Shown: in pieces, positions 1 through 64,000 of the stretch | Numbering within the stretch: position 1 is the stretch's first letter | How the letters are laid out: each line of letters opens with the position of its first letter | DNA from: Candidatus Woesearchaeota archaeon | Lineage (GTDB): Archaea; Nanobdellota; Nanobdellia; Woesearchaeales; BS150m-G63 | Assembly (NCBI GenBank): GCA_016784165.1 | Contig: JADHVD010000003.1 | Coordinates: forward strand, 6,867-70,866 | Length of the DNA stretch: 64,000 nucleotides | Direction: 5' to 3' | Translations under genes and position numbers: made by a program | Notes under the pieces: generated by a model | What the model was told of the DNA's origin: nothing | Database searches by the model: none | Seen by the model: only the letters and a program-made list of their open reading frames with translations

Positions 1-154
1 TTTCCCTTATAAATTTAACATAATCTTTATTTTCAGCATAATCAGAAAGAATAAAAGAAATCGCTTTGTCTATACTCTTGATATCTTTGACTGCTTTAAT
101 TACATTAATTATCCTAATCTCTTCTTTGCTTAATTCTATAGTATGTTTTGGCAT
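1..154 (-). CDS. Partial small ORF. The start codon is at 152-154 and the ORF runs off the window edge. Possibly a small archaeal antitoxin-like (DUF2683-type) protein.
   Basis: My own translation of the minus strand gives MPKHTIELSKEEIRIINVIKAVKDIKSIDKAISFILSDYAENKDY.... The pattern resembles small archaeal RHH/antitoxin-like proteins from memory only. Confidence 0.3.
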   Translation of the reverse strand, partial: MPKHTIELSKEEIRIINVIKAVKDIKSIDKAISFILSDYAENKDYVKFIRE

Positions 155-237
155 TATAGTAAATTACTACTAATTAAAGTTTTATAACATTTTTAATAGT
201 ATTTTACTATTAATACTATATAAACCTTTCTAAAAAC

Positions 238-3200
238 TTAAGGATTACCATAACTCTGAGCCAAAGTTCCTTTCAGTTTAAGATTCCCGCTATTATCAAA
301 GAAAGCTATTAAAGAATCAGAAGCATTAACAAACTTCAAAGCAGTTCCAGAAACACTCATAACAGCATTCTCAGTTAACTCCCCAACCAAATACAAATTC
401 CCAGTATTTGAAACATAAGCAATATTTGTTCCAGCATTATCTTGTAAAATAAAAGAATTAGCCCCAGGATTCAAACTACCTTGATTATCTGACAACACTC
501 CGCGGATAAACATATTTCCAGTATCATCAATACTTCCAACAATATTATCAGAACTATTAGTGATAGCAAACTTATTACTTGTAGGGATCAACAAACTCAT
601 TGTAACATATAAAATACTATTACTAGTAATATTAACTCCCTGCGAATCAACATCATACCCGCTCTTAGTGGTATTCATAGTATAATTAGTAAGATAATTC
701 TTAACACCAACAACCCAATCACAACTAGAACAATTTTCATAATATTCACTAATGTTTTGTTTTACTATCCATCCATCTCCACCACTTAAAACAGAAAATC
801 CCAAATCACCATTAACATTCCAAGCACTCACGTTAGCCCCACCAACATCCCCATTGCTATCATTCACATAGACATCTAGGTACCAGTTTACATAAAGCAC
901 ACCACTACCAGAATAATAAAACAAAGTAGCACTTTCATTAAAAGAAACATTTACAAAAGTGTTTGCACCAGCTGAAGTCCCCTCAATCCAAACATCAGCA
1001 TAATCACCCCAAAATAAAGAATTATCATCAAAAGTAGAATCTATAAATCTATTTCCAGATGAATTTAAGAAATAAACCCCTGCGTCTTGATTATCAGTAA
1101 CCAAAACATCATAAAAACTGTTGTTGTAAGAATCATCAAAGCTTACTCCTGAATAATTGTTATACTTTATCTCAACATCTGTAACATTATTGTTATTAGA
1201 TCCATCACTAAATTCAATCCCATCTAAATAAGAATTGTGTATTGTAAGATTATAAAGAGTGTTATTCTCACAAGCACTTGCTAATATAACTCCTGCTCCA
1301 AGTTGAGTCAAATTAAACAATTGATTATCAATCCTATTCCCTATAGATGAAGAATGAAGATATACAAAATTATCAGTAGGATTTCTTATAATATTTTCAG
1401 TTATATTATTATTACTAGAAGCATCTAACATTATACCATAATTATTACAGTTATCACAACCACCAGTTCCAATAAGCTCATTAGAACTTATTACACTATC
1501 ATCACAATTATCTAACTGAATCGCAGCAAAAATATCTCCACTCTGAGTGTCATTAATATAATTATCCTCAACAATATGTCCAGATCCCTCAACATAGATT
1601 CCACTTCCAGAAATATCATAGATGATATTATTAGTCACATTATTTCCAATTCCTCCAGATACAGAAATACCAACACTCCCAACTTCCCCATCCCCAATAT
1701 CTCTCACAGTGTTAGAATCTATGAGAATATTGTCAGCAGTATCAGAACCAATTCCTGCAACAGTGTAATTACTATCAACTAAATGAATTGAATTATTGAA
1801 AACATAACCATCATCAGAACCATCATCATAATATATTCCATAAGTAAAGTCAGTAATCTCACAGTTCTTAACAGTGACATTAGTAACATTATCTATATTT
1901 ATTGCAGTAAAAGTATCAACATAATTTGTATTATATTCTCCATCTATATGGTATCCTGCACAATCAAACACAACATCAGAAGCATTGATATTAAAACAAA
2001 GTTCAGTATCATTGTAATAATTTATACTTGCATTCATCTCATGAGTTCCACTCACAGTAATATTACTACAACTATCATAAGTATGGCTTGGATCATAAGC
2101 AAAATCAGTTACAGTCATCTCTTGATTACTGAATTCAAAAATTAAAGTAGCATAACCAGCAATATTCATATGGTTTACAAATCTTCCAATCTCACTACAG
2201 CTGTAATCCTCAATCAAAAACCCAACAGGTTTTATTGAATCATCACTACCAATTGAGCTATAATCATAAACATACCCATCACCACTAATAATTTTCAACA
2301 CATCAAGTAAAGAATCATCCCCACATTTTAGATCTACAAACCTCATCTCATCAACACTTCCACCATTATCAATCATAATCTCTTCCCAATAAGAGTTGTT
2401 ACTACTAATACTCAAATTAGCAGTTCCAGTGGTGTTAAACATCACAGTCCAAGTATCTCCATCACGTAGATATTCGATAGGATTCAACACATTAATTTCA
2501 ATCTCATAAGTTTGGTTAGATAGATGAGGCACTATCCATTCAACATAATCTACCAATCCATCATCAGTAGTATCATAACCATCAAAGTTTACGCTCTCAC
2601 GTTTTCCATCAACAATCCAATACAGATTAACACTCTCAACAGCACTTTCAGGAATAAAAGTATAAGCCAAAATATCTTCATAATGTATTTCAGAGCTCAC
2701 AACTATCCTCTTTAGCCCATTACCTAATTCTTCTTCAACAGCAGTGGGGCCGGGTAATTCATATTCTATTTCAATCTCATCAACAACTTCTTCAACAATA
2801 AGCTCTGTTTCATTCCCAATATCCTCTGCAACAACATAACCAGTAAATCTAAATAAGGATTTTAGCCAATTAAATAACTCAAACAACAACCCATCACCAA
2901 CTTCAGTAACCGCTCCACCAGTTATCAAATTGTGCTCACTCAATTCTTCAACTTCTTCACCCTTTTTAACAACAACTTTGTCAGAGATATCTTTCTCAAT
3001 CCTTCCAGTTATTTTCTTAACCTCAATATTGCTCGCATTTTTAGGCAATTCAACAATAAGATTTTTCTTAGGCGCAGTAAGTTTAACTTTTTTAATAAAT
3101 TTAACAGGACGATTAATCATAACTCTACCAATCATTTTTTCTTCTACACTAACATTAACAGTCACATTTTCAGTAATATTAACAATAACATTCTCAGTAA

Positions 3201-3834
3201 TATTAACAATAACATTCTCAGTAATATTAACACTAACATTAACAGTCACATTCTCAAGACTTATGTTTTCTATAGTTACTCCTTCTATGACTTCCTCAAC
3301 CACAGAAGCATTTTCTTCAACAACACCCACATTCTCAATAACTTTCAGAGTTTCATTAATACTGATATTTTCAGTAATATTAGTACTCACATTAATAGTC
3401 ACATTCTCCACACTTACAGCCATACTCACATTTTCAGTAATATTTTCAATACTCAAATTATCTAAACTAATATTGATTTCACCCACATTAATAGAAACAT
3501 CTTCAATAGAAACATTCTCCAAACTTATATTTTCAACACTTTCACTTTCAGTAATAGTAGTTACTACTTCTTCAGCCAAAGAGACATTTTCTTCAACATC
3601 AATTACACTAACAGAAACATTATCAATAATCTCTCCAACACTAGCATTGCCCAAACTTAAATTATCTAAACTAACATTTTCTAAAATTAGATTATCTAAA
3701 CTATTATTTCCAGCAACTAATCCAGTTATCAAAGGTTGAGTGAATGTAAGAACTAATGCTAATAGGATAATAATTCCTGCCCCCATTAATTCACCATACC
3801 CTTTCTTGTTCCAAACTCTTTTTTCCAAACTCAT
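238..3834 (-). CDS. Giant (1198 aa) membrane-anchored or secreted surface protein with right-handed parallel beta-helix repeats
   Basis: There is an N-terminal hydrophobic anchor (GAGIIILLALVLTFTQPLITGLVAG). A long array of ENVS/NIS/NIT short repeats follows. Beta-helix-like repeats are present (NCEITDFTYGIYY, ILIDSNTVRDIG, NNIIYDISGSGIYVEG). C-terminal repeats include GNMFIRGVL, GNLYLVGEL and GNLKLKGTL. N-x-S/T sequon density is very high. Confidence 0.85.
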   Translation of the reverse strand: MSLEKRVWNKKGYGELMGAGIIILLALVLTFTQPLITGLVAGNNSLDNLILENVSLDNLSLGNASVGEIIDNVSVSVIDVEENVSLAEEVVTTITESESVENISLENVSIEDVSINVGEINISLDNLSIENITENVSMAVSVENVTINVSTNITENISINETLKVIENVGVVEENASVVEEVIEGVTIENISLENVTVNVSVNITENVIVNITENVIVNITENVTVNVSVEEKMIGRVMINRPVKFIKKVKLTAPKKNLIVELPKNASNIEVKKITGRIEKDISDKVVVKKGEEVEELSEHNLITGGAVTEVGDGLLFELFNWLKSLFRFTGYVVAEDIGNETELIVEEVVDEIEIEYELPGPTAVEEELGNGLKRIVVSSEIHYEDILAYTFIPESAVESVNLYWIVDGKRESVNFDGYDTTDDGLVDYVEWIVPHLSNQTYEIEINVLNPIEYLRDGDTWTVMFNTTGTANLSISSNNSYWEEIMIDNGGSVDEMRFVDLKCGDDSLLDVLKIISGDGYVYDYSSIGSDDSIKPVGFLIEDYSCSEIGRFVNHMNIAGYATLIFEFSNQEMTVTDFAYDPSHTYDSCSNITVSGTHEMNASINYYNDTELCFNINASDVVFDCAGYHIDGEYNTNYVDTFTAINIDNVTNVTVKNCEITDFTYGIYYDDGSDDGYVFNNSIHLVDSNYTVAGIGSDTADNILIDSNTVRDIGDGEVGSVGISVSGGIGNNVTNNIIYDISGSGIYVEGSGHIVEDNYINDTQSGDIFAAIQLDNCDDSVISSNELIGTGGCDNCNNYGIMLDASSNNNITENIIRNPTDNFVYLHSSSIGNRIDNQLFNLTQLGAGVILASACENNTLYNLTIHNSYLDGIEFSDGSNNNNVTDVEIKYNNYSGVSFDDSYNNSFYDVLVTDNQDAGVYFLNSSGNRFIDSTFDDNSLFWGDYADVWIEGTSAGANTFVNVSFNESATLFYYSGSGVLYVNWYLDVYVNDSNGDVGGANVSAWNVNGDLGFSVLSGGDGWIVKQNISEYYENCSSCDWVVGVKNYLTNYTMNTTKSGYDVDSQGVNITSNSILYVTMSLLIPTSNKFAITNSSDNIVGSIDDTGNMFIRGVLSDNQGSLNPGANSFILQDNAGTNIAYVSNTGNLYLVGELTENAVMSVSGTALKFVNASDSLIAFFDNSGNLKLKGTLAQSYGNP

Positions 3835-6800
3835 TTCTTAACATTCCTCAAAGTTTCATAAAGTAAAACAGCAATCATTTCTTTATCTTTTTCATTCCTC
3901 AAAGTTTCAGCAAGCTCGCTTTCCCTAAAGACATAATGAATCCATTCAGCAATATCATTTTTACTCCAGTTCACATACCCAGTGAATTCTTCTTTACACA
4001 TATTCATTAGTTCAAACACCATTGCTTCAATATTTCTAATTTCTCTGCCGTCTTTCAGTACAAAACCACTACCTTCTGGAGCATCTTTCAGCAGTAAACT
4101 CAACTCTCTTTCAATTTTCTTTTTTTCTGGAATAGCAACAACAACTCTTGATAACCCATGGGATAGCAGCATACTTACAACAATAATCATTAAAACAACA
4201 AAATAGCTGAACAGCGCAACACCTTTTTTCTCTCCACCAATTTGATTGAACATATACGCTTTACCTGTTAAATCTTCCTTCTTAGATTCATCCGAAGATG
4301 ATTCTTCTCCATCACCTTCTACATTAATTTTTTCTTCCTCACTCACTTCTTCTTCTTCTATAATTTCAACCAAACCAACAGCAGGAACTTTCTGCACCAT
4401 TTCTAAAATTACAACATCTTCCACGATACTTTCTAATTTTAAATTAAATTCATTAACCCTATCCCTATTCACATCAAATCCAACACTTTCACCTAATCTA
4501 ATTGTTGCAGTTTTATCATCCACCAAAACATTAACAGAATTTTCATTAACACCATTTAATTCAATTTCAATAACCTCAGCCGAAAAAGCATCAACCATAT
4601 CTTTAATAGCATCCAAAATCAAAACCCCTTCTCTTACATACAGCACACCATCTTCCATCACCCATTTATTTAATTCTATTAATCTCATAACCATTAAGTT
4701 CAATTCAATAGTATCTCCAACCTCAAGAGATTGCTCAACACGACCAATAGTATCACCCGATCCTCCATTAAGTAATCTATCCAGCGCTTCTTCCATTACA
4801 ATTTTAAACAATTCTCCCATATCAACTCCACTATACTCAAAACCAAGATAACCCATTTCGATTTCATAAATTACAGGTTCTCTGATACTAATCCCCTCAT
4901 CAGTTGTTGTTGTTGGGGTACTCTCAGTTTCTTCTTCGGTTTCAGCAACATAATCACCAACACTATAATTAGTAAACCCAGTAACACTAAAGAAATAATC
5001 ATCCTCAACATTACTAATATTTCCACAGAATCCGCCACAATCAGCACTATTCCTATAAGGTACAGCACTTCCACTAATCGAAACATTATAAAAGCTCAAA
5101 TTAGCAGATTTATTAAGCCCACTGAACATACTTGAATTTACAAAGATGTTGTTTTCTGTAATATCCAACCCACTTCCAAAGTAGAGAGTTCCATTTTCAG
5201 TAATATCTAAATCTGGACTTCCCCACATAATCTCCCCATAACTATTGTTGTATATCAAAAAATTATCATCACTAGGAAAATCATCTATAATTTTGTTATC
5301 TGAAGCAGTCAGATTATTATTAATAAATAAATTATTTTCTGATTCCCCTTGGATGTGAAGTGTAACCCTATTGGCTGTTGCAATATTATCTTTTACATTA
5401 TTATTTGTAGCAGATGCTAAATGAATTGCATACTTATTTGCTGTAAAAGTATTATTTATAACCGTGTTATTGTGTGAATCAGAATATAAAGAGAGAGCAT
5501 ATTCTCCAGATTCTGCCGTGTTATTTATAATAGTGTTATTTAATCCAGAATATATATGGATACCCAAAAGAAATTTAACATAAACAGCATTATTTTCAAT
5601 CAACCCATTAGATGAATTATAATAATAAACCCCATTAGCACTTCCAACCCCGCTTAAATTAATATCACAGTTCTTCACAGTAACATTATCTTGACCATTA
5701 ACATAAACCCCATAACTACCATTTCCTTGTATCGTTCTGCCACCACAATCAAACACAACATCATCCTCAGTTATATTTAGGATATAATTATTTTCACAGC
5801 CAATAATATCATAACTCAGATTTGTTGATTCATTTATTGTTTGACCACATCCCCCTTCTAAAGTAAATTCAAGTCCAGTATTATCTGTCAAATTAACACT
5901 GCTCACCCCAGTGATATAATTCTGTTTTGATGCATTTATCGTATAATTGGTCCAATAGCTCTTTCCAGCTGAGTTTTGGACATATTCAGTAATATTCTGT
6001 CTTGCTGTCCACCCAGAGCTGTTAGTCAGCACACTAAACACCTGACTGCCGTTAGTCTGCCACCCAGTTATATTCACCCCACTAAGATCACTCCCTTCGC
6101 TATTATTCACATAAACATCTAAGTACCATTGTATATGAAGATTTCCCCCCCCAAGTCCAAAGCTAACATCACTTTGGTTAAAACTCATATTCCTAAAATA
6201 AACATTATTAGTACTATATTCTGAACTTATAGAAATATCATCACCATTTGGAGCAATTATTTCAGAATCAATAAAATAATTCACATCGTTTCCTGTACTA
6301 TATACACTAATACCTGTATGATTTGTTGAGTTAATATACTCATTTCTAAAAGTATTATTCCCACTATTACTCATTTGAATCCCAAAACCCCCACTTGTTG
6401 TTATTGTGTTGTTCAGGAGAGTGTTTGAATCAGAATTAACTAGAAGTATCCCGTGCCCAGCTGTTTCACTTGTGTTTATTATATTGTTTGTTACATTTGA
6501 ATCAGAAGATGAAGAAAAGTATATTCCACGCCCATATGCTCCACTAATAGTTATATTATTATTTTCTATTGTTCCATCATCAGCACCCACAAAGTAAATC
6601 CCATGTTTACTATTAGTTGTTACATTCCCTTCTAAAATATTACAGTTTTTAATAGTTACATTATCATAACCGCCAGAATTATTTATTCCATAACCTAACA
6701 CTCCTGCAGTAGAATAATTAATAGTATACCCTGCACAGTCTAATATTATATCATCTGCTCCAATAGTTATTACAGTTCCATCACAAGTTAAATCTTCTTC

Positions 6801-7979
6801 TAATGTTGTTGATTCTGTTATTTCTTGATTACATGGATTTTGACCAACACTATAAGTGGTAAACCCAGTAACACTAAAGAAATAATCATCCCCAACATTA
6901 CTAATATTTCCACAGAATCCGCCACAATCAGCACTATTCCTATAAGGTACAGCACTTCCACTAATCGAAACATTATAAAAGCTCAAATTAGCAGATTTAT
7001 TTAACCCAGAATTACTAACAGAATCAACTTCAATTAAATTAGCACTAATCTGAACATCAGCACTTAGGTTTGTTCCGGTTCCATTGATTGGTTCTGTAAA
7101 TCTTATTTCTCCTTCATCTGTGTCTTTGAAATAAATTATTCCTCCACTTCCAGCAATAGAATAATTAGTAATAACTTGATCAATTAGATAAGTACCATTA
7201 ATACCTGCATCAACTATGTTTAAATCATAATCTGCTATATTACTGAATGTGTTATTAGTAAAACTATTATTTTCTGGATAATTTGACCCCGATGAATCTA
7301 ATCTTACCCCATCTCTACCTGATTGAGCAATATTATTATTTTGGAATAAGTTGTTATCTGAATCCTTATATATCCATACTGCATCTGCATCTATTTGTGT
7401 TGTATTTATTATGTTTTCTGAAATGTTTGAGTTTGAGCTTGAAGTAAGCTGGATCCCAAATCCATAAATTCCAGAAGTTGTGATTGTGTTTTCTGAAATA
7501 TTTGAACTTGATGAAGTTAAATATATCCCAGAACCTTTGACTCCATTGTTCGTGATTGTATTATTTTGTATTGTTCCATCATCAGCACCCTCAAAGTAAA
7601 TCCCATGTTTATAATTAGTTGTTGAATTCCCTTCTACAATATTACAATTCTTAATAGTTACATTATCATAACCACCAGAATTATTTATTCCATAACCTAA
7701 CACTCCTGCAGTGGAATAGTTGATTGTATATCCTGCACAGTCTAATACAACATTTGAAGCATTAATGATAATTCCAGTACCATTACAACTCATATCTCCA
7801 CTAAGTATAGAATCCTCATTAACATAACTACCACAATCAGAGCTGTCATTAAACACAACATAACCAGTGATATTATCTCCAAATCCGATTGAATAAAACA
7901 CACCAATAATTGAAACAGCAAGCAGAGTAAACACTAATAATTTCAAGTTCTCTTTCCAGCTCATCTGTTCATCTATCAT
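3831..7979 (-). CDS. Giant (1382 aa) surface protein with duplicated parallel beta-helix modules, a Thr-rich linker, a C-terminal TM helix and a roughly 105-aa cytoplasmic tail
   Basis: The N-terminal anchor is LKLLVFTLLAVSIIGVFYSIGF. The block CAGYTINYSTAGVLGYGINNSGGYDNVTIKNCNI occurs twice, as does LNKSANLSFYNVSISGSAVPYRNSADCGGFCGNISNV. The linker is ETEEETESTPTTTTDEG and the TM helix is ALFSYFVVLMIIVVSMLLSHGL. The ORF overlaps the downstream ORF by 4 nt. Confidence 0.85.
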   Translation of the reverse strand: MIDEQMSWKENLKLLVFTLLAVSIIGVFYSIGFGDNITGYVVFNDSSDCGSYVNEDSILSGDMSCNGTGIIINASNVVLDCAGYTINYSTAGVLGYGINNSGGYDNVTIKNCNIVEGNSTTNYKHGIYFEGADDGTIQNNTITNNGVKGSGIYLTSSSSNISENTITTSGIYGFGIQLTSSSNSNISENIINTTQIDADAVWIYKDSDNNLFQNNNIAQSGRDGVRLDSSGSNYPENNSFTNNTFSNIADYDLNIVDAGINGTYLIDQVITNYSIAGSGGIIYFKDTDEGEIRFTEPINGTGTNLSADVQISANLIEVDSVSNSGLNKSANLSFYNVSISGSAVPYRNSADCGGFCGNISNVGDDYFFSVTGFTTYSVGQNPCNQEITESTTLEEDLTCDGTVITIGADDIILDCAGYTINYSTAGVLGYGINNSGGYDNVTIKNCNILEGNVTTNSKHGIYFVGADDGTIENNNITISGAYGRGIYFSSSSDSNVTNNIINTSETAGHGILLVNSDSNTLLNNTITTSGGFGIQMSNSGNNTFRNEYINSTNHTGISVYSTGNDVNYFIDSEIIAPNGDDISISSEYSTNNVYFRNMSFNQSDVSFGLGGGNLHIQWYLDVYVNNSEGSDLSGVNITGWQTNGSQVFSVLTNSSGWTARQNITEYVQNSAGKSYWTNYTINASKQNYITGVSSVNLTDNTGLEFTLEGGCGQTINESTNLSYDIIGCENNYILNITEDDVVFDCGGRTIQGNGSYGVYVNGQDNVTVKNCDINLSGVGSANGVYYYNSSNGLIENNAVYVKFLLGIHIYSGLNNTIINNTAESGEYALSLYSDSHNNTVINNTFTANKYAIHLASATNNNVKDNIATANRVTLHIQGESENNLFINNNLTASDNKIIDDFPSDDNFLIYNNSYGEIMWGSPDLDITENGTLYFGSGLDITENNIFVNSSMFSGLNKSANLSFYNVSISGSAVPYRNSADCGGFCGNISNVEDDYFFSVTGFTNYSVGDYVAETEEETESTPTTTTDEGISIREPVIYEIEMGYLGFEYSGVDMGELFKIVMEEALDRLLNGGSGDTIGRVEQSLEVGDTIELNLMVMRLIELNKWVMEDGVLYVREGVLILDAIKDMVDAFSAEVIEIELNGVNENSVNVLVDDKTATIRLGESVGFDVNRDRVNEFNLKLESIVEDVVILEMVQKVPAVGLVEIIEEEEVSEEEKINVEGDGEESSSDESKKEDLTGKAYMFNQIGGEKKGVALFSYFVVLMIIVVSMLLSHGLSRVVVAIPEKKKIERELSLLLKDAPEGSGFVLKDGREIRNIEAMVFELMNMCKEEFTGYVNWSKNDIAEWIHYVFRESELAETLRNEKDKEMIAVLLYETLRNVKK

Positions 7980-8407
7980 CTCTTTTTACCACCTTTTTTA
8001 TCTACACCACGTTTCTTCTTAGCCCTATTATAACAAGTCCAAACAGTCCTATCATTCCTACCCAAAAGCACAGCCATTTCGTGATAACTAAATCCCTTTT
8101 CATCTTTTAGATACTCAGTAATCGCTTCTAACACACTAACTTCTCTATCCAAAAATACAGAACTCGGCACACACTCTCCGCCTTCAGCAGCTAAAACATG
8201 CTTTGGCCGTTTTTTCTTAGCCCTATTATAACAAGTCCAGATTGTTCTATCATCCCTGTTTAACAGCACAGCTATCTCATGATAACTCATTCCTTTCTCG
8301 TCCATAAAATATTCAGAAACAGCTTCTAAGACGCTAATACTTCTATCTAAAAATACCGATAAAGGTATAAGAACTACACTCTCCACTTTAATTTTAGCTA
8401 AAACCAA
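7976..8407 (-). CDS. Small DNA-binding protein made of two tandem HTH modules (sigma-70 region 4 / LuxR-like). It is the first gene of the surface-protein operon.
   Basis: An internal duplication is visible: SVFLDRSISVLEAVSEYFMDEKGMSYHEIAVLLNRDDRTIWTCYNRAKKKR versus SVFLDREVSVLEAITEYLKDEKGFSYHEMAVLLGRNDRTVWTCYNRAKKKR. The track start is a TTG codon and a GTG at 8384-8386 is an alternative, so the start is uncertain. Confidence 0.7.
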   Translation of the reverse strand: MVLAKIKVESVVLIPLSVFLDRSISVLEAVSEYFMDEKGMSYHEIAVLLNRDDRTIWTCYNRAKKKRPKHVLAAEGGECVPSSVFLDREVSVLEAITEYLKDEKGFSYHEMAVLLGRNDRTVWTCYNRAKKKRGVDKKGGKKR

Positions 8408-8425
8408 TACTTACAATGTAAGTAT
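8403..8425. promoter_or_regulatory. Candidate operator, copy 1 of a 23-bp repeat. It contains the perfect palindrome ATACTTACA-A-TGTAAGTAT (8407-8425).
   Basis: The site lies between a TATA-like TATTTAAAT (about 8431-8439) and the start of the HTH gene, and it overlaps the called start codon. Confidence 0.45.
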
Positions 8426-8473
8426 TATATTATTTAAATGTTTTGGTCAGAACTCACGAAAATACACAAAAAG

Positions 8474-8496
8474 ACCAATACTCACAATGTAGGTAT
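8474..8496. promoter_or_regulatory. Candidate operator, copy 2 of the 23-bp repeat (ACCAATACTCACAATGTAGGTAT), a degenerate palindrome
   Basis: It is 21/23 identical to copy 1 and lies 71 bp away, in the divergent intergenic region between the HTH gene and the DUF368 gene. Confidence 0.4.
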
Positions 8497-8573
8497 AACT
8501 AATTTATAAGGTTTTCGGTAAAAAACAATAAAAACAACAAACTTTTTAATAAACAACAACTCTCAACTAAATT

Positions 8574-9419
8574 ATGAAAAACCTAAAAGAGTATTTCTTA
8601 ACTTTTCTCAGAGGAATTTTCATGGGTACAGCTGATGCCATACCAGGAGTTTCAGGTGGTACAATAGCCTTAATCACAGGAATCTACGAAAGATTAATTT
8701 ACGCAATTAATAATATAAACACCCTAATCATAAAAGAATTATTCCAATTAAACATAAAAAAAGCATTCAAAAACACAAAAAAGCTCGACTTCAAATTATT
8801 TATTCCGCTTGCATTGGGAATCATAATAGCATTATTTACTTTCGCCCACATTATCAGTTATCTCTTAAAAAACCAAACAGCAATAACATATGCATTTTTC
8901 TTTGGCCTAATCCTTTCTTCAGCTTTCTTCGTGTACAAACATACACATAACAATCACCTAAAAAACATACCATCATTACTAATAGGAATTCTTTTAGCAA
9001 TTCTTATCACTGGATTAACAAAAACAGCAACAGCTCACACAAACATCATAATTTTTCTTTCAGGCGTAATTGCAATCTGTGCAATGATTTTGCCAGGAAT
9101 ATCAGGAGCATTCATACTTGTACTTTTAAATCAGTATGAATTCATCTTAAACCTAATAAAAACACTCCAGATAAACAAACTCTTGATTTTTGCATTGGGG
9201 GCAATAATTGGTATCCTCTCTTTTTCAAAATTAATCTCTTACCTCTTGAAAAAACACAAAAAACAAACAATGGCATTATTAACAGGGCTCATGCTCGGCT
9301 CATTAAGAATTCCTTTTTACAAGATAACTACAACATACACTAACATCTGGACAACAATAATCTCGGCAATAATAGGATTCACAATAGTATTCATTTTAGA
9401 AAAAAAATTCACTTCTTAA
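8574..9419 (+). CDS. DUF368-family polytopic membrane protein (candidate polyprenyl-phosphate recycling transporter)
   Basis: The N-terminal motif GTADAIPGVSGGTIALITGIYERL and a second PGISGAFILVLL repeat are typical of DUF368. The protein has multiple TM helices. Confidence 0.75.
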   Translation: MKNLKEYFLTFLRGIFMGTADAIPGVSGGTIALITGIYERLIYAINNINTLIIKELFQLNIKKAFKNTKKLDFKLFIPLALGIIIALFTFAHIISYLLKNQTAITYAFFFGLILSSAFFVYKHTHNNHLKNIPSLLIGILLAILITGLTKTATAHTNIIIFLSGVIAICAMILPGISGAFILVLLNQYEFILNLIKTLQINKLLIFALGAIIGILSFSKLISYLLKKHKKQTMALLTGLMLGSLRIPFYKITTTYTNIWTTIISAIIGFTIVFILEKKFTS

Positions 9420-10638
9420 TTTTTATTCCACCAACTTTTTCATTAATATATTCACATTCCACAATCTTCTTAACAAGCTCAGTAGGTCGCTTAAACTTTC
9501 TTTTCAATTTAGTATAAATTTTACCCTCACGAACATAGGTGTTAGCATATTTTTTTTTAAAATTTTCAACACGACTCTCCTCACTCAAAGGAGGGCCACT
9601 CCACTCATATTCATCACTCAAAACTTCTTTCTTCAAAATATACCAAAATAAAGCTTTCTTACTTTTATCCCATTCCCATCCATCACCAATCAGAGTAAAT
9701 TCATGTTTTCTAAAAGCCACACCAATATGTTCAAAAACTTTCAGTAATTTAGCACCAACAACATCTTCTTTTCCATCTAAAGCAGTAACATCAAACAGCA
9801 CCAACACATTTCCCGCACTCATTTTCCTAAGCTCATCAACATCAATTTTCTTAATCTTAAAAAAATCAGCACTAGGGTTATCCAAAAAAGATTTAGCATT
9901 ATCAATAAATAATTTAAATTTATCTTTCCCAAGTGCCGCAGCTGCATTTCTTTCCGGCATTATTGGATCCACTACAATAAGGGGTGAAATCAATTTAGAT
10001 TTATTCATTTCTTTTAACGCATTTCCACCATAAATATTGTGATGGTCCACAATAACTTTGCCACTCCATCCAACAGCACTCTTCAAAAAATTCAAAAATC
10101 CGCCGTAATGAATCACCAAAATATCTAACACATGACCAGAAAAACCTTTAATATAACTCTCAGCACCATACACTCCAATTCCTTTGCAAAACTGTTTCGC
10201 CAACCTAATATCATCTCTCAACCCAACATCACTATTTTTAATCACCCAATCAACATGCATTGGACTCATATCTGTAACATTTTTAGCATCACCAACATCC
10301 TTAATATCTAAAACAGGAACAATCTCAAAACAAAACTTATCAACAATCTTAAAATAATCTCTGCTTCCATGCACTAATTCAGGTTTCAATGGCTCTAAAA
10401 TATCCATCAACAACACACTAATATCTTCATCAACATATTTCATGTTAAATTTCATAAAAATATCAACATCATGGTCTCCACGAAGAAAAGTTCCTTTAGC
10501 AATAGAACCGCAGGCAAAAACCTTTACATCTAAACTAGACTTTTTCACAAGCTTCTCAAGTTTATCTAAAAACCTATTAATTTCTCTATCCACACCATTG
10601 GGTTTAATCTTACCCAACACATTTTTCAATAATTTCAT
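9409..10638 (-). CDS. cca: Archaeal class I CCA-adding tRNA nucleotidyltransferase
   Basis: The nucleotidyltransferase motif GSIAKGTFLRGDHDVDIF is present. The 409-aa length and overall pattern match the archaeal CCA enzyme. Confidence 0.8.
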   Translation of the reverse strand: MKLLKNVLGKIKPNGVDREINRFLDKLEKLVKKSSLDVKVFACGSIAKGTFLRGDHDVDIFMKFNMKYVDEDISVLLMDILEPLKPELVHGSRDYFKIVDKFCFEIVPVLDIKDVGDAKNVTDMSPMHVDWVIKNSDVGLRDDIRLAKQFCKGIGVYGAESYIKGFSGHVLDILVIHYGGFLNFLKSAVGWSGKVIVDHHNIYGGNALKEMNKSKLISPLIVVDPIMPERNAAAALGKDKFKLFIDNAKSFLDNPSADFFKIKKIDVDELRKMSAGNVLVLFDVTALDGKEDVVGAKLLKVFEHIGVAFRKHEFTLIGDGWEWDKSKKALFWYILKKEVLSDEYEWSGPPLSEESRVENFKKKYANTYVREGKIYTKLKRKFKRPTELVKKIVECEYINEKVGGIKIKK

Positions 10639-10758
10639 ACCCTTTATTCAACACACACTCTTATAAAAAACTTACCAAAACAAAAACAAATTAATGTCAC
10701 TACTTATCCATACTCAAAAATAGAAAACTTTAAATACCTTTGATTATAAATTTTTAAG

Positions 10759-11532
10759 ATGGAACCCAAAGAAACATATTATTCAAAAGTAAATATTCCT
10801 TTGAGATTAAGTTATGATAGTGTGGATAATTTTAGATTAGCAACAAAAGATCCAAATGAAATCCACGACCCAAAAAAATATAATCCTCCAATCACTTTAG
10901 GATTTCAATTAGAATCCCTTATTGCAGAACACGCAAATAATCACATTTCTTTAATGTATCCAAAACATCAACTAAACAAAATCACAACTAAATTTAAATC
11001 CCCTTTATTTGCAGACACACCTTTCAATCTAGAATTATTAATAGATCACAAAAACATCAAAGCAAAATTATACAATGAATCTCAGATATTTGCGATTTCA
11101 GATTTAAATTATACTTCCATGAACCCTATAAGATATAATGATAGTTCAGAAAAATCCATAAAGCTCAAAAAGAAAGATATATCAAAATTTTACAAAGGAA
11201 TGGGGGTAGAACCAAACTCCAAATTCCCAATAATGATGCTCCCAAGCATAAGTTCTTCATTAGTAGCAGAACACATAACCCAAAATAGAGAAAATTATTC
11301 AGGAATACCCATTTACCTAAAACATCAAATAGAATTTACGTGTCCAGTAGAAGAATTCAAAGCAAACAAAAAATTAAATCTAAATTTAGATTCACATAAG
11401 GCCAATAAAATGGTTCACATATTTAATATTTCTGGATCATACAAACAACACAATCTTTACAATGCAAAACTATTAGTCTCTTTCTTATCAGAAGAAAACT
11501 TCAATGAGATAATGGGAAAAACAAAACTTTAA
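10759..11532 (+). CDS. Hypothetical protein, possibly a MaoC-like/hotdog fold
   Basis: The only support is a weak motif, DPNEIHDPKKYNPPITLGFQ, resembling the MaoC D-x-NP-x-H-x-D signature. Confidence 0.3.
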   Translation: MEPKETYYSKVNIPLRLSYDSVDNFRLATKDPNEIHDPKKYNPPITLGFQLESLIAEHANNHISLMYPKHQLNKITTKFKSPLFADTPFNLELLIDHKNIKAKLYNESQIFAISDLNYTSMNPIRYNDSSEKSIKLKKKDISKFYKGMGVEPNSKFPIMMLPSISSSLVAEHITQNRENYSGIPIYLKHQIEFTCPVEEFKANKKLNLNLDSHKANKMVHIFNISGSYKQHNLYNAKLLVSFLSEENFNEIMGKTKL

Positions 11533-11582
11533 TAAATCTTCCACTTCTTAATAAATATTAATTTAATTAAAAAAGAGGTAAA

Positions 11583-12776
11583 ATGCAAACACTGTATCTT
11601 TTAACTTCATTAGCAGTCCTTCTCCTTATAGGTATTTTGTGCTCTATAGTTGCAAATAAACTAAAAATTCCAAATGTTTTACTCTTAATTATCACTGGAA
11701 TTTTACTAAGCTATATAAAATACAATAATAAACCACTTCTCCAGTTCGACCCTATATTCCTCACAAGTATAAGTATAATAGCATTAGTTATGATATTATT
11801 TGATTCAAGTTCCAGATTAAAACTCAAAACTTTTGATACTCTTTCATTTAAAGCAATAAAACTAACTTCTATTTTCTTATTATACAATGTCCTTTTACTA
11901 ACGCTTCCAGTTTTATTCATTTATGGTATTTATGCAGAATCTCTCATCCATCAATTCATCTTAGCACTTGTTTTCACCACCCTAGTTTCAGCAACAGATT
12001 CAGCATCAGTGATGGTGCTTCTTCAAGGAGTAAAAAGTAAAGTAGCAAAACTTTTAGAGATAGAATCAATATTAAATACCCCTTTAGCAATCATTCTACC
12101 ATTCATGTTGATTGAATTATTGGATAAAACAAAAGAAAAAGTAATAATGTCAACTTTTTTATTAGACCAAATTCTTCCATTCCTCGCACAAATAGTTGTA
12201 GGAATTGGTTCTGGAGTATTCATAGGGTTAATTATATTCAAATTAATGAGAAAGAAATATTCAGAAAAATTAAGTCCAGTTGCATTAATTACAGCAGCCC
12301 TTTTAACATACATAATAGCTGAAAACCTTCAAGGATCAGGAGTATTAGCAGTTGTAGCATTGGGACTTTTCTTTGGAAATGTTTATGTAAAACAAAAAGA
12401 AACACTAAAAGAATTTTCATCAATGTTTTCAAATTCATTAGAAATCTTAGTGTTCATCTTAGTAGGATTTATAGTAAATATCCCATTAACTTTAGAATTT
12501 TTCTTAAAATCGTTTGCATTATTCATAATTTACTTAATAATCAGATTTTTGGCAGTTAATTTAACTTTTAGAAAAGAAAATTACACCAAAAAAGAAATAA
12601 TTTTTATGAGTCTCAATGTTTCAAAAGGGATTGCAGTAGCAGTTGTAGCATTCACATTAGTTACAACAAATATTCCAGGAATAGAACATATTTTACACCT
12701 CATTCTTGCTTTTATGGTATATAGTATAGCTACATCAACACTAGCAGAAAAATACGCATTAAAACTTTTGAATTAA
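11583..12776 (+). CDS. Cation/proton antiporter (CPA1, NhaP-like)
   Basis: It has about 11-12 hydrophobic helices, a TDSASVMVLL motif, and the length and architecture typical of Na+/H+ exchangers. Confidence 0.6.
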   Translation: MQTLYLLTSLAVLLLIGILCSIVANKLKIPNVLLLIITGILLSYIKYNNKPLLQFDPIFLTSISIIALVMILFDSSSRLKLKTFDTLSFKAIKLTSIFLLYNVLLLTLPVLFIYGIYAESLIHQFILALVFTTLVSATDSASVMVLLQGVKSKVAKLLEIESILNTPLAIILPFMLIELLDKTKEKVIMSTFLLDQILPFLAQIVVGIGSGVFIGLIIFKLMRKKYSEKLSPVALITAALLTYIIAENLQGSGVLAVVALGLFFGNVYVKQKETLKEFSSMFSNSLEILVFILVGFIVNIPLTLEFFLKSFALFIIYLIIRFLAVNLTFRKENYTKKEIIFMSLNVSKGIAVAVVAFTLVTTNIPGIEHILHLILAFMVYSIATSTLAEKYALKLLN

Positions 12777-12787
12777 CTTAACCCAAT

Positions 12788-12841
12788 TAACCCCCCTAAC
12801 CCCCCTAACTAACGTAACCAACTTAACTAACGTAACCAACT
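12788..12841. repeat. Intergenic tandem repeats in which every unit begins with TAAC: TAACCCCCC x2, then TAACTAACGTAACCAACT x2
   Basis: Read directly: 9-bp units at 12788-12796 and 12797-12805, and 18-bp units at 12806-12823 and 12824-12841. Confidence 0.9.
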
Positions 12842-12903
12842 TAATTAATTAATGTTAATCAATATCAGAAAACTATTTAAACAAACCAAAGAACATTAAA
12901 ATA

Positions 12904-13320
12904 ATGCAATTAAAAGTACTAATTGACACTAATTTCCTATTAATTCCAGCCATATTTAATGTGGATATTTTCTCGGAATTTGAAAGGATTTTACCCACTT
13001 ATAAATTATATATATTGGATAAGTGCGTAGAAGAATTAGAAAATATAACTAAAACTCAAAGAGGAAAACACCTTTTAGCAGCAAAATTAGCCTTATCATT
13101 GTTACAAAAATACCCTATAAAGACCCTAAAAACAGAAAAGCATATAAATAGAACAAAACCATTATCTAAAATACCTTATGTAGACGACATAATACTTGAT
13201 TTTGCAGTGAAAAATGATTATATTGTGGCAACTCAAGATAAGGAATTAAAGGAAAAACTTAAAAGACAAAGAATAAAAACAATAAATCTAAGGCAAAAAA
13301 AATATTTAATAATAACCTAA
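12904..13320 (+). CDS. PIN-domain protein (Fcf1/Utp24-like) of the conserved archaeal Rpo7 gene cluster
   Basis: The N-terminal LIDTNFLLIP and the C-terminal VATQDKELKEKL pattern fit. It sits immediately upstream of rpo7, as in many archaea. Confidence 0.65.
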   Translation: MQLKVLIDTNFLLIPAIFNVDIFSEFERILPTYKLYILDKCVEELENITKTQRGKHLLAAKLALSLLQKYPIKTLKTEKHINRTKPLSKIPYVDDIILDFAVKNDYIVATQDKELKEKLKRQRIKTINLRQKKYLIIT

Positions 13321-13321
13321 A

Positions 13322-13918
13322 ATGTTTTACAAATTAAAATTAAAAGACCATATAAGGGTACCACCTTCATTATTTGAGTTCCCTGTAGAAGAAGCAATAA
13401 TATCTGCAATTAAAAAAACCTATACGAATATGATTTCCAAAAATTTAGGAATTATCATAGATGTTGTAAAAATAGCAAAAATTAATGAAGGGATAATTAT
13501 TCCAGGAGATGGAGCATCTTATTATGATACTGAATTTGAGCTTTTAACTTTTAGACCAGAACTTCAAGAAGTAATCTTAGGCGGGATAAGAGACATAGCT
13601 GATTTTGGGGTATTTATAACCATGGGCCCTACAGATGGAATGATTCACGTATCACAAACAATGGATGATTATGTTTCATTTTCAAAAGATAAATCATTAT
13701 TAGGTAAAGAAAGCAAAAAATCTCTTAAAGTTGGAGATAAATGCAGGGCAAGAATCATTGCAGTAAGTTTTAAAGAAGCAACAAACCCAAAAATAGGCCT
13801 AACAATGAGACAAATAGGTCTTGGAAAAATTGATTGGATTAGAGAAGAAGCAGAAGAAAAAAACAAAAAATCAAAAGATAAACCAACTAAAGGTAAGGGA
13901 GATAAAACTAAAAAATGA
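13322..13918 (+). CDS. rpo7: DNA-directed RNA polymerase subunit E-prime (Rpo7) with a short Lys-rich tail
   Basis: The N-terminus FYKLKLKDHIRVPPSLF is followed by an S1-like domain (GDKCRARIIAVSF). Synteny with spt4, rps24e and rps27ae supports the call. Confidence 0.8.
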   Translation: MFYKLKLKDHIRVPPSLFEFPVEEAIISAIKKTYTNMISKNLGIIIDVVKIAKINEGIIIPGDGASYYDTEFELLTFRPELQEVILGGIRDIADFGVFITMGPTDGMIHVSQTMDDYVSFSKDKSLLGKESKKSLKVGDKCRARIIAVSFKEATNPKIGLTMRQIGLGKIDWIREEAEEKNKKSKDKPTKGKGDKTKK

Positions 13919-14097
13919 AAAAAGTATGCAAATCATGTAAATTATTTGTAGAAGGAAATGAATGTCCTCTTTGTAAAAGTAACCAATTAAGTACAAATTG
14001 GCAAGGGAGATTAATCATTCTTGATGCAAATAAATCTATGATCGCTCAAAACATGAAAATAAACATGAAAGGCGAATACGCAATAAAAGTAAGGTAA
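13915..14097 (+). CDS. spt4: Transcription elongation factor Spt4 (RpoE-double-prime)
   Basis: It has a 60-aa zinc ribbon, CKSCKLFVEGNECPLCKS. It overlaps rpo7 by 4 nt. Confidence 0.8.
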   Translation: MKKVCKSCKLFVEGNECPLCKSNQLSTNWQGRLIILDANKSMIAQNMKINMKGEYAIKVR

Positions 14098-14114
14098 ATA
14101 TAAAGGTAATTAAA

Positions 14115-14561
14115 ATGAAGTTAGAGATAATTAAACAAGAAAAACAACCACTATTATCTAGAATAGAAATCATGGCTAAAATAACTTTTCAAGGTGCAAC
14201 TCCTTCAAACGAAAATATAAAAAAAGCAATAGCCACAAAATTAAAAGCAGACGAATCTTTTACAGTTATTAAACATATTTATACCGAATTTGGTTTACAA
14301 GAAGGAGATGTTGAAGCATTTGTTTATGACGATAAAAAAGTAATGGCAGTTCTTGAGAAAAAAGCAAAAAAACAAAAAGAAAAAGAAGCAAAAATAGCAG
14401 AAAAAGCAAAAACAGCACCTGCAGAACAACCTAAGGAAGAACAACCTAAGGAAGAACAACCTAAGGAAGAACAACCTAAGGAAGAACAACCTAAGGAAGA
14501 ACAACCTAAGGAAGAACAACCTAAGGAAGAACAACCTAAGGAAGAAAAAAAAGATAACTAA
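14115..14561 (+). CDS. rps24e: Ribosomal protein S24e with a C-terminal (EQPKE)x8 extension
   Basis: The N-terminal core MKLEIIKQEKQPLLSRIEI...FGLQEGDVEAFVYDD fits S24e, as does synteny. The tail is a low-complexity repeat. Confidence 0.8.
   Translation: MKLEIIKQEKQPLLSRIEIMAKITFQGATPSNENIKKAIATKLKADESFTVIKHIYTEFGLQEGDVEAFVYDDKKVMAVLEKKAKKQKEKEAKIAEKAKTAPAEQPKEEQPKEEQPKEEQPKEEQPKEEQPKEEQPKEEQPKEEKKDN
14424..14543. repeat. Eight perfect tandem copies of the 15-bp unit GAACAACCTAAGGAA inside rps24e
   Basis: Read directly; it encodes the EQPKE repeats. Confidence 0.95.
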
Positions 14562-14566
14562 TAAAA

Positions 14567-14881
14567 ATGGCAGAACAACAAGCAAAACCAAAATCAAGAA
14601 AACACAGTGAAAGATGGAATCATTATAGTAATTCATCTGGAACTTTAACTCGTAATAAAAGATTTTGTCCAAAATGTGGGCCTGGTTATTTTATGGCAGA
14701 CCATAAAAATAGAATTACTTGTGGAAAATGTAGTTATGTTGAATTTAAAGGTAAAGAACCAGAAAAACAAGAAGAAAAACCTTCTCAAGATTCTCCAAAA
14801 CAAGAAGAATCAGACCAAACCACAAAAGAAAAACAATCTGAAGAAACAAAATCAGAAGAACCAGAACCTAAAAAAGAATAA
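14567..14881 (+). CDS. rps27ae: Ribosomal protein S27ae with a Lys/Glu-rich C-terminal extension
   Basis: The zinc ribbon CPKCGPGYFMADHKNRITCGKC is present, and synteny after S24e fits. Confidence 0.8.
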   Translation: MAEQQAKPKSRKHSERWNHYSNSSGTLTRNKRFCPKCGPGYFMADHKNRITCGKCSYVEFKGKEPEKQEEKPSQDSPKQEESDQTTKEKQSEETKSEEPEPKKE

Positions 14882-14904
14882 TCATTTAATTTTATTATAA
14901 ATAT

Positions 14905-15813
14905 TTACTTTTTCTTATTATTATTTTCGTTATCTATTTGTTGCATAACTAAAATATCTTCAGTGGTTAATTTACCGCCTTTTTTCAGTTTTTCTTCAAC
15001 ATCTTTCTTTTTATTTTGAATAATCTCTTCATTCTTTCTCTCAAATTTAGATTTTCTGTCTTTTTTATCAGTATCAACTTTCCTACTGAATAAATTCATA
15101 TTCATAAGTACTTCTTTAAGAGATTTATTTAATTTAGTGAATTTCATTTTAAATTCAAAGAATTTTTGATATGCATTTTCTTTCTCTTTTTTTAATTCAT
15201 CAATTTGTTTAGAAAGAGTCACCATATCTAAATGGGCTTCTTGACTATTTTTAGCAAAATCTTGAATTTTTTGATGGCTTTGATCTGCTGTTTTTTTCAA
15301 TTCATCAATTTCTTTTGAAAGTTTTTTGGTTTTACTAAGCATATTCATTAATTCAGCAGATTCTCCAAGCTGTTTTTTCTTAGATTTTATTACACCAACT
15401 AATTTTCTTTCCTTATCAAATGCAACAGCTTCTGTTTCTAATTTTTCTTCTAATTTTTCAATTTCATATTTTATTTTAGAAGGATCTCCGTTTATTTTAT
15501 ATTTTTTACTAAGATTTTCTTTTTCTTTACTGAGTTCTTTAAATTCATTTATTCTATTTTTAATGAATTTATTGTATTTTTTCCTCTCTTTTTTAGATTG
15601 TTTTACTTTTTCAGTTAATTCATCCCTTTTCTTTTTTAATCCCTTAATTCTATTAATCATATTTGAGATTTTTTTACCAACTTCTTCTTTCTTAGAAAAC
15701 CATTCTTCTTTTTGAGAATCTGCAAAGTTCAACTCTTTTCTAACTTCAACTACTTTTTTTCGTTGTTCTTCAACTTGTTTGTATATTTTATCTCTTTCTT
15801 TACCAGATAACAT
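14905..15813 (-). CDS. Lys/Glu-rich coiled-coil protein of unknown function
   Basis: The 302 aa are dominated by heptad-like K/E/L repeats, and no catalytic motif is recognised. It resembles the uncharacterised archaeal coiled-coil proteins often found near ribosomal genes, from memory only. Confidence 0.5.
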   Translation of the reverse strand: MLSGKERDKIYKQVEEQRKKVVEVRKELNFADSQKEEWFSKKEEVGKKISNMINRIKGLKKKRDELTEKVKQSKKERKKYNKFIKNRINEFKELSKEKENLSKKYKINGDPSKIKYEIEKLEEKLETEAVAFDKERKLVGVIKSKKKQLGESAELMNMLSKTKKLSKEIDELKKTADQSHQKIQDFAKNSQEAHLDMVTLSKQIDELKKEKENAYQKFFEFKMKFTKLNKSLKEVLMNMNLFSRKVDTDKKDRKSKFERKNEEIIQNKKKDVEEKLKKGGKLTTEDILVMQQIDNENNNKKK

Positions 15814-15884
15814 TAACTCTCACCATTATTATTTAATAATAATTAAAGGTAATTTATACCTCACTATTTATAATGAGGTATTAT

Positions 15885-16196
15885 TTACCCAAATAAAGCT
15901 CCTAATCCTTCTGCTGCTTGTTCTTCATTCACTTCTTCTTTCTTTTCTTCAGCTTTAGGTGCTTCTTCACTTTTTGCTTCTCCGCTTGCTTCTGCTGCTG
16001 GAGCTGCTGCAACTGGAGCTACTACTGCTTCTTTCAATACCTTCTCGACATCTACGCCTTTCAGAGCATTGACAACAACAGTAACTTTTGCTTTGTCTGC
16101 TTTAACTCCTGCCGCATCCAACACTTTAGTAAGATTAGCTTCATTAATCTCACTTCCTGCTTTGTGCAAAAGCATTGCTGCATACATATATTCCAT
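15885..16196 (-). CDS. rpl12: Ribosomal stalk protein P1 (L12e)
   Basis: The N-terminus is MEYMYAAMLLHKAGSEINEANLTKVL. It has an Ala/Glu hinge and the conserved terminal EGLGALFG. A GGAGG-like Shine-Dalgarno lies upstream. Confidence 0.9.
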   Translation of the reverse strand: MEYMYAAMLLHKAGSEINEANLTKVLDAAGVKADKAKVTVVVNALKGVDVEKVLKEAVVAPVAAAPAAEASGEAKSEEAPKAEEKKEEVNEEQAAEGLGALFG

Positions 16197-16225
16197 GTTT
16201 CTTACCTCCGAACTTTAGTGAGGTT

Positions 16226-16272
16226 GTAAAAAACCTTGAAGACGAATTAAATGAGTCTCCTTGTTTTTTTAC
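16226..16272. repeat. Intergenic hairpin family, copy a (between P0 and P1)
   Basis: The sequence is GTAAAAAAC-CTTG-AAGAC-GAATTAAATGA-GTCTC-CTTG-TTTTTTTAC. It has an outer stem of 8-9 bp, an inner stem, and a CTTG/CTTG self-pairing box. Confidence 0.6.
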
Positions 16273-16309
16273 CCCTCATATATCTTTTTAATTAAATTAT
16301 GAACTTTAG

Positions 16310-17491
16310 TTATTCTTCTTTTTTGCTCTGTTCTACAGAGTCTTCTTCACTTGGCTTTTCTTCAGGTTTAGAATCATCAGCCGATTCCCCCTCAACTTTT
16401 TCAGGTTTGTTTTCAGTTTCAGGTTCTTCTTTAGGTGATTCTTCTTTCTTCTCTTCTTCTTCATTCACTTCTTCTTTCTTCTCTTCAGCTTTAGGTGTTT
16501 CTTCTTTACTTATTTCTTTATCTGCCTTAGACTCATCATTTTTTACATTATCTTCACTTTCAGCTACTTTCTCTTCTTGTTTCTCTTCAGCAGGTGTTTC
16601 TTCTTGTTTTGGAGAATCTTGGGGTGCTGGAGCATCTTCAGGAACTTTTCCTTTCAGTTTCATCGCACCATTTTCAGCTTTTTTCAGAATATCTTCACTA
16701 GTTTCATCAGTTAATATCTCTTGTTCTAAAGCCAAAGTACGTGCTTCACCATGAATCTTAGGTAACACAATAGCTATAACTTCTTCAATAGGATAACTTA
16801 ATTCAACAGCAAGCGTAAATGCTTCACTGTGAGCTGATTTCATATCATTGATATAAGCTTCTTCATCAATATCTAATATATCTTTAGTTAGGATGTCTCC
16901 ATTTTCATAAACAGCAACTAATTCAAGACCAATTTCAACAGGTTTTACTCCAAGTCGAGATAAGATTCCAGCAACATTTGCTTTTACTTCTTCACCTTCT
17001 TTAACAACAACTTTATTTTCAATTATGTTGATTTTATTATCTTCAACCTTTGTTTTTAACCCCATAGCACCCAATTCACCAATGATTGGTCCTGGTGCAA
17101 AAGGTGTTGGTCCAGCTTTAAGAGAAAGATCGCAAGGAGCTATTTGTCCAGCTTTTGCAGGAGCAAATGATTTATTTTTCTTTAAAGTTTTGAATAATTC
17201 AAAAGGATCTTGTTTAGTAAATAATAAAGCAGGCATACCTTTCAGGTGTTCTATTAATTTTATAACTCCCTTTTTATCTTCTTGTGTTTTTTCAAATGCT
17301 AACTTCATTAATCTTTTTTTAGTCATGGTTAGCACAACATTCTCTCTTAATTTTGCACTTATTTTTTGTAATTGGCTTGCAGGAAGATTCTCCATATTCA
17401 CAACACCAATTATAGGATTTTCCTTAATTAATTTAACAAGATTAGCTACAACTTTTTTCTTAGCTTCTGAAACATGGGCTTTTGGATTCAT
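16310..17491 (-). CDS. rplP0: Ribosomal stalk protein P0 (uL10) with a roughly 110-aa acidic low-complexity tail
   Basis: The N-terminus is MNPKAHVSEAKKKVVANLVKLIKENPIIGVVNMENLPASQLQ. It overlaps rpl1 by 4 nt in the L1-P0-P1 order. The tail ends in SVEQSKKEE and has no GLGALFG. Confidence 0.85.
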   Translation of the reverse strand: MNPKAHVSEAKKKVVANLVKLIKENPIIGVVNMENLPASQLQKISAKLRENVVLTMTKKRLMKLAFEKTQEDKKGVIKLIEHLKGMPALLFTKQDPFELFKTLKKNKSFAPAKAGQIAPCDLSLKAGPTPFAPGPIIGELGAMGLKTKVEDNKINIIENKVVVKEGEEVKANVAGILSRLGVKPVEIGLELVAVYENGDILTKDILDIDEEAYINDMKSAHSEAFTLAVELSYPIEEVIAIVLPKIHGEARTLALEQEILTDETSEDILKKAENGAMKLKGKVPEDAPAPQDSPKQEETPAEEKQEEKVAESEDNVKNDESKADKEISKEETPKAEEKKEEVNEEEEKKEESPKEEPETENKPEKVEGESADDSKPEEKPSEEDSVEQSKKEE

Positions 17492-18312
17492 TCCTCATCA
17501 ACCCCTTTCTCTTTTTTTGGTTTTTCAGCTTCTTCTTCAACAGGCTCTTGTTTAGTTTCTTGCACTTTATCTTTTCCACTAGAATCATCTTCACCGTCAC
17601 CAGATTTCTCTTTTGCTGATTTTGGTGTTTCTTTTACAGTTTTTCCACTTTTGCCTTCGCCAGCCCCTTCAATTTTTATAGCAGGACCCATAGTCATTTT
17701 AACAAGAACTTCAGAAATATTATGTTTACCTGTAGGTAAAATAGTTAAAAAATGATTATAAGCAGTTAAAATATTATCTGCAATTTCTTCATTAACCATA
17801 TCTTCATTACCAATTATGGTTTTAACACTACCACCGTTTTTAGTGCTTAATTTTACAGTTTTTTGTAATCTATTCTGCAATGGACCTAAATTTGCTTTTG
17901 GAGGTACAACACACCCAACTTTGGGATTGGGCATTTTTCCTCGAGGACCAAGCACTTGCCCAAAAGCACTAGCTACTTGTGGCATGATATTTGCTTGAGC
18001 AATAAAATAATCATATTCTTTTCCAATCTTCTTTAATTCTTTTTTACTTAATTTAGAAAATTCATCTTGCCTAATTGATTTGTTACATACTTTTTTAGCT
18101 TCATCTTCGAGTTCTGGACCAACCAAAGCACAAACTTTAGTTTCCTTCCCACGCTGATAATGAAGCTCAACAAAATCATCAAATTGATTCTCAGATTTCT
18201 TTAAATTTAAATGTTTTATATTTATAATTAGATCAAACTTTTGTTTAAAATTTCTCTTATTAGCTGTTTCTTTAGCTTCTTTAAGAGCTTTTAATATTTC
18301 TTCTTTTCTCAT
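17488..18312 (-). CDS. rpl1: Ribosomal protein L1 (uL1) with a roughly 55-aa Lys/Glu-rich tail
   Basis: The L1 core (FDLIINIKHLNLKK, VCALVGPELEDEAKK, FIAQANIMPQVA, LGPRGKMPNPK) is present. A GGAGGG Shine-Dalgarno lies 6 nt upstream. Confidence 0.85.
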   Translation of the reverse strand: MRKEEILKALKEAKETANKRNFKQKFDLIINIKHLNLKKSENQFDDFVELHYQRGKETKVCALVGPELEDEAKKVCNKSIRQDEFSKLSKKELKKIGKEYDYFIAQANIMPQVASAFGQVLGPRGKMPNPKVGCVVPPKANLGPLQNRLQKTVKLSTKNGGSVKTIIGNEDMVNEEIADNILTAYNHFLTILPTGKHNISEVLVKMTMGPAIKIEGAGEGKSGKTVKETPKSAKEKSGDGEDDSSGKDKVQETKQEPVEEEAEKPKKEKGVDEE

Positions 18313-18457
18313 TATCTACCCTCCTATCCGATAGGGATAGTCAAACGGGAACCACGTCATCTTATGTAGAATACATAAAAATCAATCCCAATTTAATCAA
18401 AAAACCTCTGTTCATTTATAAATATTACTATTAAATCCACTTATCAACATAATTGTC

Positions 18458-19162
18458 TTAAACATACACCTTCTTTTTATTTGAGCTACTTATGGAAATT
18501 TCACCAAACTCGCAATATTCACAAGTAGAATCCATAGATACCCATTCACTTTCTGATTTATATTTCCCAATAGCTTCAGTGAGATATGCTTCAACATAAA
18601 CATGGCCAGGCACAAACACAAACCGAGTGCTTATTCCAACTGCTTGCAATAAATTAGCCAGTAAAACAGAGAAATCGTCACAATCTCCACCGCCACTTTT
18701 CAAAGTTTCTTTAGCTGTCTTCACATATTCATCTGGAGGATCATTGATATAATTAAGATTATCCTTCTCCTTAACAAAGTAAAACAAAGCTTTAGCGTAA
18801 CAAACTTTATGCCCATTACATCCACTTTTACTCACAACCCCATCAGCAACCTGTTTTACAACTTCATCACCCGAATCTAAAAACTTCAAAAAATCCCTTT
18901 TATTATCAATTTCACGACTTTTATTCCCAACAATAATTTCATCAGGCAAAACCTCTCCAATTTTAGCAATATAATTAGGTTCAGGATCTAATTTTACCCC
19001 ATAATAAGGGATAATCATAGAAACAACTATTAGCGCAAGAAAAACAGCAAGAATATACCATAGAGCACTTCTTTCTTTTCGCAACTCTTCCTTTTCACTA
19101 TTCAACTGCTCTTCAACATCAATTGCTTCTTTAAGAAAATCTTCTTTCTTCATAACACCCAT
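18458..19162 (-). CDS. Membrane-anchored transglutaminase-like cysteine protease-fold protein
   Basis: Cys-His-Asp triad context is present: GGGDCDDFSVLLANLL, VPGHVYVEAY, WVSMDST. One TM helix is ILAVFLALIVVSMIIPYY. I chose the start at MGVMKKED (19160-19162); the track ORF extends to 19213. Confidence 0.65.
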   Translation of the reverse strand: MGVMKKEDFLKEAIDVEEQLNSEKEELRKERSALWYILAVFLALIVVSMIIPYYGVKLDPEPNYIAKIGEVLPDEIIVGNKSREIDNKRDFLKFLDSGDEVVKQVADGVVSKSGCNGHKVCYAKALFYFVKEKDNLNYINDPPDEYVKTAKETLKSGGGDCDDFSVLLANLLQAVGISTRFVFVPGHVYVEAYLTEAIGKYKSESEWVSMDSTCEYCEFGEISISSSNKKKVYV

Positions 19163-19228
19163 ATAGCTTAAAGGATATAAAAAATTAACTAAAAACAAGA
19201 TAAAAACAACCAACTGAAAACAATTTAA

Positions 19229-19972
19229 TTATTTCCCAAAACGCCTATTTCTTTTATTAAATTCCTCAAAAACAGCAATCAAATCAGATTTAGTAAATTC
19301 AGGCCACATTTCCTTAACAAAAAACCATTCAGAATAAGTGCTTTGCCAAGGCAGAAAATTAGAAGTCCTTTTTTCACCACTTGTTCTAATTATCAATTCA
19401 GGAGCATCATTCATATAAAGTGCTTCACCAAAACTTTCTTGATCAATATCATTAACATCCATTTCGCCAGACACAACTTTCCTCGCAATCTTTTTAGTAG
19501 CATCCACTATTTCTTCTCTTCCACCATAAGCCATTGCAAAATTAACAATATAATCGCCATAATCTTTAGTCATCTCCATAATTTTCTTCATTTTTTCATA
19601 TAATTCTGCAGGAAAGTTTTCAATTCTTCCAATAAATTTAATTTTTACTTTATCTTCATGAATTTTTTTCTCCTTCAATAATTTATCGAACTCATTATTA
19701 AAAATCTTCATCAAAAAATCAAACTCTTCTTTTGGCCTATTAAAATTTTGCATAGAAAAAGCATAAAGCGTCAACTCTTTAACCCCCAATTCCCTACACC
19801 AGTCAAGCAACCGTTCCAAATTTTCAGCACCAACTTTATGACCTTTCCATGGTTGTAGCGCAAGCCGTTTAGCATATCTCCTATTACCATCTAATATCAC
19901 AGCAATATGTTTTGGAACTTCAACTTTGCAAGCCACATCAACTTTATCAATTTCCTTACCCATAACCCTCAA
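19229..19972 (-). CDS. uppS: cis-Prenyltransferase (undecaprenyl/dolichyl-type diphosphate synthase)
   Basis: The motifs HIAVILDGNRRYAKR, LTLYAFSMQNFNRP and IRTSGEKRTSNFLPWQS are present. Confidence 0.85.
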   Translation of the reverse strand: MRVMGKEIDKVDVACKVEVPKHIAVILDGNRRYAKRLALQPWKGHKVGAENLERLLDWCRELGVKELTLYAFSMQNFNRPKEEFDFLMKIFNNEFDKLLKEKKIHEDKVKIKFIGRIENFPAELYEKMKKIMEMTKDYGDYIVNFAMAYGGREEIVDATKKIARKVVSGEMDVNDIDQESFGEALYMNDAPELIIRTSGEKRTSNFLPWQSTYSEWFFVKEMWPEFTKSDLIAVFEEFNKRNRRFGK

Positions 19973-20028
19973 CAGAATAAGATATTATATAAAAGTTTTG
20001 CTACATCAAAAATCAAACAATCAAAAAA

Positions 20029-20604
20029 TTACTCTAAGAACTTTTTTTCAAAAACAGCCACAAATACATCATCAGGAATCTTAATTCCTCCATCAACAAA
20101 CATCCGAGCCAGCTTCAGCCCTACAGCTCGTTTATCTAAATCACCTTCCCATTCACCATTCTCTTTCAATCTATAATTAATCAATGTAGTGACACTCAAA
20201 TTATTAAGATAGCCTTCATTAGATTCAATAGCAAATGAACGCCCATTGTAACAAAGCATCTTCCGCGTCTTATCCAAGTTCACAGCAACCTTTTCCTTTT
20301 TCCGCTTCATAATATTACCATCAGCTTCATCAAAACCAAATCCTTTTTTGTATAACTCCCATTTGACAAGGTCAGAAATAATCTGCCGTGACTCAGTTCC
20401 AGAAAGATAATCTCCCAACTCAACACTATAATGCATCTCTAAGAAATCTTCAAACTCAATTTTTTTACGCACAGTTTCTCTAAATTTATGCACTCTACCA
20501 AGGTATTTTTTTACCTTTTGTTTAACCCCTTTTCCTTTCTTCCATTTATTTTCTACAGCATACAAATAGTGCTTATCTTTCACCTTCTTTTTCCTCAGAA
20601 ACAT
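20029..20604 (-). CDS. Hypothetical protein
   Basis: This is a 191-aa ORF with a basic N-terminus (KHYLYAVENKWKKGKGVKQKVKKYLGRV) and no recognised catalytic motif. Confidence 0.4.
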   Translation of the reverse strand: MFLRKKKVKDKHYLYAVENKWKKGKGVKQKVKKYLGRVHKFRETVRKKIEFEDFLEMHYSVELGDYLSGTESRQIISDLVKWELYKKGFGFDEADGNIMKRKKEKVAVNLDKTRKMLCYNGRSFAIESNEGYLNNLSVTTLINYRLKENGEWEGDLDKRAVGLKLARMFVDGGIKIPDDVFVAVFEKKFLE

Positions 20605-20662
20605 AAGGGAAGTTAGGCACCAGCAAATATATAAACTTTTCTAAAAAATATTTTAGAAAAAT

Positions 20663-21307
20663 TTACTCCTTTATTATTTCTGCCTGGAACTTATACACCT
20701 TAGTGTCTTCATTTCTCCAAGCATCAGAATCAAGCCCTGCTTTGTGACATGTTTGTCTTAAGAATTCTTCACTACTCCATCCATATTCTTCAGCAACTTG
20801 TGGCAATAATAATCCTTTATACTCACCACTCTCAATAATTAACCCATCAGTCCCCACTTCAATTTTATCAAAATATTCCTCAACATTATCAACCCCACTA
20901 ACATTATCCACCCCACTAACATTATCAACTCCATCAACATTATCAACCCCACGAACATTATCATTCTCACCAACCTTAATCAATTTAGGTTTAGTCAAAA
21001 CAGAGATCTCAATCTTGATATCTTTCCACTCCCTTTTATCAAGTGGAACAAATCTAGGATCTTCAAAAGCTGCAGATTTAGCACACATAATAACCCCTTT
21101 CCATAAGGGAAAAATAGGTTCTATAAATCCAATACATCCACGCAAATTCTCCTCTTTCCCAGTTATTTCATTGAGCGTAACAAACACCCCTAATTTATCA
21201 GAAAACTTTTTCTTTAACTCATTACTAACATCCATCACCTTATCAGAAAAACGCGCCTCTATAACATCCTTCGTTAATTTTATCAGTTTTTTTGCAGAAT
21301 CAATCAT
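20663..21307 (-). CDS. AMMECR1-domain protein with an inserted GVDNV(S/D) hexapeptide repeat
   Basis: The signature LRGCIGFIEP is present, followed by GLLLPQV. The repeat insertion reads NVRGVDNVDGVDNVSGVDNVSGVDNVEE. Confidence 0.75.
   Translation of the reverse strand: MIDSAKKLIKLTKDVIEARFSDKVMDVSNELKKKFSDKLGVFVTLNEITGKEENLRGCIGFIEPIFPLWKGVIMCAKSAAFEDPRFVPLDKREWKDIKIEISVLTKPKLIKVGENDNVRGVDNVDGVDNVSGVDNVSGVDNVEEYFDKIEVGTDGLIIESGEYKGLLLPQVAEEYGWSSEEFLRQTCHKAGLDSDAWRNEDTKVYKFQAEIIKE
20883..20962. repeat. Roughly 4.5 tandem copies of an 18-bp unit (ACATTATCAACCCCACTA-like) inside the AMMECR1 gene
   Basis: Read directly; it encodes the GVDNVx repeats. Confidence 0.9.
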
Positions 21308-21361
21308 TTTTTAATCGTACTAAAAAAATCTTTAATTCTTTTTGTACGGATTGAAGAATTT

Positions 21362-21640
21362 TTAAATTCCTTTTATGGATTTAATAATTTCTTTTTTAAA
21401 AGAATCATTAACTTTTTGGAGTCTTTTGATAGCGCTCATTATAGTTTTCCTAGCATCACCTTTACTTTCAACAATTAGCTTAGGAACACCAATCAAAGGA
21501 TGATCAATGTGATATCCTGCAGATTTAGTATCTTTATCATTGTACAGTTCTTTAACTAATGCATTACAAAAACCATGACCAAGTCCTTTAAGTTCTAATG
21601 CAATTCTATTCTTTTTTTCTTCAATAATTTTGATTTCCAT
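21362..21640 (-). CDS. rpo11: DNA-directed RNA polymerase subunit L (Rpo11)
   Basis: The 92-aa protein contains IELKGLGHGFCNALVKELYNDKDTKSAGYHIDHPLIGVPKLIVES, the typical Rpo11/RpoL fold signature. Confidence 0.7.
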   Translation of the reverse strand: MEIKIIEEKKNRIALELKGLGHGFCNALVKELYNDKDTKSAGYHIDHPLIGVPKLIVESKGDARKTIMSAIKRLQKVNDSFKKEIIKSIKGI

Positions 21641-21798
21641 TGAAAATTTACAGGTACTGCCCGCTTCAGTTGCAGAGGAAATCCCTCAGCAAATTTTTAG
21701 TGAATCTTATGCGTATTAACCCTCTTTATTCACTTTAGCAAAAAAACAACTAGTCATTTATAAAACTTACTAAATATTTTCAAAATCTTTTTTTATAT

Positions 21799-22431
21799 TC
21801 ATTTAATTCTCACTATTCTCCAACATCCAACTTTAAATCTATATATTCTCCTAGTATGGAATTTATGCATAGCTTTTATTGGATAATCAAACTCCCAATA
21901 ACTCTGTACAACATAATTTTTCTTCTTTGCAAATCCTTTTATGAACTCATCACTCTCACTTTTGTGAAAACTATACACCACATCAGCAATTTCCATGGCC
22001 TTTTTTAAAAAAGACCTATCATTCCCTCTCACCTTGACCCCAAATGGGGGATTCTGTAATACTACATCAACTTCCTTATCAAATTCTTTTACATCATACA
22101 CTAAAAAAACTGCTTCCCCACCTATAGAACTCTCACTTTTGGCTTTTTCAAGGTTAGCTTTAGCCATATTAACAGCAGAACCATCTATATCGACGAGAAA
22201 AACCCTTTTAGCACCCAATAATAAAGCCCCAATACCCAATAAACCAGTACCGCAACCAAGATCAGCTATCACTTTCCCTTCTATATCACCCCTCATATAG
22301 GCTTCCCAGAGCACACATGCACCTATTTCGGCATCCATGCAATATTGTTCAAGTCTCACCTTAGGGTTCTCAAACCCCTTTAAACTAGCTAATAACACTG
22401 CTAATTCACCTTTAGATCGTATATTTTCCAT
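21799..22431 (-). CDS. SAM-dependent methyltransferase with an NPPF motif (METTL5-like / COG2263-type)
   Basis: The SAM-binding motif is [16 protein letters not shown] and the catalytic motif is VVLQNPPFG. Confidence 0.65.
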
Positions 22432-22555
22432 ATTTACCCTTACAAACCCTCACTTTAACCTTGAATTACTTTAAAAATAATCCATTATTACCTATTTTTA
22501 TCAATATTACCACTTATATATAACTTTTCTTTCTAAATACATCATACATTTTTAT

Positions 22556-22915
22556 ATTACAAACTCTCACAAACTATTACAAACCATTACAATCTTTAGT
22601 AATTATCAACCATTCCCACTAATCCCTCTTAATTCCCATCAATTCCCATCAATTCCCATCAATTCCCAATAATCCCTCTTAATTCCCATCAATTATCTAC
22701 ATTCCCATTCTATTTTCTCCTCTATACTGATCATAATTTCAGTCCAACCCCATTCCCACTCCATTCCCACTCCATTCCCAAACTATTCCCAGTACGTTCC
22801 CACTCCAGTCCCACCAAAAAAACTCACACCCACTCAAAACCTTATTTTTAACCATTTCAAAGCCTTAATAATTCCCACATCTTTCCCACTCTATTCCCAA
22901 AACATTCCCAAAAAT
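22556..22915. repeat. Helically phased same-strand repeat arrays in a 516-bp non-coding region
   Basis: ATTACAA-type boxes occur at 22556, 22566 (variant), 22576 and 22586. TTCCCA boxes occur every 10 bp at 22613, 22633, 22643, 22653, 22663 and 22683, and at 22702 (19 bp after 22683). They occur every 11 bp at 22753, 22764, 22775, 22786 and 22797, with a variant at 22808. They occur every 11 bp again at 22872, 22883, 22894 and 22905. Confidence 0.9.
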
Positions 22916-22947
22916 TTATATATGAGAATGCTTTTATTACAAAAAGA

Positions 22948-23598
22948 ATGTTTTGGTCTAAAAAAAAATATGCAACAAAAGAAGATATTACGTCACTCCA
23001 TTCTACTTTAGCAGATTCTTTTAATAATGTAAAAACACACACATCTAACATCTTTGAATGGATCAATTATTTTCATCTTAAACACCAAGAACAAGAAAAA
23101 ATAATGGCAAATCAACAAAGACTTCTTCAACACATTCACGAAAAATTATCAACATCACCTCTTTCAAAACATGAAATAAGAGAAATTCTCGATGATCATT
23201 ACGCATTCAAAGAACTCCTTAATAGAATACAACAATTTGACCAACAAATTAACACAATCATGGATTCACACCAACCTATGCACGACAAAATTCATGAATT
23301 ACACTCAAGAATAGATCAAATAGAAAATCCACCAAAACCATCTTTTAAAGAAAAGTTAATTCAAAAAATAACTAGAAACTCTAAAGGTTATGTAAAAAAT
23401 TTAGTATTTTCTTTAATTCAAAAATATGAAAATATTTCATCTTTAAAATTAAGGGAAATAGTTGTAGATGAACAAGGATTATGTTCCAAAAGTTCTTTTT
23501 ACCGTATTCTTACAGAGATAGAGGAGTCAGATCATATAGATATTGTCAGGCAAGGGAACGAAAAATTATACCTTAGTAAATTAATTAAACGAATTTAG
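22948..23598 (+). CDS. Coiled-coil protein with a C-terminal winged-helix DNA-binding domain (paralog 1)
   Basis: It has a heptad-rich N-terminal two-thirds. The C-terminal LKLREIVVDEQGLCSKSSFYRILTEIEESDHIDIVRQGNEKLYLSKL looks like a wHTH. A TATA-like AAATTTATATAT lies about 25 bp upstream. Confidence 0.55.
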   Translation: MFWSKKKYATKEDITSLHSTLADSFNNVKTHTSNIFEWINYFHLKHQEQEKIMANQQRLLQHIHEKLSTSPLSKHEIREILDDHYAFKELLNRIQQFDQQINTIMDSHQPMHDKIHELHSRIDQIENPPKPSFKEKLIQKITRNSKGYVKNLVFSLIQKYENISSLKLREIVVDEQGLCSKSSFYRILTEIEESDHIDIVRQGNEKLYLSKLIKRI

Positions 23599-23644
23599 TA
23601 GAAAACTATTTAAACATCACTCTTTTTTCTTTATCTGTTGGGAT

Positions 23645-24208
23645 ATGGTAAACAATAATTCAAAAAATCAAGTTTCTCGTCGAGAAAAAGAACAATTAAA
23701 TAAAAAACTGAAATCTACTTTTAATAAAATTAAGAATGAATTTGAAGAACATCTCGACGCTATAAATGAAAACACAAACGAAATTCATTCTAATTATGAA
23801 TATCTTTGTGAATTAGATTCCAAAATAGATAAACTAAATGAAAAATTAGATGAAGTAATGATGTTTATTCAACACTTAGGAAAAAAACCATTAAAATTCA
23901 AAAAACCAACATTCAAAATAACACCTTTAACGAGAAAAGAACAAGAAATATTCTTAACTTTCTATACCCTAGAACAAGAGCAAGAATCCGTCACTTATTC
24001 AAAAATTGCTAAATATTTATGCTTACCTAATTTATTAGTTCAAAATTATATCACAAACCTTATTGAAAAAGGAATCCCAATCTATAAAAAATATTTAGAT
24101 AAAGAAGTTTATTTGAGACTTAGTCCACAATTTAGGGAACTTCAAGCAAAAAAGAATATTGTAAAAATTAATGAATCTGTTTCTAAGAAAATAGTATCTC
24201 AAAAATAG
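23645..24208 (+). CDS. Coiled-coil protein with a C-terminal winged-helix DNA-binding domain (paralog 2)
   Basis: It has the same architecture as paralog 1. STFNKIKNEFEEHLDAINENTNEI here compares with DSFNNVKTHTSNIFEWINYF there. The C-terminal segment is LTRKEQEIFLTFYTLEQEQESVTYSKIAKYLCLPNLLVQNYITNLIEKGIPI. Confidence 0.55.
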   Translation: MVNNNSKNQVSRREKEQLNKKLKSTFNKIKNEFEEHLDAINENTNEIHSNYEYLCELDSKIDKLNEKLDEVMMFIQHLGKKPLKFKKPTFKITPLTRKEQEIFLTFYTLEQEQESVTYSKIAKYLCLPNLLVQNYITNLIEKGIPIYKKYLDKEVYLRLSPQFRELQAKKNIVKINESVSKKIVSQK

Positions 24209-24340
24209 ATATTCAAATATCCAATACAAAATAAATATATCAAAAAGATTATTTAATAATATATAGTTTAAAGAATATAATAACCATAAAAAACTATTAA
24301 TAATTACTCGCTTAAAACTTTTAAGCAAAACTTAAAGGTT

Positions 24341-25150
24341 TTAGAGTTCATCTAAAGGGCTTTTTACCTTCTTCAATTCTTCTTTAGATACTCTTGTATA
24401 GATCTGAGTTGTTTGTAGATTGGAGTGCCCTAGTAATTCCTGTATTTTCCTAATATCTACTCCAGCCTCAAGCAGATGCGTTGCAAAACAATGTCTTAAA
24501 GTATGAGGGCTAACATTTTTAGTGATTCCAGCTCGTTTACTAGCATTCTTTACTATATCTTGTACATTCCTTGCACTAATCGCCCCATTCGGCCCTGAAA
24601 ACACATATTCCGACTCAGAAACCCTGCTTCCAAGGTATTTTTTCAATTCTTTAATCAAATTTTCAGAAAGAATAACAATTCTATCTTTTTTACCTTTACC
24701 GCCACGAACCCAAGCAATTTTTTCATCAAATTCAAGATCCCCCTTTTTTAACCCAATACATTCACTTAATCGTAAACCAGAAGAATATAACATTTTGATA
24801 ATCAATTTACTTTTTTCAGTTCCTGCAGAATTTATCAATCTTCGCACTTCTTCTTTAGAAAGCACAATTGGTAGCTTTTTATCAATTTTAGGGGTTTTGA
24901 AATTAACAACCCCTTTTTTTAGCACTTCATCATAAAAAAACTTTAACGCAGCTTTTACTAAACTAACAGAAGAAGCAGAATAATTTTCATCAGTTAAAAG
25001 ATGGCCAATATATTTTTTTATATCATCTTCCAAAACATCATCCGGCGTTTTTTGGATATATTTAAGAAACAGCCTATTATAATACAAATAAGCCTTCAAA
25101 GTCTGCTTACTAAACCCCCTTAATTTCAATTCCGTAATTAATTTTTCCAT
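24341..25150 (-). CDS. xerA: Tyrosine recombinase of the XerA/XerC/XerD type
   Basis: The catalytic region HTLRHCFATHLLEAGVDIRKIQELLGHSNLQTTQIYTRV and SGLRLSECIGL (Arg box) are present. The N-terminal SAM-like core-binding domain is LRGFSKQTLKAY. Confidence 0.85.
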   Translation of the reverse strand: MEKLITELKLRGFSKQTLKAYLYYNRLFLKYIQKTPDDVLEDDIKKYIGHLLTDENYSASSVSLVKAALKFFYDEVLKKGVVNFKTPKIDKKLPIVLSKEEVRRLINSAGTEKSKLIIKMLYSSGLRLSECIGLKKGDLEFDEKIAWVRGGKGKKDRIVILSENLIKELKKYLGSRVSESEYVFSGPNGAISARNVQDIVKNASKRAGITKNVSPHTLRHCFATHLLEAGVDIRKIQELLGHSNLQTTQIYTRVSKEELKKVKSPLDEL

Positions 25151-25163
25151 TTTGTGCTTAAAA

Positions 25164-25193
25164 ATACGCGTATAATGTACCTTATACGCGTAT
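25164..25193. other. dif-like recombination site or operator: ATACGCGTATAA-TGTACC-TTATACGCGTAT
   Basis: It has perfect 12-bp inverted arms around a 6-bp spacer, 14 bp upstream of the xerA start codon. The inner ATAA-TGTA..-TTAT matches the E. coli dif core as I remember it. Confidence 0.55.
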
Positions 25194-25210
25194 CTATATA
25201 AATCTTCCCA

Positions 25211-25258
25211 AAGATTTATGCTTGAAGACGAATTTTTTAGTCTTTTTGTATAAATCTT
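25211..25258. repeat. Intergenic hairpin family, copy c (next to the dif-like site)
   Basis: The sequence is AAGATTTAT-G-CTTG-AAGAC-GAATTTTTTA-GTCTT-TTTG-T-ATAAATCTT, with a 9-bp perfect outer stem. Confidence 0.6.
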
Positions 25259-25686
25259 ACCCTTAAAACCTTATTTTTGTGCTGAAACCTTCTTACTTTA
25301 CCTTATTTACACAAAAACCCCAGCATTTTAGCAAAAAATAGCAGATTCAAAATATCTCAAAAACCAATAAAAATAGAAACACCAAAAAATCTTAATTTTC
25401 CAAAAAAATAAAAACTAATTTTCAGCAAAAAATAATTTCTACAAATCAAAAAAAACAAAAATCTTTTCACCTAATTATTTTCAATATTGTAATTAACTAA
25501 ACTAAAACATTTAAGAAAAGCTTAAAACATTTAAGCTCAATTTAATCAACTAAAACTTTTAAGCAAATCCTAAAAGTTATAATCACTACAAAAAACACAT
25601 CAAATTATATCTATTAGAAAACATATTTTAAAAAATAACCATTCTAACCTATAAATAATAAAATATATACTAAAGAATATATTAAT

Positions 25687-26400
25687 TTAACCAACATAAC
25701 TTAAAGACTTTCTATCTTGCTGTTTTTTAGCTGTTGCACCTTGTTCCATAAGTTTTCTTAACTTATCTTCAAATTTTTCAGCTTGTTTCAGCAAAGGCTT
25801 ATAGTCTACATTTAACCCAAGATATTTATCTAAAACCTCTATAACTTTTGCTGCAGCCTTACTATCAGGCAAACTAGTGTGCGTTTCAGCAAAAAAGCAA
25901 GTCATAGGGATCTTTTCTCTTATAATAACCATTAACGCAGAGGTAATTCCCATAATTATCCCTTCTTTTAATGGTTTAATTTCCATCTTTTCAATTTTAT
26001 TTCTTTTTTGTTCTTTATTGATATGATAAAACACATTAGTGTCTTCATTTAAAGTAGTAGAACCAACACCTTCTAAGCTAATTATTTCCTTAACATCAAG
26101 AGTTTTAGCTATATCAAATACAAAATCAGCAGCTTTCCATTCAACACCTGTGGCGCCGGCAATAGAATGAATAATAACAATATTGTTCTTTTTATTATAA
26201 AAAATACCAACTGGATTTACCATTTTCCCTTCATGAATTGCAATAGTTGCAGGAAGGTCTTCAAACCAATATCTCCCTATTAGTTCACAATCTAAATGCT
26301 CAATAAGATATTCTGTAGCAATGGTTCCAATTAAACCAAAACCTGGAAAACCCTCTATAAGAATTGGATTTTTTGGTTTTTTCTTTAGACTTAGTTTCAT
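25687..26400 (-). CDS. PAC2-family proteasome assembly chaperone-like protein
   Basis: The N-terminus is PILIEGFPGFGLIGTIATEYLIEHL. The 237-aa length and pattern are recalled from archaeal PAC2/PbaB-type proteins. Confidence 0.55.
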   Translation of the reverse strand: MKLSLKKKPKNPILIEGFPGFGLIGTIATEYLIEHLDCELIGRYWFEDLPATIAIHEGKMVNPVGIFYNKKNNIVIIHSIAGATGVEWKAADFVFDIAKTLDVKEIISLEGVGSTTLNEDTNVFYHINKEQKRNKIEKMEIKPLKEGIIMGITSALMVIIREKIPMTCFFAETHTSLPDSKAAAKVIEVLDKYLGLNVDYKPLLKQAEKFEDKLRKLMEQGATAKKQQDRKSLSYVG

Positions 26401-26460
26401 TTATTCACGCTCTTTTATAAACTTTTCACGAATAAAACTATATAAACTTTTCTAAAAACG

Positions 26461-26601
26461 TCAATTTGTTTCAATACTTATTTTGCCACATTGTTGACAT
26501 AGAAATTTATTAAAATCACTACCTTTTCGCTTAATTCTTTTAACTGTTTTACCGCAATTTTCACATACAAATTCTATTTCTTCATAATCAGGAACTTCCA
26601 T
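26461..26601 (-). CDS. Small (46 aa) zinc-ribbon protein, below the ORF-track size cut-off
   Basis: My own translation is MEVPDYEEIEFVCENCGKTVKRIKRKGSDFNKFLCQQCGKISIETN, with two CxxC pairs. Confidence 0.4.
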   Translation of the reverse strand: MEVPDYEEIEFVCENCGKTVKRIKRKGSDFNKFLCQQCGKISIETN

Positions 26602-26744
26602 TTTCAGTAAATTAAATCACTCAACCATATAAATTTTTAGTATTTGAATCAATCATAGAAACTTTTTTATAGTAAGGTAAACAGTAAAGGTAAGGGGGTG
26701 AACAACACATTTAACTAGAGATAAAATCAATAAATGAATTTAAA

Positions 26745-27455
26745 ATGATTGAAAAAATACCATCTAACAATAAAATTTTAAAAGAATATTTATCTAATAA
26801 AAATTGCCTTTTAGCTGTTGCAGGAAATATTGGTTCTGGAAAAACCTCTTTGGCAAAATTAATAGAAAACACAACATCAATCAATTCATTTTATGAAGAA
26901 ATAGCTGAAAACCCCATACTTTCTAAGTTTTATGAAGACAAGAAAAAATATTCTTTTGAATTACAAAGATATCTTTTAGGTAGAAGAATTCAAGATTATA
27001 TTTCCTTTAAAAAAGACAATAATTCCGCAATATTTGATCGTTCAATTTATGAAGATCCTTTAGTTTTTGCAAAATCACTCAATCATTTTGGGTATTTATC
27101 TAATGAAGAACATGATCAATATTTTGATTTGTTCAAGAAAACAACAAAAAACATAAAACAAATTGATCTCTTAATTTTGCTCCAGATATCTCCTCAACAT
27201 TCTTATGATAATATACACAGTAAAAGACAAAGAGATATGGAATTGCAAGATGATGCAGATGGAACCCCAGCAATAAGTTTAAGTTATATTAAACATTTAG
27301 ATGATTTTTATAAAGATTACCTAGTTTCTTTGAAAAAATACAATTGGAGTCCTAAAAAAACAATAATTATAGATAGGGATAATTTAGATTTTGTTAATAA
27401 TCAAAAAGATCAAAAATATGTAATTAAAAAAATTTCAAAAATATTGACTTCTTAA
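26745..27455 (+). CDS. Deoxynucleoside kinase family protein
   Basis: It has the P-loop AVAGNIGSGKTSLAKLI, the substrate motif FDRSIYED, and an arginine-rich lid KRQRDME. Confidence 0.7.
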   Translation: MIEKIPSNNKILKEYLSNKNCLLAVAGNIGSGKTSLAKLIENTTSINSFYEEIAENPILSKFYEDKKKYSFELQRYLLGRRIQDYISFKKDNNSAIFDRSIYEDPLVFAKSLNHFGYLSNEEHDQYFDLFKKTTKNIKQIDLLILLQISPQHSYDNIHSKRQRDMELQDDADGTPAISLSYIKHLDDFYKDYLVSLKKYNWSPKKTIIIDRDNLDFVNNQKDQKYVIKKISKILTS

Positions 27456-27632
27456 TTAATTCTTTTTCTTGATCCTTTTAGCAAATTTACCTTTTAATAA
27501 TCTAGGCAAACTTTTAGCCATTTTTATAAAAACAGCATCCTCTTTTTTTAACTCTTCTTTACTTATAATCTTCTTTTTCTCAAGAATTTTTGTCTTTTTT
27601 AGTGCAACTTTTTTTATTTTTTTATTGATCAT
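27456..27632 (-). CDS. Small (58 aa) Lys-rich ORF downstream of aIF2-gamma
   Basis: My own translation is MINKKIKKVALKKTKILEKKKIISKEELKKEDAVFIKMAKSLPRLLKGKFAKRIKKKN. The composition is very biased, so it may not be real. Confidence 0.3.
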   Translation of the reverse strand: MINKKIKKVALKKTKILEKKKIISKEELKKEDAVFIKMAKSLPRLLKGKFAKRIKKKN

Positions 27633-27637
27633 TTAAT

Positions 27638-28879
27638 TCACCCCTCAATAATTCCATAACCAATCAATCTAAACCTAGATCCAACCATCCTGGAAATAGT
27701 TACCCTATCACCAATATCAGCACATATAGGTAACTTTAATTTAGATTTGAATCCACCCTTACTTAATTCACTAACAACACCTGCAGTTACAGATGAATTT
27801 ACATTGAACATTATAATTTCATTAATTTTTATTGGTTCAACATCCAACTCTTCTTTAGTTCCAACAACTCTTTTTAATAAATTTGATTTAAGTTTTAATT
27901 CATTCCAAACAATAGGCAATTTTCCAAATAATCCTACAATATTTCCACTAAGATTATCTGATTTAACAAGCGAAGGATCTAATGAAGTTGCTATAGCTAT
28001 AGAACCACCAGGTCCAGCTTCATTTATTTGGTGAGTTCCACTCATTAATCCAGTTACTTTAGTTTTTATAGGTATCCAAATTTTTTGATTATGCTCTTCT
28101 TTGCTTCTACCAGGCAATATAGTGATATCATCTCCTTTTTTCAATATCCCTTCCCTCAAAGCACCTCCAAGAACTCCTCCAACTAACTTTTTTGGACCAG
28201 AACCTGGTTTATTAATATCAAAAGATCTTACAACAAACATAATGGGGGGCTTCTTTTTATCCCTCTTAGGGGTGGGGATTTTTTCCTCTATAGATTTTAT
28301 TAAGTACCCAATATTAATTGCAAATTGGGCAGAAATAGGAATTATTGGAGCATCTTTGTAAGGAGTATCTTTAATTAATTCTTTTATCTCTTTATAATTT
28401 TTTAATACATCTTCTTTGGACACTAAATCAATTTTATTTTGGACAATTATCACATTTTTAATCCCCATAATCTCTAAAGCCATCAGATGTTCTCTTGTTT
28501 GTGGTTGAGGGCATTTTTCATTTGCAGAAATTAGCAATAAAGCACCATCCATCACATTTGCCCCACTCAGCATAGTAGCCATTAAACTTTCGTGTCCAGG
28601 AGCATCAACAAAAGAAACACCCCTCAACTCTTTAGTTTTTGATTTGCAGTGCTCACAAGTTTCTTTTACTGTATAAGCTTTAGCACCTTTACATTTACCA
28701 CATTTTCTAAATATTGTATTTGCATACCCCAACCTTATGGTGATTCCTTTTTTCAGTTCTTCAGAATGGGTGTCTGTCCATTTACCACTAAGCCTCTCTG
28801 TCAAGGTAGTTTTACCATGATCTACATGTCCAACCAACCCAATATTTACTTCTGGTTGTTTATAGGTATCCTTTTTCAC
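27638..28879 (-). CDS. eif2g: Translation initiation factor aIF2 gamma subunit
   Basis: G1 is GLVGHVDHGKTTL and G3 is DAPGHE. NKID is present, as is the zinc knuckle CGKCKGAKAYTVKETCEHC. Synteny after S6e fits. Confidence 0.9.
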   Translation of the reverse strand: MKKDTYKQPEVNIGLVGHVDHGKTTLTERLSGKWTDTHSEELKKGITIRLGYANTIFRKCGKCKGAKAYTVKETCEHCKSKTKELRGVSFVDAPGHESLMATMLSGANVMDGALLLISANEKCPQPQTREHLMALEIMGIKNVIIVQNKIDLVSKEDVLKNYKEIKELIKDTPYKDAPIIPISAQFAINIGYLIKSIEEKIPTPKRDKKKPPIMFVVRSFDINKPGSGPKKLVGGVLGGALREGILKKGDDITILPGRSKEEHNQKIWIPIKTKVTGLMSGTHQINEAGPGGSIAIATSLDPSLVKSDNLSGNIVGLFGKLPIVWNELKLKSNLLKRVVGTKEELDVEPIKINEIIMFNVNSSVTAGVVSELSKGGFKSKLKLPICADIGDRVTISRMVGSRFRLIGYGIIEG

Positions 28880-29556
28880 GATTTGTCACCATCACCTTTT
28901 TTAGATTCTTCTTCGCTTTCTTTTTTTGAAAGTGTTGAAGAATCTTTTTTAGATTCTTCTTCGCTTTCTTTTTCTGAAGATACTGAAGAATCTTTTTTAG
29001 ATTCTTCTTCGCTTTCTTTTTCTGAAGATACTGAAGAATCTTTTTTAGATTCTTCTTCGGATTTTTCTTCAGGTTTATTTTCAGACTTTTCTTTTTCAAC
29101 TGGTTCGTCTTTTTCTTTCTTAGAATCCTTTCCTACTTTCTCTTCAGCTTTTTCTTTAGAGTCTTCTCCTTCTTTAGGTGTTTCAGCTGTTACACCTAAT
29201 TTAACTTTACCATATTTTATAATTTTAAGATTAATTTGACTTATATTTCTACCAATTGTATGGCCTCTTACATTCTTCCTTTGTCTTTGTCCTTTTCTTT
29301 TTATTTTAGCACCTACTCCAGAAATAACTAATATTCTTTTTCTTTCAGTACCATTAACATCTTTCCTCATTGGAAATCCACAGCTATCACTACCACCAGT
29401 AATTTCAAACTCATAACCATTCAATCCAAAAGAGTCACCCTTAATTTTTTCTCCTAACTTTTTACCTAAGAAGACTTCTGCTTCAGCATCTTTTGCTTCA
29501 CGCTGATAACATTTGCCGGTCTTAGGGTCAGCTAAAACTAATTTATAATCTGTCAT
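28876..29556 (-). CDS. rps6e: Ribosomal protein S6e with a roughly 95-aa Ser/Lys/Glu-rich repetitive tail
   Basis: The core is MTDYKLVLADPKTGKCYQ...GGSDSCGFPMRKDV...RKNVRGHTIG. I chose the start at 29554-29556 because a GGAGG lies 8 nt upstream; the track ORF starts 15 nt earlier. Confidence 0.85.
   Translation of the reverse strand: MTDYKLVLADPKTGKCYQREAKDAEAEVFLGKKLGEKIKGDSFGLNGYEFEITGGSDSCGFPMRKDVNGTERKRILVISGVGAKIKRKGQRQRKNVRGHTIGRNISQINLKIIKYGKVKLGVTAETPKEGEDSKEKAEEKVGKDSKKEKDEPVEKEKSENKPEEKSEEESKKDSSVSSEKESEEESKKDSSVSSEKESEEESKKDSSTLSKKESEEESKKGDGDKS
28897..29059. repeat. Roughly 3.4 tandem copies of a 48-bp unit inside rps6e (encoding KDSSVSSEKESEEESK)
   Basis: Read directly: units at 28897-28944, 28945-28992 and 28993-29040, and a partial unit at 29041-29059. 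Confidence 0.9.
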
Positions 29557-29586
29557 TTTTACGGCCTCCAACTCGTTGGGGGATGC

Positions 29587-29616
29587 AAAACTTGAAGAGA
29601 TTTACTCTTCTTGTTT
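29587..29616. repeat. Intergenic hairpin family, copy d (short form, in the rps6e upstream region)
   Basis: The sequence is AAAA-CTTG-AAGAG-ATTTA-CTCTT-CTTG-TTT. The closing pair of the inner stem is swapped relative to copies a and c (C-G to G-C). Confidence 0.5.
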
Positions 29617-29707
29617 ACCGACCACCCGAGGACATCTTATGTGCCCTCAGCACAAGCTTATATTATTAGAAAACCAGCACATCATTTAAAAACGTTTCGG
29701 TAATTAT

Positions 29708-30424
29708 TTAAAAATCATCTAATATCTTCATATCCACAAATTTTTCATCTTCTTGCCATCTATGAACATTCAAAAAATGAATTTGATTATCTTTTGTCAA
29801 AGAATTATTGATCATTAAGTCTAAATCAGGATATCTGGAATATTTATCAATTTTTTTTATCTCTATCCATTCATTTTTCCCTTCCCGATCTTCTTTTATT
29901 AACTCCCCTATCGGATCTTTACAAATATAAGTAAAAGCAATCAAATGATGCATAAGCTCACCATCATTATAAGTATTATAATTAGATACGACTTTCAATT
30001 TCATTTTTCCTTTCAACCCAGTTTCTTCTAAAAATTCTTTTTCAGCAGTTTTAATTGGCGAGTTCCCAAAGTCAATTTTCCCTCCAGGGATGCCAGCATA
30101 ACCATAAAATGGCTCTTTTTTTCTTATATTTATTAAAATCTTTTTTGTTTTAGAATTGTACCCAACAATAAAAGAACACACAACAGGTTTATGATTCTTA
30201 TTTCCTGTAGTACCATCTAAATGGGTGACTACTCTTTTTCCTTTTGTAGTTAATTTATACCCTTCATTTTTTTTAGCCACTAATTTTTCATCAATTAATC
30301 TTTGTAAATGGTAATTGAATTTATTGCTTTCACCTTCTTTAGCCCACAATTCATTATAATGCATTTTAGGATTATGCATTAATTTTACAAGTATTTTCTT
30401 TTGAACTTCTTGTTGAATCTCCAT
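29708..30424 (-). CDS. Winged-helix plus NUDIX hydrolase fusion protein
   Basis: The N-terminal wHTH is FNYHLQRLIDEKLVAKKNEGYKLTTKG. The Nudix box is GIPGGKIDFGNSPIKTAEKEFLEETGL. Confidence 0.7.
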   Translation of the reverse strand: MEIQQEVQKKILVKLMHNPKMHYNELWAKEGESNKFNYHLQRLIDEKLVAKKNEGYKLTTKGKRVVTHLDGTTGNKNHKPVVCSFIVGYNSKTKKILINIRKKEPFYGYAGIPGGKIDFGNSPIKTAEKEFLEETGLKGKMKLKVVSNYNTYNDGELMHHLIAFTYICKDPIGELIKEDREGKNEWIEIKKIDKYSRYPDLDLMINNSLTKDNQIHFLNVHRWQEDEKFVDMKILDDF

Positions 30425-30455
30425 AATAATAAAATAAATAAGGTTACTATTTAAA

Positions 30456-30608
30456 TTAGTATCTCAATTTTTTTTGACAAAAAACAAAAACCAATACTAA
30501 AAAAATAGCAAAGGAAAAATAAGAAAAGTATAACTTCCAAAATGAACTATTCTTCAAAATATTGCCATATTTCTTCAATTCATTAATTTCATTAGATAAA
30601 TTTATCAT
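30456..30608 (-). CDS. Possible small (50 aa) single-TM protein, below the ORF-track cut-off
   Basis: My own translation is MINLSNEINELKKYGNILKNSSFWKLYFSYFSFAIFLVLVFVFCQKKLRY. Confidence 0.25.
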   Translation of the reverse strand: MINLSNEINELKKYGNILKNSSFWKLYFSYFSFAIFLVLVFVFCQKKLRY

Positions 30609-30719
30609 TCTTAATTTATTGTAGAATAAACTTCCTTTTTAATTTTGTCTTATTTTGTGGAATTAACTACTTTGCGATCTACTGAAATATATAAAAATAA
30701 AAGAAAAAATAATAAAAAA

Positions 30720-31490
30720 TTATTTCTTTCTTGCCATCCCCTTAAACGCATCGAGTACTTCAATAGGTGTAGCAAATATTATTGTGTTACTCTGGTCAGA
30801 ACTCAAATCATTTAATGTCTGCAAAGTTCTCAAATGTAATGCACCTTTAGAGCCAGATAACATTTTTGCTGCTTTTGCCATATTGGTCGCAGCCAAAACT
30901 TCTCCTTGAGCTTTAATTATCACAGCCCTTTTTTCTCTTTCTGCCTCTGCTTCTTTAGCCATAGTTCTCTTCATATCCTGTGGCAGTTCAATATGTTTTA
31001 GCTCAACACTTTCAATTTTGATTCCCCAAGGATCTGTTGCTTTATCAACTATCTGTTTTATCCTTTTGCTAATAGCATCTCTCTCAGCCAATAATTTATC
31101 TAAAGTCGCTTCACCAACAACATCTCTCATTGTTGTTTGTGCTAGTTGAGATACTGCATATCCGTAGTGTTCAACTTTTAGTATTGCTTTTTCTGCACCA
31201 CTAACTTGATAATATAACACAGCATTAACATTAACACTTACATTATCCTTTGTCATACAATCTTGGTCTGGCACATCAACTGCCTTAACCCTTATGTCAA
31301 CCCTTCTCCAACTTTGTATTATTGGAAAAACAACCCTCAATCCAGGATCAATAATCCCCTTATATTTTCCAAGAGTAAATCTAACCCCTCTTTCATATTC
31401 ATTAACAACCTTAATACCTGCAAAAATATACAACACCAAGAATACAATTATTGTTCCAATCCATCCAAATCCAAACATAAATATCACCAA
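30720..31490 (-). CDS. SPFH/Band-7 (stomatin/prohibitin-like) membrane protein
   Basis: An N-terminal TM helix is followed by VNEYERGVRFTLGKY...QDCMTKDNVSVNVNAVLYY...AEAEREKRA, typical of the SPFH domain. Confidence 0.85.
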   Translation of the reverse strand: MVIFMFGFGWIGTIIVFLVLYIFAGIKVVNEYERGVRFTLGKYKGIIDPGLRVVFPIIQSWRRVDIRVKAVDVPDQDCMTKDNVSVNVNAVLYYQVSGAEKAILKVEHYGYAVSQLAQTTMRDVVGEATLDKLLAERDAISKRIKQIVDKATDPWGIKIESVELKHIELPQDMKRTMAKEAEAEREKRAVIIKAQGEVLAATNMAKAAKMLSGSKGALHLRTLQTLNDLSSDQSNTIIFATPIEVLDAFKGMARKK

Positions 31491-31590
31491 TAAATCTCAA
31501 ACCAATATAACTTAATAAATGTTTCTCTTGATTACTTTTGATACACCAATCAAAACAAACTTTTTTATATGAATATCCTATACCAATCAC

Positions 31591-32541
31591 ATGTCAAAAA
31601 AAATAACAGATACAAAAGACATCCAGATAAAAGAAAAATTCGAAGAGAGATACAAATTATTAGCTGGAAAAGATTACAAGAAATTTATGGATATTTCTAT
31701 GACTTACCTTAGAAGGAGCATAAGAATAAACACCCTTAAAATTTCAATCAATGAACTAAAAAAAAGACTCCCAAAATGGAAATTAACTCAAATTCCTTGG
31801 TGTAAAGAAGGATTTTGGATAGAGCATAAGAAAAAAGAAAGAAGAGATATAGGTAATCTGAAAGAACATCAACTAGGATATTTTCATGTACAAGAAGCAG
31901 CATCTATGCTTCCACCTCTAGCACTAAACCCTCAACCAGGTGAAACAATTTTAGATATGTGTGCTTCTCCAGGTTCTAAATCCACTCAAATAGCAATTAC
32001 CATGGAAAACAAAGGAATCCTCATAACAAATGATTACAAAGGAATGCGTCTAAAACCTTTGGGGATAAACCTACAAAGGGCAGGATTAACAAACACTTTA
32101 ACAACTCTAATGGAGGGAAGAAGATTTAAGGGATTTCAATTTGACAGAATTCTAGTAGATGCACCTTGTTCTGGCACAGGCACAATAAGAAAAAGTTTGA
32201 AAACACTAAGAATGTGGAATCCTAATATGATAAGGAGATTGTCAGGAACTCAAAAACAACTCTTAGAAACAGCCTTTAATAATCTAAAACCTGGGGGAAC
32301 AGTCGTTTATTCTACTTGTAGTTTAGAGCCAGAAGAAGACGAAGAAGTTGTTTCATTCCTTTTAGATAAATATCCAAACGCAAAACTACAGGAAATAGAA
32401 CTTCCAATAAAAAGAAGCCCATTAATTTTAGAATTTGAAGGGAAAAAATACAATAAAGAAGTAAAAAAATGTCTAAGAATTTGGCCCCAAGATAACGACA
32501 CAGAAGGATTTTTTGTGGCTAAGATAAAGAAAGATATCTAA
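31591..32541 (+). CDS. NOL1/NOP2/Sun-family RNA cytosine-C5 methyltransferase
   Basis: The motifs are DMCASPGSKS, DAPCSGTGT and VYSTCSL. Confidence 0.85.
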   Translation: MSKKITDTKDIQIKEKFEERYKLLAGKDYKKFMDISMTYLRRSIRINTLKISINELKKRLPKWKLTQIPWCKEGFWIEHKKKERRDIGNLKEHQLGYFHVQEAASMLPPLALNPQPGETILDMCASPGSKSTQIAITMENKGILITNDYKGMRLKPLGINLQRAGLTNTLTTLMEGRRFKGFQFDRILVDAPCSGTGTIRKSLKTLRMWNPNMIRRLSGTQKQLLETAFNNLKPGGTVVYSTCSLEPEEDEEVVSFLLDKYPNAKLQEIELPIKRSPLILEFEGKKYNKEVKKCLRIWPQDNDTEGFFVAKIKKDI

Positions 32542-34205
32542 AACCGACTTCTCTTAATATATGTAGTATGTAATAATTTCTCAGATTTTTTACCTAGTGG
32601 AGTCCCCAAATATTCTTTATAGAGTTTTTTAACAATGGGATTTTCATGAGATTTTCGCAAAGGCATATTTTTGTCAATCTGATATATTGCTTCCATTCTT
32701 TTTCTTAAAACGTCTGGATCTCGATAAATTGGCTGGCCACCACCACCAATACATCCACCAGGACAAGCCATCATTTCAATAAAATGGTAATCTTCTTTTT
32801 TTTCTAATAATTTAAGTATATTTGCCCCACCATGAGCGACAGCAAATTTCACTTCAACACCATTAATATCAATTTTACCTTCTTTTACACCTTTCATACC
32901 TCTAATTTGTTTAAACTCCACATTTGTCAAAGTTTTCCCAGTTCCGAATTCATACGCAGTTCGCAAAGCAGCTTCCATAACTCCTCCACTAGCTCCAAAA
33001 ACAGCACCAGCACCAGTAGATATCCCTAAAGCAGGATCAAAATCTTCATCCTCAAGATTATTAAAATCAATCCCTTTCATTTTTATTAATCTTCCAAGTT
33101 CTCTTGTTGTTAACACATAATCAACAGCACTCTTTAATTCTTTACGTGTGCTTTCAAATTTTTTGGCAGTACAAGGCATAATACTCACAACAACAATATT
33201 TTTAGAATCTAATTTATTTTTTTTAGCATAATAATTCTTAATTAAAGATCCTAGCATTTCATGAGGGCTTTTACACGTAGACATATTTGGAATTAAGTTG
33301 TGATGGAAATGCTCCATCATTAATATCCATCCAGGACAACAAGTAGTGATAAGTGGGAGTACTCCGCCTGTTTTCACCCTCTTCAAAAGTTCAGCAGATT
33401 CTTCCATTATAGTTATATCTGCCCCTAAATTAACATCAAAAACTTTATCAAAACCACATTTACGTAAAGCTGTGACCATTTTTCCAGTAACAGGAGTTCC
33501 AGGTTCAATCCTAAATAATTCTCCCAACGCAGCCCTAATAGCAGGAGCAGTTTGAACAACAACATGTTTTTTAGGATTCTTCAAGGCAGAAACAACTTCA
33601 TTGATGTGAGGTCTTTCAGCAATGGCGCCAACAGGACAATTAACAATACATTGCCCACATCTAATACACGCAACATCAGCTAAATGATTTTCATTGTAAG
33701 GTGCAACATGCTCTTCAAAACCCCTACTAACAAAATCAATAGCATACACTTTTTGAATTTTAGCACACACTTGCACACACCTTCCACAATTAATACATTT
33801 ATTATTATCCCTAACAACTGATGCCCCTAAATCTGCTTTATAATGTTTTAAAGACTCAAATCTCTCTTCATTCAATCCAACTTCTTTGAATATATCACAG
33901 ATTTCAAAATCATCATGAATATCACAGCTTATATTTTTAGGCATCATTAATTCAATATTTCTCTTTCTAGCTTTAATCACTCTTTCAGATTTAGTTAAAA
34001 TTTCGGCACCTTCAAAAGGAAAAGTTGAACAAGCAGTAACTAATTTTCCATTCATCTCCACTAAACATACCCTACATCTAGCTTCAGGAAATAAACTTTT
34101 ATGATAACATAGGGTGGGAATTTTAATCCCTTTACTATTACAGATATCTAAAATAGTCTCTCCTTCTTTTACTCTTATATATTTATTATTTAATTTAATC
34201 TTCAT
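32538..34205 (-). CDS. hydA: [FeFe]-hydrogenase catalytic subunit (HydA, multi-cluster M3-type architecture)
   Basis: The H-cluster motifs are TTCCPGW (L1), MPCTAKKFE (L2) and EMMACPGGCIGGGGQP (L3). It has an N-terminal 2Fe-2S-type Cys pattern (CYHKSL...CRVC). Two 4Fe-4S motifs are CINCGRCVQVC and CIRCGQCIVNCP. Confidence 0.85.
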   Translation of the reverse strand: MKIKLNNKYIRVKEGETILDICNSKGIKIPTLCYHKSLFPEARCRVCLVEMNGKLVTACSTFPFEGAEILTKSERVIKARKRNIELMMPKNISCDIHDDFEICDIFKEVGLNEERFESLKHYKADLGASVVRDNNKCINCGRCVQVCAKIQKVYAIDFVSRGFEEHVAPYNENHLADVACIRCGQCIVNCPVGAIAERPHINEVVSALKNPKKHVVVQTAPAIRAALGELFRIEPGTPVTGKMVTALRKCGFDKVFDVNLGADITIMEESAELLKRVKTGGVLPLITTCCPGWILMMEHFHHNLIPNMSTCKSPHEMLGSLIKNYYAKKNKLDSKNIVVVSIMPCTAKKFESTRKELKSAVDYVLTTRELGRLIKMKGIDFNNLEDEDFDPALGISTGAGAVFGASGGVMEAALRTAYEFGTGKTLTNVEFKQIRGMKGVKEGKIDINGVEVKFAVAHGGANILKLLEKKEDYHFIEMMACPGGCIGGGGQPIYRDPDVLRKRMEAIYQIDKNMPLRKSHENPIVKKLYKEYLGTPLGKKSEKLLHTTYIKRSRF

Positions 34206-35317
34206 TTAAGATACTCCAAATAATCAGATTTAAAATGCTTTAATCCAGTGAGGATATAATTTCCAGCACTTTGTCCTAACCCACATAAACTTGTTTCTTG
34301 AACATGTTCTGCAAATTCTTTCAAGAGTTCCAAATCTTTTTTTGTTGCTTTTCCTTCTTTAACTTGTTTTATTCTTTCTAATAATCTTATAGTACCTTCC
34401 CTACAAGGAGTGCATTTTCCACAAGATTCGTAAGTGTAAAATTTAGCAATAGTGTAAGATACATCTACAATGTTATGGGTTTCATCTATGAAAATCATGC
34501 TAAAAGCACCATGTTGACAACCTTCTTTACAAATATTTTCATGAGTTATTTCCATATTTTTTTTAATCTTCATAAATCCACCAAAACAACCAAAAGATAC
34601 TGCCTTAATTTTATTTTTAGACCTAACTACATCCAAAATTTTAGACATCTTTACGCCAAGTGGAAATTCATAAACTCCAGGATTTTCAACATTCCCTGAT
34701 AAAGAAAATAATCTAAGAGAAGAATCCCAATCATCAAATAATATTGATTGCGAAACGCCAGTTAAAGTTTCAACATTGTTAACTATTGTAGGTTTACCCC
34801 ACAACCCTTCAACAGGGGGATAAGGGGGTTTATACATCGCATGACCTCTATTACCCATTATTGATTGAATTATTGAAGTTTCTTCACCGCAAATATAAGC
34901 ACCAGCACCCCTAATTATTTCAATAGTAACAGCTAATCCAGATTTTTTAATTATTTCCTTTATTTTAGTTTCTAACTCAATCCTTAAATGATCATATTCT
35001 CCTCGCAGATAAATAAAACACCTTTTAGCACCAATAGTATAAGCAGCTATCAGAATTCCTTCAATCATCGTTTCAGCATTCTTTTTAATAATTAGTTTGT
35101 CTTTGAAAGTTCCAGGTTCACCTTCATCTGCATTACAAATCACAAATTTTTCATCACTAGAAGTTTCAAGAGCAATTTTCCATTTTCTTCCAGTTGGAAA
35201 AGAAGCACCACCTCTACCTACAACACCCATTTTATCTAATCTTTTTAGCACTCCTTTAGGCCCGAGTTTTTTTGCTTTTTCCAAAGCTTTAAGACTTGTT
35301 TTTAATTCTATTTGCAT
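34202..35317 (-). CDS. hydB: NuoF-like flavoprotein subunit (HydB) of an electron-bifurcating-type hydrogenase
   Basis: The motifs are GRGGASFPTGRKWK, ICNADEGEPGTFKD, ESCGKCTPCREG and SLCGLGQSA. It overlaps hydA by 4 nt. Confidence 0.85.
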   Translation of the reverse strand: MQIELKTSLKALEKAKKLGPKGVLKRLDKMGVVGRGGASFPTGRKWKIALETSSDEKFVICNADEGEPGTFKDKLIIKKNAETMIEGILIAAYTIGAKRCFIYLRGEYDHLRIELETKIKEIIKKSGLAVTIEIIRGAGAYICGEETSIIQSIMGNRGHAMYKPPYPPVEGLWGKPTIVNNVETLTGVSQSILFDDWDSSLRLFSLSGNVENPGVYEFPLGVKMSKILDVVRSKNKIKAVSFGCFGGFMKIKKNMEITHENICKEGCQHGAFSMIFIDETHNIVDVSYTIAKFYTYESCGKCTPCREGTIRLLERIKQVKEGKATKKDLELLKEFAEHVQETSLCGLGQSAGNYILTGLKHFKSDYLEYLK

Positions 35318-35321
35318 TGTT

Positions 35322-35726
35322 TCAATATTTTTTTAAAATCTTTTTTATTTTTTCAATAGTGAGATTAGTATAGGGTTTCCCATCCATTAACATTGCTGGA
35401 GCTTCATCACAACAGCCAATACAAGAAGTTTTATACAAAGAAAATTTTTTATTTTTAGTAGTTTTTCCTACTTCAATTTTTAATTCTTTTTCCAGAAAAT
35501 CTTCTATTTTTTGGCCATTATTAAGCATACAACTTGGGCTTCCACAAATTTCAATAATATGCTCTCCCTGTTTTTCTATTTTAAACATAGCATAAAAAGT
35601 GGCAACACCATATAATTTAGCTAAAGGAACATTATATTTTACACTAATATTCTTCATAGCTTTTTCAGAAATATAACCATCATTATCTTGGACCTCTTTT
35701 AAAACATTAATTAATATTTTATCCAT
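35322..35726 (-). CDS. hydC: NuoE-like thioredoxin-fold [2Fe-2S] subunit (HydC)
   Basis: The Cys pattern is ICGSPSCMLNNG ... TSCIGCCDEAPAM. Confidence 0.8.
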   Translation of the reverse strand: MDKILINVLKEVQDNDGYISEKAMKNISVKYNVPLAKLYGVATFYAMFKIEKQGEHIIEICGSPSCMLNNGQKIEDFLEKELKIEVGKTTKNKKFSLYKTSCIGCCDEAPAMLMDGKPYTNLTIEKIKKILKKY

Positions 35727-35848
35727 AAATCACCTTTTATTTAATAATAATAATTTAGAGTATATTAATTTATATAAATGTTACTAAACCACTCAAACAC
35801 CTTTAACATTACGAAACTTTTTTATATGCCTTCAACCTAACATAAGAT

Positions 35849-36382
35849 ATGAAATACTTATTTATTCAAGAATATCCCTTAACATATATTCAAGAGAATA
35901 TTGAATTAGTTATTTATTCCTTAATTTGTTTTTTTGTTCCATTTCTAATGGGTAAACCACAATTATTAGTTGGAACAATAGTTAATGCATCTTTAATTTT
36001 AGCAACATTAAATTTAAAATTCTATAAACTCTTACCTATCATAATTCTTCCAAGTTTAGCTGTTTTAACAAAGGGATTAATATTTGGGCCATTTACAATT
36101 TTTCTAGCATATATGATTCCTTTTATTTGGATTGGAAACGCCATATTAGTTTTTACATTCAAAAAATTTAATCTACAAAAAAAATTAAATAAATGGATTA
36201 CACTATTATTCGCATCAGCATTTAAAACAGCATTTTTATTTTCAATAGCTTATTTGTTTATCAAAATAGGGATATTACCTGCAGTATTTTTAACAGCAAT
36301 GGGTTTATTTCAATTTTATACAGCAATAATGGGTGGAATATTAGCATTTAGCATTCATTCAGTAAAGAAAAAATATATTTAA
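35849..36382 (+). CDS. Polytopic membrane protein of unknown function
   Basis: The 177 aa contain about 5 hydrophobic helices and no diagnostic motif is recognised. Confidence 0.5.
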   Translation: MKYLFIQEYPLTYIQENIELVIYSLICFFVPFLMGKPQLLVGTIVNASLILATLNLKFYKLLPIIILPSLAVLTKGLIFGPFTIFLAYMIPFIWIGNAILVFTFKKFNLQKKLNKWITLLFASAFKTAFLFSIAYLFIKIGILPAVFLTAMGLFQFYTAIMGGILAFSIHSVKKKYI

Positions 36383-36428
36383 AGCAGAACATATTCAAAA
36401 AAGAAGTTCAGTAAAAAAAGAGGTAAAT

Positions 36429-39855
<3,427 letters not shown>

Positions 39856-39878
39856 TCTTACCAACAATATGAAATAAC

Positions 39879-41054
39879 ATGATTAGATTCTTAACAAAAG
39901 CCAAACTAAAAGATAAGAGGGTTCTTCTTAGGTTAGACCTTAATGTACCCTTGGATAAAAAAGGAAATATAACTGACGACACCAGAATAAAAAAATCTAT
40001 CCCAACAATAAAATATATTCTTTCAAAAAAACCAACACAACTCATAATTATGTCCCACTTAGGTAGGCCAAAAGCAAAAATAATTCCAAAATTAAAACTC
40101 ATAAATGTCGCAAGAAGATTACAAAAATTATTAAAACAGAATATCATTAAAACAAGAGATTGCATAAACATAAAAATCCCAAATTCAAAAATAGTGTTAC
40201 TTGAAAATTTAAGATTTCATAAACAAGAAAAAGAAAACAATAGGGCATTCGCAAAAAAATTAACAGATTACGCAGACATCTACATAAACGACGCATTTGG
40301 AACTGCACACAGAAAACATGCGTCAAATAACGCAATAACTAAATTCCTTCCAAGTTACGCAGGATTCTTAATCAAACAAGAATTAGAAAAATTAAACTTA
40401 AAAAAACCAAAAAAACCATTTATTGCAATTCTCGGTTGTGCAAAAATATCGGATAAAATAGATTTAATTAAAGCGTTACTCAATAAAGTTGATAAACTAT
40501 TAATTGGTGGACTCATATCTTTCACATTTTTAAAAGCAGAAGGATACGAAGTTGGACTTACAAGAGTAGAAACATCAAAAATAAGAACAGCAAAAGCACT
40601 ATTAAAAAAATACAAAAAAAAGATAATTCTCCCCCTTGATGTAAAAGTAGCATTAAATCCAAATGCAAAACCTCAAACAACTCACATAGATAAAATTCAA
40701 AAAAATAAAATTGGTTATGATATAGGGCCAGATTCAGTAAAACTATTTCTCGAAGAACTAAAAAAATCAAAAACAGTTTTTTGGAATGGGCCATTAGGAT
40801 TTTACGAAAATAAAAAATACAAAAACTCAACAAATCAAATAGCAAAATTATTATCAAAAAACACTAAGAAAATAAAAACAATAATTGGTGGGGGAGATAC
40901 AGCAAACGCAGTAAGGCTACTTGAAAAAGAATTTTATCATGTTAGTACAGGCGGAGGCGCATCATTAGAATTTATTTCAGGAAAAGAACTTCCAGCAATA
41001 AAAGCTTTAGAAATTAATGCAAAAAAATTTAAATTTAAAATAATAACAGATTAA
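39879..41054 (+). CDS. pgk: Phosphoglycerate kinase
   Basis: The motifs are LLRLDLNVPL, SHLGRPK, AFGTAHR and IIGGGDTANAV. Confidence 0.9.
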   Translation: MIRFLTKAKLKDKRVLLRLDLNVPLDKKGNITDDTRIKKSIPTIKYILSKKPTQLIIMSHLGRPKAKIIPKLKLINVARRLQKLLKQNIIKTRDCINIKIPNSKIVLLENLRFHKQEKENNRAFAKKLTDYADIYINDAFGTAHRKHASNNAITKFLPSYAGFLIKQELEKLNLKKPKKPFIAILGCAKISDKIDLIKALLNKVDKLLIGGLISFTFLKAEGYEVGLTRVETSKIRTAKALLKKYKKKIILPLDVKVALNPNAKPQTTHIDKIQKNKIGYDIGPDSVKLFLEELKKSKTVFWNGPLGFYENKKYKNSTNQIAKLLSKNTKKIKTIIGGGDTANAVRLLEKEFYHVSTGGGASLEFISGKELPAIKALEINAKKFKFKIITD

Positions 41055-41079
41055 CTGAGGATAATGGTTTTTCTTTCTT

Positions 41080-43824
41080 TCACTCTGCAAGATTACTCAA
41101 CACTTCACCTAATTTATCAAAATTATTTCCTATTCCAGACCAATCTTGTTGATTCATAGAATCAAGAATCAATCCATAATAATTATTTGCGTCTTCAATC
41201 AATTCTTCTTGAGATTTATCCTCTAAAATACTTGCCTCTTCTCCTTCAACAACTTCTTGTGCACCCCTCAAATTTGTACTTGTCGAAGTTCCAAATAATG
41301 CAATCAAAGCAGAACCAATATCTTTTTCCATAACAACTCTTTCACCATCAGACATTAACACTCTCTTCAATTCAGGAAGTTGTCCAGTCTCTGCTTGAAT
41401 GTACAATGGTTCAACATAAAGGATACTATCTTCAATAGGAATCACAAGAAGATTCCCCCTTGTAATTCTTGAACCTTGTTGAGACCACAAAGTCAATTGT
41501 TGTGAAATTTCAGAATCTTGGTCAAATTTCGCCTCTATTTGAGAAGGACCATAAATTAATTTATCTTTTGGAAATTTATATAAAATTAATTTTCCATAAT
41601 CATCAAAATCAGAACGCGCAGCCATCCAAGCAACCATATTATCTTTTCTTATAGGTGTAAAAGGAGTCATCAATACAAATTCTTCTTTTTCCTCTCCTGG
41701 AAGTTTCATAATCATATAATAAGGCTCCATCATTATCTGTTGTCCTACACCATAAATTTCTTTGGGAATCTGCCAAGCATCTTCTTTATTATAAAATACA
41801 GGAACATCATCCATGTGATAAGTGCTGTATATCTTAGATTGGACACTAAAGAGGTCTGTAGGATATCTGATATGTTTTTTAAGTCCTTCAGGCATACTAT
41901 CTATTGATTTAAATTGTTTAGGAAATATCTTAGTATAAGTAATAATCAAAGGATCATTTACATCAGAAACATAATAATTAACATCCCCATCATATGCACT
42001 AACAACAATCTTTACAGAATTTCTAATATAATTAATAGGCCCGCTCTTTTCAGAATAAGGAAAATTGTTAGATACAGTGTATGCATCTTGAATCCAAAAT
42101 AATTTTTCATCATTCACAACTAAATAAGGGTCTCTATCTAGTTTTAAAAAAGGAGTAATTTTAGATATCCTTTGTTGTATATTTCTTGTAAACATTATTT
42201 TACTTTCATCATTAATATCAGAAGATAATAGAATCTTAATATCTCCAAACCTTAGGGCCATTAAAACTTTTTTAAAGAAAGAATCAAGCTTAACGCCACC
42301 GACACCATCATAATTAATATACTTATTTTTATTTCCTTTTGGATAATCAAATTCATCTGTTTTTGTATTTACTAATACAAAATCATTATCTTTTTCCCCA
42401 TAATAAATTCTTGGTTGAGAAATTTTTAAGCTACTATCATTCACAGAATAAACAGGGGGGATATCCTTTATGAAAAAATTAGGCAAACCCTCTGAAGTTA
42501 CTGAATTTACAGGGCTCATAACAACGCCAAAACCATGAGAATAAACCATGTGTAGATTTACCCAAGTTTTTGCATCTTGTGTAATTTGAGCTTGTTCTAA
42601 TTCTCTTGGAGCTATCATAACTTGAGTATATTTTCCATCAATAGTATATCTATCAATATCAATTCCAGAAAGATCATAGTATAATCTTATTTCTTGCGTT
42701 TGTTTATATGTTTGAATCAAAGGTCGCCAATCTAATATTCTTATATTGTCAATAGTTCCAGTAGCTTCAGAAATAACTTGGGAATCTAAATTCATCTCGA
42801 CAGAAAAATCTTTTTCTTCAACATCAGATAAACCATATGCAATTCTTGTGAATTTTATATTATTTTCAATATATGGTTTTTCTAAATTAATTTCATTTGG
42901 TTCAACCTTTAATGATTGAACAAGCCCAGGAATAAAAACAGAACCAACAAATGCGAATAAGAAATATATAATTAACCCATACATTAAGATGTGCCTTTTT
43001 TTGAGTTTGGGATTTTTTGAAAAATAAAACACCCAAACAATAAATAATGCAGCAATAACAATCGCAAGAATCATTAATAGTTTAACAATAGGAAGATAAG
43101 CAACTACATCTGTGTATCCAGCCCCAACAACAATTCCAGCTTCAGAATACATAATTGAAAACCTTGAAAGATAATGTCTAACTGCAAGCAGTATAAACAA
43201 TAATGAGCCAAGAACACTTAAATGAATCATTGAGTTTTTTTTAAACCCATCAAAAATTTTCTTAACACTCATAGAATTTCCACTCACTTGACCTGTATGA
43301 ATATCTGTAATACCAAAATCAAATTTAATAGATTGTAGATAATGTAATATAACTAAAAATATAGTGATTACAACACTAATAATAATAAATTTCCACACAA
43401 TTAAAAATAAAGGCAAGGAGAAAACATAAAACCCAACATCCCTCAAAAAGATAGGGTCTTTTAAATTAAAAGGAAATTGGTTAATATATTGTAACACCAC
43501 AAGCCAATTTGAAGAAACACTAACACCCATTATAAAAGAGATAATTAATAGAATCATTGATTTAACTTTAAAAGACATAAACCCTTTTATCTTGTTTAAT
43601 TTTGAAGCAACCCACAAATTCAAACTCGAAAAAGAAATGAAAGTTAAAGCACCAATAAGAAACAAGATAATTTTTGATTTAAATATTGTTAAAAAAATCT
43701 GAGAAAAACCCAACGCATCAAACCAGAGATAATCAGTAAAAAATTTCGCTAACCCAGATACTGAAAAAAGAAATATAACTATCAAAAAAAGAAGAGTAGA
43801 TTGTAAAATATTTTTATTAGCCAA
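41080..43824 (-). CDS. UPF0182-family large membrane protein
   Basis: The 914-aa protein has an N-terminal block of about 7 TM helices starting FFTDYLWFDALGFSQIF and a large soluble C-terminal region. The family assignment is from memory. Confidence 0.65.
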   Translation of the reverse strand: MANKNILQSTLLFLIVIFLFSVSGLAKFFTDYLWFDALGFSQIFLTIFKSKIILFLIGALTFISFSSLNLWVASKLNKIKGFMSFKVKSMILLIISFIMGVSVSSNWLVVLQYINQFPFNLKDPIFLRDVGFYVFSLPLFLIVWKFIIISVVITIFLVILHYLQSIKFDFGITDIHTGQVSGNSMSVKKIFDGFKKNSMIHLSVLGSLLFILLAVRHYLSRFSIMYSEAGIVVGAGYTDVVAYLPIVKLLMILAIVIAALFIVWVFYFSKNPKLKKRHILMYGLIIYFLFAFVGSVFIPGLVQSLKVEPNEINLEKPYIENNIKFTRIAYGLSDVEEKDFSVEMNLDSQVISEATGTIDNIRILDWRPLIQTYKQTQEIRLYYDLSGIDIDRYTIDGKYTQVMIAPRELEQAQITQDAKTWVNLHMVYSHGFGVVMSPVNSVTSEGLPNFFIKDIPPVYSVNDSSLKISQPRIYYGEKDNDFVLVNTKTDEFDYPKGNKNKYINYDGVGGVKLDSFFKKVLMALRFGDIKILLSSDINDESKIMFTRNIQQRISKITPFLKLDRDPYLVVNDEKLFWIQDAYTVSNNFPYSEKSGPINYIRNSVKIVVSAYDGDVNYYVSDVNDPLIITYTKIFPKQFKSIDSMPEGLKKHIRYPTDLFSVQSKIYSTYHMDDVPVFYNKEDAWQIPKEIYGVGQQIMMEPYYMIMKLPGEEKEEFVLMTPFTPIRKDNMVAWMAARSDFDDYGKLILYKFPKDKLIYGPSQIEAKFDQDSEISQQLTLWSQQGSRITRGNLLVIPIEDSILYVEPLYIQAETGQLPELKRVLMSDGERVVMEKDIGSALIALFGTSTSTNLRGAQEVVEGEEASILEDKSQEELIEDANNYYGLILDSMNQQDWSGIGNNFDKLGEVLSNLAE

Positions 43825-43899
43825 TTTATTTATCCCCTAATCGTAATTATTTCTTGTTCTTTTTAAACTTTGCTGAAAAAAAGGAATTTAAATAGAATA

Positions 43900-45150
43900 T
43901 TAAGAAATAACTATAGTTTTCCCAATCTTATCTTTCACTTCTTTCTCAAGTTTTTTCTTTAACACACCAACATTAAGTTCTTCTAATTCTTTTGACCATT
44001 CATTAATTTCACATTTCTTAGAATTAATTTTATTTTCTATAATATCAATTTCTTCTTTTAACTTTTCAATATCTACCATAATAGTTGATTCCTCAAACTT
44101 AACTTTTAGTTGATCTAGTTCCCATTCAATCTTGTTGTACTTCTCTAAAAATTCTTTAAAATAATCAACATTCAACTTACCTAATTCATGTAATATTTTC
44201 TCTTTTTTCTTGTCTTTTAATTCAACATCACCATTAGAAATAGAATTTTCCATCTTATTTAAAACATCAACAATTTTTAATTCAGTATCTTTCAATAAAG
44301 CCATCAACGAATTAGCCAGATATTTTTTAACAACACCTTTTTCTAAAGTCACCCTCTCATATTTTTTTAAGCCAGCTTCAATAACTGAAAAAGAATGCCA
44401 TAACATCATTTCCAATTCTTTCTTTTCATTCTCCAAACTTTCTTTTTTACTTACTAAATCATTAAACAACCCATATTCATCACTCTTTTTCACTTGTTCC
44501 AACTTTTCTTTTTTATCAACAAATTTTTTGTTCACTTCTTTCAAATCTTTTTTAGTTGAACTTATGTTCTCCTCTAGATCTTTTTTAGAATTTATTTTTT
44601 CTAAAATACCCATCACTTTTTGTTTTAATCTCTCGAGTTCATCAATTTCAGCATTTTTCAAAATAGACTTAGCTTCTTTAACAAATTTATCTGTATCTCT
44701 TATATTTTCAGCAACACCAAATGATTTATCTCCAAAAAATTCCTGCAATACTTGATACGCTTTCAAAGTAGATTTGCTAAAATTATTAATAACATCCTCA
44801 AAACCATCACAAAATTTAATAATATCTTTAAATTCTTTAGGAATTCTAACTTCATCCATCAACAACCCAACTTTTTGAATATATGTATCTCTATTACCAT
44901 TAATTATTTGGATAATTCTTTCAGGAACATTTTTATTTCTAAGTTTAGCATTTTTTAATTCTTCAAGATTTCCTTTTACCTTCTTTTTTTCAACCTTAAT
45001 TTTTTCCCTTACATTATTCAACTTAATCTCAATTTTTTCAATATTTTTTTCAAATTGAGAATTTATCCAACCACTAATTTCATCTAGCTCAAGCTCAATA
45101 ATCTCTTCTTCTTTCTTAGAAAACTTTTTTAAAAAGTCAAAAATCCCCAT
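43900..45150 (-). CDS. Large coiled-coil protein of unknown function
   Basis: The 416 aa are Lys/Glu/Leu-rich with heptad patterns throughout. Confidence 0.5.
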   Translation of the reverse strand: MGIFDFLKKFSKKEEEIIELELDEISGWINSQFEKNIEKIEIKLNNVREKIKVEKKKVKGNLEELKNAKLRNKNVPERIIQIINGNRDTYIQKVGLLMDEVRIPKEFKDIIKFCDGFEDVINNFSKSTLKAYQVLQEFFGDKSFGVAENIRDTDKFVKEAKSILKNAEIDELERLKQKVMGILEKINSKKDLEENISSTKKDLKEVNKKFVDKKEKLEQVKKSDEYGLFNDLVSKKESLENEKKELEMMLWHSFSVIEAGLKKYERVTLEKGVVKKYLANSLMALLKDTELKIVDVLNKMENSISNGDVELKDKKKEKILHELGKLNVDYFKEFLEKYNKIEWELDQLKVKFEESTIMVDIEKLKEEIDIIENKINSKKCEINEWSKELEELNVGVLKKKLEKEVKDKIGKTIVIS

Positions 45151-45222
45151 ATTCCAATAAAATAACTCTTAGTTTATATTTTTTTGCAAAATATTATAAA
45201 TCATTTTTCTATATCTTAAATT

Positions 45223-45561
45223 ATGGTAAGAAAACACAAGAAAAAACCAGCATCACATAGAAAAATAGTGTTAGAAAGAATCCAAATCCTATTTGAGCAA
45301 GCTCAAGAGAATTTCTCGTTAGATCCTAAACTTTCAGATCGTTATGTTCAGCTTGCAAGAAAATTAACAATGAAATATAAAGTGAAGATGCCTTCAGAAT
45401 ATAAAAGACAATACTGCAAATATTGTTACAGCTACTTAATGCCAAACAAAACATGCAGGATAAGAACTCATAAGGGTCATTTAGTGTACTATTGTCTTAA
45501 ATGTAAAAAGTTCAATAGATTTACTTATAAAACCGGAAAGTCTACGACTAAAAAAGAATAA
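45223..45561 (+). CDS. rnp4: RNase P protein component 4 (Rpp21/Rpr2 family)
   Basis: A helical N-terminus (RIQILFEQAQENF, RYVQLARKLTMKY) is followed by the zinc ribbon CKYCYSYL...YYCLKCKKF. Confidence 0.8.
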   Translation: MVRKHKKKPASHRKIVLERIQILFEQAQENFSLDPKLSDRYVQLARKLTMKYKVKMPSEYKRQYCKYCYSYLMPNKTCRIRTHKGHLVYYCLKCKKFNRFTYKTGKSTTKKE

Positions 45562-45712
45562 ATTTAAATATCACTAATAACTTCTAAATTTTTGTGAATT
45601 ACTATGAGAGTTACAACAATTAACAATTGCCAACCATATTAGGCGATACTCTCTTGATTTTTAATTTTTTATTTCTTTCTAAATCTTCAGAGAACCTAAA
45701 TGAAAACCTAAA

Positions 45713-46915
45713 ATGTCCACTAAAAAAATAACAAAGGAACGAGAAAAAAAACTTAAACAGAACATCTGGAAGTTTTACATATATAGATTCTTCTCTAGTA
45801 TGATCTTTGTAATTCCCATATTTGTATTATTCTTACAAGATAATGGACTTAGCATGACTCAAGTAATGATTTTACAAGCAGTTTATACTGCAGTAATCAT
45901 GCTAGCAGTAATACCCTCAGGGATATTTGCAGATTATATGGGGAGAAAGACAGCATTAGTGATAAATTCTATATTTTTCACTTTGGGTTGGACTCTTTAT
46001 GCATTGAGTTACTCCTTTTTTGCATTCTTGATAACTGAGATAGTTATGGCTATATCTGCTGCTTTGTGGAACTCTTCAGGAACAGCATTCTTTTACGACA
46101 CATTAAAAGAATTAAAACAAGAAAGCAAGTTTAAACGCCTTTATGGGAATACAATGACTATCAGCCACATAGTGTGGGGATTATCTGCATTAATAGGAGG
46201 GTACTTAGCAACATATAGTTTAAGACTTCCTTATTTTGCAGTAATACCTCCAGTGTTTTTATCAATTTTAGTAACATTAAGTTTTACAGAAACCAAGAAA
46301 TATAAACACGGAGATAAGCATTACATCACCCACCTAAAAGATGCAGCAAAATTTAGCATAACCCACCCAAAAGTGAAATTTTTCATAATCTATGCAGCGC
46401 TATTTGGGGCAGTATTTTTCAACGCATTCATGGTTTATCAGCCATATCTAAAACAGATACAGGTACCATTAATTTATTTTGGAGTGATATTCATGTTCAT
46501 GGATTTCACAGCTGCATTTGCATCAAAAATAGCTCATAAGGTAGAAGAATTTTTTGGAGAAAAAAAAATACTCCTAATAATGTTAGCTTTAGCCATATTT
46601 GCTTATGCAGGTATGAGTTTTAGCATACTTTATTTTGGAGCAGCATTCCTATTGATAACCTCTTTCGTTGGAGGGTTAAAATACCCAATTATAATGGATT
46701 ATATTAACAAGCATGTAAGTTCTCATCACAGAGCAACAGTTATGGCTTTTTCAGACTTATCTGGGAGCATGCTCTGTACATTGTCAGCCCCCTTTATAGG
46801 CTGGCTAATTGATTTTTGGGGATTGAGAGAAGCATTTTTGTTTTTTGTAGTGTTATTAGTACTAAACTTAGTCATACTATTATGGGTGTTCCACTTAAAT
46901 AATAATAGAAAATAG
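45713..46915 (+). CDS. MFS-type transporter
   Basis: It has about 12 TM helices and the loop motif ADYMGRKTAL between TM2 and TM3. Confidence 0.7.
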   Translation: MSTKKITKEREKKLKQNIWKFYIYRFFSSMIFVIPIFVLFLQDNGLSMTQVMILQAVYTAVIMLAVIPSGIFADYMGRKTALVINSIFFTLGWTLYALSYSFFAFLITEIVMAISAALWNSSGTAFFYDTLKELKQESKFKRLYGNTMTISHIVWGLSALIGGYLATYSLRLPYFAVIPPVFLSILVTLSFTETKKYKHGDKHYITHLKDAAKFSITHPKVKFFIIYAALFGAVFFNAFMVYQPYLKQIQVPLIYFGVIFMFMDFTAAFASKIAHKVEEFFGEKKILLIMLALAIFAYAGMSFSILYFGAAFLLITSFVGGLKYPIIMDYINKHVSSHHRATVMAFSDLSGSMLCTLSAPFIGWLIDFWGLREAFLFFVVLLVLNLVILLWVFHLNNNRK

Positions 46916-46938
46916 ATTAAGAAATAAATCAGAAAACT

Positions 46939-47082
46939 CTATTCACCAAGAACACCTTTACAATTGATACAGACTTCTTTATCTGTTTTTTTATCATATT
47001 TAGTGGTGATTCCCCACTGTAGAATATTATTACAGCTAGGGCATTTATCTTCATTCAAAATCTCAAACAAATTGAAAACCAT
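46939..47082 (-). CDS. Small (47 aa) zinc-ribbon ORF, below the track cut-off
   Basis: My own translation is MVFNLFEILNEDKCPSCNNILQWGITTKYDKKTDKEVCINCKGVLGE. Confidence 0.35.
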   Translation of the reverse strand: MVFNLFEILNEDKCPSCNNILQWGITTKYDKKTDKEVCINCKGVLGE

Positions 47083-47154
47083 TTTTTAATTAGTTTTTAT
47101 TAGAATATATCATCTAAAGGCAATTAACTATATAAAATTTACCTTAATAATGCT

Positions 47155-47204
47155 GATTAAATTGATATTTTGGATAAAATAGTTTTTAGTTATCCTACAC
47201 AGCA
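47155..47204. repeat. Left copy of the 50-bp direct repeat flanking the GGDEF cassette
   Basis: The sequence is GATTAAATTGATATTTTGGATAAAATAGTTTTTAGTTATCCTACACAGCA, 49/50 identical to 48863-48912. It contains the internal inverted repeat GGATAA...TTATCC. Confidence 0.95.
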
Positions 47205-47255
47205 ATTTTTAGTATATGGTAGAATAAACTTTTTTTTAATAAAATTTTATAAAAA

Positions 47256-48524
47256 TTATGAATTATAAATTCTTAATTGATTTCTTCCATTTGTTTTTGC
47301 TTTATATAGTGCTTCATCTGCTCTTTTTATGAAAATATCTGTTAGAAGATTCATTTTTAAGTCTTCATCATTTAATATATCTGTTAAATTTTTATTTATT
47401 TCTTTAGAATAAATTTCTGCTTGGTCTTTTATTGATTCTAATCCATATAAAATTTGCCCATTTTTTAATCCTGTAAATTTGGAATAAATTTCTAATAAAG
47501 GAATTATTTTTAATTTATTTTTAACATATTTATTTATTAATACTTGTCCTGATTTTCCTTTTAAAATTCTTATTTCTGGAACTTCAAAACTTGAAACAAC
47601 ACCTATGCTAGTGTTTATATTAACTTTTTCTTCTTTACCCGTATGTATATTTTTAAAATAAAAATTTGTTTTTGATAAGTTTATCCTATATTGATCTAAT
47701 TTATTAATTATTCCTTTATAAAATTTTGATGAATTGTCAAAGTTTGCAAAAGAAATAAGAAATTCTTCCCCTCCAAATCTACCATGCAAGTCCCGACTTC
47801 TAAAACTATTTTTACTTAATTCTGTTGTTTTTCTTAATACTTCATCTCCATTCAAGTGTCCATAATTGTCATTTATTCTTTTGAAGTGATCCAAATCATA
47901 CATTGTAAGAACTATTTCAGGAGTATTAGTTGCACGAAAATTTAATAAAGTTTCTAATTCATTTTTCAGTTTTTCTTTGAATGTTTTCTTCCTAAATAAT
48001 CCTGTTAATTCATCTATTCCTAAAAAATTATCATGATATTGGATTAATTTTCCAAAAGCAGGAATTATTTCTTCAATTTTTATTTTATCCACTTCAGTAA
48101 ATCCATTTTTTTTATTTAATAATTGTATCGCCCCAATTATATCTCCATTTGCTTTTATCGGGATTGTTAACATATTTTTTGTTTTATAACCAGTTTGGCT
48201 ATCAAATAATCCTAAATGATAGGGGTTTTTTTTAACTTCATTGCACAAATCAGTTTTTCCTTCTGTTATTACTTTTCCAACTATTCCTTGATTAATAGAT
48301 AATCTTTTTCCAACTAAACCCTCTTCCCCACCAATAACATCCTTAAAAATTAATTCATTACCTTCTTTTATAAATAAAGAAGCAGCATCTGCACCAGTCA
48401 TATCTTTACATTTTAAATTCATATATTTAATCAAATTCCTAATATCTGTATCAAGATAATCAAATAATTCCATTAATGTGGTTTTGGTATGATTTTCTAA
48501 ATTTAATTTATCCTCTATATTCAT
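47256..48524 (-). CDS. GAF-domain plus GGDEF-domain protein (predicted diguanylate cyclase) with a large insertion in the GGDEF domain
   Basis: The motifs are DELTGLFRKKTF, MYDLDHFKRINDNYGHLNGDEVL, the I-site RSRD, the active site RFGGEEF (47760-47774), TSIGVV and RADEALYKAKTNGRNQ. A TATA-like CTTTAAATAG lies about 26 nt upstream of the ATG. Confidence 0.85.
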   Translation of the reverse strand: MNIEDKLNLENHTKTTLMELFDYLDTDIRNLIKYMNLKCKDMTGADAASLFIKEGNELIFKDVIGGEEGLVGKRLSINQGIVGKVITEGKTDLCNEVKKNPYHLGLFDSQTGYKTKNMLTIPIKANGDIIGAIQLLNKKNGFTEVDKIKIEEIIPAFGKLIQYHDNFLGIDELTGLFRKKTFKEKLKNELETLLNFRATNTPEIVLTMYDLDHFKRINDNYGHLNGDEVLRKTTELSKNSFRSRDLHGRFGGEEFLISFANFDNSSKFYKGIINKLDQYRINLSKTNFYFKNIHTGKEEKVNINTSIGVVSSFEVPEIRILKGKSGQVLINKYVKNKLKIIPLLEIYSKFTGLKNGQILYGLESIKDQAEIYSKEINKNLTDILNDEDLKMNLLTDIFIKRADEALYKAKTNGRNQLRIYNS

Positions 48525-48862
48525 GTCGTTTCAGGATAAAATCACCCTATTTAAAGATTGTTGTTTTTTAAGTATTAAACATGCCGTATCTGGATTTGGC
48601 CCAATGCGTTCTCAAGTTAGAATTATGACAGGACTTGGCGGTTATGAACCTTGGAGAGACGAGTATGATTGTGGGCCTAGATGGAATATCAAAGGGTATA
48701 ATTCTTCAACAAAACGTTGATTTGGTGAGAAGTGTAAAATGCATAATAATAAAAATTGTCTTAAAGGGGCAAAACACAAGTTCATTAACAATAAAAGAAT
48801 AGTGAAATACGCAAGAAATTATATGATTGCTTGGACAAAGCTATTAAAGATATTGAATATTA

Positions 48863-48912
48863 GATTAAATTAATATTTTGGATAAAATAGTTTTTAGTTA
48901 TCCTACACAGCA
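48863..48912. repeat. Right copy of the 50-bp direct repeat flanking the GGDEF cassette
   Basis: The sequence is GATTAAATTAATATTTTGGATAAAATAGTTTTTAGTTATCCTACACAGCA. Confidence 0.95.
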
Positions 48913-49097
48913 CTTAATAAGGATATTTAATAGAAAAATACCCTTATTTAATTTAAATGATTAAAAAAATAAAAAATAAAAGTGAAAGGATCTGGCGGAC
49001 ATAAATCAAATCCTTCTTTTAGTTCATAAGCCAAATACTACATTAGAGAATATTTGCACCCGATAGTTTTTTATACCTCTTTTATTTTTCTTATCTT

Positions 49098-49346
49098 ATG
49101 AATTATGACCTCGAACTAGAAAAAGTGATAACTAAAATAAAAAAAGAAAAAGCTAAATTGGTGTGTATTCAACTTCCAGATGGATTAAAACCAAACGCAA
49201 AAGAGATAACAGACCTAATTCATAAAAAAACAAATGCACAAGCAGTGCTTTGGGCAGGATCATGTTTTGGAGCATGTGATACTCCAAATATAAAACATCT
49301 TGACTTTGACATGTTAATTCAGTTTGGTCACAGCGAATGGAGATAA
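49098..49346 (+). pseudogene. dph2: Truncated N-terminal fragment (82 aa) of the diphthamide synthesis radical-SAM enzyme Dph2
   Basis: The fragment AKLVCIQLPDGLKPNAKEI...CFGACDTPNIKHLDFDMLIQFGHS follows the N-terminal pattern of archaeal Dph2. It then stops, whereas the full-length enzyme is more than 300 aa from memory. Confidence 0.65.
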
Positions 49347-49364
49347 TCCAAAAACAAAAACCAT

Positions 49365-50030
49365 ATGAAAAACTCAATAAAAAAAGAGATATCAAAAAGA
49401 TTCAACTCATCTAAAAAAAGAATCAAATACGAATTTCATAAATGGAAAAATCAATTAATTATTGCAGATAAAGCGCTTTATATCATCATAGTTCTTTTAC
49501 TCGGATTACTTCGTCCAGATATTGTAATGATTGTTGTGTATTTTTCATTATATCCTTATCTTTTTTTAACCAAACGAAAAAAAGCAATCAACCACCTTTT
49601 AATCGCTTCCCTAGTGTCATTAGTATGGATGCTAATTGCAAATTCGCAATATGGATATAATCAAGAGATGTTATTAATTTTTGGTTTAAACTCTTATCCC
49701 CTTTTTACTTGGGCAGTAGGATTATTTGCAGCATACTTAATTTATTCTCACTGGGAATACCTCATAAAAAAACACAGTTTAATCAAAAAAATGATTCTTT
49801 TTGTGATTTTTTATTGGTTTTTATTAATTACAGTTGAAACAACAGCATACTACGGATTTGACATAAAAAATTTAGTAACAGCAAATTATGCCGGATTACC
49901 TTTTTGTAATTGTATTCATGCACCGATATGGATGCAGATTTCTTATCTTATGTTGGGTCCAATTTACTTTGGTATTTGTGAACTATTAGGTTTAGAAAAT
50001 CCACATTACACAAAAAAGAATCAAAAATAA
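49365..50030 (+). CDS. Membrane protein of unknown function
   Basis: The 221 aa contain about 6 hydrophobic helices. Confidence 0.5.
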   Translation: MKNSIKKEISKRFNSSKKRIKYEFHKWKNQLIIADKALYIIIVLLLGLLRPDIVMIVVYFSLYPYLFLTKRKKAINHLLIASLVSLVWMLIANSQYGYNQEMLLIFGLNSYPLFTWAVGLFAAYLIYSHWEYLIKKHSLIKKMILFVIFYWFLLITVETTAYYGFDIKNLVTANYAGLPFCNCIHAPIWMQISYLMLGPIYFGICELLGLENPHYTKKNQK

Positions 50031-50085
50031 ATAAAACACCACATTCCCAAAACTTTTATATATTTCAACTAATTAATTCTAAAAC

Positions 50086-50571
50086 ATGTGGAATTATATT
50101 TTAGCACCAATAATAGCTTTTCTTGGATTTCCTATAGGGATTTTTTTCTCTTTCACAAATCCAGAAGAGATGAAACCAGGAAAAAAATACTTCCATCTAC
50201 TCCAAAATATACTCCTAACATTAATCATTTTCTTAGTGCTTGAATTTTATCAACTACCTTTAGTTTTCTCTATAATTATTACAGCAGTAATTTTTATTTT
50301 ATTATTCTACTGGAAAAACAAACACAAGAGCATAATAACTTATTTTACACTTGCAATCTTATTAGCACTATCATCTAAAAACCCTCACCTATTTGCAATA
50401 CAAACATCCTTAATAGCTTTATATGGACTTCCAACAGGTTCTTTAGAATCACCTAAAAAAGGAAAACAACAACAAAGAAAAAAAGAAGCCCTTAAAATAA
50501 TAGCAAAACATTTAGGATTTATAGCTCTTTCAATAATACTTCTGTTATTTTTTACTATTTTAAAATTTTAA
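50086..50571 (+). CDS. Membrane protein of unknown function
   Basis: The 161 aa contain about 5 hydrophobic helices. Confidence 0.5.
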   Translation: MWNYILAPIIAFLGFPIGIFFSFTNPEEMKPGKKYFHLLQNILLTLIIFLVLEFYQLPLVFSIIITAVIFILLFYWKNKHKSIITYFTLAILLALSSKNPHLFAIQTSLIALYGLPTGSLESPKKGKQQQRKKEALKIIAKHLGFIALSIILLLFFTILKF

Positions 50572-50993
50572 ATAGAAAAAACTAATATAGCAATAATCAC
50601 ACCAAGAATTGCTCCAACAATTACTTCTATGAGTTTATGACCTGTAACTTCTTTCAATTTATTTTTAACAAACTTATTTTTAGCAAATTTATTAATTACT
50701 TTAGAATTCTCACCTATCTGCCACCTAGCACCAAAAGCATCTCTCATAATCACAAGTGAAAACACAGCACTCACAACAAATAAAGCAGAAACTCCCTGTT
50801 CTAAAAACACTCCAGCACTTAAAGCACTAACAAAACTAGAATGAGAACTGGGCATATGGCCCATTAAGAAAAAAGACTTAACATCAAATTTTCTCTTTTT
50901 TACACAAACCAAAATTCCTTTGAGCAATTGGACAAAAAACCAACCAAAAACACAACTCAACACGATTTTGTTTTGTATTAGTTCTAAAAACAT
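50568..50993 (-). CDS. Divergent PAP2-like membrane phosphatase family protein (DUF212 type)
   Basis: The motifs are HMPSSHSSFVSALSAGV, MRDAFGARWQIGE and GHKLIEVIVGAILG. Confidence 0.7.
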   Translation of the reverse strand: MFLELIQNKIVLSCVFGWFFVQLLKGILVCVKKRKFDVKSFFLMGHMPSSHSSFVSALSAGVFLEQGVSALFVVSAVFSLVIMRDAFGARWQIGENSKVINKFAKNKFVKNKLKEVTGHKLIEVIVGAILGVIIAILVFSI

Positions 50994-51084
50994 GAACTCT
51001 AAAAAATATTAGCAATATATAAATCTTTTCTAAACACCAATTTAAACCCAAACTTTTTTATTAACTAAACATAATCACATTAGT

Positions 51085-52572
51085 ATGAACTACACAATTA
51101 TTGATTGTTACACTGATGAACCTTCAGGATTGGGGGTCCCACCATATTTGGGAACATTTCCAAGATATATTTATGGTGCATTGACAGATGTGGGCAATAA
51201 CCCTATTTACTTGACAATAGATGATATTAGATTATGGAAAAAATATAATTCAATACCTTCAGATAAATCAAAAGAGATAAAAACAAATAAAAAAATATAT
51301 AACCTTACAAAAAACTATGAAAATGTTGAAGAAATTCTAAAAAAAACAACACACCTCATAATTATAGCAGGAATTAATGTTCCTGGAAAATACTTGAGCG
51401 CAGTTCCAGGTAGGTTATCGGAGGTTACAGATTACATAAAAGATCTTAGATGTTATAAAATTCTTACAGGACCAGCAGCGCTTTTAGGTTCAATTCAAGA
51501 AGGTGGGAAAAAACCAGAAAAATACAACACAAAATCATTCGATCTAATCGATTTTAATTACCTTAATACCAATTACTATGATGAAATAAAAGCACAACAA
51601 GGCGCACAACTCATCCAACAAATTCCTTGGCCAGTTATAGCAGAAATAGAGACTGGAAAGGGGTGCGATATTGGAAAATGTTCTTTTTGTACAGAACCAC
51701 TAAAGAGCAAGGTTCAGTTTAGACTTCCAAGAGATATCATTGAGGAATTAAAAGCACTCAAAAAACAAGGAGTAGAACATTTTAGGTTTGGCAAACAGAC
51801 TTGCTTTTTCTCATATCAAAATGGAAACTTAGAGGAGATTGAAAAAATCTTAAAGGCCGCACATGAACTTGGGCCAAAAACCCTTCATATAGATAATGTA
51901 AATCCAAATAAAATAGTCGGAAAAGATGGGGAAAAAATAGTAAAACTCATAGTAAAATACTGCACACCAGGAAACACCACAGCCTTAGGAATAGAATCTT
52001 TTGATAAAGAAGTTATAAAAAAGAACAGTCTTAACACTACTCCCCAGATAGCTTACAAAGCAATAAAACTCATAAATAAACTGGGCGTAAAAAGGGGTAA
52101 AAATGGAATGCCTAAACTACTTCCAGGAATAAATATTCTTTTTGGATTAATTGGGGAAAATAAAAATACTCATCAAGAGAACATGAAATGGCTAAATAAA
52201 ATTTTAGATGAAAATTTACTATTAAGAAGAATAAATATTCGCCAAGTAACTCCCTTTGAGGGCACAAAATTAGATGATTTAGCCGGAACAAAATTTATCA
52301 AAAAGAATAAAAAACATTATTGGAGTTGGAGAAAACAGATAAGAAGGGAGATTGATTATCCTATGCTGAAAAAATTAGTGCCCGAAGGAACAATACTCAA
52401 AGATGTGAGGATGGAGATATATGATGGAAAAACAACATTCGGAAGGCAATTTGGTACTTACCCCCTTGTTATAGGTATAAAAGGAAAAAGACTTAAACTA
52501 AACGAATTTTATGAGGTAAAAGTGGTGGATTATATGCTTAGAAGCATAATTGGGGAGGTAATCCAAAAATGA
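51085..52572 (+). CDS. Radical-SAM-like Fe-S enzyme with a C-terminal TRAM-like domain
   Basis: The Cys cluster is GKGCDIGKCSFCTEP and the C-terminal segment is FYEVKVVDYMLRSIIGEV. The family recall (COG1031-like) is uncertain. Confidence 0.55.
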   Translation: MNYTIIDCYTDEPSGLGVPPYLGTFPRYIYGALTDVGNNPIYLTIDDIRLWKKYNSIPSDKSKEIKTNKKIYNLTKNYENVEEILKKTTHLIIIAGINVPGKYLSAVPGRLSEVTDYIKDLRCYKILTGPAALLGSIQEGGKKPEKYNTKSFDLIDFNYLNTNYYDEIKAQQGAQLIQQIPWPVIAEIETGKGCDIGKCSFCTEPLKSKVQFRLPRDIIEELKALKKQGVEHFRFGKQTCFFSYQNGNLEEIEKILKAAHELGPKTLHIDNVNPNKIVGKDGEKIVKLIVKYCTPGNTTALGIESFDKEVIKKNSLNTTPQIAYKAIKLINKLGVKRGKNGMPKLLPGINILFGLIGENKNTHQENMKWLNKILDENLLLRRINIRQVTPFEGTKLDDLAGTKFIKKNKKHYWSWRKQIRREIDYPMLKKLVPEGTILKDVRMEIYDGKTTFGRQFGTYPLVIGIKGKRLKLNEFYEVKVVDYMLRSIIGEVIQK

Positions 52573-52910
52573 TAGAAAAAACACTAAATCAAAAGATAGA
52601 ATTAAAAGAAAAGAATCTAAAATTAGAAACAGAATTAGGAAATGCTGCATATTTTATAAAAAAAGGTTCAGCAAACACCGTAATGGAAGATATAACTTTA
52701 AAAAACAAAAATTCCAACACTTTAAATTATGTATTGCAACAGCTAGAGAAAGAATGTTATAAACAAGGAGCACACGAACTTGTTTTAGATATGGATTTAA
52801 ATAATGAGTTTTTTGGGTTATTTCAAGATGTCATTAAATGGAGGAATTATAGCCATATACCTGGAATACCTTTGACAACCACAATAACATATTATAAAAA
52901 TATTGGATAA
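52569..52910 (+). CDS. Hypothetical protein, translationally coupled to the radical-SAM gene
   Basis: It overlaps the upstream gene by 4 nt (ATGA). No motif is recognised. Confidence 0.45.
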   Translation: MIEKTLNQKIELKEKNLKLETELGNAAYFIKKGSANTVMEDITLKNKNSNTLNYVLQQLEKECYKQGAHELVLDMDLNNEFFGLFQDVIKWRNYSHIPGIPLTTTITYYKNIG

Positions 52911-53016
52911 CAACGAAAGTTATTTAAATAAAACTTTAGTTTTTTATCCACATTATACTAAAAATTTCTTTTTAGTATATATTAAAGATTTTTTTGTTTT
53001 ATTTGAATCTTTTTAT

Positions 53017-53088
<72 letters not shown>

Positions 53089-53096
53089 CTTTTTTT

Positions 53097-53170
53097 GGGC
53101 CCGTAGCTTAGCCTGGTAGAGTGCTCGACTGATAATCGAGTGGTCCCGAGTTCAAATCTCGGCGGGCCCA
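53097..53170 (+). tRNA. tRNA-Ile (anticodon GAU); no encoded CCA
   Basis: The acceptor stem is GGGCCCG/CGGGCCC, the anticodon stem CTCGA/TCGAG with loop CTGATAA, and the T arm CCGAG-TTCAAAT-CTCGG. Confidence 0.9.
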
Positions 53171-53310
53171 CTTTCATAATTAACTCACATAAATATTAAT
53201 TAAAGAGATAAATCAAAGGAATTACAAAGTGATTAAATCAACAGAGTTGATTTACCTCGCTTCTGGGGGGCTACGACCCAAAACGTAGGTTCCAAATCTC
53301 GGCGGGCCCA
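53171..53310 (+). mobile_element. tRNA-Ile-linked mini-unit 1 (140 bp): a 48-bp conserved left end, a hairpin, a small stem-loop, then a 31-bp right end copying the tRNA-Ile 3-prime end
   Basis: The left end at 53171-53218 is identical to 53311-53358. The hairpin TAAATCAAC-AGA-GTTGATTTA is at 53234-53254. The right end AAAACGTAGGTTCCAAATCTCGGCGGGCCCA is at 53280-53310. Confidence 0.5.
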
Positions 53311-53461
53311 CTTTCATAATTAACTCACATAAATATTAATTAAAGAGATAAATCAAAGAGATAATTATGGGATGAGATATAACAAACGAAGTGAGTTATT
53401 ATCTCATACTAATTTCCGGAGCTACTACGGAAAACGTAGGTTCCAAATCTCGGCGGGCCCA
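53311..53461 (+). mobile_element. tRNA-Ile-linked mini-unit 2 (151 bp) with the same architecture and a different central hairpin
   Basis: The left end is at 53311-53358. The central hairpin is ATGAGATATAAC...GTTATTATCTCAT. The right end at 53431-53461 is identical to 53280-53310. Confidence 0.5.
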
Positions 53462-53496
53462 TATTTCCACTCAACCACCAAATTAATTTTTATAAA

Positions 53497-53826
53497 ATGA
53501 ATTACGAAATAGATAAACAAAATTATAGAATCCTAATTTCAGGTTCTACAAAAGAAATTAAAAAATGCATAATTTCTTTAGATCAGATAATCACTAAAGG
53601 TAATTGTTTACCTCAACTAGAAGAAGATTTAAAGAATTTACACAAAATTTACGAACCAACACAATTTAATTTTAACCGAATCGAAAGAATATATTACACA
53701 AAAAATTCATTACTTTTTGTGCCAAATGTTTCTGCAAAAGAATTTTATTTTCCAATTCTTGAAAAACATTTCGAACAAGCAAAAAAATACCTCACAAAAC
53801 AATCTTCACTGGACATTTTCACATAA
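53497..53826 (+). CDS. Hypothetical protein
   Basis: This is a 109-aa ORF with no recognised motif and no Walker A. Confidence 0.4.
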   Translation: MNYEIDKQNYRILISGSTKEIKKCIISLDQIITKGNCLPQLEEDLKNLHKIYEPTQFNFNRIERIYYTKNSLLFVPNVSAKEFYFPILEKHFEQAKKYLTKQSSLDIFT

Positions 53827-53858
53827 AACTTATAAACTTTTCAACCAATTAATTCTAT

Positions 53859-55418
53859 ATGGCTTCAGCTAGTGAAAATAATACAGAAGCAGCTATTACT
53901 CTAGCGCTCGAAACAATAAATATACAAAAACAGGCAATAGTTTTTGCAAATACCAGACTTTCTGCAGAAAAAACAGCAGAAGAGATGGCTAAAAAAATAA
54001 AACAATCAGACCAAGAAAATTTAGCAGAATTAGAATATGAAGTTCTTCACGCCCTAAGCACCTCGACAAAACAATGCAAAAGACTAGCTTTCTGTATAAA
54101 AAAAGGAATCGCGTTCCATCACGCAGGGTTAGCACCAGCCCAAAGAAGTTTAATAGAAGATTCATTCAGAAAAGGAGATATTAAAGTGATTTGTTGTACG
54201 CCGACTTTGGCATATGGTCTTGACCTTCCAGCATTTAGAGTAGTCATAAGAGACCTTAAAAGGTTCACTTACAGAGGTATGCAATATATCCCAGTTCTAG
54301 AATATCTCCAAATGAGTGGAAGGGCAGGCCGTCCAAAATATGATAATTATGGAGAATCCATAGCAATTGCAAACACAGAAAAAATAAGAGATGAAATTAG
54401 GAAAACATACATCAAAGGAAAACCAGAAACAATTTATTCTAAATTAGCTGCAGAACCAGTACTTAGAACTTATATTCTTTCATTAATAGCATCAGAATTT
54501 GTTGGAACAAAAGACCAATTATTTAATTTTTTCAGCAAAACTTTTTGGGCCCATCACTACCAAGATATGTGGCAACTTCAGAAGATAATAGATAAAATGA
54601 TGGACCTCTTAGAAGAATGGGAATTCATAAAAACAGATAAGAAAGATTTTATGTCTGCCGACGAAGATTATAAAATAAACACAACAAAACTCGGAAAAAG
54701 AGTGGCCGAACTCTATATAGACCCTTTAACAGCAAACTTTTTCATAACTTGTTTGAGAAACGCAAGCTCAAAAAAACCAGAAGATTTTTCTTATTTCCAA
54801 ATGATAAGTAATACATTAGAACTTAGACCTTTGTTAAGAGTAAAACGAAAAGATGTTGATTTTGTAGAATCAGTTTTACTAAGACACGAAGATGCCCTTT
54901 TAGAAGACACAGATGTTTATGAATCAGAATATAATGATGAATATAGCACTTTCATGGCCTCAATAAAAACCGCCCTATTTTTTAAAGATTGGGTAAATGA
55001 AAAAGATGAAGAGTTTCTCTTAGAAAAATTTGATATTAAGCCAGGAGAAATAGCTTCAAAATTAGAAAGAGGAAACTGGCTATTATACACAGCAACAGAG
55101 TTATCAAAACTTCTTGGTTTTAAAGGGCTAATCACAGATTTAATCAATCTGAGATTAAGATTGAAATATGGTGCAAAAGGAGAACTTCTTCCACTATTAA
55201 AATTCAAAAACATAGGAAGGGTTAGAGCAAGAAAACTATTCAATAATACTATCAAGGATGTTTCAGGAGTAAAAAAAGCAGATTTCATGAAACTATCTCA
55301 ACTTTTAGGCAATAACACAGCAGTAAATATAAAAAAACAAGTAGGACAAGATTTTACAAAATTAAAAGTCAAAAAAGGAAGAAGAAAAGGCCAAATGAGC
55401 TTAAAAAAGTACAGTTAA
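53859..55418 (+). CDS. Ski2/Hel308-type helicase C-terminal portion (RecA2, winged-helix, ratchet and HhH domains), lacking the RecA1 half
   Basis: It begins at motif IV (QAIVFANTRLSAEKTAEEMA). Motif V is TPTLAYGLDLPAF and motif VI is QMSGRAGRPKYD. No Walker A or DEAH motif occurs anywhere in the ORF. Confidence 0.7.
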   Translation: MASASENNTEAAITLALETINIQKQAIVFANTRLSAEKTAEEMAKKIKQSDQENLAELEYEVLHALSTSTKQCKRLAFCIKKGIAFHHAGLAPAQRSLIEDSFRKGDIKVICCTPTLAYGLDLPAFRVVIRDLKRFTYRGMQYIPVLEYLQMSGRAGRPKYDNYGESIAIANTEKIRDEIRKTYIKGKPETIYSKLAAEPVLRTYILSLIASEFVGTKDQLFNFFSKTFWAHHYQDMWQLQKIIDKMMDLLEEWEFIKTDKKDFMSADEDYKINTTKLGKRVAELYIDPLTANFFITCLRNASSKKPEDFSYFQMISNTLELRPLLRVKRKDVDFVESVLLRHEDALLEDTDVYESEYNDEYSTFMASIKTALFFKDWVNEKDEEFLLEKFDIKPGEIASKLERGNWLLYTATELSKLLGFKGLITDLINLRLRLKYGAKGELLPLLKFKNIGRVRARKLFNNTIKDVSGVKKADFMKLSQLLGNNTAVNIKKQVGQDFTKLKVKKGRRKGQMSLKKYS

Positions 55419-55441
55419 CATAAACATAATTAACCCGTCAA

Positions 55442-56650
55442 TCATTTTTTCTTCATAAAATGTCTAGAACTTCTTTTAGTTTCATAAAGGAGTTTCATGG
55501 TTTTCATCATCTCACTTTTTGTCTTGAAATCATAGATCCCTTCCAAGTCTTCTCCTTTAAAATGTTTCAAAATAATATCTCCAAAAAGATTAGGAACTCT
55601 CAATATAGTGGAATTTTTCTTAAATCTAAAGGTTCTTTGATCTGTAATATAAGGCCTAGTATTAGTGGTTATGAATTCCTGGGCATTTAATTTTGATAAT
55701 TTATTTTGTATCTCATTATATGCTTTATCGCTCATAACTGCATGAGTGAAATAAAAGAAGTATTTTGAAGGGATTCCCAATCCATGATCCCAATGAGTGT
55801 TGTTCAACCAATCCACTGTTTTCATTAAAGTTCCGCCAGTATCGATTATATCATCTGGAAATATAATCGTTTTTCCTTCAAGAGAATCAGCACCAATCAA
55901 TCTAGGATTATCAATAGTGACTGCATCTGGTTTGTTTGCCATCAATCTGGCTTTGTTAAGATAAAGCATTCCAGCATTTTTGAGGTATAATGCATCTCTC
56001 AATTTTTCTGAAAATTTACTTGCACCCTTATCCGGAGAAACAACCACGATATTTTCTCCTCTATTTTTTATCTTTAAAGAAGATTTAGTAACTAGATAAT
56101 GTGCAAGCAGACTATAAGGCCAAACATCAAAGAATATTTTCTCTCCATTCACACCCATTTCTTTTTCATAAAATTTACGTATTTTTTTATTATGACAGTG
56201 CATTGTTATTAGTCCATCAACACCTGAATTTGCCAATAATTCAGCATATAGTTTTGCAACATTACATTCACCAATCATTTTTTCATCTTCTTTAGGACCT
56301 CTGTCCTGTCTGGAATAACTTAAATCAGTAGCTACAAGATAGACTCCCCCAGCACCATTTTCCTTCGCAGTACGCGCAGCAATAAAAGCACGCATGGCCA
56401 TATCTTGTGGATTTTGAAAGGGTCCTTGGGTAGAAATTAGATAAACTGCTTTTCCGTTTAAATCTGGATTTTTCCCCTCTTCATACCTAAATTTAGAATT
56501 ATATTCACCACCAGAAAAAACCCTAGGATCCATAACATTTTCAATATCATCATGCTGCCCAACATACTCTGCAACACTCTGTGAAAATTCTTCATGAGTC
56601 TTAGAAATAGTCGCAACAACTAGTCCCTCTAAATTTTTTATGTTTGCCAT
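55442..56650 (-). CDS. Ribose-phosphate pyrophosphokinase (PRPP synthetase)-like protein, unusually long
   Basis: The motifs are FSGGEYNSKF, DLSYSRQDRGP, VVVSPDKGASKF and the PRPP loop IIFPDDIIDTGGTL. I chose the start at MANIKNL (56648-56650). Confidence 0.65.
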   Translation of the reverse strand: MANIKNLEGLVVATISKTHEEFSQSVAEYVGQHDDIENVMDPRVFSGGEYNSKFRYEEGKNPDLNGKAVYLISTQGPFQNPQDMAMRAFIAARTAKENGAGGVYLVATDLSYSRQDRGPKEDEKMIGECNVAKLYAELLANSGVDGLITMHCHNKKIRKFYEKEMGVNGEKIFFDVWPYSLLAHYLVTKSSLKIKNRGENIVVVSPDKGASKFSEKLRDALYLKNAGMLYLNKARLMANKPDAVTIDNPRLIGADSLEGKTIIFPDDIIDTGGTLMKTVDWLNNTHWDHGLGIPSKYFFYFTHAVMSDKAYNEIQNKLSKLNAQEFITTNTRPYITDQRTFRFKKNSTILRVPNLFGDIILKHFKGEDLEGIYDFKTKSEMMKTMKLLYETKRSSRHFMKKK

Positions 56651-56769
56651 ACCCCAACAAACTACATAAAAAAGCAAAGCTTTTTATTATTTATTGTCCG
56701 CTAAAATACATATAATAGATTATAATATACTGCCCATATTTATTAAAATATGGATAATAAAACAAAATC

Positions 56770-57366
56770 ATGAAAAGAGTAATAACTGGTGATGGTTCAA
56801 TAACACTAAGAAATCCGGAATATGATGAATGCTATCATTCTAAAAGCGGTGCATTAGAAGAATCAGAATTAAAGTATATCCAACCCTGCAAGGTAACTAA
56901 AGACAAGAAGGTTTTAGATATTGGTTTTGGATTAGGATATAACGCAGCAGCTGCTTTAGAAGTTGGCGCAACAGTGGTTTCTCTTGAAAAAGACACCCAA
57001 GCACTAAAAGCAACACAACAATTAAGTATACCTTTAAAATCATATAGTATAATTAAATCAGTTGCTTCTGGAAAACAACATTCTCGTCTAAAAATAATTC
57101 TTGGAGACGCAGTAAATACAATCAAAACAATTAAAGAAAAATTTGATGCGGTGTTTTTAGATCCTTTTTCACCACCAAAAAATCCAGAACTCTGGACAGA
57201 ATCATTCTTCAGAGATATTAAAAAATTAATGAAACCAAAAGCAATACTTGCAACTTACAGTTGTGCGAGAGTAACAAGAGACAATTTAAAAAAAGCAGGA
57301 TTTATAGTAAAAGATGGCCCAATTATTGGAAGAAGAAGCCCATCTACTTTAGCATATCTAGAATAA
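56770..57366 (+). CDS. MnmC-like SAM-dependent methyltransferase (DUF752 / COG4121 type)
   Basis: The motifs are ITGDGSITLRNPEYDECYHSKSGALEES, VLDIGFGLGYN and FDAVFLDPFSPPKNPELWT. Confidence 0.65.
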   Translation: MKRVITGDGSITLRNPEYDECYHSKSGALEESELKYIQPCKVTKDKKVLDIGFGLGYNAAAALEVGATVVSLEKDTQALKATQQLSIPLKSYSIIKSVASGKQHSRLKIILGDAVNTIKTIKEKFDAVFLDPFSPPKNPELWTESFFRDIKKLMKPKAILATYSCARVTRDNLKKAGFIVKDGPIIGRRSPSTLAYLE

Positions 57367-57408
57367 CAATCAGTAAGTTTTATAAATTAATAAAAATCCA
57401 AAAGCACT

Positions 57409-58302
57409 ATGCTCAAAAACGTTTCATTTGAAAAACCAAATTATGCAAAGCTAAATGAACAAGGATTTTCTATGTTTGATATGCATGTACATACTAAATA
57501 TTCTGATGGGGCAAATGGGGTGCCATCTATTCTAAAAAAAGCCAAAAAATTAGGAATAGGTTTAGCAATAACAGATCATAATGAAATAATTGGAGCATTA
57601 AAAGCATACACAAATACTTTGGGAGTGAAAATAATCCCTGGAATAGAATTAACAACTTTTGAAGGATCTCACCTTTTATTTTATTTTACCCATCCAAGAG
57701 ATTTAGAAGATTTTTACATCAAATACATAAAAGATAAAAAATTAGAACACCCAAATTTTACAACAAATGTCAAAACAAAAGAAATAATCAAACATTCTAA
57801 GAAATACAAGTGTATTCTTTCAGTAGCACATCCTTTTGCACCTTCTAGGCTTGGTTTATTTAATAACATAAAAAAAGGGCATACAGATGAATCTGTTTTA
57901 AGGGATTTACCAACATTTGAAGTGCTATGTGGTTCAAATTTAAAGGGGATGAATAAAAAATCTATTGAATGGGCATGGCAACTCAATAAATCTATAACTG
58001 GAGGTTCAGATGCACACGCATTATTTGAAATTGGGAAAATAGTAACATATTCTAAAGCTAAAGATCTAGAATCTTTTTTTGAAGATATAAAAAATAAAAA
58101 GAATTTTGTTGTAGGTAAAGAACCAATAAATGCATCTAGGTTGGTATCTTATTCTCCAGGAATATATCATAATTATATTCGCCGATTAAAACCAGCACTT
58201 AAAGTTAAATATCAACATGTAATAAAAGGGAACATCAAACGTAACATCTCAAAACTAAAAGAAACCATTAAGAATGGTTTTAAGGGACCTAAAAAGAAAT
58301 AA
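57409..58302 (+). CDS. PHP-domain metal-dependent phosphoesterase
   Basis: The motifs are DMHVHTKYSDG, AITDHNEI and GGSDAHA. Confidence 0.75.
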   Translation: MLKNVSFEKPNYAKLNEQGFSMFDMHVHTKYSDGANGVPSILKKAKKLGIGLAITDHNEIIGALKAYTNTLGVKIIPGIELTTFEGSHLLFYFTHPRDLEDFYIKYIKDKKLEHPNFTTNVKTKEIIKHSKKYKCILSVAHPFAPSRLGLFNNIKKGHTDESVLRDLPTFEVLCGSNLKGMNKKSIEWAWQLNKSITGGSDAHALFEIGKIVTYSKAKDLESFFEDIKNKKNFVVGKEPINASRLVSYSPGIYHNYIRRLKPALKVKYQHVIKGNIKRNISKLKETIKNGFKGPKKK

Positions 58303-58363
58303 TAAAATAATAATTCAAATAATAATTTAAAAATAAATAAAATAAATAAAATAATTAAACTAT

Positions 58364-58798
58364 TTATCTGGCATTGAATCCTTCTACTTTAATTTCATCA
58401 ATTAAATGATATTCTTGTTTATCAGAGATCTTGAATTTATCTAAACTTTCAGAAAATTCAGTTAATTCTTTCATATTTTCAAATACACATTCAGCTAAGA
58501 AATCAAAATCACCACTCAATCTAGAGATGGAATTTACTTTTTTGTGCATCATTAAAAATCTTTTAAATTCACTAATATCTTGATCCAATTTAAACATGAA
58601 ATTAACCTTGATACCATAACCCAATTTTTGAAAATCCAATAGGGAAACATACCTCATAATAACTCCTTTTTCTAATTTAATCAGTTTATCAAATATAGTA
58701 CTTATTGGAATTCCAGTATCTCTACTTATTTCAGCTAAAGATTTCCTAGAATCACCCCTCAAATGACTTAATATTAATAATTCTTTATTTGTTAACAT
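58364..58798 (-). CDS. Lrp/AsnC-family transcriptional regulator
   Basis: The N-terminal HTH is LLILSHLRGDSRKSLAEISRDTGIPISTIFDKLIKLEKGVI, followed by a C-terminal RAM-like domain. Confidence 0.75.
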   Translation of the reverse strand: MLTNKELLILSHLRGDSRKSLAEISRDTGIPISTIFDKLIKLEKGVIMRYVSLLDFQKLGYGIKVNFMFKLDQDISEFKRFLMMHKKVNSISRLSGDFDFLAECVFENMKELTEFSESLDKFKISDKQEYHLIDEIKVEGFNAR

Positions 58799-58909
58799 TT
58801 TACCTCCACAATAATATCTATTATATTTTTTCTGAGATTTATAAGTCTTTTTGAGAAAAAACCGATAATATTTTGTATAATCTGAAAATTATTCAATTCA
58901 CAAAATAAA

Positions 58910-59356
58910 TTAGATTTTATTATCTATATCTTTTGCTATCTCTTTTAAGGTATTGTAAGTTCTTTTCATATCATTTTCTAATTCATCAATAAGTGGAGCC
59001 AATTTATTTTCTCTAAGAATGTACTTTCTGTCATTAGTAACTACTAATCCTGCATCAATCAGTTTGTTTATATGGTGAATCACTGTCCCCCTACTTAAAC
59101 CAGCTTTAAAAGCAAGCTCATCACTTGAAATGCTCACACCTTTTTTAGAAATCTTTAATAATTCTACAAAAATTCTAAAACAACTCTTATCTTTATCACG
59201 TAAATTAAACAAACCAAGAGATGCCCCCAACCACTGAAGTTCATCATTAATGTCTTTTTTTAAAGGTTTTCTTATTTTAATTATGGTGATTCTTTGATAA
59301 CTAGATGCCATAATCTCTTTTATTTCTTTAAGATATTTAAATCTTCCCCGAAACAT
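58910..59356 (-). CDS. Winged-helix transcriptional regulator, divergent from grpE
   Basis: The wHTH segment is ISSDELAFKAGLSRGTVIHHINKLIDAGLVVTNDRKYIL. The true start may be the internal MASSYQ (59309-59311), which lies about 25 nt below a TTTAAATA box. Confidence 0.6.
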   Translation of the reverse strand: MFRGRFKYLKEIKEIMASSYQRITIIKIRKPLKKDINDELQWLGASLGLFNLRDKDKSCFRIFVELLKISKKGVSISSDELAFKAGLSRGTVIHHINKLIDAGLVVTNDRKYILRENKLAPLIDELENDMKRTYNTLKEIAKDIDNKI

Positions 59357-59389
59357 TTAAATAGGAGTTGTTGTTTTTAATTAAACTAG

Positions 59390-59406
59390 GTTGATTTAAA
59401 ATCAAC
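59390..59406. promoter_or_regulatory. Perfect 17-bp palindrome GTTGATTT-A-AAATCAAC between the regulator gene and grpE
   Basis: It lies 13 nt upstream of the grpE ATG and just downstream of an AT-rich TATA-like TTTTTAATTAAA. Confidence 0.5.
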
Positions 59407-59418
59407 AAAAACATTAAA

Positions 59419-59916
59419 ATGACAGCAAAAAAAACAAAATCAGCAAAAAAGGAATCAAATAATCAAAAAGAAAAAAATTACAAAGAATTTAGTGAACAAA
59501 ATATTAAAGAATTAACACAAACATTGCAACACCTTCAAGCAGATTTTGAAAATTACCAAAAAAGAACAGAAATAGAAAAATTAGAATTTATGAAATATGC
59601 AAATAAAAATATGGTTTTAGAAATTCTTCCAGTGTTAGATAATTTTGAATTAGCATTAAAACACACCTCCAATAAGGAAGAATTCATTAAAGGCATAGAT
59701 TTAGTTTATGCCAATTTAAGAGATACATTAGGGAAAGCAGGATTAAAACAAATCCAAGCATTGAAAACGCAATTTGATCCAGAAAAACACGAAGCATTGA
59801 TGCAAGAAACATCAAAAGAAAAATCAGGAACAATCATAGAAGAGTTCCAAAAAGGATATACGCTTAATGACAAAGTTATCAGGCCAACAAAAGTAAAAGT
59901 GGCCAAGAAAGGGTGA
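59419..59916 (+). CDS. grpE: Nucleotide exchange factor GrpE
   Basis: The motif LQADFENYQKRTE is present, and the C-terminal beta domain contains GYTLNDKVIRPTKVKV. Confidence 0.85.
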   Translation: MTAKKTKSAKKESNNQKEKNYKEFSEQNIKELTQTLQHLQADFENYQKRTEIEKLEFMKYANKNMVLEILPVLDNFELALKHTSNKEEFIKGIDLVYANLRDTLGKAGLKQIQALKTQFDPEKHEALMQETSKEKSGTIIEEFQKGYTLNDKVIRPTKVKVAKKG

Positions 59917-60458
59917 TAAAAATGTATTTTGATTCTTTATTTATTTCACGATCAACACCAGAAAACATCGCAATAAATTTAGCAGGAGAATGTACTTGCG
60001 ATAAATGTAATCACGGATGTAAATATGGTGCTGGAGCATTGAAAAAAGGAGAAGAAAAAAAGCTTGCTAAATTTCTTAAGCTTAAAGAAGAAGAACTGAA
60101 AGAGAAATATTTAGAAGAGATAGAGTTATTCAACACTAAACTTTTTAGGCCAAAATTAATCAGGGAGCAAGGAAAACCTTATGGTCGATGTGTTTTCTTT
60201 GATGGTGAAAAAGGTCTTTGTAAAGTTCATCAAGCTAAACCTCTTCAATGTAAGATTGCAAGCGGACACGAACACGGGAAACAAATGCATGTTTGGTTTG
60301 TGTTGAATCATTTTGTAAATCCAGATGATCCAGAATCAATCAGACAGTATGCAGAATATCTTAAACATAATAAGACAATTCCTGGTGGAGCATTACTTGA
60401 ACTAATCCCAAATAAAATCAAACTCAGAAAAATAATCAATTATGAAATATTAAGATAA
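59913..60458 (+). CDS. YkgJ-like cysteine-cluster (zinc/iron-chelating) protein inserted between grpE and dnaK
   Basis: The Cys patterns are CTCDKCNHGCKYG and CVFFDGEKGLCKVHQAKPLQCK. The track start is GTG; an ATG at 59922 is the likely start. Confidence 0.5.
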   Translation: MIKMYFDSLFISRSTPENIAINLAGECTCDKCNHGCKYGAGALKKGEEKKLAKFLKLKEEELKEKYLEEIELFNTKLFRPKLIREQGKPYGRCVFFDGEKGLCKVHQAKPLQCKIASGHEHGKQMHVWFVLNHFVNPDDPESIRQYAEYLKHNKTIPGGALLELIPNKIKLRKIINYEILR

Positions 60459-60474
60459 AAAATCAATAAAGGGC

Positions 60475-60517
60475 AATAAATCTTGAAGACGAATGAAATG
60501 AGTAACTTGTTTTATTT
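60475..60517. repeat. Intergenic hairpin family, copy b (dnaK leader)
   Basis: The sequence is AATAAA-T-CTTG-AAGAC-GAATGAAATGA-GTAA-CTTG-TTTTATTT, followed by GGAGG and the dnaK ATG. Confidence 0.55.
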
Positions 60518-60535
60518 CCCGGAGGAAAAAATAAA

Positions 60536-62473
60536 ATGACAAAAGAAAAAACACAAGAAAAAAAACAAACTACCAAAAAAGAGAGCGGAGTTAGCAAAGC
60601 TATAGGTATAGACCTTGGTACTACTTTTTCAGCAGCAGCAGTAATGGAGGCTGGAAAACCAATAATTATACCTAATGCAGAAGGAGATAGAACAACACCT
60701 AGCGTAGTTTTAATTAAAGATAATGAAAGAATTGTAGGTAGGTTAGCAAGAAATCAGGCTGTTTTGAATCCAGAACATACAGTTAGAAGTATAAAGAGAA
60801 AGATGGGTTCATCAGAAAATATAACTATTGAAGGAAAAGATTACTCACCTCAAGAAGTAAGTGCAATGGTTTTACAAAAATTAAAAACAGATGCAGAAGC
60901 TTATTTGGGAAGAAAAGTAACAGACGCAGTTATAACAGTACCAGCATACTTCAATGATTCTCAAAGACAAGCAACAAAAGATGCTGGAGAGATCGCAGGA
61001 TTAAAAGTATTAAGAATTGTAAACGAACCAACAGCAGCATCATTATCTTATGGTTTAGATAAAAGCCAAGAACACACAATTATGGTATTTGATTTTGGTG
61101 GAGGAACTTTCGACGTTTCAGTTTTAGAATTAGGCGACGGAGTTTTTGAAGTTAAATCCACCTCTGGAAATAATCATTTAGGTGGGGATGATATTGATGA
61201 TTTATTAATAGATTGGATGGCAGAAGAGTTTAAGAAAGAAAATAATGTCGATCTAAGGGAAGATAAAACCTCGCTCCAAAGATTAAGAGAAGCAGCAGAA
61301 AAAGCAAAAATTGAATTGAGCACATCACAAAAAGCAACAATCAATTTACCTTTTATAACTGCAACAGATGCAGGTCCAAAGCATCTTAATACAGAATTAA
61401 AAAGATCTAAATTTGAAGAGTTAATATCAGATATAATAGATAAATTAGAAGCACCAACAAAACAAGCAATGAAAGATGCTAAAGTTACATCTAAAGATAT
61501 TGATAAAGTAATTTTAGTGGGCGGTTCAACAAGAATTCCATCTGTACAAAAAATGGTTAAAGATATTACAAATAAAGAAGGGGATAAATCTGTTAATCCC
61601 GATGAAGTGGTTGCTCTTGGAGCAGCAATTCAAGCAGGAATTCTTGGCGGAGATATTAAAGATGTCTTATTGTTGGATGTAACCCCTTTAACTCTAGGTA
61701 TTGAAACTTTGGGAGGTGTAAGAACACCTTTAATCGAAAGGAATACTACAATACCAACAAAGAAATCCCAAGTGTTTTCTACAGCAGCAGACAATCAACC
61801 AGCAGTAACAATTAATGTATTGCAAGGTGAAAGGGCGATGGCTGCAGATAATAAAGCACTAGGAAGATTTGATTTAGTTGGAATACCTCCAGCACCAAGA
61901 GGGATACCTCAGATAGAGGTCACTTTTGATATCGATGCTAATGGGATAGTAAATGTTAGTGCAAAAGACCTTGGTACGGGAAAACAACAACAAATAACAG
62001 TTACAGGAAGCTCAAACTTAAGTGATGGCGACATAGAAAAAATGAAAAAATCTGCAGAAGAGCATTCAGAAGAAGACAAAAAGAAGAAAGAAGAAATAGA
62101 GACAATTAATCAAGCAGATACTTTAGTTTACAGCACTGAAAAACTTTTCAAAGAAATGAAAGGTAAAGCAGATGACAAAAAACTCGATGAAGTCAAAAAG
62201 ATGATTGACGAGCTGAAAAAATTACTTGAGCCAGAGAAAAAAGATATTGAAAAAATTAAGAAAAAACTTGAAGAAGTTAATGAAAAAGTACAAGCAATAT
62301 CTACAGAGATGTATCAGAAAGTTGCAGCAGAACAAGCAGCTAAAGAAGCAAAAGAAAAACAAAAAGACGAAAAAAAAGGAAACACTGATAAAGCAGAAAC
62401 AAAAAGCAAAGACGAAAAAGTAGTTGACGCAGAGTTCAAGGAAGAGAAAGATAAGAAGAAAAAGGACAAATAA
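60536..62473 (+). CDS. dnaK: Hsp70 chaperone DnaK
   Basis: The motifs are [26 protein letters not shown] and [14 protein letters not shown]. It has a Lys/Glu-rich tail. Confidence 0.95.
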
Positions 62474-62503
62474 TCCTTTTTTTATTTTTTTTAGGTAACA
62501 CAT

Positions 62504-63625
62504 ATGGGCAAAGACTATTATGAAACACTTGGAGTAGACAAAAACGCAACCAAGCAGGAGATTAAGAAAGCTTACAAAAAACTGGCTTTAAAGTTTCACC
62601 CAGACAGAGCTCCAGATGATAAGAAAAAAGAATATGAAGAGCATTTTAAGGAGATCAATGAAGCAGCATCTGTTTTAGCAGACGAAGAGAAAAAAGCTAA
62701 TTATGATAAATTTGGTTCTGGGGGAGTTGGTGGTGCAGGATTTAAATCAGGATTTGAAGGATTTGATTTCTCTGAATTTATGCACGACAGTTTTGATTTT
62801 GATGATGTTTTTGACACTTTCTTTGGGGGCGGAGGATTTTTCCGTAATGGCCATAGGGCACCACGTAAAGGTTCAGATCTTCTTTATAATTTAGAAATCG
62901 AGTTAGAAGACGCAGCTTTTGGCGCAAAAAAAAACATTAAGATAAATAAATTTGAAACATGTGATCAATGTAAGGGTACTGGCGCAAAATCAGTTTCAGA
63001 TATCAAAACATGTGATAACTGTCAAGGTGCTGGTTATCAAAGAAGAACACAGAGAACACCTTTTGGAGTTTTCAGCACAACTGCACCTTGTAATATTTGT
63101 AAGGGTGAAGGAAAGGTAATTACAGCTAATTGTACAAAATGTCATGGTAAAAAAAGAATAGAAGTTGAGAAAAAAATCGAAGTTGATGTTCCAAAAGGAA
63201 TCTCTAATGGATTTAAATTAAGATTGAGTGGCGAAGGTGAAGCAAGTGAAGATGGCGTACCAGGAGACCTTTACATAAGCATCCATGTAAAGCCACATAG
63301 CACGTTTGAGAGGAAAGATGATGATATATTTCTTGAAGCACCAATCTCTTTCTCAGAAGCAGCTCTGGGCACAGAGATAGAGGTTCCCATATTAGATGGT
63401 AAAGCAACACTCAAAGTGCCAGCAGGAACTCAAACAGATACTCAATTTAAGATGAAAGGAAAAGGAATCCCTCATTTACAAGGGTATGGTGTTGGCTCTC
63501 AAATAGTTAAAGTAATAGTAGAAACACCTGAAAAACTAACAAAAAAACAAAAAGAGTTATTCAAAGAGTTAGCAAAAGAGAACAAACACAAAGGTTTCTT
63601 TAAAAGAATTAAAAGTGTTTTCTGA
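62504..63625 (+). CDS. dnaJ: Hsp40 co-chaperone DnaJ (type I)
   Basis: The J domain is KKAYKKLALKFHPDR. A Gly/Phe region follows. Four CxxCxG zinc motifs are present (CDQCKGTG, CDNCQGAG, CNICKGEG, CTKCHGKK). Confidence 0.95.
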   Translation: MGKDYYETLGVDKNATKQEIKKAYKKLALKFHPDRAPDDKKKEYEEHFKEINEAASVLADEEKKANYDKFGSGGVGGAGFKSGFEGFDFSEFMHDSFDFDDVFDTFFGGGGFFRNGHRAPRKGSDLLYNLEIELEDAAFGAKKNIKINKFETCDQCKGTGAKSVSDIKTCDNCQGAGYQRRTQRTPFGVFSTTAPCNICKGEGKVITANCTKCHGKKRIEVEKKIEVDVPKGISNGFKLRLSGEGEASEDGVPGDLYISIHVKPHSTFERKDDDIFLEAPISFSEAALGTEIEVPILDGKATLKVPAGTQTDTQFKMKGKGIPHLQGYGVGSQIVKVIVETPEKLTKKQKELFKELAKENKHKGFFKRIKSVF

Positions 63626-63720
63626 TTAAAAATTAAAAAAGAAAAAAATGAACTAAATAACTTAGTTCAATTCAACCCAAAAACAAAAATTTATTAAACA
63701 AAACACCAACTTGCAGTTTT

Positions 63721-64000
63721 ATGAATAAATTACCCTTTGAACTAATAAAAAGAAAAACTCTAACAAAAAAACAAGCTAAAACTAGCTCAGAGTATGGCAA
63801 CATACCAGAAGAACGTTCAGTAAAAACCCTGCTCAAAACAGGAATAATCAATATAGACAAACCACAAGGCCCAACATCTCACCAAACAGCAGATTACATT
63901 AAAAGAATTCTAAAAGCAAAAAAAGCAGGACATTCAGGAACTTTAGATCCAAATGTAACAGGTGTACTTCCAACAGCTTTAGAAGACTCAACTAAAATAG
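63721..64000 (+). CDS. cbf5: H/ACA RNP pseudouridine synthase Cbf5 (5-prime part, runs off the window)
   Basis: My own translation is MNKLPFELIKRK...GIINIDKPQGPTSHQTADYIKRILKAKKAGHSGTLDPNVTGVLPTALEDSTKI. Confidence 0.8.
   Translation, partial: MNKLPFELIKRKTLTKKQAKTSSEYGNIPEERSVKTLLKTGIINIDKPQGPTSHQTADYIKRILKAKKAGHSGTLDPNVTGVLPTALEDSTKI

Follow-up and report, generated by a model that had tools for sequence, protein, structure and literature searches.

Woesearchaeota and their DPANN relatives are abundant archaea that have not been cultured and are thought to attach to other cells, and their giant surface proteins are the prime candidates for mediating this attachment. How such proteins might be controlled is the question raised by a locus in the 64,000-nt stretch of Candidatus Woesearchaeota DNA analysed here (the window), in which a small gene for a helix-turn-helix (HTH) protein is coupled to two giant-protein genes.

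An HTH gene coupled to two giant beta-helix protein genes

A preliminary description of this locus had proposed three minus-strand ORFs overlapping by 4 nt, the first encoding two copies of one HTH module and the other two encoding giant proteins with N-terminal anchors, beta-helix repeats and an extreme density of N-x-S/T sequons. The coordinates and lengths of the ORFs were confirmed (Table 1), as were the junctions, both of which are ATGA stop/start overlaps (7976-7979 and 3831-3834). These overlaps, and the lack of any second operator apart from those in the HTH promoter, suggest that the HTH gene and both giant genes form one transcript, an inference made without RNA data. The oligo-T tract after the giant protein 2 gene, an established archaeal termination signal, and the new TATA box beyond it likely mark the end of the operon.

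Table 1. Positions of genes, protein segments and putative control elements in the window. The oligo-T tract, the TATA box beyond it and the distal TATA-like box were read from sequence only.
Feature	Position	Strand	Remarks
Oligo-T tract GTTTTT	232-237	minus	Right after the giant protein 2 stop
TATA box TTTATATA			New; beyond the oligo-T tract
Giant protein 2 gene, 1198 aa	238-3834	minus	
Giant protein 1 gene, 1382 aa	3831-7979	minus	
Giant protein 1, cytoplasmic tail	nt 3834-4163	minus	110 aa
Giant protein 1, TM helix	nt 4164-4214	minus	Residues 1256-1272
HTH gene, 143 aa	7976-8407	minus	TTG start; HTH1 nt 8207-8368, HTH2 nt 8009-8170
Proximal putative operator TACTTACATTGTAAGTA	8408-8424	minus	Perfect 17-bp palindrome; abuts the TTG start codon
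Proximal TATA box TTTAAATA	8431-8438	minus	Preceded by CCAAAAC
Distal putative operator TACCTACATTGTGAGTA	8479-8495	minus	Imperfect palindrome; belongs to the family-wide motif
Distal TATA-like box TTATAAAT	8502-8509	minus	Preceded by purine-rich BRE-like CGAAAAC
VCA0040-like/DUF368 polyprenyl-phosphate translocase-like gene	8574-9419	plus	Pfam PF04018, E 5.9e-79

The DUF368-type gene is divergent from the HTH gene and shares with it a 166-nt control region, which is about 98% identical between close strains. This neighbour is also present in L001 and L081, and an opposite-strand 299-aa gene (homology unchecked) occupies its position in L002. An Rfam scan of the window found two tRNAs only, with no Rfam family at the operon or palindrome region. 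A scan for bacterial sigma-70 promoters and intrinsic terminators, irrelevant for an archaeon, gave the same counts as shuffled sequence. We also rejected a reading of the locus as a mobile or phase-variable cassette: no gene for a recombinase is close by, and strains share the synteny of the housekeeping genes on either side.

The 143-aa protein consists of two modules (HTH1, residues 14-67; HTH2, residues 80-133) which are 76% identical over 54 aa and both match Pfam Sigma70_r4_2 (PF08281; E 3.7e-11, 42.9 bits against a cut-off of 25.7). A confident AlphaFold2 model (pLDDT 86.7, pTM 0.79) showed two strand-plus-four-helix modules, and single modules superposed in Foldseek on region 4 of SigR (5fgm; TM 0.67, rmsd 1.5 A over 49 residues, 31% identity). 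These results support the proposed internal duplication, and the HTH fold, without which the preliminary idea of a regulated module would have failed, is present as tandem sigma region 4-like modules. With the whole model, Foldseek returned no PDB match at E<=1e-3, the only meaningful alignments being to single sigma-4 modules, and a profile search of PDB sequences gave only marginal matches to sigma-H and SigR (E 0.085-0.6). Weak PHROGs matches to phage sigma factors and late activators represent the same generic HTH signal and are no evidence for a viral origin. Sigma region 2, which binds core RNA polymerase and the -10 element, was not found, as Pfam and NCBIfam matches cover region 4 positions only; the two modules account for the entire chain, and region 3 is also missing. 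Because region 2 is absent, the HTH protein is not a sigma factor; archaeal RNA polymerase works without sigma factors. The family comprises 398 clusters at 90% identity, nearly all of 125-185 aa with both modules covered, and 1967 clusters at 50% identity (E<=1e-10), so that the arrangement is common in sequence databases. Its recognition helix, DRTIWTxYNRAKKK, is near-invariant in both modules.

In giant protein 1, an N-terminal anchor (residues 12-28) is followed by three NosD/beta-helix regions, which together hold 63 sequons, and by an acidic region without sequons at about residues 1010-1255. Giant protein 2 has its N-terminal anchor at residues 16-32, a low-complexity stalk of N-V-S/N-I-S type, and a beta-helix region that is a paralogue of the one in giant protein 1; it lacks a C-terminal TM helix. 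Both match Beta_helix/NosD families (E 1e-17 to 1e-32), with PF13229 and PF05048 scores above gathering (107.5 and 111.3 bits for giant protein 1, 63.8 and 37 bits for giant protein 2), and the TIGR03804 repeat occurs in 7 copies in giant protein 1. Identity with the NosD copper-enzyme maturation protein itself (TIGR04247) was excluded: the cut-off is 300 bits and the match scored 66, the resemblance is limited to the fold, and the gene context contains no nos genes. Sequon density was 4.6% in giant protein 1 and 5.1% in giant protein 2, about 10-fold above the median of 0.49% for the other 56 genes of the window, and 8.0 and 9.6 sd over composition-matched shuffles. Hydrophobic anchors, Pfam matches and sequon statistics agree with the architecture first proposed, and both proteins satisfy the criteria for archaeal N-glycosylated surface proteins, namely an anchor and sequon enrichment. 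That they are glycosylated surface proteins with a role in host contact or adhesion is inferred, in the absence of glycoproteomic or microscopy data.

The C-terminal TM helix and 110-aa cytoplasmic tail of giant protein 1 had not been recognised in the preliminary description. The tail is 91.5% conserved, whereas the ectodomain has diverged to 58%. Searching a large protein collection with the tail returned no homologue, Pfam gave only sub-threshold hints of DUF5752 and SAM_PNT, and local phmmer detected the tail domain in a handful of small L046 and L053 proteins; none of these searches tied the tail to the HTH. The giant protein 1 gene also contains internal DNA repeats (6508-6795/7510-7797 and 4956-5121/6843-7008).

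Linkage and fusion of HTH and giant proteins in related genomes

The preliminary description had proposed examining whether this synteny recurs in relatives. We counted linkage by stop-to-stop frame analysis on 84 related HTH genes with enough flanking DNA. A sequon-rich ORF of at least 400 aa directly followed the HTH gene in 44/84 cases, compared with 7/420 (1.7%) control genes from the same loci. This ORF was at least 1000 aa long, on the same strand and within 150 nt in 32 of the 84, and 400-999 aa long in a further 12. A giant gene was directly upstream of the HTH gene in 4/84, and in 6/84 the HTH was fused in frame to the giant's C-terminus, behind a TM helix. The linkage thus recurs, in-frame fusions included, and the pairing of HTH and giant protein is found throughout the Woesearchaeota. 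Neither this check nor that of the HTH fold refuted the preliminary idea.

The fused relatives (L055, L049, L060, L061, L075 and L086) combine an extracytoplasmic domain of 1000-5900 aa, a TM segment and a DNA-binding domain in one chain, in the order ectodomain, TM helix, KKRRKKRK and tandem HTH. In L086, a second, independent fusion, four HTH modules stand behind NosD/beta-helix domains. A C-terminal HTH on a chain of more than 1000 aa occurs in at least 14 of the top 150 family representatives. Many of the HTH-linked giants have a cytoplasmic N-terminal domain of about 90 aa, a TM helix and a huge ectodomain. No Pfam domain was common to the giants following HTH genes in other genomes, and their ectodomains are heterogeneous (Laminin_G_3, Ig-like, beta-helix, DUF676 or nothing).

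A palindromic motif at the promoters of HTH genes

Upstream of the window's HTH gene we identified two copies of a new element, the 17-bp palindrome TACTTACAWTGTAAGTA, an 8+1+8 inverted repeat. Each copy follows a TATA box at a distance of 6 nt, the spacing most common in the family, and these are the only two motif matches in the window's 64 kb (0.19 expected). The proximal copy is identical in L001, L002, L081, L083 and L084, and the distal TATA-like box is conserved in L001 and L002. The two palindromes, unique within the window and conserved in the family, meet the criterion of an operator overlapping its own core promoter. From the position of the proximal TATA box we infer that transcription starts at about 8407-8408, which would imply a leaderless or near-leaderless mRNA; no transcript data support this placement.

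Perfect palindromes occurred 44 times in 1.19 Mb and were absent from shuffles. When up to two mismatches were allowed, 100/119 matches were within 400 nt upstream of an HTH gene. Motif density was 3.29 per kb upstream of HTH genes against 0.020 per kb elsewhere, an enrichment of about 165-fold. Of 59 cases with a recognisable TATA box, 41 had its 3' end 3-7 nt before the motif. Arrays of 2-8 copies occur, and the motif is also present at the promoters of fused genes in L060 and L086. A regular expression found no motif in 25/73 unfused loci, mostly ones in which another gene heads the cluster.

Base changes in the motif followed changes in the two recognition helices. With Arg at Y-x-R in HTH1, motif position 11 was G in 59/59 instances, and without this Arg in 10/49. 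Where HTH2 reads DRT, position 4 was T in 81/95 and position 7 was C in 91/95; where it reads xRN, position 4 was A in 13/13. For seven genes with a degenerate HTH1, the right half-site accompanied none of 19 left half-sites, against 73/103 for other genes. These counts were not corrected for phylogeny, and as subfamilies share ancestry the independent co-variation events are far fewer than the instances. Like the fold, linkage and fusions, the enrichment, position and co-variation of the motif are computed observations; physical binding of the motif by the protein is inferred.

Proposed autoregulation of the operon and its alternatives

We propose that the HTH protein is a single-chain, pseudo-dimeric regulator which binds operators overlapping its own core promoters and autoregulates, probably by repression, the giant-protein operon. 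We consider this reading probable, in the absence of binding, footprint, transcription-start or RNA-seq data. One protein molecule would bind the 17-bp palindrome, provided that its two modules can take up the two-fold arrangement needed for a palindromic site. HTH2 would read the TATA-proximal and HTH1 the start-proximal half-site, whose centres, at a distance of 9 bp, would fall in successive major grooves. Both palindromes would be situated between TATA box and transcription start of two tandem promoters, where bound protein should block recruitment of RNA polymerase, resulting in negative autoregulation of the HTH gene and of the two presumably N-glycosylated giant beta-helix proteins whose translation is coupled to it. 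Repression is inferred from operator position only, by analogy with archaeal repressors that bind at this place, which leaves room for activation or dual control. Relatives have this HTH/operator module in front of very different giant surface proteins, and the fusions behind a TM helix would be membrane-tethered autoregulators. The earlier suggestion of a self-contained, regulated module therefore gains support from a conserved promoter palindrome which co-varies with the recognition helices, with the sign of regulation still inferred. Its further statement that the arrangement is undescribed also holds, as we found no description of it in the searchable full-text literature.

The nearest relatives by fold are region 4 domains of sigma-70/ECF factors (PF08281; SigR region 4, 5fgm; SigD region 4, 3vep), which share the small helical HTH fold of each module with detectable sequence similarity. 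In contrast to these factors, the window protein has two region 4 modules in tandem within 143 aa without region 2 or 3, an archaeal host, and a site that is a palindrome between TATA and start rather than a -35 element. Archaeal repressors such as MDR1, Phr and LrpA bind between TATA and start site; the window operator has a like position (about -18 to -1), which implies a block to RNA polymerase recruitment, but these repressors belong to other protein families and are non-covalent dimers. MarA, SoxS and Rob (AraC family) are monomers whose two HTH motifs contact two successive major grooves. They resemble the window protein in having two HTH motifs on one polypeptide, but differ in their unrelated fold, asymmetric site, role as bacterial activators, and HTHs that are not sequence repeats. 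The fused relatives recall ToxR, CadC and TcpP in joining a cytoplasmic DNA-binding domain, one TM segment and an extracytoplasmic domain, and in having an operator at their own promoter. However, their order is reversed (HTH C-terminal), their fold is sigma-4-like and not an OmpR-type winged helix, and their ectodomains measure 1000-5900 aa. The window's HTH protein is a separate soluble ORF without TM or extracytoplasmic part, and so fails the test for a ToxR-like architecture. SPEARE proteins of Nanohaloarchaeota, small-genome DPANN archaea, are very large surface proteins probably involved in host interaction; we know of no dedicated co-encoded or fused HTH regulator, and no operator, described for these giants of other DPANN archaea.

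These findings provide a first handle on control of giant surface proteins in these cells: the 143-aa protein and the 17-bp palindrome make up a proposed regulator-operator pair that is open to testing and for which a half-site code is predicted. The operator can serve as a search key for surface-protein regulons in metagenomes, and the natural fusions, with a transcription-factor domain on the giants' cytoplasmic end, suggest that archaea have membrane-tethered gene control. Castelle et al. 2021 (PMC8204110) reported 'sigma-70' genes (fam00359) to be prevalent in Woesearchaeota, with no anti-sigma factors found and an unclear mechanism; the passages found in that paper make no mention of tandem architecture, linkage or fusion to giant proteins, or an operator. 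Taxon and Pfam-type annotation match, so fam00359 is possibly the family of the window's HTH protein. If this unverified identity holds, the puzzling 'sigma-70' genes gain an explanation.

A further step, which we offer only tentatively and regard as unlikely, is that HTH and giant, coupled or fused, form an archaeal transmembrane signalling device, the ectodomain sensing contact with a host or surface, or reporting its own completed export, and the cytoplasmic HTH, tethered or sequestered, turning this into control of transcription at its own operator. If true, these episymbiont-like archaea would have their own, DPANN-specific analogue of ECF sigma/anti-sigma or ToxR-type signalling, and a link from cell contact to gene expression would be proposed for them for the first time. 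A related reading holds that the giant's cytoplasmic part sequesters or tethers the HTH protein until an external cue such as host contact frees it as an output regulator, possibly an activator. In ECF sigma/anti-sigma pairs, too, translation of a small HTH gene of sigma-4 type is coupled to that of the gene behind it, whose product spans the membrane once and has a large extracytoplasmic domain, and the promoter is autoregulated (inferred for the window). The topology of the giants with an N-terminal cytoplasmic domain is anti-sigma-like, the giant protein 1 tail is far better conserved than its ectodomain, and the HTH of the fusions is membrane-tethered. Against this, the window pair has no sigma region 2, its transcription machinery is archaeal and uses no sigma, its partner is a giant glycoprotein, and Pfam detected no anti-sigma domain (zf-HC2/RskA type) in the window's giants or in 12 related partners. 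The cytoplasmic parts are also heterogeneous (an N-terminal domain in some giants, a C-terminal tail in giant protein 1, none in giant protein 2), the tail has no detectable homologues in the large protein search, and the operator position favours repression. We judge such a pair quite unlikely on these grounds; it does not conflict with the operator and might supplement autoregulation instead of replacing it.

The palindromes might instead act as nucleic-acid hairpins (5'-UTR stabilisers, attenuators or recombination sites) not bound by the HTH protein, since the perfect 8+1+8 consensus could fold and transcripts from upstream promoters of an array would include the downstream copies. This is barely credible given that changes are often non-compensatory (T4 to A with A14 kept; C7 kept while position 11 becomes A), that base changes track recognition-helix residues, and that the region has no Rfam match, no recombinase gene nearby and syntenic flanks. 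In the degenerate-HTH1 subfamily only one half-site is kept, which makes a hairpin impossible there. In a further rival reading the HTH has a structural role, tethering the gene or chromosome to the membrane at the giant's insertion site instead of switching transcription, or is a strictly cis-acting counter, with every finished giant supplying one repressor to its own promoter. The placement of the HTH right behind the TM helix at the extreme C-terminus of the fusions, the operators in a fused gene's own promoter and the stoichiometric coupling of split versions through ATGA overlaps all suit these ideas. We hold them to be highly unlikely, as the window's HTH protein is soluble and unfused, as sequence data do not distinguish tethering from ordinary repression, and as motif arrays also precede a non-surface operon, which suggests ordinary regulon behaviour. 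These arrays are found in L016 and L029 upstream of a RIO-kinase-like operon, indicating that giant-protein genes are not the regulator's exclusive targets in all genomes.

Organization of the predicted operon and the tandem HTH family

The preliminary description had placed three overlapping minus-strand ORFs in one operon, and their coordinates proved exact (see table). Both junctions, HTH/giant 1 and giant 1/giant 2, are ATGA stop/start overlaps, and an oligo-T tract followed by a new TATA box lies downstream of the stop codon of giant 2, the last gene. The window has a G+C content of ~30%, and the MAGs closest to it carry Woesearchaeota or Nanoarchaeota labels, which makes the source a DPANN archaeon.

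Features of the operon region (window positions) and of related loci from other genomes carrying HTH-family genes (L numbers, locus:position)
Feature	Position	Strand	Remarks
HTH gene	7976-8407	-	143 aa, TTG start
Giant 1 ORF	3831-7979	-	1382 aa
Giant 2 ORF	238-3834	-	1198 aa
Distal TATA box	8502-8509	-	TTATAAAT
Distal palindrome	8479-8495	-	TACCTACATTGTGAGTA
Proximal TATA box	8431-8438	-	TTTAAATA
Proximal palindrome	8408-8424	-	TACTTACATTGTAAGTA; perfect, adjoining TTG start
T-rich open frame	8440-8478	-	14 codons
DUF368-type neighbour	8574-9419	+	divergent from HTH promoters
Giant 1 repeat pair	6508-6795/7510-7797		288 nt, 82% identical
Giant 1 repeat pair	4956-5121/6843-7008		166 nt, 97% identical
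Giant 1 counterpart	L081:5022-9644		1540 aa
~418-aa protein genes	L011:4079-5335 and 11608-12870; L012:8694-9941; L017:8693-9943; L023:8808-10064; L054:7532-8803		
PMT_2-type genes	L013:1578-3875; L018:6584-8872; L022:6745-9042; L026:6615-8948		765 aa
Palindrome arrays	L016:4325-4692; L029:4706		L016: seven copies, 53-nt spacing
65-aa gene	L086:2690-3010		upstream of 2377-aa fusion
Multi-HTH region	L086:9301-10134		four modules

The first gene had been proposed to encode two HTH modules of the same type. These are 76% identical over 54 residues, and the HTH fold was supported by Pfam, AlphaFold2 and Foldseek. Both modules matched Sigma70_r4_2 above the gathering score in Pfam; the only NCBIfam matches were weak ones to sigma factors, at their region 4 ends. 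AlphaFold2, using an alignment of 32 homologues, predicted two strand-plus-four-helix modules (pLDDT 86.7, pTM 0.79). Foldseek matched single modules to sigma region 4 (5fgm, rmsd 1.5 Å, 31% identity, and 3vep), and found no match for the whole chain. Since sigma region 2 is not present, the 143-aa protein is not a sigma factor.

The tandem layout is shared by the family and not peculiar to the window gene. At 90% identity the family forms 398 clusters, and the 120 of these that were listed are 120-235 aa in length (most 125-185 aa) with both modules covered. An exhaustive profile search gave 1967 clusters at 50% identity with E<=1e-10. The recognition helix, DRTIWTxYNRAKKK, is nearly invariant in HTH1 and HTH2 alike, and neither Pfam nor NCBIfam holds a dedicated model for the family. 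Many family-bearing loci (L001, L003, L006, L009, L011, L012, L017 and others) are third-party assembled MAG records titled 'uncultured Methanosarcinales archaeon'; their gene content and best matches to named Woesearchaeota/Nanoarchaeota MAGs suggest that these labels are wrong.

The two giants had been described as anchored, sequon-rich beta-helix proteins, and this description held. Each has an N-terminal hydrophobic anchor and Beta_helix/NosD matches in Pfam, and their beta-helix portions are paralogous, with 35% identity across 274 aa. Sequons occurred at densities of 4.6% and 5.1%, the median for the other 56 window genes being 0.49%, and were 8.0 and 9.6 sd above composition-matched shuffles. 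Giant 1 has an extra TM helix (residues 1256-1272) followed by a 110-aa predicted cytoplasmic tail.

Linkage and fusion of HTH and giant genes in relatives

A scan of species-representative genomes identified 282 relatives of the HTH protein, and 80 loci were taken for stop-to-stop frame analysis, comprising 89 HTH occurrences, 84 with enough flanking DNA. The proposed linkage of HTH and giant genes recurred. Thirty-two HTH genes were followed, on the same strand and within 150 nt, by a sequon-rich ORF of at least 1000 aa, many of more than 3300 aa and running off the locus end; 12 were followed by one of 400-999 aa and 10 by a sequon-rich membrane protein of 150-399 aa. Four HTH genes lay directly after a giant gene, and six were fused in frame to a giant protein. 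Among control genes from the same loci, located >3 kb from any HTH gene, only 7/420 (1.7%) were followed by such a protein.

The fusions are genuine. In them the sequon-rich ectodomain is followed by a hydrophobic helix, then by a stretch of the KKRRKKRK type and, at the extreme C-terminus, by the tandem HTH, which the positive-inside rule places in the cytoplasm. Among the 150 best representatives from the exhaustive search, at least 14 were longer than 1000 aa (longest 5919 aa) and carried the HTH in a C-terminal or near-C-terminal position. One of them, the L086 fusion, combines NosD/beta-helix domains like those of the window giants with four HTH modules. No Pfam domain was common to the partner ectodomains; the conserved elements are the HTH module and a partner class that is large, membrane-anchored and sequon-rich.

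In L086, a called 65-aa gene upstream of the fusion resembles the fusion's usual cytoplasmic N-terminal domain, and was probably split off by a frameshift in an A-run, reflecting a sequencing/assembly error or a slippery site. In one clade the giant genes are accompanied by a conserved ~418-aa membrane protein with a signal peptide, an LG(I/V)GPSR motif and a C-terminal TM helix, but no Pfam match, in the repeated order giant, 418-aa gene, HTH, giant.

A predicted operator and its proposed regulatory role

Upstream of the window HTH gene are two promoter-like units, each with a BRE-like purine run and TATA box, 6 nt and then a 17-bp palindrome. These were the only palindrome matches in the 64 kb (0.19 expected). 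Both units are retained in relatives with 75-81% identical HTH proteins while the intervening sequence drifts; among close strains the control region is ~98% identical. The short T-rich open frame after the distal unit has the same TTG context as the HTH gene, with equivalents of 26 codons in L001 and 14 in L002, and is probably a remnant of promoter duplication and not a gene.

The palindrome was found upstream in most loci, usually in 2-8 tandem copies. In 1.19 Mb there were 44 perfect palindromes versus none in shuffles, and 119 at up to two mismatches versus ~1, 100 of the latter mapping no more than 400 nt upstream of an HTH domain. A looser pattern occurred at 3.29 per kb in upstream windows versus 0.020 per kb elsewhere, and was found in 48/73 unfused loci; in most of the remaining loci another gene leads the cluster that contains the HTH gene. 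The TATA 3' end was 3-7 nt upstream of the motif in 41/59 cases with a recognisable TATA box, which puts the motif at about -18 to -1. Some family members, proteins P0121-P0128 (260-370 aa) and the L086 region, have at least four HTH modules and hence two or more tandem units per chain, either free or C-terminal on the 2377-aa beta-helix protein; such chains may match the tandem operator arrays.

Half-sites co-varied with the recognition helices. When HTH1 carried Arg at Y-x-R, motif position 11 was G in 59/59 instances (23/23 genes), whereas without that Arg it was G in 10/49, A in 30 and T in 9. With DRT in HTH2, position 4 was T in 81/95 and position 7 C in 91/95; with xRN, position 4 was A in 13/13 and position 7 T in 9/13. 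For seven genes with a degenerate HTH1 helix (NRNEIALAVTYRNAKKK), an in-register right half-site accompanied 0/19 left half-sites, compared with 73/103 for other genes. Where the 5' ends of fused genes are available (L060, L086), variant palindromes stand at the promoters of these genes; the fused proteins combine a non-Arg HTH1 with an xRN HTH2, and their operators have A at position 4 and a non-G at position 11, matching prediction. In the absence of binding data, it is inferred from this co-variation that the TATA-proximal half-site would be read by HTH2 and the start-proximal one by HTH1. As the main caveat, the counts lack phylogenetic independence.

A local autoregulator, its binding and regulation both inferred, is the model with the best support. 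One tandem-HTH chain would occupy each palindrome. The archaeal repressors MDR1, Phr and LrpA have operators between TATA and start site and block polymerase recruitment; by analogy with this operator position, from which alone the sign is inferred, negative autoregulation of all three genes is favoured. Regulator output would be proportional to giant-protein output, via ATGA coupling or fusion, and tandem promoter-operator units would form a strong but tightly capped promoter. A hairpin function of the palindromes, against which the non-compensatory half-site changes speak, is the least likely alternative. Sigma/anti-sigma-like or contact-sensing signalling via the cytoplasmic parts of the giants remains possible, and so does a model in which the locus is structurally tethered to the membrane or product is counted in cis.

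The reading of the operon as a regulated module in the preliminary description is supported, and the analysis adds to it a predicted operator, co-variation in the recognition code, and fusions tethered to the membrane. The proposed mode of action unites monomeric double-HTH binding of the MarA type with the classical autoregulated operon, and the fused relatives resemble ToxR-type membrane-bound regulators; by fold or defining features the system belongs to none of these families. In the searchable literature we came upon no account of the tandem protein, of its linkage to giants or of the palindrome. Castelle et al. 2021 (PMC8204110) report that "sigma-70" genes (fam00359) are prevalent across Woesearchaeota, that no anti-sigma factor was seen and that the mechanism is unclear; fam00359 is plausibly the tandem-HTH family, though this identity is unverified. 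The 143-aa protein and its palindrome form a directly testable protein-DNA pair in a poorly understood lineage. Palindrome arrays in L016 and L029 precede an operon led by a RIO-kinase-like gene and not a surface-protein gene, so that the regulator's control may, in some genomes, reach beyond the giant operon.

Variation of giant 1 and neighbouring genes

We compared the window with L081, from a strain whose HTH protein is 97% identical. Flanking genes were 92-97.5% identical and giant 2 was 90% identical, but giant 1 was only 58% identical to its counterpart, with large indels; its TM-plus-tail was still 91.5% identical. Giant 1 is a strain-level hotspot, and its two internal DNA repeat pairs could drive this remodelling by mediating cassette gain and loss.

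Many HTH-linked surface proteins have a short (I/L)(T/S)G(Y/F/L)(A/V)V motif right after the N-terminal hydrophobic segment (NITGYVV, residues 36-42 of giant 1; LITGLVA, residues 35-41 of giant 2; also partners in L029, L069, L074, L011 and L021). This motif is unexplained; it may serve as a conserved signal for processing or anchoring.

The gene running divergently from the HTH promoters specifies a polyprenyl-phosphate translocase-like protein of the VCA0040-like/DUF368 type (E 5.9e-79). A neighbour of this type is also present in L001 and L081, and L002 has an opposite-strand gene of 299 aa, of unchecked homology, at this position. In another clade the gene immediately preceding the HTH gene encodes a PMT_2-type glycosyltransferase. 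The heavily sequon-laden giants may have lipid-carrier and glycosylation functions encoded nearby.

Follow-up and report, generated by a model that had tools for sequence, protein, structure and literature searches.

Four short intergenic hairpins in the genome of a Candidatus Woesearchaeota (DPANN) archaeon, which has a G + C content of ∼30%, are probably insertions of a very small, non-autonomous palindromic DNA element, with the conserved core of the hairpin being the element proper. The hairpins lie within a 64,000-nucleotide stretch of DNA that was analyzed as a whole and is referred to here as the window. The outer stem of each hairpin is created from the target sequence at insertion, the element has been active since the window and sister lineages split, and its landing sites are nearly all translation start regions. 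It has probably spread by snap-back (fold-back) DNA synthesis.

The four hairpins had been recognized in a preliminary description made from the sequence alone, and all of their sequences were found as written there. The conserved core that it proposed is borne out by a 22-mer (CTTGAAGACGAATNAAATGAGT) common to copies a and b, for which 0.01 occurrences are expected by chance in the window, and by a box-stem-loop-stem-box pattern that matches copies a, c, and d, again with 0.01 expected in the window. A 13-mer (CTTGAAGACGAAT) is identical in a, b, and c, each time on the + strand. A covariance model was built from seven distinct copies and used to search the window with filters off; the window copies scored 50–70 bits and the next best match only 17.6 bits, and the copy number in the 64 kb is therefore exactly four. 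The flanking genes also agree with the earlier account, the pairs being P1 and P0 (copy a), YkgJ-like and dnaK (copy b), XerA-like and PAC2 (copy c), and S6e and NUDIX-wHTH (copy d). The outer arms differ from copy to copy yet are complementary, and the compensatory swap reported for the inner stem of copy d (AAGAG/CTCTT) is genuine. Two details required revision. The arms had been drawn too short, and their ends, rich in G or in C, reproduce Shine-Dalgarno boxes. Copy b, which had been listed as a hairpin of the same family, does contain the core, but its inner stem has no 3' half, with GTAA where the family has GTCTT, and it folds differently. The parts of each copy are listed in Table 1.

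Table 1. Components of the four hairpin copies in the window, and two window loci that are empty where a related genome is filled.
Feature	Position in window	Strand	Sequence and remarks
Copy a, arm X	16264–16277	−	gene strand GAGGGGTAAAAAAA; upstream pseudo-copy of P1 Shine-Dalgarno box + spacer
Copy a, conserved core	16235–16263	−	gene strand CAAG GAGAC TCATTTAATTC GTCTT CAAG
Copy a, arm X'	16220–16234	−	gene strand GTTTTTTACAACCTC; X inverted
Copy a, filler	16210–16219	−	ACTAAAGTTC; second exact copy at 16301–16310, right behind P0 stop codon
Copy a, X2	16197–16209	−	working start region GGAGGTAAGAAAC; P1 ATG (16194–16196) directly after
Copy b, arm X	60471–60481	+	GGGCAATAAAT; dnaK Shine-Dalgarno box + spacer, decayed copy
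Copy b, core (flipped)	60482–60509	+	CTTG AAGAC GAATGAAATGA GTAA CTTG; 3' half of inner stem degenerate
Copy b, arm X'	60510–60520	+	TTTTATTTCCC
Copy b, X2	60521–60535	+	working dnaK start region GGAGGAAAAAATAAA; ATG at 60536
Copy c, arm X	25249–25262	−	gene strand GGGTAAGATTTATA
Copy c, core	25221–25248	−	gene strand CAAA AAGAC TAAAAAATTC GTCTT CAAG
Copy c, arm X'	25211–25220	−	gene strand CATAAATCTT
Copy c, X2	25197–25209	−	gene strand GGGAAGATTTATA; second direct copy of target
Copy d, arm X	29614–29627	−	gene strand GGGTGGTCGGTAAA; former S6e start region
Copy d, core	29591–29613	−	gene strand CAAG AAGAG TAAAT CTCTT CAAG
Copy d, arm X'	29578–29590	−	gene strand TTTTGCATCCCCC; inverted copy, imperfect
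Copy d, filler + X2	29557–29577	−	filler AACGAGTT; working S6e start region GGAGGCCGTAAAA; ATG at 29554–29556
Empty site of insertion e	13905–13925	+	rpoE stop overlaps spt4 start (AAAAAATGAAAAAAG); filled in L004
Empty site of insertion f	35305–35330	−	nuoE-like and nuoF-like genes 4 nt apart (GAAACAATGCAAATAGAA); filled in L104

On the strand of the downstream gene, the layout is X, core, X', a filler of 0–16 nt, a second X (X2), and then the ATG. The core reads C-AA-[G/U]AAGAC, a loop of 3–13 nt, and GUCUU[C/A]-AA-G, and it folds into a stem of 6 bp with a conserved 2x2 A.A internal loop, closed by a C-G pair. The palindrome measures 21–34 bases, and its conservation is confined to the inner 21 nt. 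There is also an imperfect inverted repeat of 9 nt (CAAGAAGAC / GTCTTCAAG), within which the boxes run in direct rather than inverted orientation. Among the 13 copies now known, every one has the boxes CAAG/CAAT ... CAAG/AAAG (CTTG on the opposite strand) and the closing C-G pair, and the A.A/A.A internal loop is kept, as are the invariant boxes and inner stem, while the arms drift and the sequence of the loop is not conserved. Two subfamilies can be distinguished. In the CAAG...CAAG subfamily, the insertion point is 0–3 nt before the ATG, and in the CAAT...AAAG subfamily it is 3–5 nt after the ATG; the two are distinguished at the base of the inner stem by a compensatory G-C to U-A change.

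The outer part of the hairpin is of local origin. X is 11–29 nt of local sequence, mostly a Shine-Dalgarno box and spacer and sometimes the start codon too, and X' is an inverted copy of the 9–15 nt of X closest to the core; the extents measured are 11 to ∼29 nt for the direct repeat and ∼9–14 nt for the inverted arm. X resembles the real start region, as seen in L007 (GGGAGGTAAAAAAAC followed by AAG, compared with CGGAGGTAAAAAAC followed by ATG) and in copy d (arm GGGTGGTCGGTAAA, compared with the working start region GGAGGCCGTAAAA). The filler in copies a and f is a templated copy of the sequence just upstream. In copy c, X2 abuts a dif-like site and there is no start codon there. A search of the window for the generic layout of X, hairpin, X', and X with any other core gave a count that was not above that of shuffled controls; the three-arm layout thus belongs to this element.

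More copies were found in related genomes, to which the preliminary description had proposed to extend the search, and the total is 13 at 10 sites in two to three related lineages that share 82–85% nucleotide identity. The same copies are present in independent assemblies from different samples, and they are therefore not assembly artefacts. Most are lineage-specific, and the density is approximately one copy per 11–16 kb. In the sister lineage, extra copies are located before a DnaG-like gene, a gene for a 939-aa surface protein, and a 116-aa gene. In the window's own lineage, two tandem copies occur at one start codon just past the right end of the window; the loop in this pair is only 3 nt, the boxes are CAAT...AAAG, and the start region, including the ATG, is present three times. 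A start codon adjoins nine of the ten sites (p ∼7e-6 even with non-coding DNA only), and the core has the same orientation at nine of the ten, copy b being opposite. The genes downstream are heterogeneous and include those for P1, S6e, DnaK, Spt4, a NuoF-like protein, DnaG, a surface protein, and a dehydrogenase. The DnaG module aligns with the P1 module across ∼85 nt, filler included, and this alignment shows that whole modules can also be copied between near-identical start regions.

Wider searches gave little beyond these lineages. A scan of species-representative genomes, a set apparently without the window's own genome, returned 41 matches compared with ∼35 estimated by chance, and the three real ones were all in the sister lineage. 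A metagenome scan anchored on P0 returned only distant relatives (≤59% identity), and the element was absent from the 199 kb of relatives with this level of P0 identity. Two scans of viral collections produced coding or chance matches only. All 13 copies are solo.

Two observations on the genomes themselves were made during these comparisons. The GTDB record CAZVVW01 (L030, L032, L039) is titled ‘uncultured Methanosarcinales archaeon’ and belongs with L004 in the sister lineage; the P0-P1 and spt4 element copies in its L032, along with their flanks, are the same as in the Woesearchaeota contigs L004 and L005, and the title is probably a mislabel. The ribosomal proteins P0, S6e, and L1 have long K/E-rich C-terminal tails, and that of S6e contains 48-nt tandem repeats; these features were noted at window 28903–29054, L106 1699–1743, and L008 1675–1720. 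A 59-nt in-frame segment in the S6e tail of L106 is 91.5% identical to one in the L1 tail of L008, and it holds a core-like palindrome, CAAG[A/G]AGAC..GTCTTCAAG, that may be connected with how the element arose.

The clearest evidence for insertion comes from comparison of the same loci in related genomes, which provided five pairs of empty and filled sites: dnaK, S6e, xerA/dif, spt4, and nuoF. All five filled sites have two direct copies of the local sequence, and between these lie the core and a single inverted copy. For example, spt4 (copy e) is empty in the window, L008, and L009, where the rpoE stop codon overlaps or abuts the spt4 start (...AAAAAATGAAAAAAGTATGC), and it is filled in L004, which reads, in order, ...AAAAAATGAAAAA, CAAT AAGAC..GTCTT AAAG, CTTTTCATTT, CAAGGAACTT, and AAAATGAAAAA AGTATGC. 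At S6e (copy d), L104, L105, and L106 are empty, with CCTCGGGAGGTCGGAAC/T-ATG, and the window is filled. At xerA/dif (copy c), the empty site of L104 is TTTTAAGGGAAGATTTATATATTTACGCG, and the filled site of the window consists of GGGTAAGATTTATA, the core, CATAAATCTT, a single T, and GGGAAGATTTATATA. At dnaK (copy b), L107 and L109 read simply GGAGGAATAAATAAA-ATG where the window is filled. The insertions at spt4 and nuoF have split genes that elsewhere overlap or are 4 nt apart.

Each of the copies b, c, d, e, and f is missing at the same site in the sister lineage. Outgroups polarize b (L109), d (L106), and e (L008, L009) as insertions. For c and f, which have no outgroup, absence alone is not proof of insertion, because slippage between the two X copies could excise the element precisely. 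Copy a is the exception in its distribution, being common to the window, L007, and L004 and absent in L008; across these three lineages its core is invariant and its arms have one double (A-T to T-A) change.

One option raised in the preliminary description was a tiny palindromic element that inserts into the loops of existing hairpins, with CTTG as the duplicated target. Insertion is what the paired sites show, but the loops are not the target: in none of the five comparisons is there a pre-existing hairpin at the empty site, and the core imported at the junction of X and X' is not present in the empty sites of spt4, S6e, xerA/dif, and dnaK. The CTTG/CAAG boxes are part of the element, and the duplicated part is the flank of 11–29 nt.

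These comparisons also explain the covariation. Among the 13 copies, 87% of the cells in the outer arms pair, and 11 of 17 pairs have changed on both sides. Statistically the signal is strong, with none of 500 shuffles reaching the observed values and no slid control close to them. The outer stems are site-specific and yet complementary because X' is copied from X at insertion. As the empty and filled sites demonstrate, the arms are made complementary when the element arrives, and the covarying stems can no longer be read as a sign of a selected RNA helix. A conserved core with perfectly covarying stems, usually regarded as good evidence of a functional RNA, can arise purely from an insertion that copies its target in inverted form, which is a warning for the discovery of RNA motifs more generally; comparison of empty and filled sites in relatives is the control that separates a functional RNA from an insertion.

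An alternative in which the covariation would reflect selection is that the hairpins are cis-regulatory RNAs of 5' UTRs, each with a conserved core that binds a protein or ligand and a variable closing stem. Here, X' would serve as an anti-Shine-Dalgarno sequence that pairs either with the decoy X, leaving the start free, or with the true start, which would be hidden. Riboswitches and ribosomal protein leaders do resemble the hairpins in having a conserved core and a variable helix just upstream of the start, with alternative pairing that hides the signal. Such an RNA would fit the position of nine of the ten sites immediately before start codons in a single orientation, and the retention of copy a in three lineages with an invariant core; the stem of the L004 copy is held partly by G.U pairs on the sense strand. 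X' can pair with X2 in every copy (−3 to −11 kcal/mol), and for copies h and i this pairing is predicted as the fold of minimum energy. However, the pairing of X' with the start region follows automatically from triplication of the target, and the relation between X, X', and X2 is in the same way the automatic result of duplication. Riboswitches and leaders have conserved positions, a fixed orientation, and coherent regulons, whereas the hairpins are insertion-polymorphic and invertible, and lie before unrelated genes that make up no coherent regulon, or, in one case, next to a dif site. Copy a alone is shared at the same position in relatives; for most copies the same sites are empty in the sister lineage and outgroups show recent insertion. 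Copy c is away from a start codon, copy b is inverted and broken, and the loop of 3–13 nt has no conserved sequence. G.U pairs number 9 on the sense and 6 on the antisense strand, which is no strand-specific signature, and folding is just as good for the antisense strand. A search against Rfam 15 at the gathering score found two tRNAs only, and at E≤1 these two and one weak, unrelated match overlapping a tRNA, with no family matched at any hairpin site. The structured RNA that had been among the first options is weakened accordingly, and we consider selected regulatory RNAs quite unlikely as an explanation for the family.

Another early option was that of terminators, in the sense of ordinary terminator or RNA-processing hairpins that had evolved where they now stand, behind the preceding gene. 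Each copy does lie past a stop codon and have a stem with a T-rich run behind it, X' being rich in T. The stems are A + T-rich, while an intrinsic terminator has a G + C-rich hairpin and a T-run at the 3' end of a transcription unit. Furthermore, one core sequence recurs at unrelated loci in the form of discrete insertions with target duplication, and several of the genes that were split overlap or are 4 nt apart in relatives, placing the hairpins inside operons and before the next start codon. Terminators are a misfit because the copies are directly upstream of start codons, and several are within operons of formerly overlapping genes. An origin as terminators in place is very improbable.

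The core might also be viewed as double-stranded DNA, with the palindrome GAAGAC-N-GTCTTC and the CAAG boxes forming a site for a dimeric transcription factor, given the palindromic half-sites near promoters and start sites. The spacing of the half-sites varies over 3–13 nt, which is incompatible with a fixed dimer site, and several copies are intra-operon. In addition, complementary site-specific arms and target duplications would have no role in factor binding, and this reading carries almost no weight with us.

Several other candidates for the core were considered and rejected. For a K-turn or K-loop, as in L7Ae sites, the tandem G.A of the loops in a and b is not conserved in c, d, e, f, or j, and there is no 3-nt bulge (as read by eye). 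The bulge-helix-bulge motif of splicing and processing is excluded by the symmetric 2x2 internal loop. A promoter with a TATA box in the loop does not accord with loops of 3–13 nt that have no conserved TATA; as a general function it also fails because S6e has its own TATA-like box upstream, and copy d is within its leader. A Type IIS restriction site (GAAGAC) is broken by the variants TAAGAC, GAAGAG, and TAAGAT. Mimicry of the GTPase-centre loop of 23S rRNA (UCAUUUAA), for autoregulation of P0/P1, is countered by the presence of the core before unrelated genes and by the dispensable loop.

With insertion of a small element as the preferred reading, the question becomes how it moves. A direct duplication of 11–29 nt is accompanied here by an inverted copy of the target and templated filler, and known transposases make either a fixed-length duplication or none, and no inverted copy. 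A duplication of variable length, an inverted flank, and templated filler are characteristic of fold-back or template-switch DNA synthesis (PMC11724301, PMC13334657), and not of the fixed staggered cut of a transposase. In the first step of such a process, a DNA 3' end, either nascent or left by a break, would pick up the core within an A/purine-rich start region, most simply through a template switch onto another copy at its X arm, this arm being a start-region look-alike. The core would then snap back on its own GAAGAC/GTCTTC stem, and the folded 3' end would prime copying of the strand just made, generating X'. Finally, synthesis would rejoin the original template upstream of the point of exit, giving the second X. 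The inversion of copy b might be a secondary flip between its X and X' arms.

Both fold-back priming and small inverted triplications (DUP/INV/DUP) with fold-back templated insertions are documented products of replication and repair in other organisms, such as yeast and human (PMC11724301, PMC13334657). These share with the present sites the direct-inverted-direct arrangement of a local segment, which was found in all five pairs of empty and filled sites, as well as variable lengths, junctions with short filler or microhomology, and a hairpin open to later, precise removal by slippage. The difference is that each such event is unique and the loop at its junction is local, whereas here the same imported core is found every time, at ten sites. 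If the snap-back route is correct, it links fold-back events of replication and repair to the birth of a repeat family.

The snap-back model leaves the conservation of the A.A/A.A loop and of the stem sequence unexplained. A protein-mediated route stays alive for this reason, as conservation of the stem sequence and the 2x2 mismatch would fit recognition by a protein. Under the corresponding alternative, a miniature transposable element of a classical kind (MITE, REP, or REPIN) would be moved in trans by a dedicated enzyme from elsewhere in the genome, for example an HUH/Y1 nuclease or another transposase that reads the mismatched hairpin as single-stranded DNA. Conservation of the stem, closing pair, and mismatch in both subfamilies around a free loop, together with the compensatory change between subfamilies, is a pattern typical of hairpins read by proteins, and the single polarity at nine of ten sites and the tight target preference point the same way. 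The form of the duplication, with its inverted copy and filler, speaks against it. No gene for a transposase, HUH protein, reverse transcriptase, or Cas1 was seen in the window or in the annotated loci of relatives, and no gene for RAYT (IS200/IS605-like Y1) in the same loci, where ∼10–20% of each genome is visible. Likewise, no master copy, mobilizing enzyme, or extrachromosomal carrier was found in the ∼200 kb of the clade examined. We regard enzyme-driven mobilization as unlikely, though well worth keeping in mind.

Comparison with specific families bears on the same choice. MITEs measure 100–400 bp, end in terminal inverted repeats that are fixed, and produce a target duplication of short, constant length (e.g. 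TA). Like the hairpins, MITEs such as Correia, ERIC, and RUP of bacteria are non-autonomous insertions, and their transcripts fold into mRNA hairpins that can change the expression of neighboring genes. Archaea also have MITEs (PMC11602168). The element described here differs in its size of 21–34 nt and in a duplication that varies over 11–29 nt and, rather than standing alone at a fixed length, is joined by an extra inverted copy of the target and filler. In bacteria, the REP and REPIN elements mobilized by RAYT are short, hairpin-forming, intergenic, and multi-copy (PMC3116915, PMC3733652). The hairpins resemble them in being 20–40 nt long, non-coding, and gained or lost between close relatives, and in having a hairpin that probably works as single-stranded DNA. 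REPs keep their whole palindrome and a 5' GTAG or CGTC tag, whereas here only the inner 21 nt is kept, the arms are site-specific copies of the target, and the tag is absent, its place being taken in all 13 copies by the boxes. REPs are mostly found after genes, often as inverted pairs, in contrast to the location at start codons and the lack of a paired REPIN arrangement here, and they have neither target duplication nor arms derived from the target. The small dispersed repeats (SDR) of the cyanobacterium Nostoc, reportedly ∼21–27 nt in length and judged mobile by same-site comparison (Elhai et al. 2008), are said to be similarly small and in hairpin-forming contexts, with unrelated sequences.

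The junction structure, with direct, inverted, and direct copies of the target at variable lengths round a shared core, is not shared by any of the families checked, and no description of an archaeal element of this kind was found in the searchable literature. In size, the element seems to rank with the smallest mobile repeats. It may even represent an undescribed kind of mobile DNA, namely a 21-nt self-priming snap-back hairpin without a classical transposase that takes its outer stem from the target, homes to start regions, and rewires DPANN operons, although we put this forward tentatively. In that case, operons would be rewired by the uncoupling of genes and by the introduction of 5' hairpins, decoy start signals, and short upstream reading frames.

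For the genes concerned, an insertion would place a stable 5' hairpin and a T-rich run just upstream of the regenerated start signal, and overlapping genes of an operon would be pulled apart. X' may instead engage the true start region by alternative pairing, and short reading frames could arise upstream. Individual copies may alter expression in these ways, and some may have been co-opted or be under selection, since copy a is kept in three lineages with an invariant core. Taken together, the copies behave as selfish or neutral DNA would. By landing almost only at start codons of reduced DPANN genomes, the element repeatedly remodels the translation starts of core genes (P1, S6e, Spt4, DnaK, DnaG) and their operon junctions, and this offers a natural experiment in the evolution of 5' leaders and gene coupling in archaea.

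Other features of the loci were observed alongside the element. The dif-like site (window 25164–25193) has 12-bp inverted arms and a 6-bp spacer (ATACGCGTATAA TGTACC TTATACGCGTAT), is located a few bases upstream of the xerA-like gene, and has the same sequence in the relative L104; copy c inserted at a distance of 3 nt from the edge of this site. PAC2 and xerA are separated by an unusually long spacer of 536 nt (window 25151–25686), most of which can be aligned with L104. It contains several small hairpins (25519–25537 and 25554–25578) and AGCACAAAA repeats, has no Rfam match, and could be a non-coding RNA or a region related to replication.

Several further hairpins were also seen. One in the 5' leader of S6e (GCTTGTGCTGAGG...CCTCGGGAGG, window ∼29628–29665, − strand), with a TATA-like TTTTATAAA ahead of it, is conserved between the window and the relatives L104 and L106 and is distinct from the inserted element; it may be a ribosomal protein leader. 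A hairpin directly after the P1 stop codon (ATACCTCA TTATAAATAG TGAGGTAT, window 15856–15881, − strand) has a TATA-like loop and is kept in L004 and L007, and not in L008 or L009. In L009, a layout of X, hairpin, X', and start region with an unrelated core, CAACATAGTAAACTATGTAG, occurs before P1 (9714–9770), once in 17 kb, and another hairpin, CTTGAAGAA...TTCTTCGGG, follows P1 (∼10095–10135); these may be further families from the same process. Elsewhere in the window, a GAF-GGDEF (diguanylate cyclase-type) protein is encoded on the − strand at 47256–48524, a type of domain that is uncommon among archaea.

Follow-up and report, generated by a model that had tools for sequence, protein, structure and literature searches.

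The window is the whole 64,000-nucleotide stretch of Candidatus Woesearchaeota DNA that we analysed. In it, a non-coding gap of 516 bases carries phased repeats on one strand and leads into an operon of two genes, here called A and B. The features of this region are listed below in window positions.

22556..22592, + strand: four repeats of the ATTACAA/CTCACAA type, period 10, 3.8 copies
22612..22708, + strand: first TTCCCA array, seven boxes and two AATCCCTCTT variants in a 10-bp register, with near-perfect AATTCCCATC units
22750..22814, + strand: distal cluster, five TTCCCA and one GTCCCA at exactly 11 bp, core invariant, spacers variable
22815..22871, + strand: inter-cluster spacer, 64 bp from box start to box start
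22872..22910, + strand: proximal cluster, four TTCCCA at 11 bp, its end 4 bp from the TATA box
22915..22922, + strand: TATA box TTTATATA of the A–B operon, starting 33 bp before the ATG
22923..22929, − strand: TGAGAAT, a degenerate inverted box (ATTCTCA on the − strand) between TATA box and start site
22948..23598, + strand: gene A, 216 aa, predicted long helices at residues 11–126 and C-terminal winged helix at 133–215
23645..24208, + strand: gene B, 187 aa, predicted helix at residues 5–78 and winged helix at 97–186

All 16 same-strand TTCCCA boxes listed in an earlier annotation made from the letters alone (the sequence-only reading) were found where it had placed them. On the + strand they start at 22613, 22633, 22643, 22653, 22663, 22683 and 22702 in the first array, at 22753, 22764, 22775, 22786 and 22797 in the distal cluster, where GTCCCA follows at 22808, and at 22872, 22883, 22894 and 22905 in the proximal cluster. 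The start-to-start steps between TTCCCA boxes are 20, 10, 10, 10, 20 and 19 bp within the first array, 51 bp to the distal cluster, four times 11 bp within it, 75 bp to the proximal cluster and three times 11 bp to its end. The strict register claimed for these boxes holds within the 10-bp and 11-bp runs but not as one lattice over the whole gap, the distal-to-proximal step of 64 bp being 9 mod 11. The gap contains 16 of the 42 TTCCCA copies on the + strand of the window and no copy on the − strand. All seven occurrences of TTCCCA-N5-TTCCCA in the window lie within it, against 0.04 expected from dinucleotide shuffles.

The first array appears to be a recent lineage-specific box expansion, because its AATTCCCATC units are near-perfect; AATCCCTCTT occurs at 22621 and 22671 only in the entire 64 kb. 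The repeats farther upstream (ATTACAA at 22556, 22576 and 22586, CTCACAA at 22566) are lineage-specific as well and probably lie outside the conserved element. Only 12 of the 516 bases of the gap are G, and the gap includes the lowest-G and highest-C stretch of the window; an Rfam search of the gap gave no match. The third run of boxes had been described as ending at a TATA-like box; the TATA box is present, and the last box starts 9 bp ahead of it. Given its distance of 33 bp from the ATG, the A–B mRNA should therefore be leaderless or nearly so, with transcription predicted to begin near 22945–22948.

Conservation and promoter geometry

We compared the region upstream of the orthologous gene A in 80 species-level genomes of Woesearchaeota/Nanoarchaeota (DPANN), comprising 81 loci. 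TCCCA boxes on the same strand recur across these genomes at spacings of 11 bp (311 times), 22 bp (52), 33 bp (25), 44/45 bp (16) and 55 bp (12). The repeat unit is 11 bp long, has one orientation and follows the consensus a-Y-A-K-T-C-C-C-A-a-n, with an invariant box core and variable spacers. Each locus carries 3–22 boxes (median 8), a median of 60% of which fall into a single mod-11 class, compared with 9% expected, and 698 boxes are direct and 62 inverted. As to whether similar arrays are common, the answer is locally no: 321 TCCCA-N6-TCCCA pairs lie in the 650 bp upstream of gene A, and 14 in the other 1.17 Mb, counting both strands. Core and helical phase are kept in 80 species and the spacers have diverged, which argues for selection rather than slippage. 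The phasing of the boxes likewise supports the earlier proposal of a one-face, helically phased array of the cooperative-binding type.

Of the arrays in the window, only the two 11-bp clusters (22750–22814 and 22872–22910) are kept in relatives. The boxes of the distal cluster are conserved in position and invariant in L001, L004 and L008. The 10-bp array is partial in L001 and absent in L004 and L008. Both the 10-bp array and the ATTACAA boxes are missing even in a relative whose protein A is 94% identical, and the ATTACAA repeats cannot be aligned to the gap of that relative. In most other lineages the inter-cluster spacer measures 33–55 bp and contains the near-palindrome TTATCGTCGATAA, which was not found in the array of the window's clade. 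The poverty of the + strand in G is confined to this clade, and other clades use AGTCCCA. One outlier genome has box triplets at 9-bp spacing.

The array ends a few base pairs upstream of the canonical BRE/TATA element of the leaderless A–B transcript. The most common layout has a TTTAWATA box 30–31 bp before the ATG (47 of 67 loci); the distance from the start of the last box to the TATA box is 17–18 bp in 44 of the 67. Box starts in most species follow a lattice of −17, −28, −39 and −50 relative to the TATA box and resume at −83 to −127; this single lattice places every site on one side of the helix. The window's clade departs from this layout: its proximal cluster is shifted 8 bp toward the TATA box relative to most species, and its two clusters are offset from a common register by 2 bp. 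A perfect inverted TGGGA is found at +10/+11, between TATA box and start site, in 17 of 62 related promoters. No conserved promoter was found upstream of the array in the compared loci.

Genes A and B and their surroundings

The array is followed by gene A in 81 of 81 loci and by gene B in 73. AlphaFold models both proteins as a coiled coil plus a winged helix (pLDDT 80.6 for A and 86.5 for B), in agreement with the previous assignment of the neighbouring genes to winged-helix proteins, and this predicted fold makes them the obvious candidate binders. The two had also been called paralogous: the shared architecture is borne out, and paralogy itself is weakly supported, with a BLASTP E-value of 0.26 and an hhalign probability of 66% that covers the N-terminal part only. 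The A and B families comprise 656 cluster representatives and carry no annotation. We found no Pfam, NCBIfam, PHROG or PDB family for either protein, and sequence and fold searches gave generic winged-helix matches. In particular, these four databases gave no match to a Rep protein, no Pfam match to Trans_reg_C or a receiver domain was obtained for A or B, and no sequence homology of A or B to ParR or TubR was detectable. Foldseek matches are winged-helix DNA binders including TubR, ArsR/MarR and AspA, all generic and at E ≥ 1e-3 (TubR at E = 0.036). HTH_24 is matched by 15 of 46 B homologues, and a single B homologue carries a fused PAS sensor domain, which fits the expectation for a regulator.

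Protein A begins with a conserved N-terminal head, continues as a rod whose length differs greatly between homologues and ends in a predicted C-terminal DNA-binding domain. Its homologues range from about 200 to 411 aa in total length, and in the longer ones we found no domain fusions, only a longer coiled coil. With a coiled coil of variable length and no added domains, A resembles a rod or tether more than it does a compact transcription factor. The recognition helix of A reads SK-S/T-S/A-FYR in 76 of 76 loci read, with exact CSKSSFYR in about 69 and few single substitutions. Because the box core never varies, covariation between the A helix and the array is uninformative. Helix substitutions are rare; a CSKST helix occurs in three loci with more TCCTA boxes (n = 3). 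The outlier with 9-bp triplets was also met in this comparison.

The gene order MTase, gap, A, B, xerA, PAC2 is kept across dozens of species among housekeeping genes, with a wider synteny of rpoL, MTase, A, B, xerA, PAC2 and aIF2-gamma. Annotated conserved neighbours are rpoL, a methyltransferase, XerA, UPP synthase, PAC2, a DHH phosphoesterase and hypothetical proteins. In the window, xerA is present as claimed, and so is the dif-like site, a perfect 11-6-11 palindrome at 25165–25192, 2.2 kb from the array. Across the relatives, xerA neighbours the array operon in 54 of 81 loci; a dif-like site lies beside it in 3 of these 54, all within the window's own clade. We rejected the array as a Xer/dif accessory sequence of the cer/psi kind on the grounds of its 2.2-kb distance from the dif-like core site and the presence of a dif-like site beside xerA in only 3 of 54 loci.

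Boxes also occur away from A and B. A small contig resembling a mobile element (L321) has four boxes, the palindrome and four further boxes directly upstream of a gene and carries neither A nor B, which would fit a portable operator read in trans. Box pairs with the palindrome TCGTCGATAA are also found upstream of rpoL in some genomes. Searches of viral contigs returned no match to the composite of boxes, palindrome and boxes and no relative of the L321 protein, and a search of IMG/VR viral contigs for homologues of A and B was negative. A collection-wide scan with a 4-box pattern was unspecific, returning mostly unrelated perfect 11-bp tandem repeats and phage iterons, and therefore gives no array count per Woesearchaeal genome; among 120 metagenome matches, gene A lies downstream in 14 and 29 leave no room for it. 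In phages, 11-bp arrays with a TCCCA core commonly lie beside replication genes, one example being six TTCCCA boxes at 11 bp upstream of a gene for a Rep-like ATPase.

Origin, terminus and insertion

The sequence-only reading had likened the array to plasmid iterons and origins and had suggested comparing relatives to see whether the block at 22.4–25.7 kb is an insertion. Neither an origin nor an insertion is supported. Phased direct repeats, a trait of Rep iterons, are present, but with a period of 11 bp instead of the usual iteron spacing of about 22 bp. No Rep-like or Orc1/Cdc6 gene was detected in the window or within 10 kb of the 80 related loci. Specifically, none of the ten window ORFs of 371–422 aa matched Orc1/Cdc6, and no family of this type is among the annotated conserved neighbours. 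A Walker-A scan (G..G.GK[ST], ORFs of 300–560 aa, 80 loci) returned only two proteins, SRP54 and, at one locus, an intein-containing AAA protein. Orc1/Cdc6 has been reported in 206 of 208 complete genomes of the same phylum (bioRxiv 10.64898/2026.05.13.725050); that preprint includes 123 complete genomes of Woesearchaeales. The boxes all point in the same direction and are therefore not inverted ORBs around an unwinding element; neither an ORB-like dyad nor a distinct unwinding element was seen at the window or related loci.

An inflection in skew was likewise not observed: GC skew does not change sign at the array, and the cumulative skew of the window is monotonic through 22.5 kb. Over the compared loci, the strand-balanced skew is negative on either side of the array, and side of the array has a coefficient of 0.006 ± 0.004 (t = 1.5), compared with 0.147 for gene strand, in a comparison whose power is limited by 10 kb per side and by gene strand as a confounder. 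On either side, the more distant genes tend to be oriented toward the locus, a signal that conserved synteny confounds. We reject a replication origin or terminus, since neither an Orc1/Cdc6 gene nor a skew switch was detected in the window or within 10 kb of the related loci. The chromosomal gene order retained across dozens of species speaks against an insertion, and a mobile element is rejected on this synteny together with the absence of A and B from IMG/VR.

Function of the array

Most likely, the array controls the A–B operon and is neither a replication origin nor an inserted element. We propose, with a probability of roughly 0.6, that A and B, the winged-helix proteins encoded by the operon, bind it cooperatively as an operator on one face of the DNA, giving autoregulation. 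In this view, the conserved array would be a cis-acting platform on which sequence-specific DNA-binding proteins dock, and it would form part of the promoter of the very operon that most likely codes for them; A and/or B are put forward as binders on the basis of adjacency, predicted fold and the parallel invariance of recognition helix and box core. The winged helix of A and/or B would occupy one TCCCA box each, head to tail, in the manner of PhoB/OmpR or TubR, and the N-terminal coiled coils may link adjacent subunits into a cooperative filament, possibly of A–B hetero-oligomers. Occupancy beside BRE/TATA would feed back on A–B transcription, and the inverted box after the TATA box, found in many lineages, would add to this feedback. 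Boxes upstream of BRE suggest activation, and the inverted box after TATA suggests repression. The central palindrome of other lineages is probably read by a second factor or by the second of the two proteins, and the extra 10-bp array of the window would be a lineage-specific enlargement of the same platform. Our literature search found no published description of the array.

A simple autoregulatory operator needs 1–4 sites compared with 8–22 here, so the array may do more than regulate. In one tentative possibility, it is a centromere-like or tethering site, on which an A/B filament is nucleated and connected by coiled-coil rods to a segregation or division structure, with autoregulation as a by-product. 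Such a site would work in the manner of ParR/parC, TubR/tubC or RacA/ram. The layout of two clusters of about 4–6 direct 11-bp repeats at the promoter of the binder operon is indeed parC/tubC-like, the number of sites (3–22, median 8) is well beyond regulatory need, and A combines a conserved head and a variable rod with a predicted C-terminal DNA-binding domain. The centromere binders TubR and AspA are among the Foldseek matches, if at weak E-values, the chromosome-resolution gene xerA adjoins in 54 of 81 loci, and a putative mobile element carries the module and lacks A/B, as if borrowing a host partition machinery. On the other hand, no NTPase of the ParA, ParM or TubZ type is encoded in the operon or its conserved neighbours within 10 kb of the 80 loci, the fold matches are generic winged helices at E ≥ 1e-3, and fixed BRE/TATA spacing is more simply explained by transcription control. 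It is doubtful that the array is the chromosomal centromere or anchor of Woesearchaeales, with A/B as a new kinetochore-like pair of coiled-coil winged-helix proteins on about 9–20 sites of 11 bp and motorless in cis. In that case, the pair would tether the locus, usually found beside xerA, to a segregation or division structure, and mobile elements like the L321 contig would have copied the module in order to be carried along. That A and B are merely regulated genes and an unlinked transcription factor reads the array is rather unlikely. The conserved promoter-proximal geometry would suit such a factor, and box pairs with TCGTCGATAA upstream of rpoL and boxes on a contig lacking A/B indicate a factor that acts in trans at other promoters; however, two winged-helix genes with near-invariant recognition helices lie directly downstream in essentially every genome with the array, and self-encoded binders are the usual arrangement for arrays of such kind.

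We consider it very improbable that the array is an iteron-type replication origin, or that it marks a replication terminus or blocks forks in a polar manner, as RTP/Tus do, near dif. Its phased direct repeats are iteron-like, phages place 11-bp TCCCA-core arrays by replication genes, outer genes on both sides tend to face the locus, a dif-like site lies 2.2 kb away in the window, and the single box orientation would suit a polar barrier. Against this stand the absence of an Orc1/Cdc6 or Rep-like gene among window candidates and within 10 kb of the 80 loci, the lack of inverted ORBs, of a distinct unwinding element and of a skew sign change, and the adjacency of a dif-like site in only 3 of 54 loci. 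Equally little credence is due to non-functional low-complexity or microsatellite DNA, or to a transcribed UCCCA/UGGGA repeat RNA, even though unrelated metagenomic and viral DNA often contains tandem TCCCA repeats of 11 bp, perfect recent duplicates occur inside the 10-bp array of the window and the + strand is nearly free of G there. The comparative data appear to refute this reading largely, with core and phase kept in 80 species over diverged spacers, gaps in multiples of 11 that match the helical phasing of DNA and not RNA, G-poverty limited to one clade where others use AGTCCCA, and neither an Rfam match nor a conserved promoter upstream of the array.

Woesearchaeota and other DPANN archaea are uncultured, and little is known of their gene regulation and chromosome biology. 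The locus provides a clean cis-element with an exact consensus and geometry, kept in about 80 sampled species, together with two obvious candidate binders from annotation-free families, and so leads to a simple prediction for in vitro work. Should A and B do no more than autoregulate, few described archaeal operator arrays would match this one in size and order, and it would be a model of cooperative filaments of winged-helix proteins on BRE/TATA promoters. A further role in organising or segregating the chromosome would make them a new archaeal segregation system, and the array would serve as a practical locus marker in metagenome-assembled genomes.

Among known systems, Rep iterons and the ORBs of Orc1/Cdc6 share with the array phased repeated sites beside a gene for a winged-helix protein; unlike these and oriC, it lacks an initiator homologue, an unwinding element, inverted ORBs and a skew switch and lies in core chromosomal synteny. 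With a small DNA-binding domain joined to a coiled coil, RacA at ram and MatP at matS bridge or tether DNA at defined positions of the chromosome. Their target sites are scattered across a region of the chromosome, whereas the array is packed into one promoter, and A and B differ from RacA and MatP in domain order and share no homology with them. Archaeal autoregulators of the Ss-LrpB type bind several regularly spaced sites in their own promoter region, with cooperative binding or DNA wrapping; sites just upstream of BRE/TATA are typical of archaeal activators such as Ptr2, and sites after TATA of repressors. Ss-LrpB and Ptr2 belong to other protein families, and their sites are palindromes several turns apart instead of a dense lattice of 11-bp direct repeats.

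Of the analogies originally drawn to iterons, parC-type centromeres and origins, the parC layout comes closest, although the gene for the motor NTPase is missing. ParR/parC of plasmid R1 (type II) and TubR/tubC of pBtoxis (type III) have two same-orientation blocks of direct repeats of about 11–12 bp in helical phase at the promoter of the binder operon; binding is cooperative on one face and autoregulated, and TubR is a winged helix. Similarly, two clusters of 3–6 boxes at 11 bp lie here directly upstream of BRE/TATA. Unlike the plasmid partition cassettes, the A–B element is chromosomal and archaeal, lacks a cytomotive NTPase (ParM, TubZ or ParA) within the operon and its conserved surroundings, encodes long coiled coils in both A and B and, in most lineages, has a central palindrome between the two blocks. 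PhoB/OmpR winged helices bind head to tail to 11-bp direct repeats upstream of the core promoter, with several pho boxes on one face. The array geometry fits such repeats, and by analogy the binding mode may be the same. In contrast to PhoB/OmpR, A and B have neither a receiver domain nor a Trans_reg_C match and act, if so, at an archaeal BRE/TATA promoter; pho boxes number 2–4 compared with 8–22 boxes in the array, on which A and B would oligomerise, presumably via their coiled coils.

Phased boxes in the A–B promoter

Within the 516-bp gap 22432–22947, the + strand carries 16 TTCCCA boxes, at exactly the coordinates proposed in the sequence-only reading, out of 42 copies on this strand over the full 64 kb; the − strand of the gap was checked as well and has none. 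GTCCCA starts at 22808, AATCCCTCTT variants occur at 22621 and 22671 and nowhere else in the window, and ATTACAA-type 10-bp repeats span 22556–22592. TTCCCA-N5-TTCCCA pairs number 7 in the window vs 0.04 expected, all 7 within the gap, which contains 12 G among 516 bases and includes the lowest-G, highest-C stretch of the window. The arrays were also recovered by Tandem Repeats Finder, which assigned them periods of 10 and 11. The locus is composed as follows.

22612–22708, + strand: 10-bp array containing near-perfect AATTCCCATC units, not conserved in relatives
22750–22814, + strand: distal cluster of six boxes, cores invariant and spacers variable in alignment with relatives
22872–22910, + strand: proximal cluster of four boxes, cores invariant and spacers variable in alignment with relatives
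22915–22922, + strand: TATA box of the A–B operon, last box start 9 bp ahead
22948–23598, + strand: gene A, first gene downstream of the array
23645–24208, + strand: gene B, second gene downstream of the array
24341–25150, − strand: xerA, beside the dif-like palindrome
25165–25192: dif-like perfect 11-6-11 palindrome TACGCGTATAA-TGTACC-TTATACGCGTA, 15 bp upstream of xerA

Conservation within the gap was assessed by aligning the window's gap with those of relatives at 94%, 68% and 66% identity. Both 11-bp clusters hold their positions in all four sequences; conservation does not extend to the 10-bp array or the ATTACAA repeats, even in comparison with the 94% relative. The near-perfect units of the 10-bp array thus point to a recent expansion specific to the window's lineage. 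In the window's clade, the last box start lies 9 bp from the TATA box (17 in most species) and the inter-cluster distance of 64 bp is 2 bp out of register; the window carries a degenerate TGAGAAT where some other loci bear an inverted TGGGA box.

A scan with a single genome from each GTDB species yielded 189 relatives, of which we retained the best 80 loci; 80/80 carry same-strand TCCCA boxes within 600 bp ahead of gene A. Among these best 80 of 189, boxes lie 11 bp apart in 311 cases, and further spacings include 22 bp (52), 33 (25), 44/45 (16), 55 (12), 10 (29) and 12 (22). Loci contain a median of 8 boxes (range 3–22), a median of 60% per locus fall into one mod-11 class vs 9% expected, and summed over loci 698 boxes are direct and 62 inverted. 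The unit consensus is a-Y-A-K-T-C-C-C-A-a-n, and the gaps of the 94%, 66% and 43% relatives all contain 11-bp-spaced same-strand TTCCCA boxes. A Woesearchaeota outlier (L085, 9580–9997) carries in its A promoter, rather than the 11-bp lattice, a threefold repeated module in which three TCCCA boxes, 9 bp apart, are joined by an inverted box; the recognition helix of its protein A reads IASKSSFYR.

Aligned by their TATA boxes, 62 promoters show peaks of box starts at −17, −28, −39 and −50 and, farther upstream, at −83, −94, −105, −116 and −127, with a gap at lattice positions −61 and −72; the peaks make up one 11-bp lattice over about 120 bp. The TATA box (TTTAWATA), usually with a CGAAA/GAAAAG BRE-like element just ahead, starts 30–31 bp before the ATG in 47/67 loci, which implies a leaderless mRNA. 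An inverted TGGGA box lies at +10/+11, between TATA box and start site, in 17/62 loci. The space between the two clusters is filled in many lineages by the near-palindrome TTATCGTCGATAA (array spacers of loci L010, L016, L021, L029, L031, L042, L051 and others), which is missing from the window's own array. Many Woesearchaeal genomes also have it about 25–35 bp ahead of the rpoL TATA box, in some cases between convergent TCCCA/TGGGA boxes (loci L034, L043, L064, L068, L070, L077). The near-palindrome is probably a second operator, and its occurrence at rpoL, in part with convergent boxes, suggests that the factors act at more than one promoter.

Proteins A and B

Homologues of A and B are found in Woesearchaeota/Nanoarchaeota (DPANN) genomes and in metagenomes; neither protein matches a family in Pfam, NCBIfam, PHROG or PDB. 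Many locus-bearing genomes are titled 'uncultured Methanosarcinales archaeon' (L007, L009, L013, L017, L020 and others) and one 'Patescibacteria group bacterium', titles that look like mis-assignments or binning errors. AlphaFold models, each computed with about 45–50 homologues as input, predict long helices (residues 11–126) and a winged helix (133–215) for A (pLDDT 80.6), and a helix (5–78) and a winged helix (97–186) for B (pLDDT 86.5), in agreement with the coiled-coil plus winged-helix architecture first suggested. Foldseek returned generic winged-helix DNA binders alone (E >= 1e-3), including the Hop2 winged-helix domain, TubR, ArsR/MarR, AF1382 and AspA. A and B may be paralogues, as proposed: their N-terminal helices, and these alone, align in profile–profile comparison (probability 66%), but BLASTP similarity is not significant.

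The recognition helix of A conforms to SK-S/T-S/A-FYR in 76/76 loci read and is exactly CSKSSFYR in about 69/76, with few single substitutions elsewhere; the winged helix of B is conserved to a similar degree. This conservation parallels the invariance of the box core, a parallel that does not tell A from B. Family A comprises 656 cluster representatives at E <= 1e-3 with lengths of about 200 to 411 aa, the added length being coiled coil only, so that the build of A resembles a rod of variable length between a conserved N-terminal head and a DNA-binding tail. In a B homologue of 299 aa (P0148), an N-terminal PAS sensor domain is fused to full-length B, a hint that signals can control the activity of B.

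Neighbourhood, replication landmarks and similar arrays

The window neighbours are archaeal housekeeping genes (RNA polymerase subunit L, AMMECR1, UPP synthase, a small-domain methyltransferase, PAC2, deoxynucleoside kinase, aIF2-gamma), and the xerA gene placed downstream of A–B matches the NCBIfam equivalog NF040815 with 282 bits. Elsewhere in the window, a 422-aa GAF + GGDEF protein (diguanylate cyclase; GGDEF E = 1.5e-26) is encoded at 47256–48524 (−); proteins for c-di-GMP signalling are uncommon among archaea, and the gene may therefore have been horizontally acquired. Three coding regions contain in-frame tandem repeats, perfect or nearly so, at 14423–14546 (15-bp unit, 8.3 copies, ORF 14115–14561), 20882–20983 (18/36-bp unit coding VDNV(S/D)G repeats, AMMECR1 gene) and 28896–29059 (48-bp unit, 3.4 copies, ORF 28876–29571). 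A second large non-coding gap of 536 bp, between xerA and PAC2 (25151–25686), has no Rfam match; its remainder beyond the dif-like site is very A-rich, with a 20-bp direct repeat, AAACTTAAAACATTTAAGAA, at 25499–25535.

The sequence-only reading had asked whether the 22.4–25.7 kb block is an insertion and had named plasmid iterons and nucleoprotein filaments at origins among the analogues of the boxes. The order methyltransferase(−), gap, A, B, xerA(−), gap, PAC2 is the same in relatives with 94% and 43% protein A identity, and the contig of the 66% relative stops just after B. Among 81 loci, A is present near the array in 81, B in 73, XerA in 54, UPP synthase in 49, PAC2 in 41, and rpoL, the methyltransferase and a hypothetical protein in 70 each. 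We reject an insertion on the basis of this conserved neighbourhood and of a search of IMG/VR viral contigs for homologues of A and B, which found none. An origin is unsupported: Orc1/Cdc6 was detected neither among the window's candidate ORFs nor within 10 kb in 80 loci, where the only two suitably sized Walker-A ORFs encode SRP54 and, in the other case, an intein-containing AAA protein. ORC1/Cdc6 is reported in 206/208 complete genomes of the phylum (preprint, bioRxiv 10.64898/2026.05.13.725050), which places a canonical initiator elsewhere in these genomes. A GC-skew regression over 1,387 ORFs, reaching 10 kb each side and with gene strand as confounder, gave coefficients of +0.147 for gene strand and +0.006 for side of array (t = 1.5), with an intercept of −0.062. 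Strand-balanced skew of genes outside the conserved core is −0.026 and −0.059 on the two sides, hence no sign switch occurs at the array within this strand-confounded 10-kb reach. More distant genes tend to point toward the locus. The window's + strand is strongly C-rich (C 11654 vs G 7900), and its cumulative skew falls near-steadily to about 58 kb and rises where genes turn +, mostly a gene-strand effect; in the 80-locus regression, about −0.06 of strand bias persists on either side of the array. The palindrome at 25165–25192 is a strong candidate dif site, as had been suggested. It adjoins xerA in 3/54 loci, exclusively in the window's own clade (loci L007 and L008 alike), and was not found beside xerA in the other 51 xerA-bearing loci; the link of the array to a terminus or dif is weak and a terminus reading unsupported.

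Similar arrays throughout the genome would, in the sequence-only reading, have pointed to simple low-complexity DNA; TCCCA-N6-TCCCA pairs number 321 in the 650 bp upstream of gene A vs 14 in the remaining 1.17 Mb (both strands), several of these within the array or next to it, and a junk-repeat reading is unsupported. Arrays of 11-bp period with a TCCCA core are common in phages and other DNA, usually as perfect tandem repeats. Phage contigs, many of L087–L206, often bear them; recurrent GCTATCCCAYG arrays lie near contig ends, and in one phage contig (L091, 3200–3290) six TTCCCA boxes precede the sigma-70 promoter of a gene for a Rep-like ATPase with a C-terminal winged helix. These arrays are convergent iteron-like analogues, unrelated to the A–B element. 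A 3.9-kb metagenomic contig (L321, Ga0209518_1018144; GC 0.42) carries at 1847–1954 four boxes, TTTGTCGCCGACAAA and another four boxes, with a 174-aa ORF directly downstream. Among its genes is one for an A32/FtsK-HerA-like packaging ATPase (PHROG terminase, 1.9e-8), whereas A and B are missing from its 3.9 kb, and IMG/VR yielded no relatives; this single example may represent a virus or plasmid that uses the host-type module in trans.

A probable protein-docking array and its likeness to centromeres

The pattern probably reflects a deeply conserved, helically phased protein-docking array in the A–B promoter, an element for which we found no published description. The site geometry and its conservation are direct observations; which proteins bind the boxes, and in which direction they regulate, we infer. 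In the mechanism that the evidence favours, the winged-helix domains of A and/or B would dock head to tail and cooperatively on a single DNA face, their coiled coils would connect neighbouring subunits, and the assembled complex would act back on transcription of A–B. The many sites and the rod-like A would also allow for a further, structural role, centromere-like or tethering. The sequence-only reading had named ParR/parC-type centromeres as an analogue, and the layout is strikingly similar to that of parC/tubC; the motor NTPase gene that defines those systems is, however, absent from the A–B operon and its conserved neighbourhood.

Follow-up and report, generated by a model that had tools for sequence, protein, structure and literature searches.

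The 64,000-nucleotide stretch of Woesearchaeota DNA analysed here (the window) carries on its minus strand, at 24341–25150, the gene xerA, whose product is a 269-aa tyrosine recombinase recognizable by its Pfam domains, PDB matches, catalytic residues and synteny. A perfect palindrome at 25164–25193 lies just upstream of this gene. Specifically, the protein contains the Pfam domains Phage_integrase (9.6e-46) and Phage_int_SAM_4 (2.4e-17), and its best PDB matches are the XerA proteins of P. abyssi (4a8e; 3.2e-57, phmmer) and T. acidophilum (5hxy; 1.7e-48); the matches above the E-value cut-off comprise XerA, IntI4, XerD, a mycobacteriophage integrase (Gp33) and XerH, and none of them is named XerS. 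Residues R127, K152, H216, R219, H242 and Y251 align with P. abyssi R135, K160, H226, R229, H252 and Y261 to give the full R-K-H-R-H-Y set, and four of the P. abyssi residues (R135, K160, H226 and Y261) have been named as catalytic (PMC3646895). Judged by these matches and residues, the gene adjacent to the palindrome is a bona fide XerA orthologue. The initial annotation had called it the single Xer gene, a statement that stands for the 64-kb window, which is the extent over which it was verified: the window holds no other tyrosine recombinase, and a phmmer search with XerA against all window ORFs matches only XerA itself.

Among 120 listed homologues, drawn from Candidatus Woesearchaeota, Nanoarchaeota and Aenigmatarchaeota MAGs, identity within the XerA family ranges from 59 to 92%, and the cluster at 92% identity carries the NCBI name 'Candidatus Woesearchaeota archaeon'. 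The family appears to be housekeeping-like, with more than 60% identity across Woesearchaeota and Nanoarchaeota MAGs. The order of the surrounding genes is shared by relatives down to 68% identity and runs aIF2-gamma, a small ORF, PAC2, a spacer of ~450 bp, xerA, two convergent hypothetical genes, a methyltransferase and RpoL; two conserved coiled-coil/HTH-like proteins are encoded beside xerA. The other functions encoded in the window are ordinary chromosomal ones (PPDK, DnaK, S6e, deoxynucleoside kinase and hydrogenase), and its tRNAs lie only at 53 kb, with none near xerA. This housekeeping synteny and the lack of a nearby tRNA indicate a chromosomal housekeeping locus and make an origin from a mobile element unlikely. 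We rejected the idea that an RNA gene, or an integrase linked to a tRNA, is present at this place, given the position of the tRNAs and an Rfam search at a permissive threshold that found no RNA family over 23–28 kb.

The palindrome itself reads ATACGCGTATAA TGTACC TTATACGCGTAT, with perfect inverted arms of 12 bp on either side of a 6-bp spacer, and is the sole perfect 11-6-11 or 12-6-12 inverted repeat of the window. In 300 shuffles that preserved dinucleotide content, perfect 12-6-12 repeats occurred at a mean of 0.01 per window (three of the shuffles had one), so that both the sequence and this control bear out the perfect 12-6-12 palindrome first described. Its placement upstream of xerA was also right, although the gap to the start codon (CAT at 25148–25150, minus strand) is 13 bp (25151–25163) and not 14. 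No second copy was found within the 64-kb window when up to three mismatches were allowed, and the 12-mer of the arm matches only itself, apart from offset self-matches that arise because the ATACGCGTAT within it is self-complementary, as had been pointed out for each arm. Matches to the core TATAA-N6-TTATA, by comparison, number 16 in the window against 15.7 expected, which is chance frequency, and the one at 25164–25193 is the only exact match. The CG-rich character of the arms, which the initial annotation found conspicuous, is real: the window has a G+C content of 30.6%, the dinucleotide CG is under-represented in it (536 seen against 1439 expected), and both of its ACGCGT hexamers are inside the palindrome. 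Folded as single-stranded DNA, the palindrome reaches −10.6 kcal/mol (z = −5.25).

In relatives whose XerA is 92% identical, the twelfth pair of the arms is not complementary and the arms are 11 bp long; the functional unit is therefore the classical 28-bp 11-6-11 site at 25165–25192, which is the conserved unit, and the twelfth pair is specific to this strain. On the plus strand this putative dif core reads TACGCGTATAA TGTACC TTATACGCGTA, and its assignment draws on the perfect repeat, on a match to the dif of T. kodakarensis and on counterparts in 12 relatives. Counted over the full 12-bp arms, the xerA-proximal arm (25164–25175; TTATACGCGTAT in xerA sense, −25 to −14 from the ATG) is the predicted site of one XerA monomer, the 6 bp at 25176–25181 (TGTACC on the plus strand, GGTACA in xerA sense) form the presumptive central region of strand exchange, and the xerA-distal arm (25182–25193), a perfect complement of the proximal one, is the predicted site of a second monomer.

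Resemblance to characterized dif sites

The central 16 nt of the palindrome (TATAATGTACCTTATA), the whole spacer included, are exactly those of the T. kodakarensis dif, and 19 of 28 positions agree overall. That dif, which was deleted as the 28-mer TTTTGATATAATGTACCTTATATGACAA and which ChIP-seq identified as a bona fide XerA binding site, is laid out as TTTTGATATAA TGTACC TTATATGACAA, its XerA being TK0777 (PMC11840125). The initial annotation had suggested a comparison with published archaeal dif sequences, which for this ChIP-validated site gives a 16/16 central identity. The two sites have in common the 11-6-11 geometry, the spacer TGTACC and the inner arms TATAA/TTATA, as well as a single XerA recombinase and a location in an unusually large AT-rich intergenic region, and they differ in the outer arm bases, which are TTTGA/TGACA in T. 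kodakarensis and ACGCG in the window. Furthermore, the dif of the Thermococcales lies far from xerA, whereas that of the window lies inside the xerA promoter; the T. kodakarensis ChIP-seq paper does not mention XerA binding at the xerA promoter (PMC11840125). The dif with which P. abyssi XerA was assayed in vitro for binding and recombination, ATTGGATATAA TCGGCC TTATATCTAAA (PMC2958812), likewise has inner arms TATAA/TTATA, a 6-bp spacer and near-perfect arm symmetry; it differs in the sequence of its spacer and in being unlinked to xerA, and its activity was shown in vitro, whereas the window site is known from sequence. More generally, TAA(N)6-8TTA is named as the feature that archaeal dif sites conserve best (2025 paper, PMC11840125), and the window site carries this signature as TAA-N6-TTA.

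The resemblance extends to the E. coli dif, printed as GGTGCGCATAATGTATATTATGTTAAATC (PMC3325230), which is also how the initial annotation had given it. With the E. coli site written as GGTGCGCATAA TGTATA TTATGTTAAAT, the 11-6-11 geometry is the same, and the likeness first noticed at the centre (ATAA-TGTA..-TTAT) amounts to identity at 12 of 14 central positions. In contrast to the window, E. coli dif/XerCD has asymmetric arms and a pair of distinct recombinases, needs FtsK, is found at the terminus and is unlinked to xerC/xerD.

GC skew gave no support for a location of the site at a replication terminus. Raw skew is strongly negative over 1–36 kb but tracks gene orientation; once it is split into an effect of the coding strand (about +0.15) and a plus-strand offset, the latter lies between −0.33 and −0.11 in each fifth of the window, and the orientation-corrected plus-strand skew stays below zero over the whole 1–64 kb and does not change sign at 25.2 kb. 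If skew marks replication, the dif is not within ~25 kb of the point of fork convergence. Archaea tolerate such a placement and do not strictly require another, a location in a late-replicating or skew-inversion region being typical of bacteria and Thermococcales and not of Sulfolobus. The experimentally mapped dif of S. solfataricus is flanked by SSO1161 and SSO1162 and falls outside the fork fusion zones, 0.375 Mb from a zone mid-point (PMC3020120), and the Thermococcales dif lies 122–142 degrees from oriC.

A dif beside its recombinase had been regarded as a departure from the archaea studied so far, and this was overstated. A dif close to xerA has been predicted in the Sulfolobales (Cortez 2010), archaeal 'xerA/dif modules' were named in a 2017 review, and dif-like sequences upstream of the xerA operon have been reported in Haloferax and Halobacterium (2025 paper, PMC11840125). 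These haloarchaeal and Sulfolobales cases share with the window a dif-like inverted repeat of the form TAA-N6-8-TTA upstream of xerA, and they differ from it in being sequence predictions without placement at the level of the promoter and without comparative covariation. The bacterial parallel that had been drawn, to the single-recombinase XerS/difSL systems of streptococci and lactococci, is apt in that there too the site is immediately upstream of the ORF of a single recombinase, for which autoregulation through a promoter-embedded site and protection from insertion at dif have been proposed (PMC1914069). However, XerS belongs to a different, longer family and difSL is an atypical, asymmetric 31-bp site that depends on FtsK, whereas the window has a XerA of 269 aa and a canonical symmetric 28-mer and involves no FtsK, which archaea are without (PMC8371274); the window system is not a member of the difSL-xerS family. 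On every sequence-level feature tested (arm and spacer geometry, dif signature, active site, and conservation in the non-coding DNA of relatives) it belongs to the archaeal XerA/dif family; location at a terminus is not supported, and the uniqueness of the site is that within the 64-kb window. The literature searched yielded no paper on XerA or dif in DPANN archaea.

Arms and spacers in related genomes

Relatives were collected through a metagenome scan with the XerA protein (46 loci) and exact-protein look-ups (14 more); a profile search of genome contigs with the XerA alignment returned mainly bacterial integron-type/Xer recombinases, with at least five archaeal loci. An equivalent of the dif is present upstream of xerA in 12 distinct relatives, whose XerA proteins are 46–99% identical; the closest relatives with a site have XerA at about 62% identity or more, and there is one further case at 46%. 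The full site is embedded in the promoter in ten relatives, lies at −73 in L003 and is 662 bp upstream in L254, and the gap between site and xerA, 13 bp in the window, is 15–36 bp in most relatives with a full site.

Read in the sense of xerA, the site is TACGCGTATAA GGTACA TTATACGCGTA in the window, in L081 and in L256–259, and AGTTCCTATAA GGTACA TTATAGGAACT in L082. It becomes TTGTCGTATAA TGTACC TTATACGACAT in L083, ATGTCGTTTAA TGTATC TTATACGACAT in L084/L129, ATGTCGTATAA GATACA TTATACGACGT in L127/128, ATGTCGTATAA GGTACA TTATACGACAT in L130 and TTGTCGTATAA TGTATC TTATACGACAT in L131. The remaining sites are TGTTCGTTTAA TGTATC TTATACGAACA (L252), AGTTCGTATAA GGACTA TTATACGTAAT (L253), GGTTCGTATAA GATACA TTATACGTACT (L096), TGGTATCATAA TATTAT TTATGATACCA (L003) and, 662 bp upstream of the gene, AGTTCGCATAA GACACA TTATGCGAACT (L254). 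When the two arms of the 12 distinct sites were handled as a 'helix' in a covariation test, 92.4% of the arm cells were complementary and both sides had changed in eight of the twelve arm pairs; none of 500 shuffles reached the observed values, and sliding the partner by one to three columns lowered complementarity to 28–53%. The inner TAA/TTA is invariant among the 12 sites, and the outer four to six positions vary in step on both arms. Symmetric covariation of this sort is the pattern expected of a site that is read twice by one protein.

The spacers add a second observation. GGTACA and GATACA each occur in relatives also as their exact reverse complements, TGTACC and TGTATC. The flanking genes are the same whichever way the spacer points, and no form intermediate between the orientations is seen among the relatives' sites. 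The simplest account of these flips is at least one inversion, as a unit, of the loop between perfect arms; two coordinated substitutions by way of a symmetric intermediate are an alternative. Inversion of small hairpin loops and correction of quasi-palindromes by template switching are established mutational mechanisms, and a small inversion templated by a hairpin would be a simpler explanation of arm symmetry and spacer flips than antiparallel Xer recombination, which we rejected because its product would be sister chromosomes fused in head-to-head orientation. If loop inversion is the true cause, the polarity of dif relative to the chromosome would be unconstrained in this lineage, which would fit a homodimeric, FtsK-independent system.

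Viral contigs were also considered as bearers of such sites, in the form of viruses that hijack Xer. The motif CGTATAA-N6-TTATACG is present in at least 120 of them, but between the arms the sequence is close to random, and symmetry ends with the motif; one contig with the spacer TGTATC (L222) has no xerA nearby. These matches are at chance level and give no evidence of viruses that hijack Xer.

The site within the xerA promoter

The TATA box of xerA, TTTATATA, is located on the minus strand at 25195–25202, which is −52 to −45 from the ATG and 2 nt from the 11-bp distal arm, and next to it on the same strand is a purine-rich, BRE-like GGGAAGA (25203–25209). In eight other genes of the window a TTTAWATA starts at −30/−31 from the ATG, with 22–23 nt between box and ATG, which is the pattern of leaderless archaeal mRNAs. 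Applied to the xerA box, this local spacing predicts a transcription start at −21/−22 from the ATG (25170–25173, minus strand), inside the proximal arm, with the dif spanning about −22 to +8 around it. The promoter overlap proposed in the initial annotation thus agrees with the geometry of the locus, the TATA-like ATTTATATAG that it singled out matching the box used by other window genes. The arrangement recurs in relatives: in most of those with a promoter site a TATA box, ATTTATATA, lies 2–3 bp 5′ of the distal arm, and L096 and L253 have the variant TTTAAATA, which in L096 is 6 bp from the arm. The window and L081 also share a deletion in the leader that removes the GAGG Shine-Dalgarno motif of the 92% relatives and brings the proximal arm to −25, where its TTATA could additionally act as the TATA box for a leaderless transcript.

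More distant orthologues (~55–66% identity) have only part of this element at xerA. In 24 of the 39 loci examined, the sense strand upstream of xerA carries a half-site, TTAT[AG]CGAA(CT), usually TTATACGAACT, which in 22 of the 24 lies 25–30 nt before the ATG, in the position and orientation of the window's proximal arm. Only seven other occurrences were found in 171 kb, counting both strands. The sequence of the half-site is that of the arm in L252, L253 and L254, and its TTATA occupies the position of the xerA TATA box. It is often preceded by AGTNCG, left over from the outer part of the distal arm, and the inner TATAA is missing, from which it follows that the half-sites are no recombination sites. 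At such promoter half-sites, binding of XerA alone does not imply recombination. Full or nearly full sites are found 0.1–1.8 kb upstream of xerA in L088, L116, L254, L001, L106, L107, L002 and L115. Hence the family shows three layouts: the promoter contains the complete dif, or it contains a half-site and the dif is presumably elsewhere, or the dif is loosely linked upstream. A XerA arm at the xerA promoter is the constant feature of the family and the main argument for autoregulation, and likewise the main argument for a site that is an operator only; its recurrence suggests that XerA may regulate its own gene throughout the family.

Proposed roles of the palindrome

We consider it likely, from the comparisons made here, that 25165–25192 is the chromosomal dif of this Candidatus Woesearchaeota archaeon (DPANN), embedded in the core promoter of xerA. 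Two XerA monomers would bind the two identical 11-bp arms, XerA would cut where the 6-bp central region (TGTACC/GGTACA) meets the arms, and the two copies of dif in a dimeric chromosome would swap strands to release monomers, possibly with this as the only site of dimer resolution. The model for such a reaction is provided by the FtsK-independent XerA/dif systems of Pyrococcus, Thermococcus, Thermoplasma and Sulfolobus.

It is worth considering that the palindrome could be an autoregulatory operator only, with the dimer-resolution site elsewhere in the genome. There is a precedent in the dif1/dif2 pair of T. acidophilum, of which dif1 is described, in the account given of Jo et al. 2017 in PMC11840125, as binding XerA without recombining; such an archaeal site could be a model both for an operator without recombination and for the half-sites of relatives. 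The 24 of 39 distant orthologues that keep a single, non-recombining arm in the xerA promoter fit this idea, as does L254, which has a promoter half-site together with the perfect full site 662 bp upstream, and the lack of a skew switch at the site would be accommodated as well. We nonetheless regard it as unlikely, since the site has the full dif geometry and the exact spacer of a validated dif, the spacer sequence is conserved among relatives, which an operator would not need, no second copy exists in the 64 kb, and a second recombination-competent site on the chromosome would bring deletions or inversions.

Symmetric covariation of arms would fit any homodimeric DNA-binding protein, the site overlaps a promoter, and two genes for HTH-like proteins are syntenic with xerA, which raises the question of whether another dimeric transcription factor, for example one of these neighbouring coiled-coil/HTH proteins, could be the true ligand and the likeness to dif a coincidence. 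This is quite improbable: the match to the ChIP-validated XerA site takes in an asymmetric 6-bp spacer that such an operator would not be expected to share, the motif follows xerA even where the neighbours differ (L253, L254 and L255), and the half-site is rarely met outside xerA promoters.

That xerA and the palindrome form the integration module of a mobile element, as an integrase with its attachment site or as a Xer hijacker, is very unlikely. An integrase beside its site is a typical mobile-element layout (PMC1914069 discussion), and one relative has MazEF inserted into the same spacer; against this, the flanking housekeeping gene order is kept in relatives at 68–92% identity, no tRNA is nearby, the site is neither duplicated nor flanked by a direct repeat of itself, the best PDB matches are XerA proteins, and the arm-motif matches in viral contigs are at chance level with random spacers. 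Finally, short inverted repeats are plentiful in AT-rich genomes, but a chance or purely structural palindrome without a protein partner, such as a terminator hairpin, is effectively refuted by the comparative data, with conservation and compensatory changes in relatives, as well as by the 0.01 perfect repeats expected per window, by the distance of ~490 bp downstream of the previous gene, and by a sigma-70 promoter and terminator scan that found no intrinsic terminator or T-tract at the site (the sigma-70 model itself being irrelevant for an archaeon).

If the palindrome is, as we favour, the chromosomal dif within the xerA promoter, its position has a further consequence. Archaeal repressors classically block the recruitment of RNA polymerase by binding downstream of the TATA box, ahead of the start, and the dif is wedged between TATA box and start codon, over the predicted transcription start, so that XerA bound there should block recruitment of the polymerase and repress its own gene. 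Autorepression of xerA through dif appears plausible to us, and we lean towards it with some reserve. Following the reasoning of Le Bourgeois 2007, an element that integrated at dif would also part xerA from its promoter.

These elements can be joined in a more inclusive scheme, which we put forward tentatively and with a little more doubt than belief: the XerA of the Woesearchaeales would have two jobs, as resolvase and as autorepressor, with the arm TTATACGAACT fused to the xerA TATA box across the family and a complete dif captured between TATA box and start in the subclade of the window. A single 28-bp element might then be a recombination site, an operator and a trap for elements that integrate at dif, the polarity of dif would be free of constraint, and the symmetry of its arms might be kept in part by hairpin-templated inversion and correction.

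The architecture at the level of the promoter and the family-wide half-site offer a modest new angle on a system of a known kind, previously undescribed in this lineage. Studies of dif and XerA have been confined to a handful of cultivated archaea, and the DPANN archaea have tiny genomes, depend on hosts and maintain their chromosomes in ways that are poorly understood. For this lineage there is now a concrete 28-bp substrate, TACGCGTATAA-TGTACC-TTATACGCGTA, together with a 269-aa enzyme, both of which can be synthesized and tested without culture. The dif locus may also be useful as a marker for anchoring MAG assemblies and is a candidate hotspot for the insertion of integrated elements. The series of layouts, which begins with a full site in the promoter, continues with a half-site that is fused to the TATA box and ends with a full site some hundreds of bp upstream, is the first sequence-level support that we have found for the idea, speculated for XerS in 2007, that a Xer recombinase may regulate itself by way of its own recombination site.

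Single dif-like arms at distant xerA promoters

A single sequence resembling one dif arm, the half-site TTAT[AG]CGAA(CT), is found in 24 of the 39 loci (among L086-L119, L254 and L255) that carry more distant orthologues of the tyrosine recombinase XerA. It lies about 25-30 nt before the xerA start codon, that is, at the position of the TATA box, and it is often preceded by AGTNCG plus AAATCTA. Elsewhere in the 171 kb, the motif has only 7 further occurrences. The half-site upstream of distant xerA genes looks like a conserved XerA operator that lacks the geometry for recombination.

The leader of xerA (24341-25150, minus strand) bears on the position of the full dif site (25164-25193) in the window. 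Specifically, comparison of 25151-25163 with the loci L256-L259 reveals that about 25 nt of the leader are missing from the window, as they are from the related locus L081, and the GAGG Shine-Dalgarno motif of the 92%-identical relatives falls within the stretch absent from both. The effect of this deletion in the window and L081 is that the proximal dif arm, the one nearer the xerA start codon, now lies where the distant relatives have their half-sites.

It is also worth noting that a dif-like sequence, CGTATAA TGTATC TTATACG, is present at 820-839 of L222, a low-GC viral contig from IMG/VR. Its spacer, TGTATC, is that of some Woesearchaeota dif sites, and it is adjoined by a tandem array of ATTACCAAATTAGTAAT units; no recombinase was found near it, and the resemblance is probably due to chance.

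Surroundings of the dif-xerA unit

Directly after the xerA stop codon (within 24311-24343) lies a palindromic motif some 15 nt long, approximately GMTTAAAWGTTTTAAKC, which recurs three times (25503-25563) within the spacer of about 450 bp that separates the PAC2 gene from xerA and holds dif. There are 8 matches to this motif where 2.4 would be expected, and equivalent motifs are kept at the same places in relatives. These elements may serve as bidirectional terminators or insulators, or as sites for an accessory protein, flanking the dif-xerA unit. The large spacer adjoining dif tolerates insertions: in one relative (L131, 1448-2034) a PemK/MazE toxin-antitoxin pair has entered it, and in another (L129) an ORF of 112 aa is called within it.

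Convergent with xerA are two plus-strand genes encoding proteins of 216 aa (22948-23598) and 187 aa (23645-24208), each with an N-terminal coiled coil and a weak C-terminal HTH. Neither matched a Pfam family, and no similarity between the two was detectable. In L127-L131, L252, and L257-L259, xerA is followed by genes that match this pair in order, strand, and size. The two proteins are candidates for a role alongside XerA or in chromosome segregation.

Other proteins and strand asymmetry of the window

Three further observations concern genes on the minus strand. At 238-7979, two giant proteins with right-handed beta-helix/NosD repeats (1198 and 1382 aa) lie side by side; they are probably surface proteins, of a kind common in DPANN archaea. 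Ribosomal protein S6e (28876-29571) is lengthened at its C-terminus by about 100 aa of acidic/Ser/Lys repeats, including SEEESKKDSSVSSEKE three times, and these are mirrored by repeats in the DNA (28903-29055). A protein of 422 aa (47256-48524) combines GAF and GGDEF (diguanylate cyclase) domains, the latter with E = 1.5e-26. Domains of c-di-GMP signalling are unusual in archaea, and this gene may have been acquired by horizontal transfer.

Once skew is corrected for gene orientation, the plus strand has an excess of C over G throughout the window (1-64000), with an offset from -0.33 to -0.11. This strong asymmetry weakens steadily towards the right; the whole window may lie on one replichore, with a switch past its right end.
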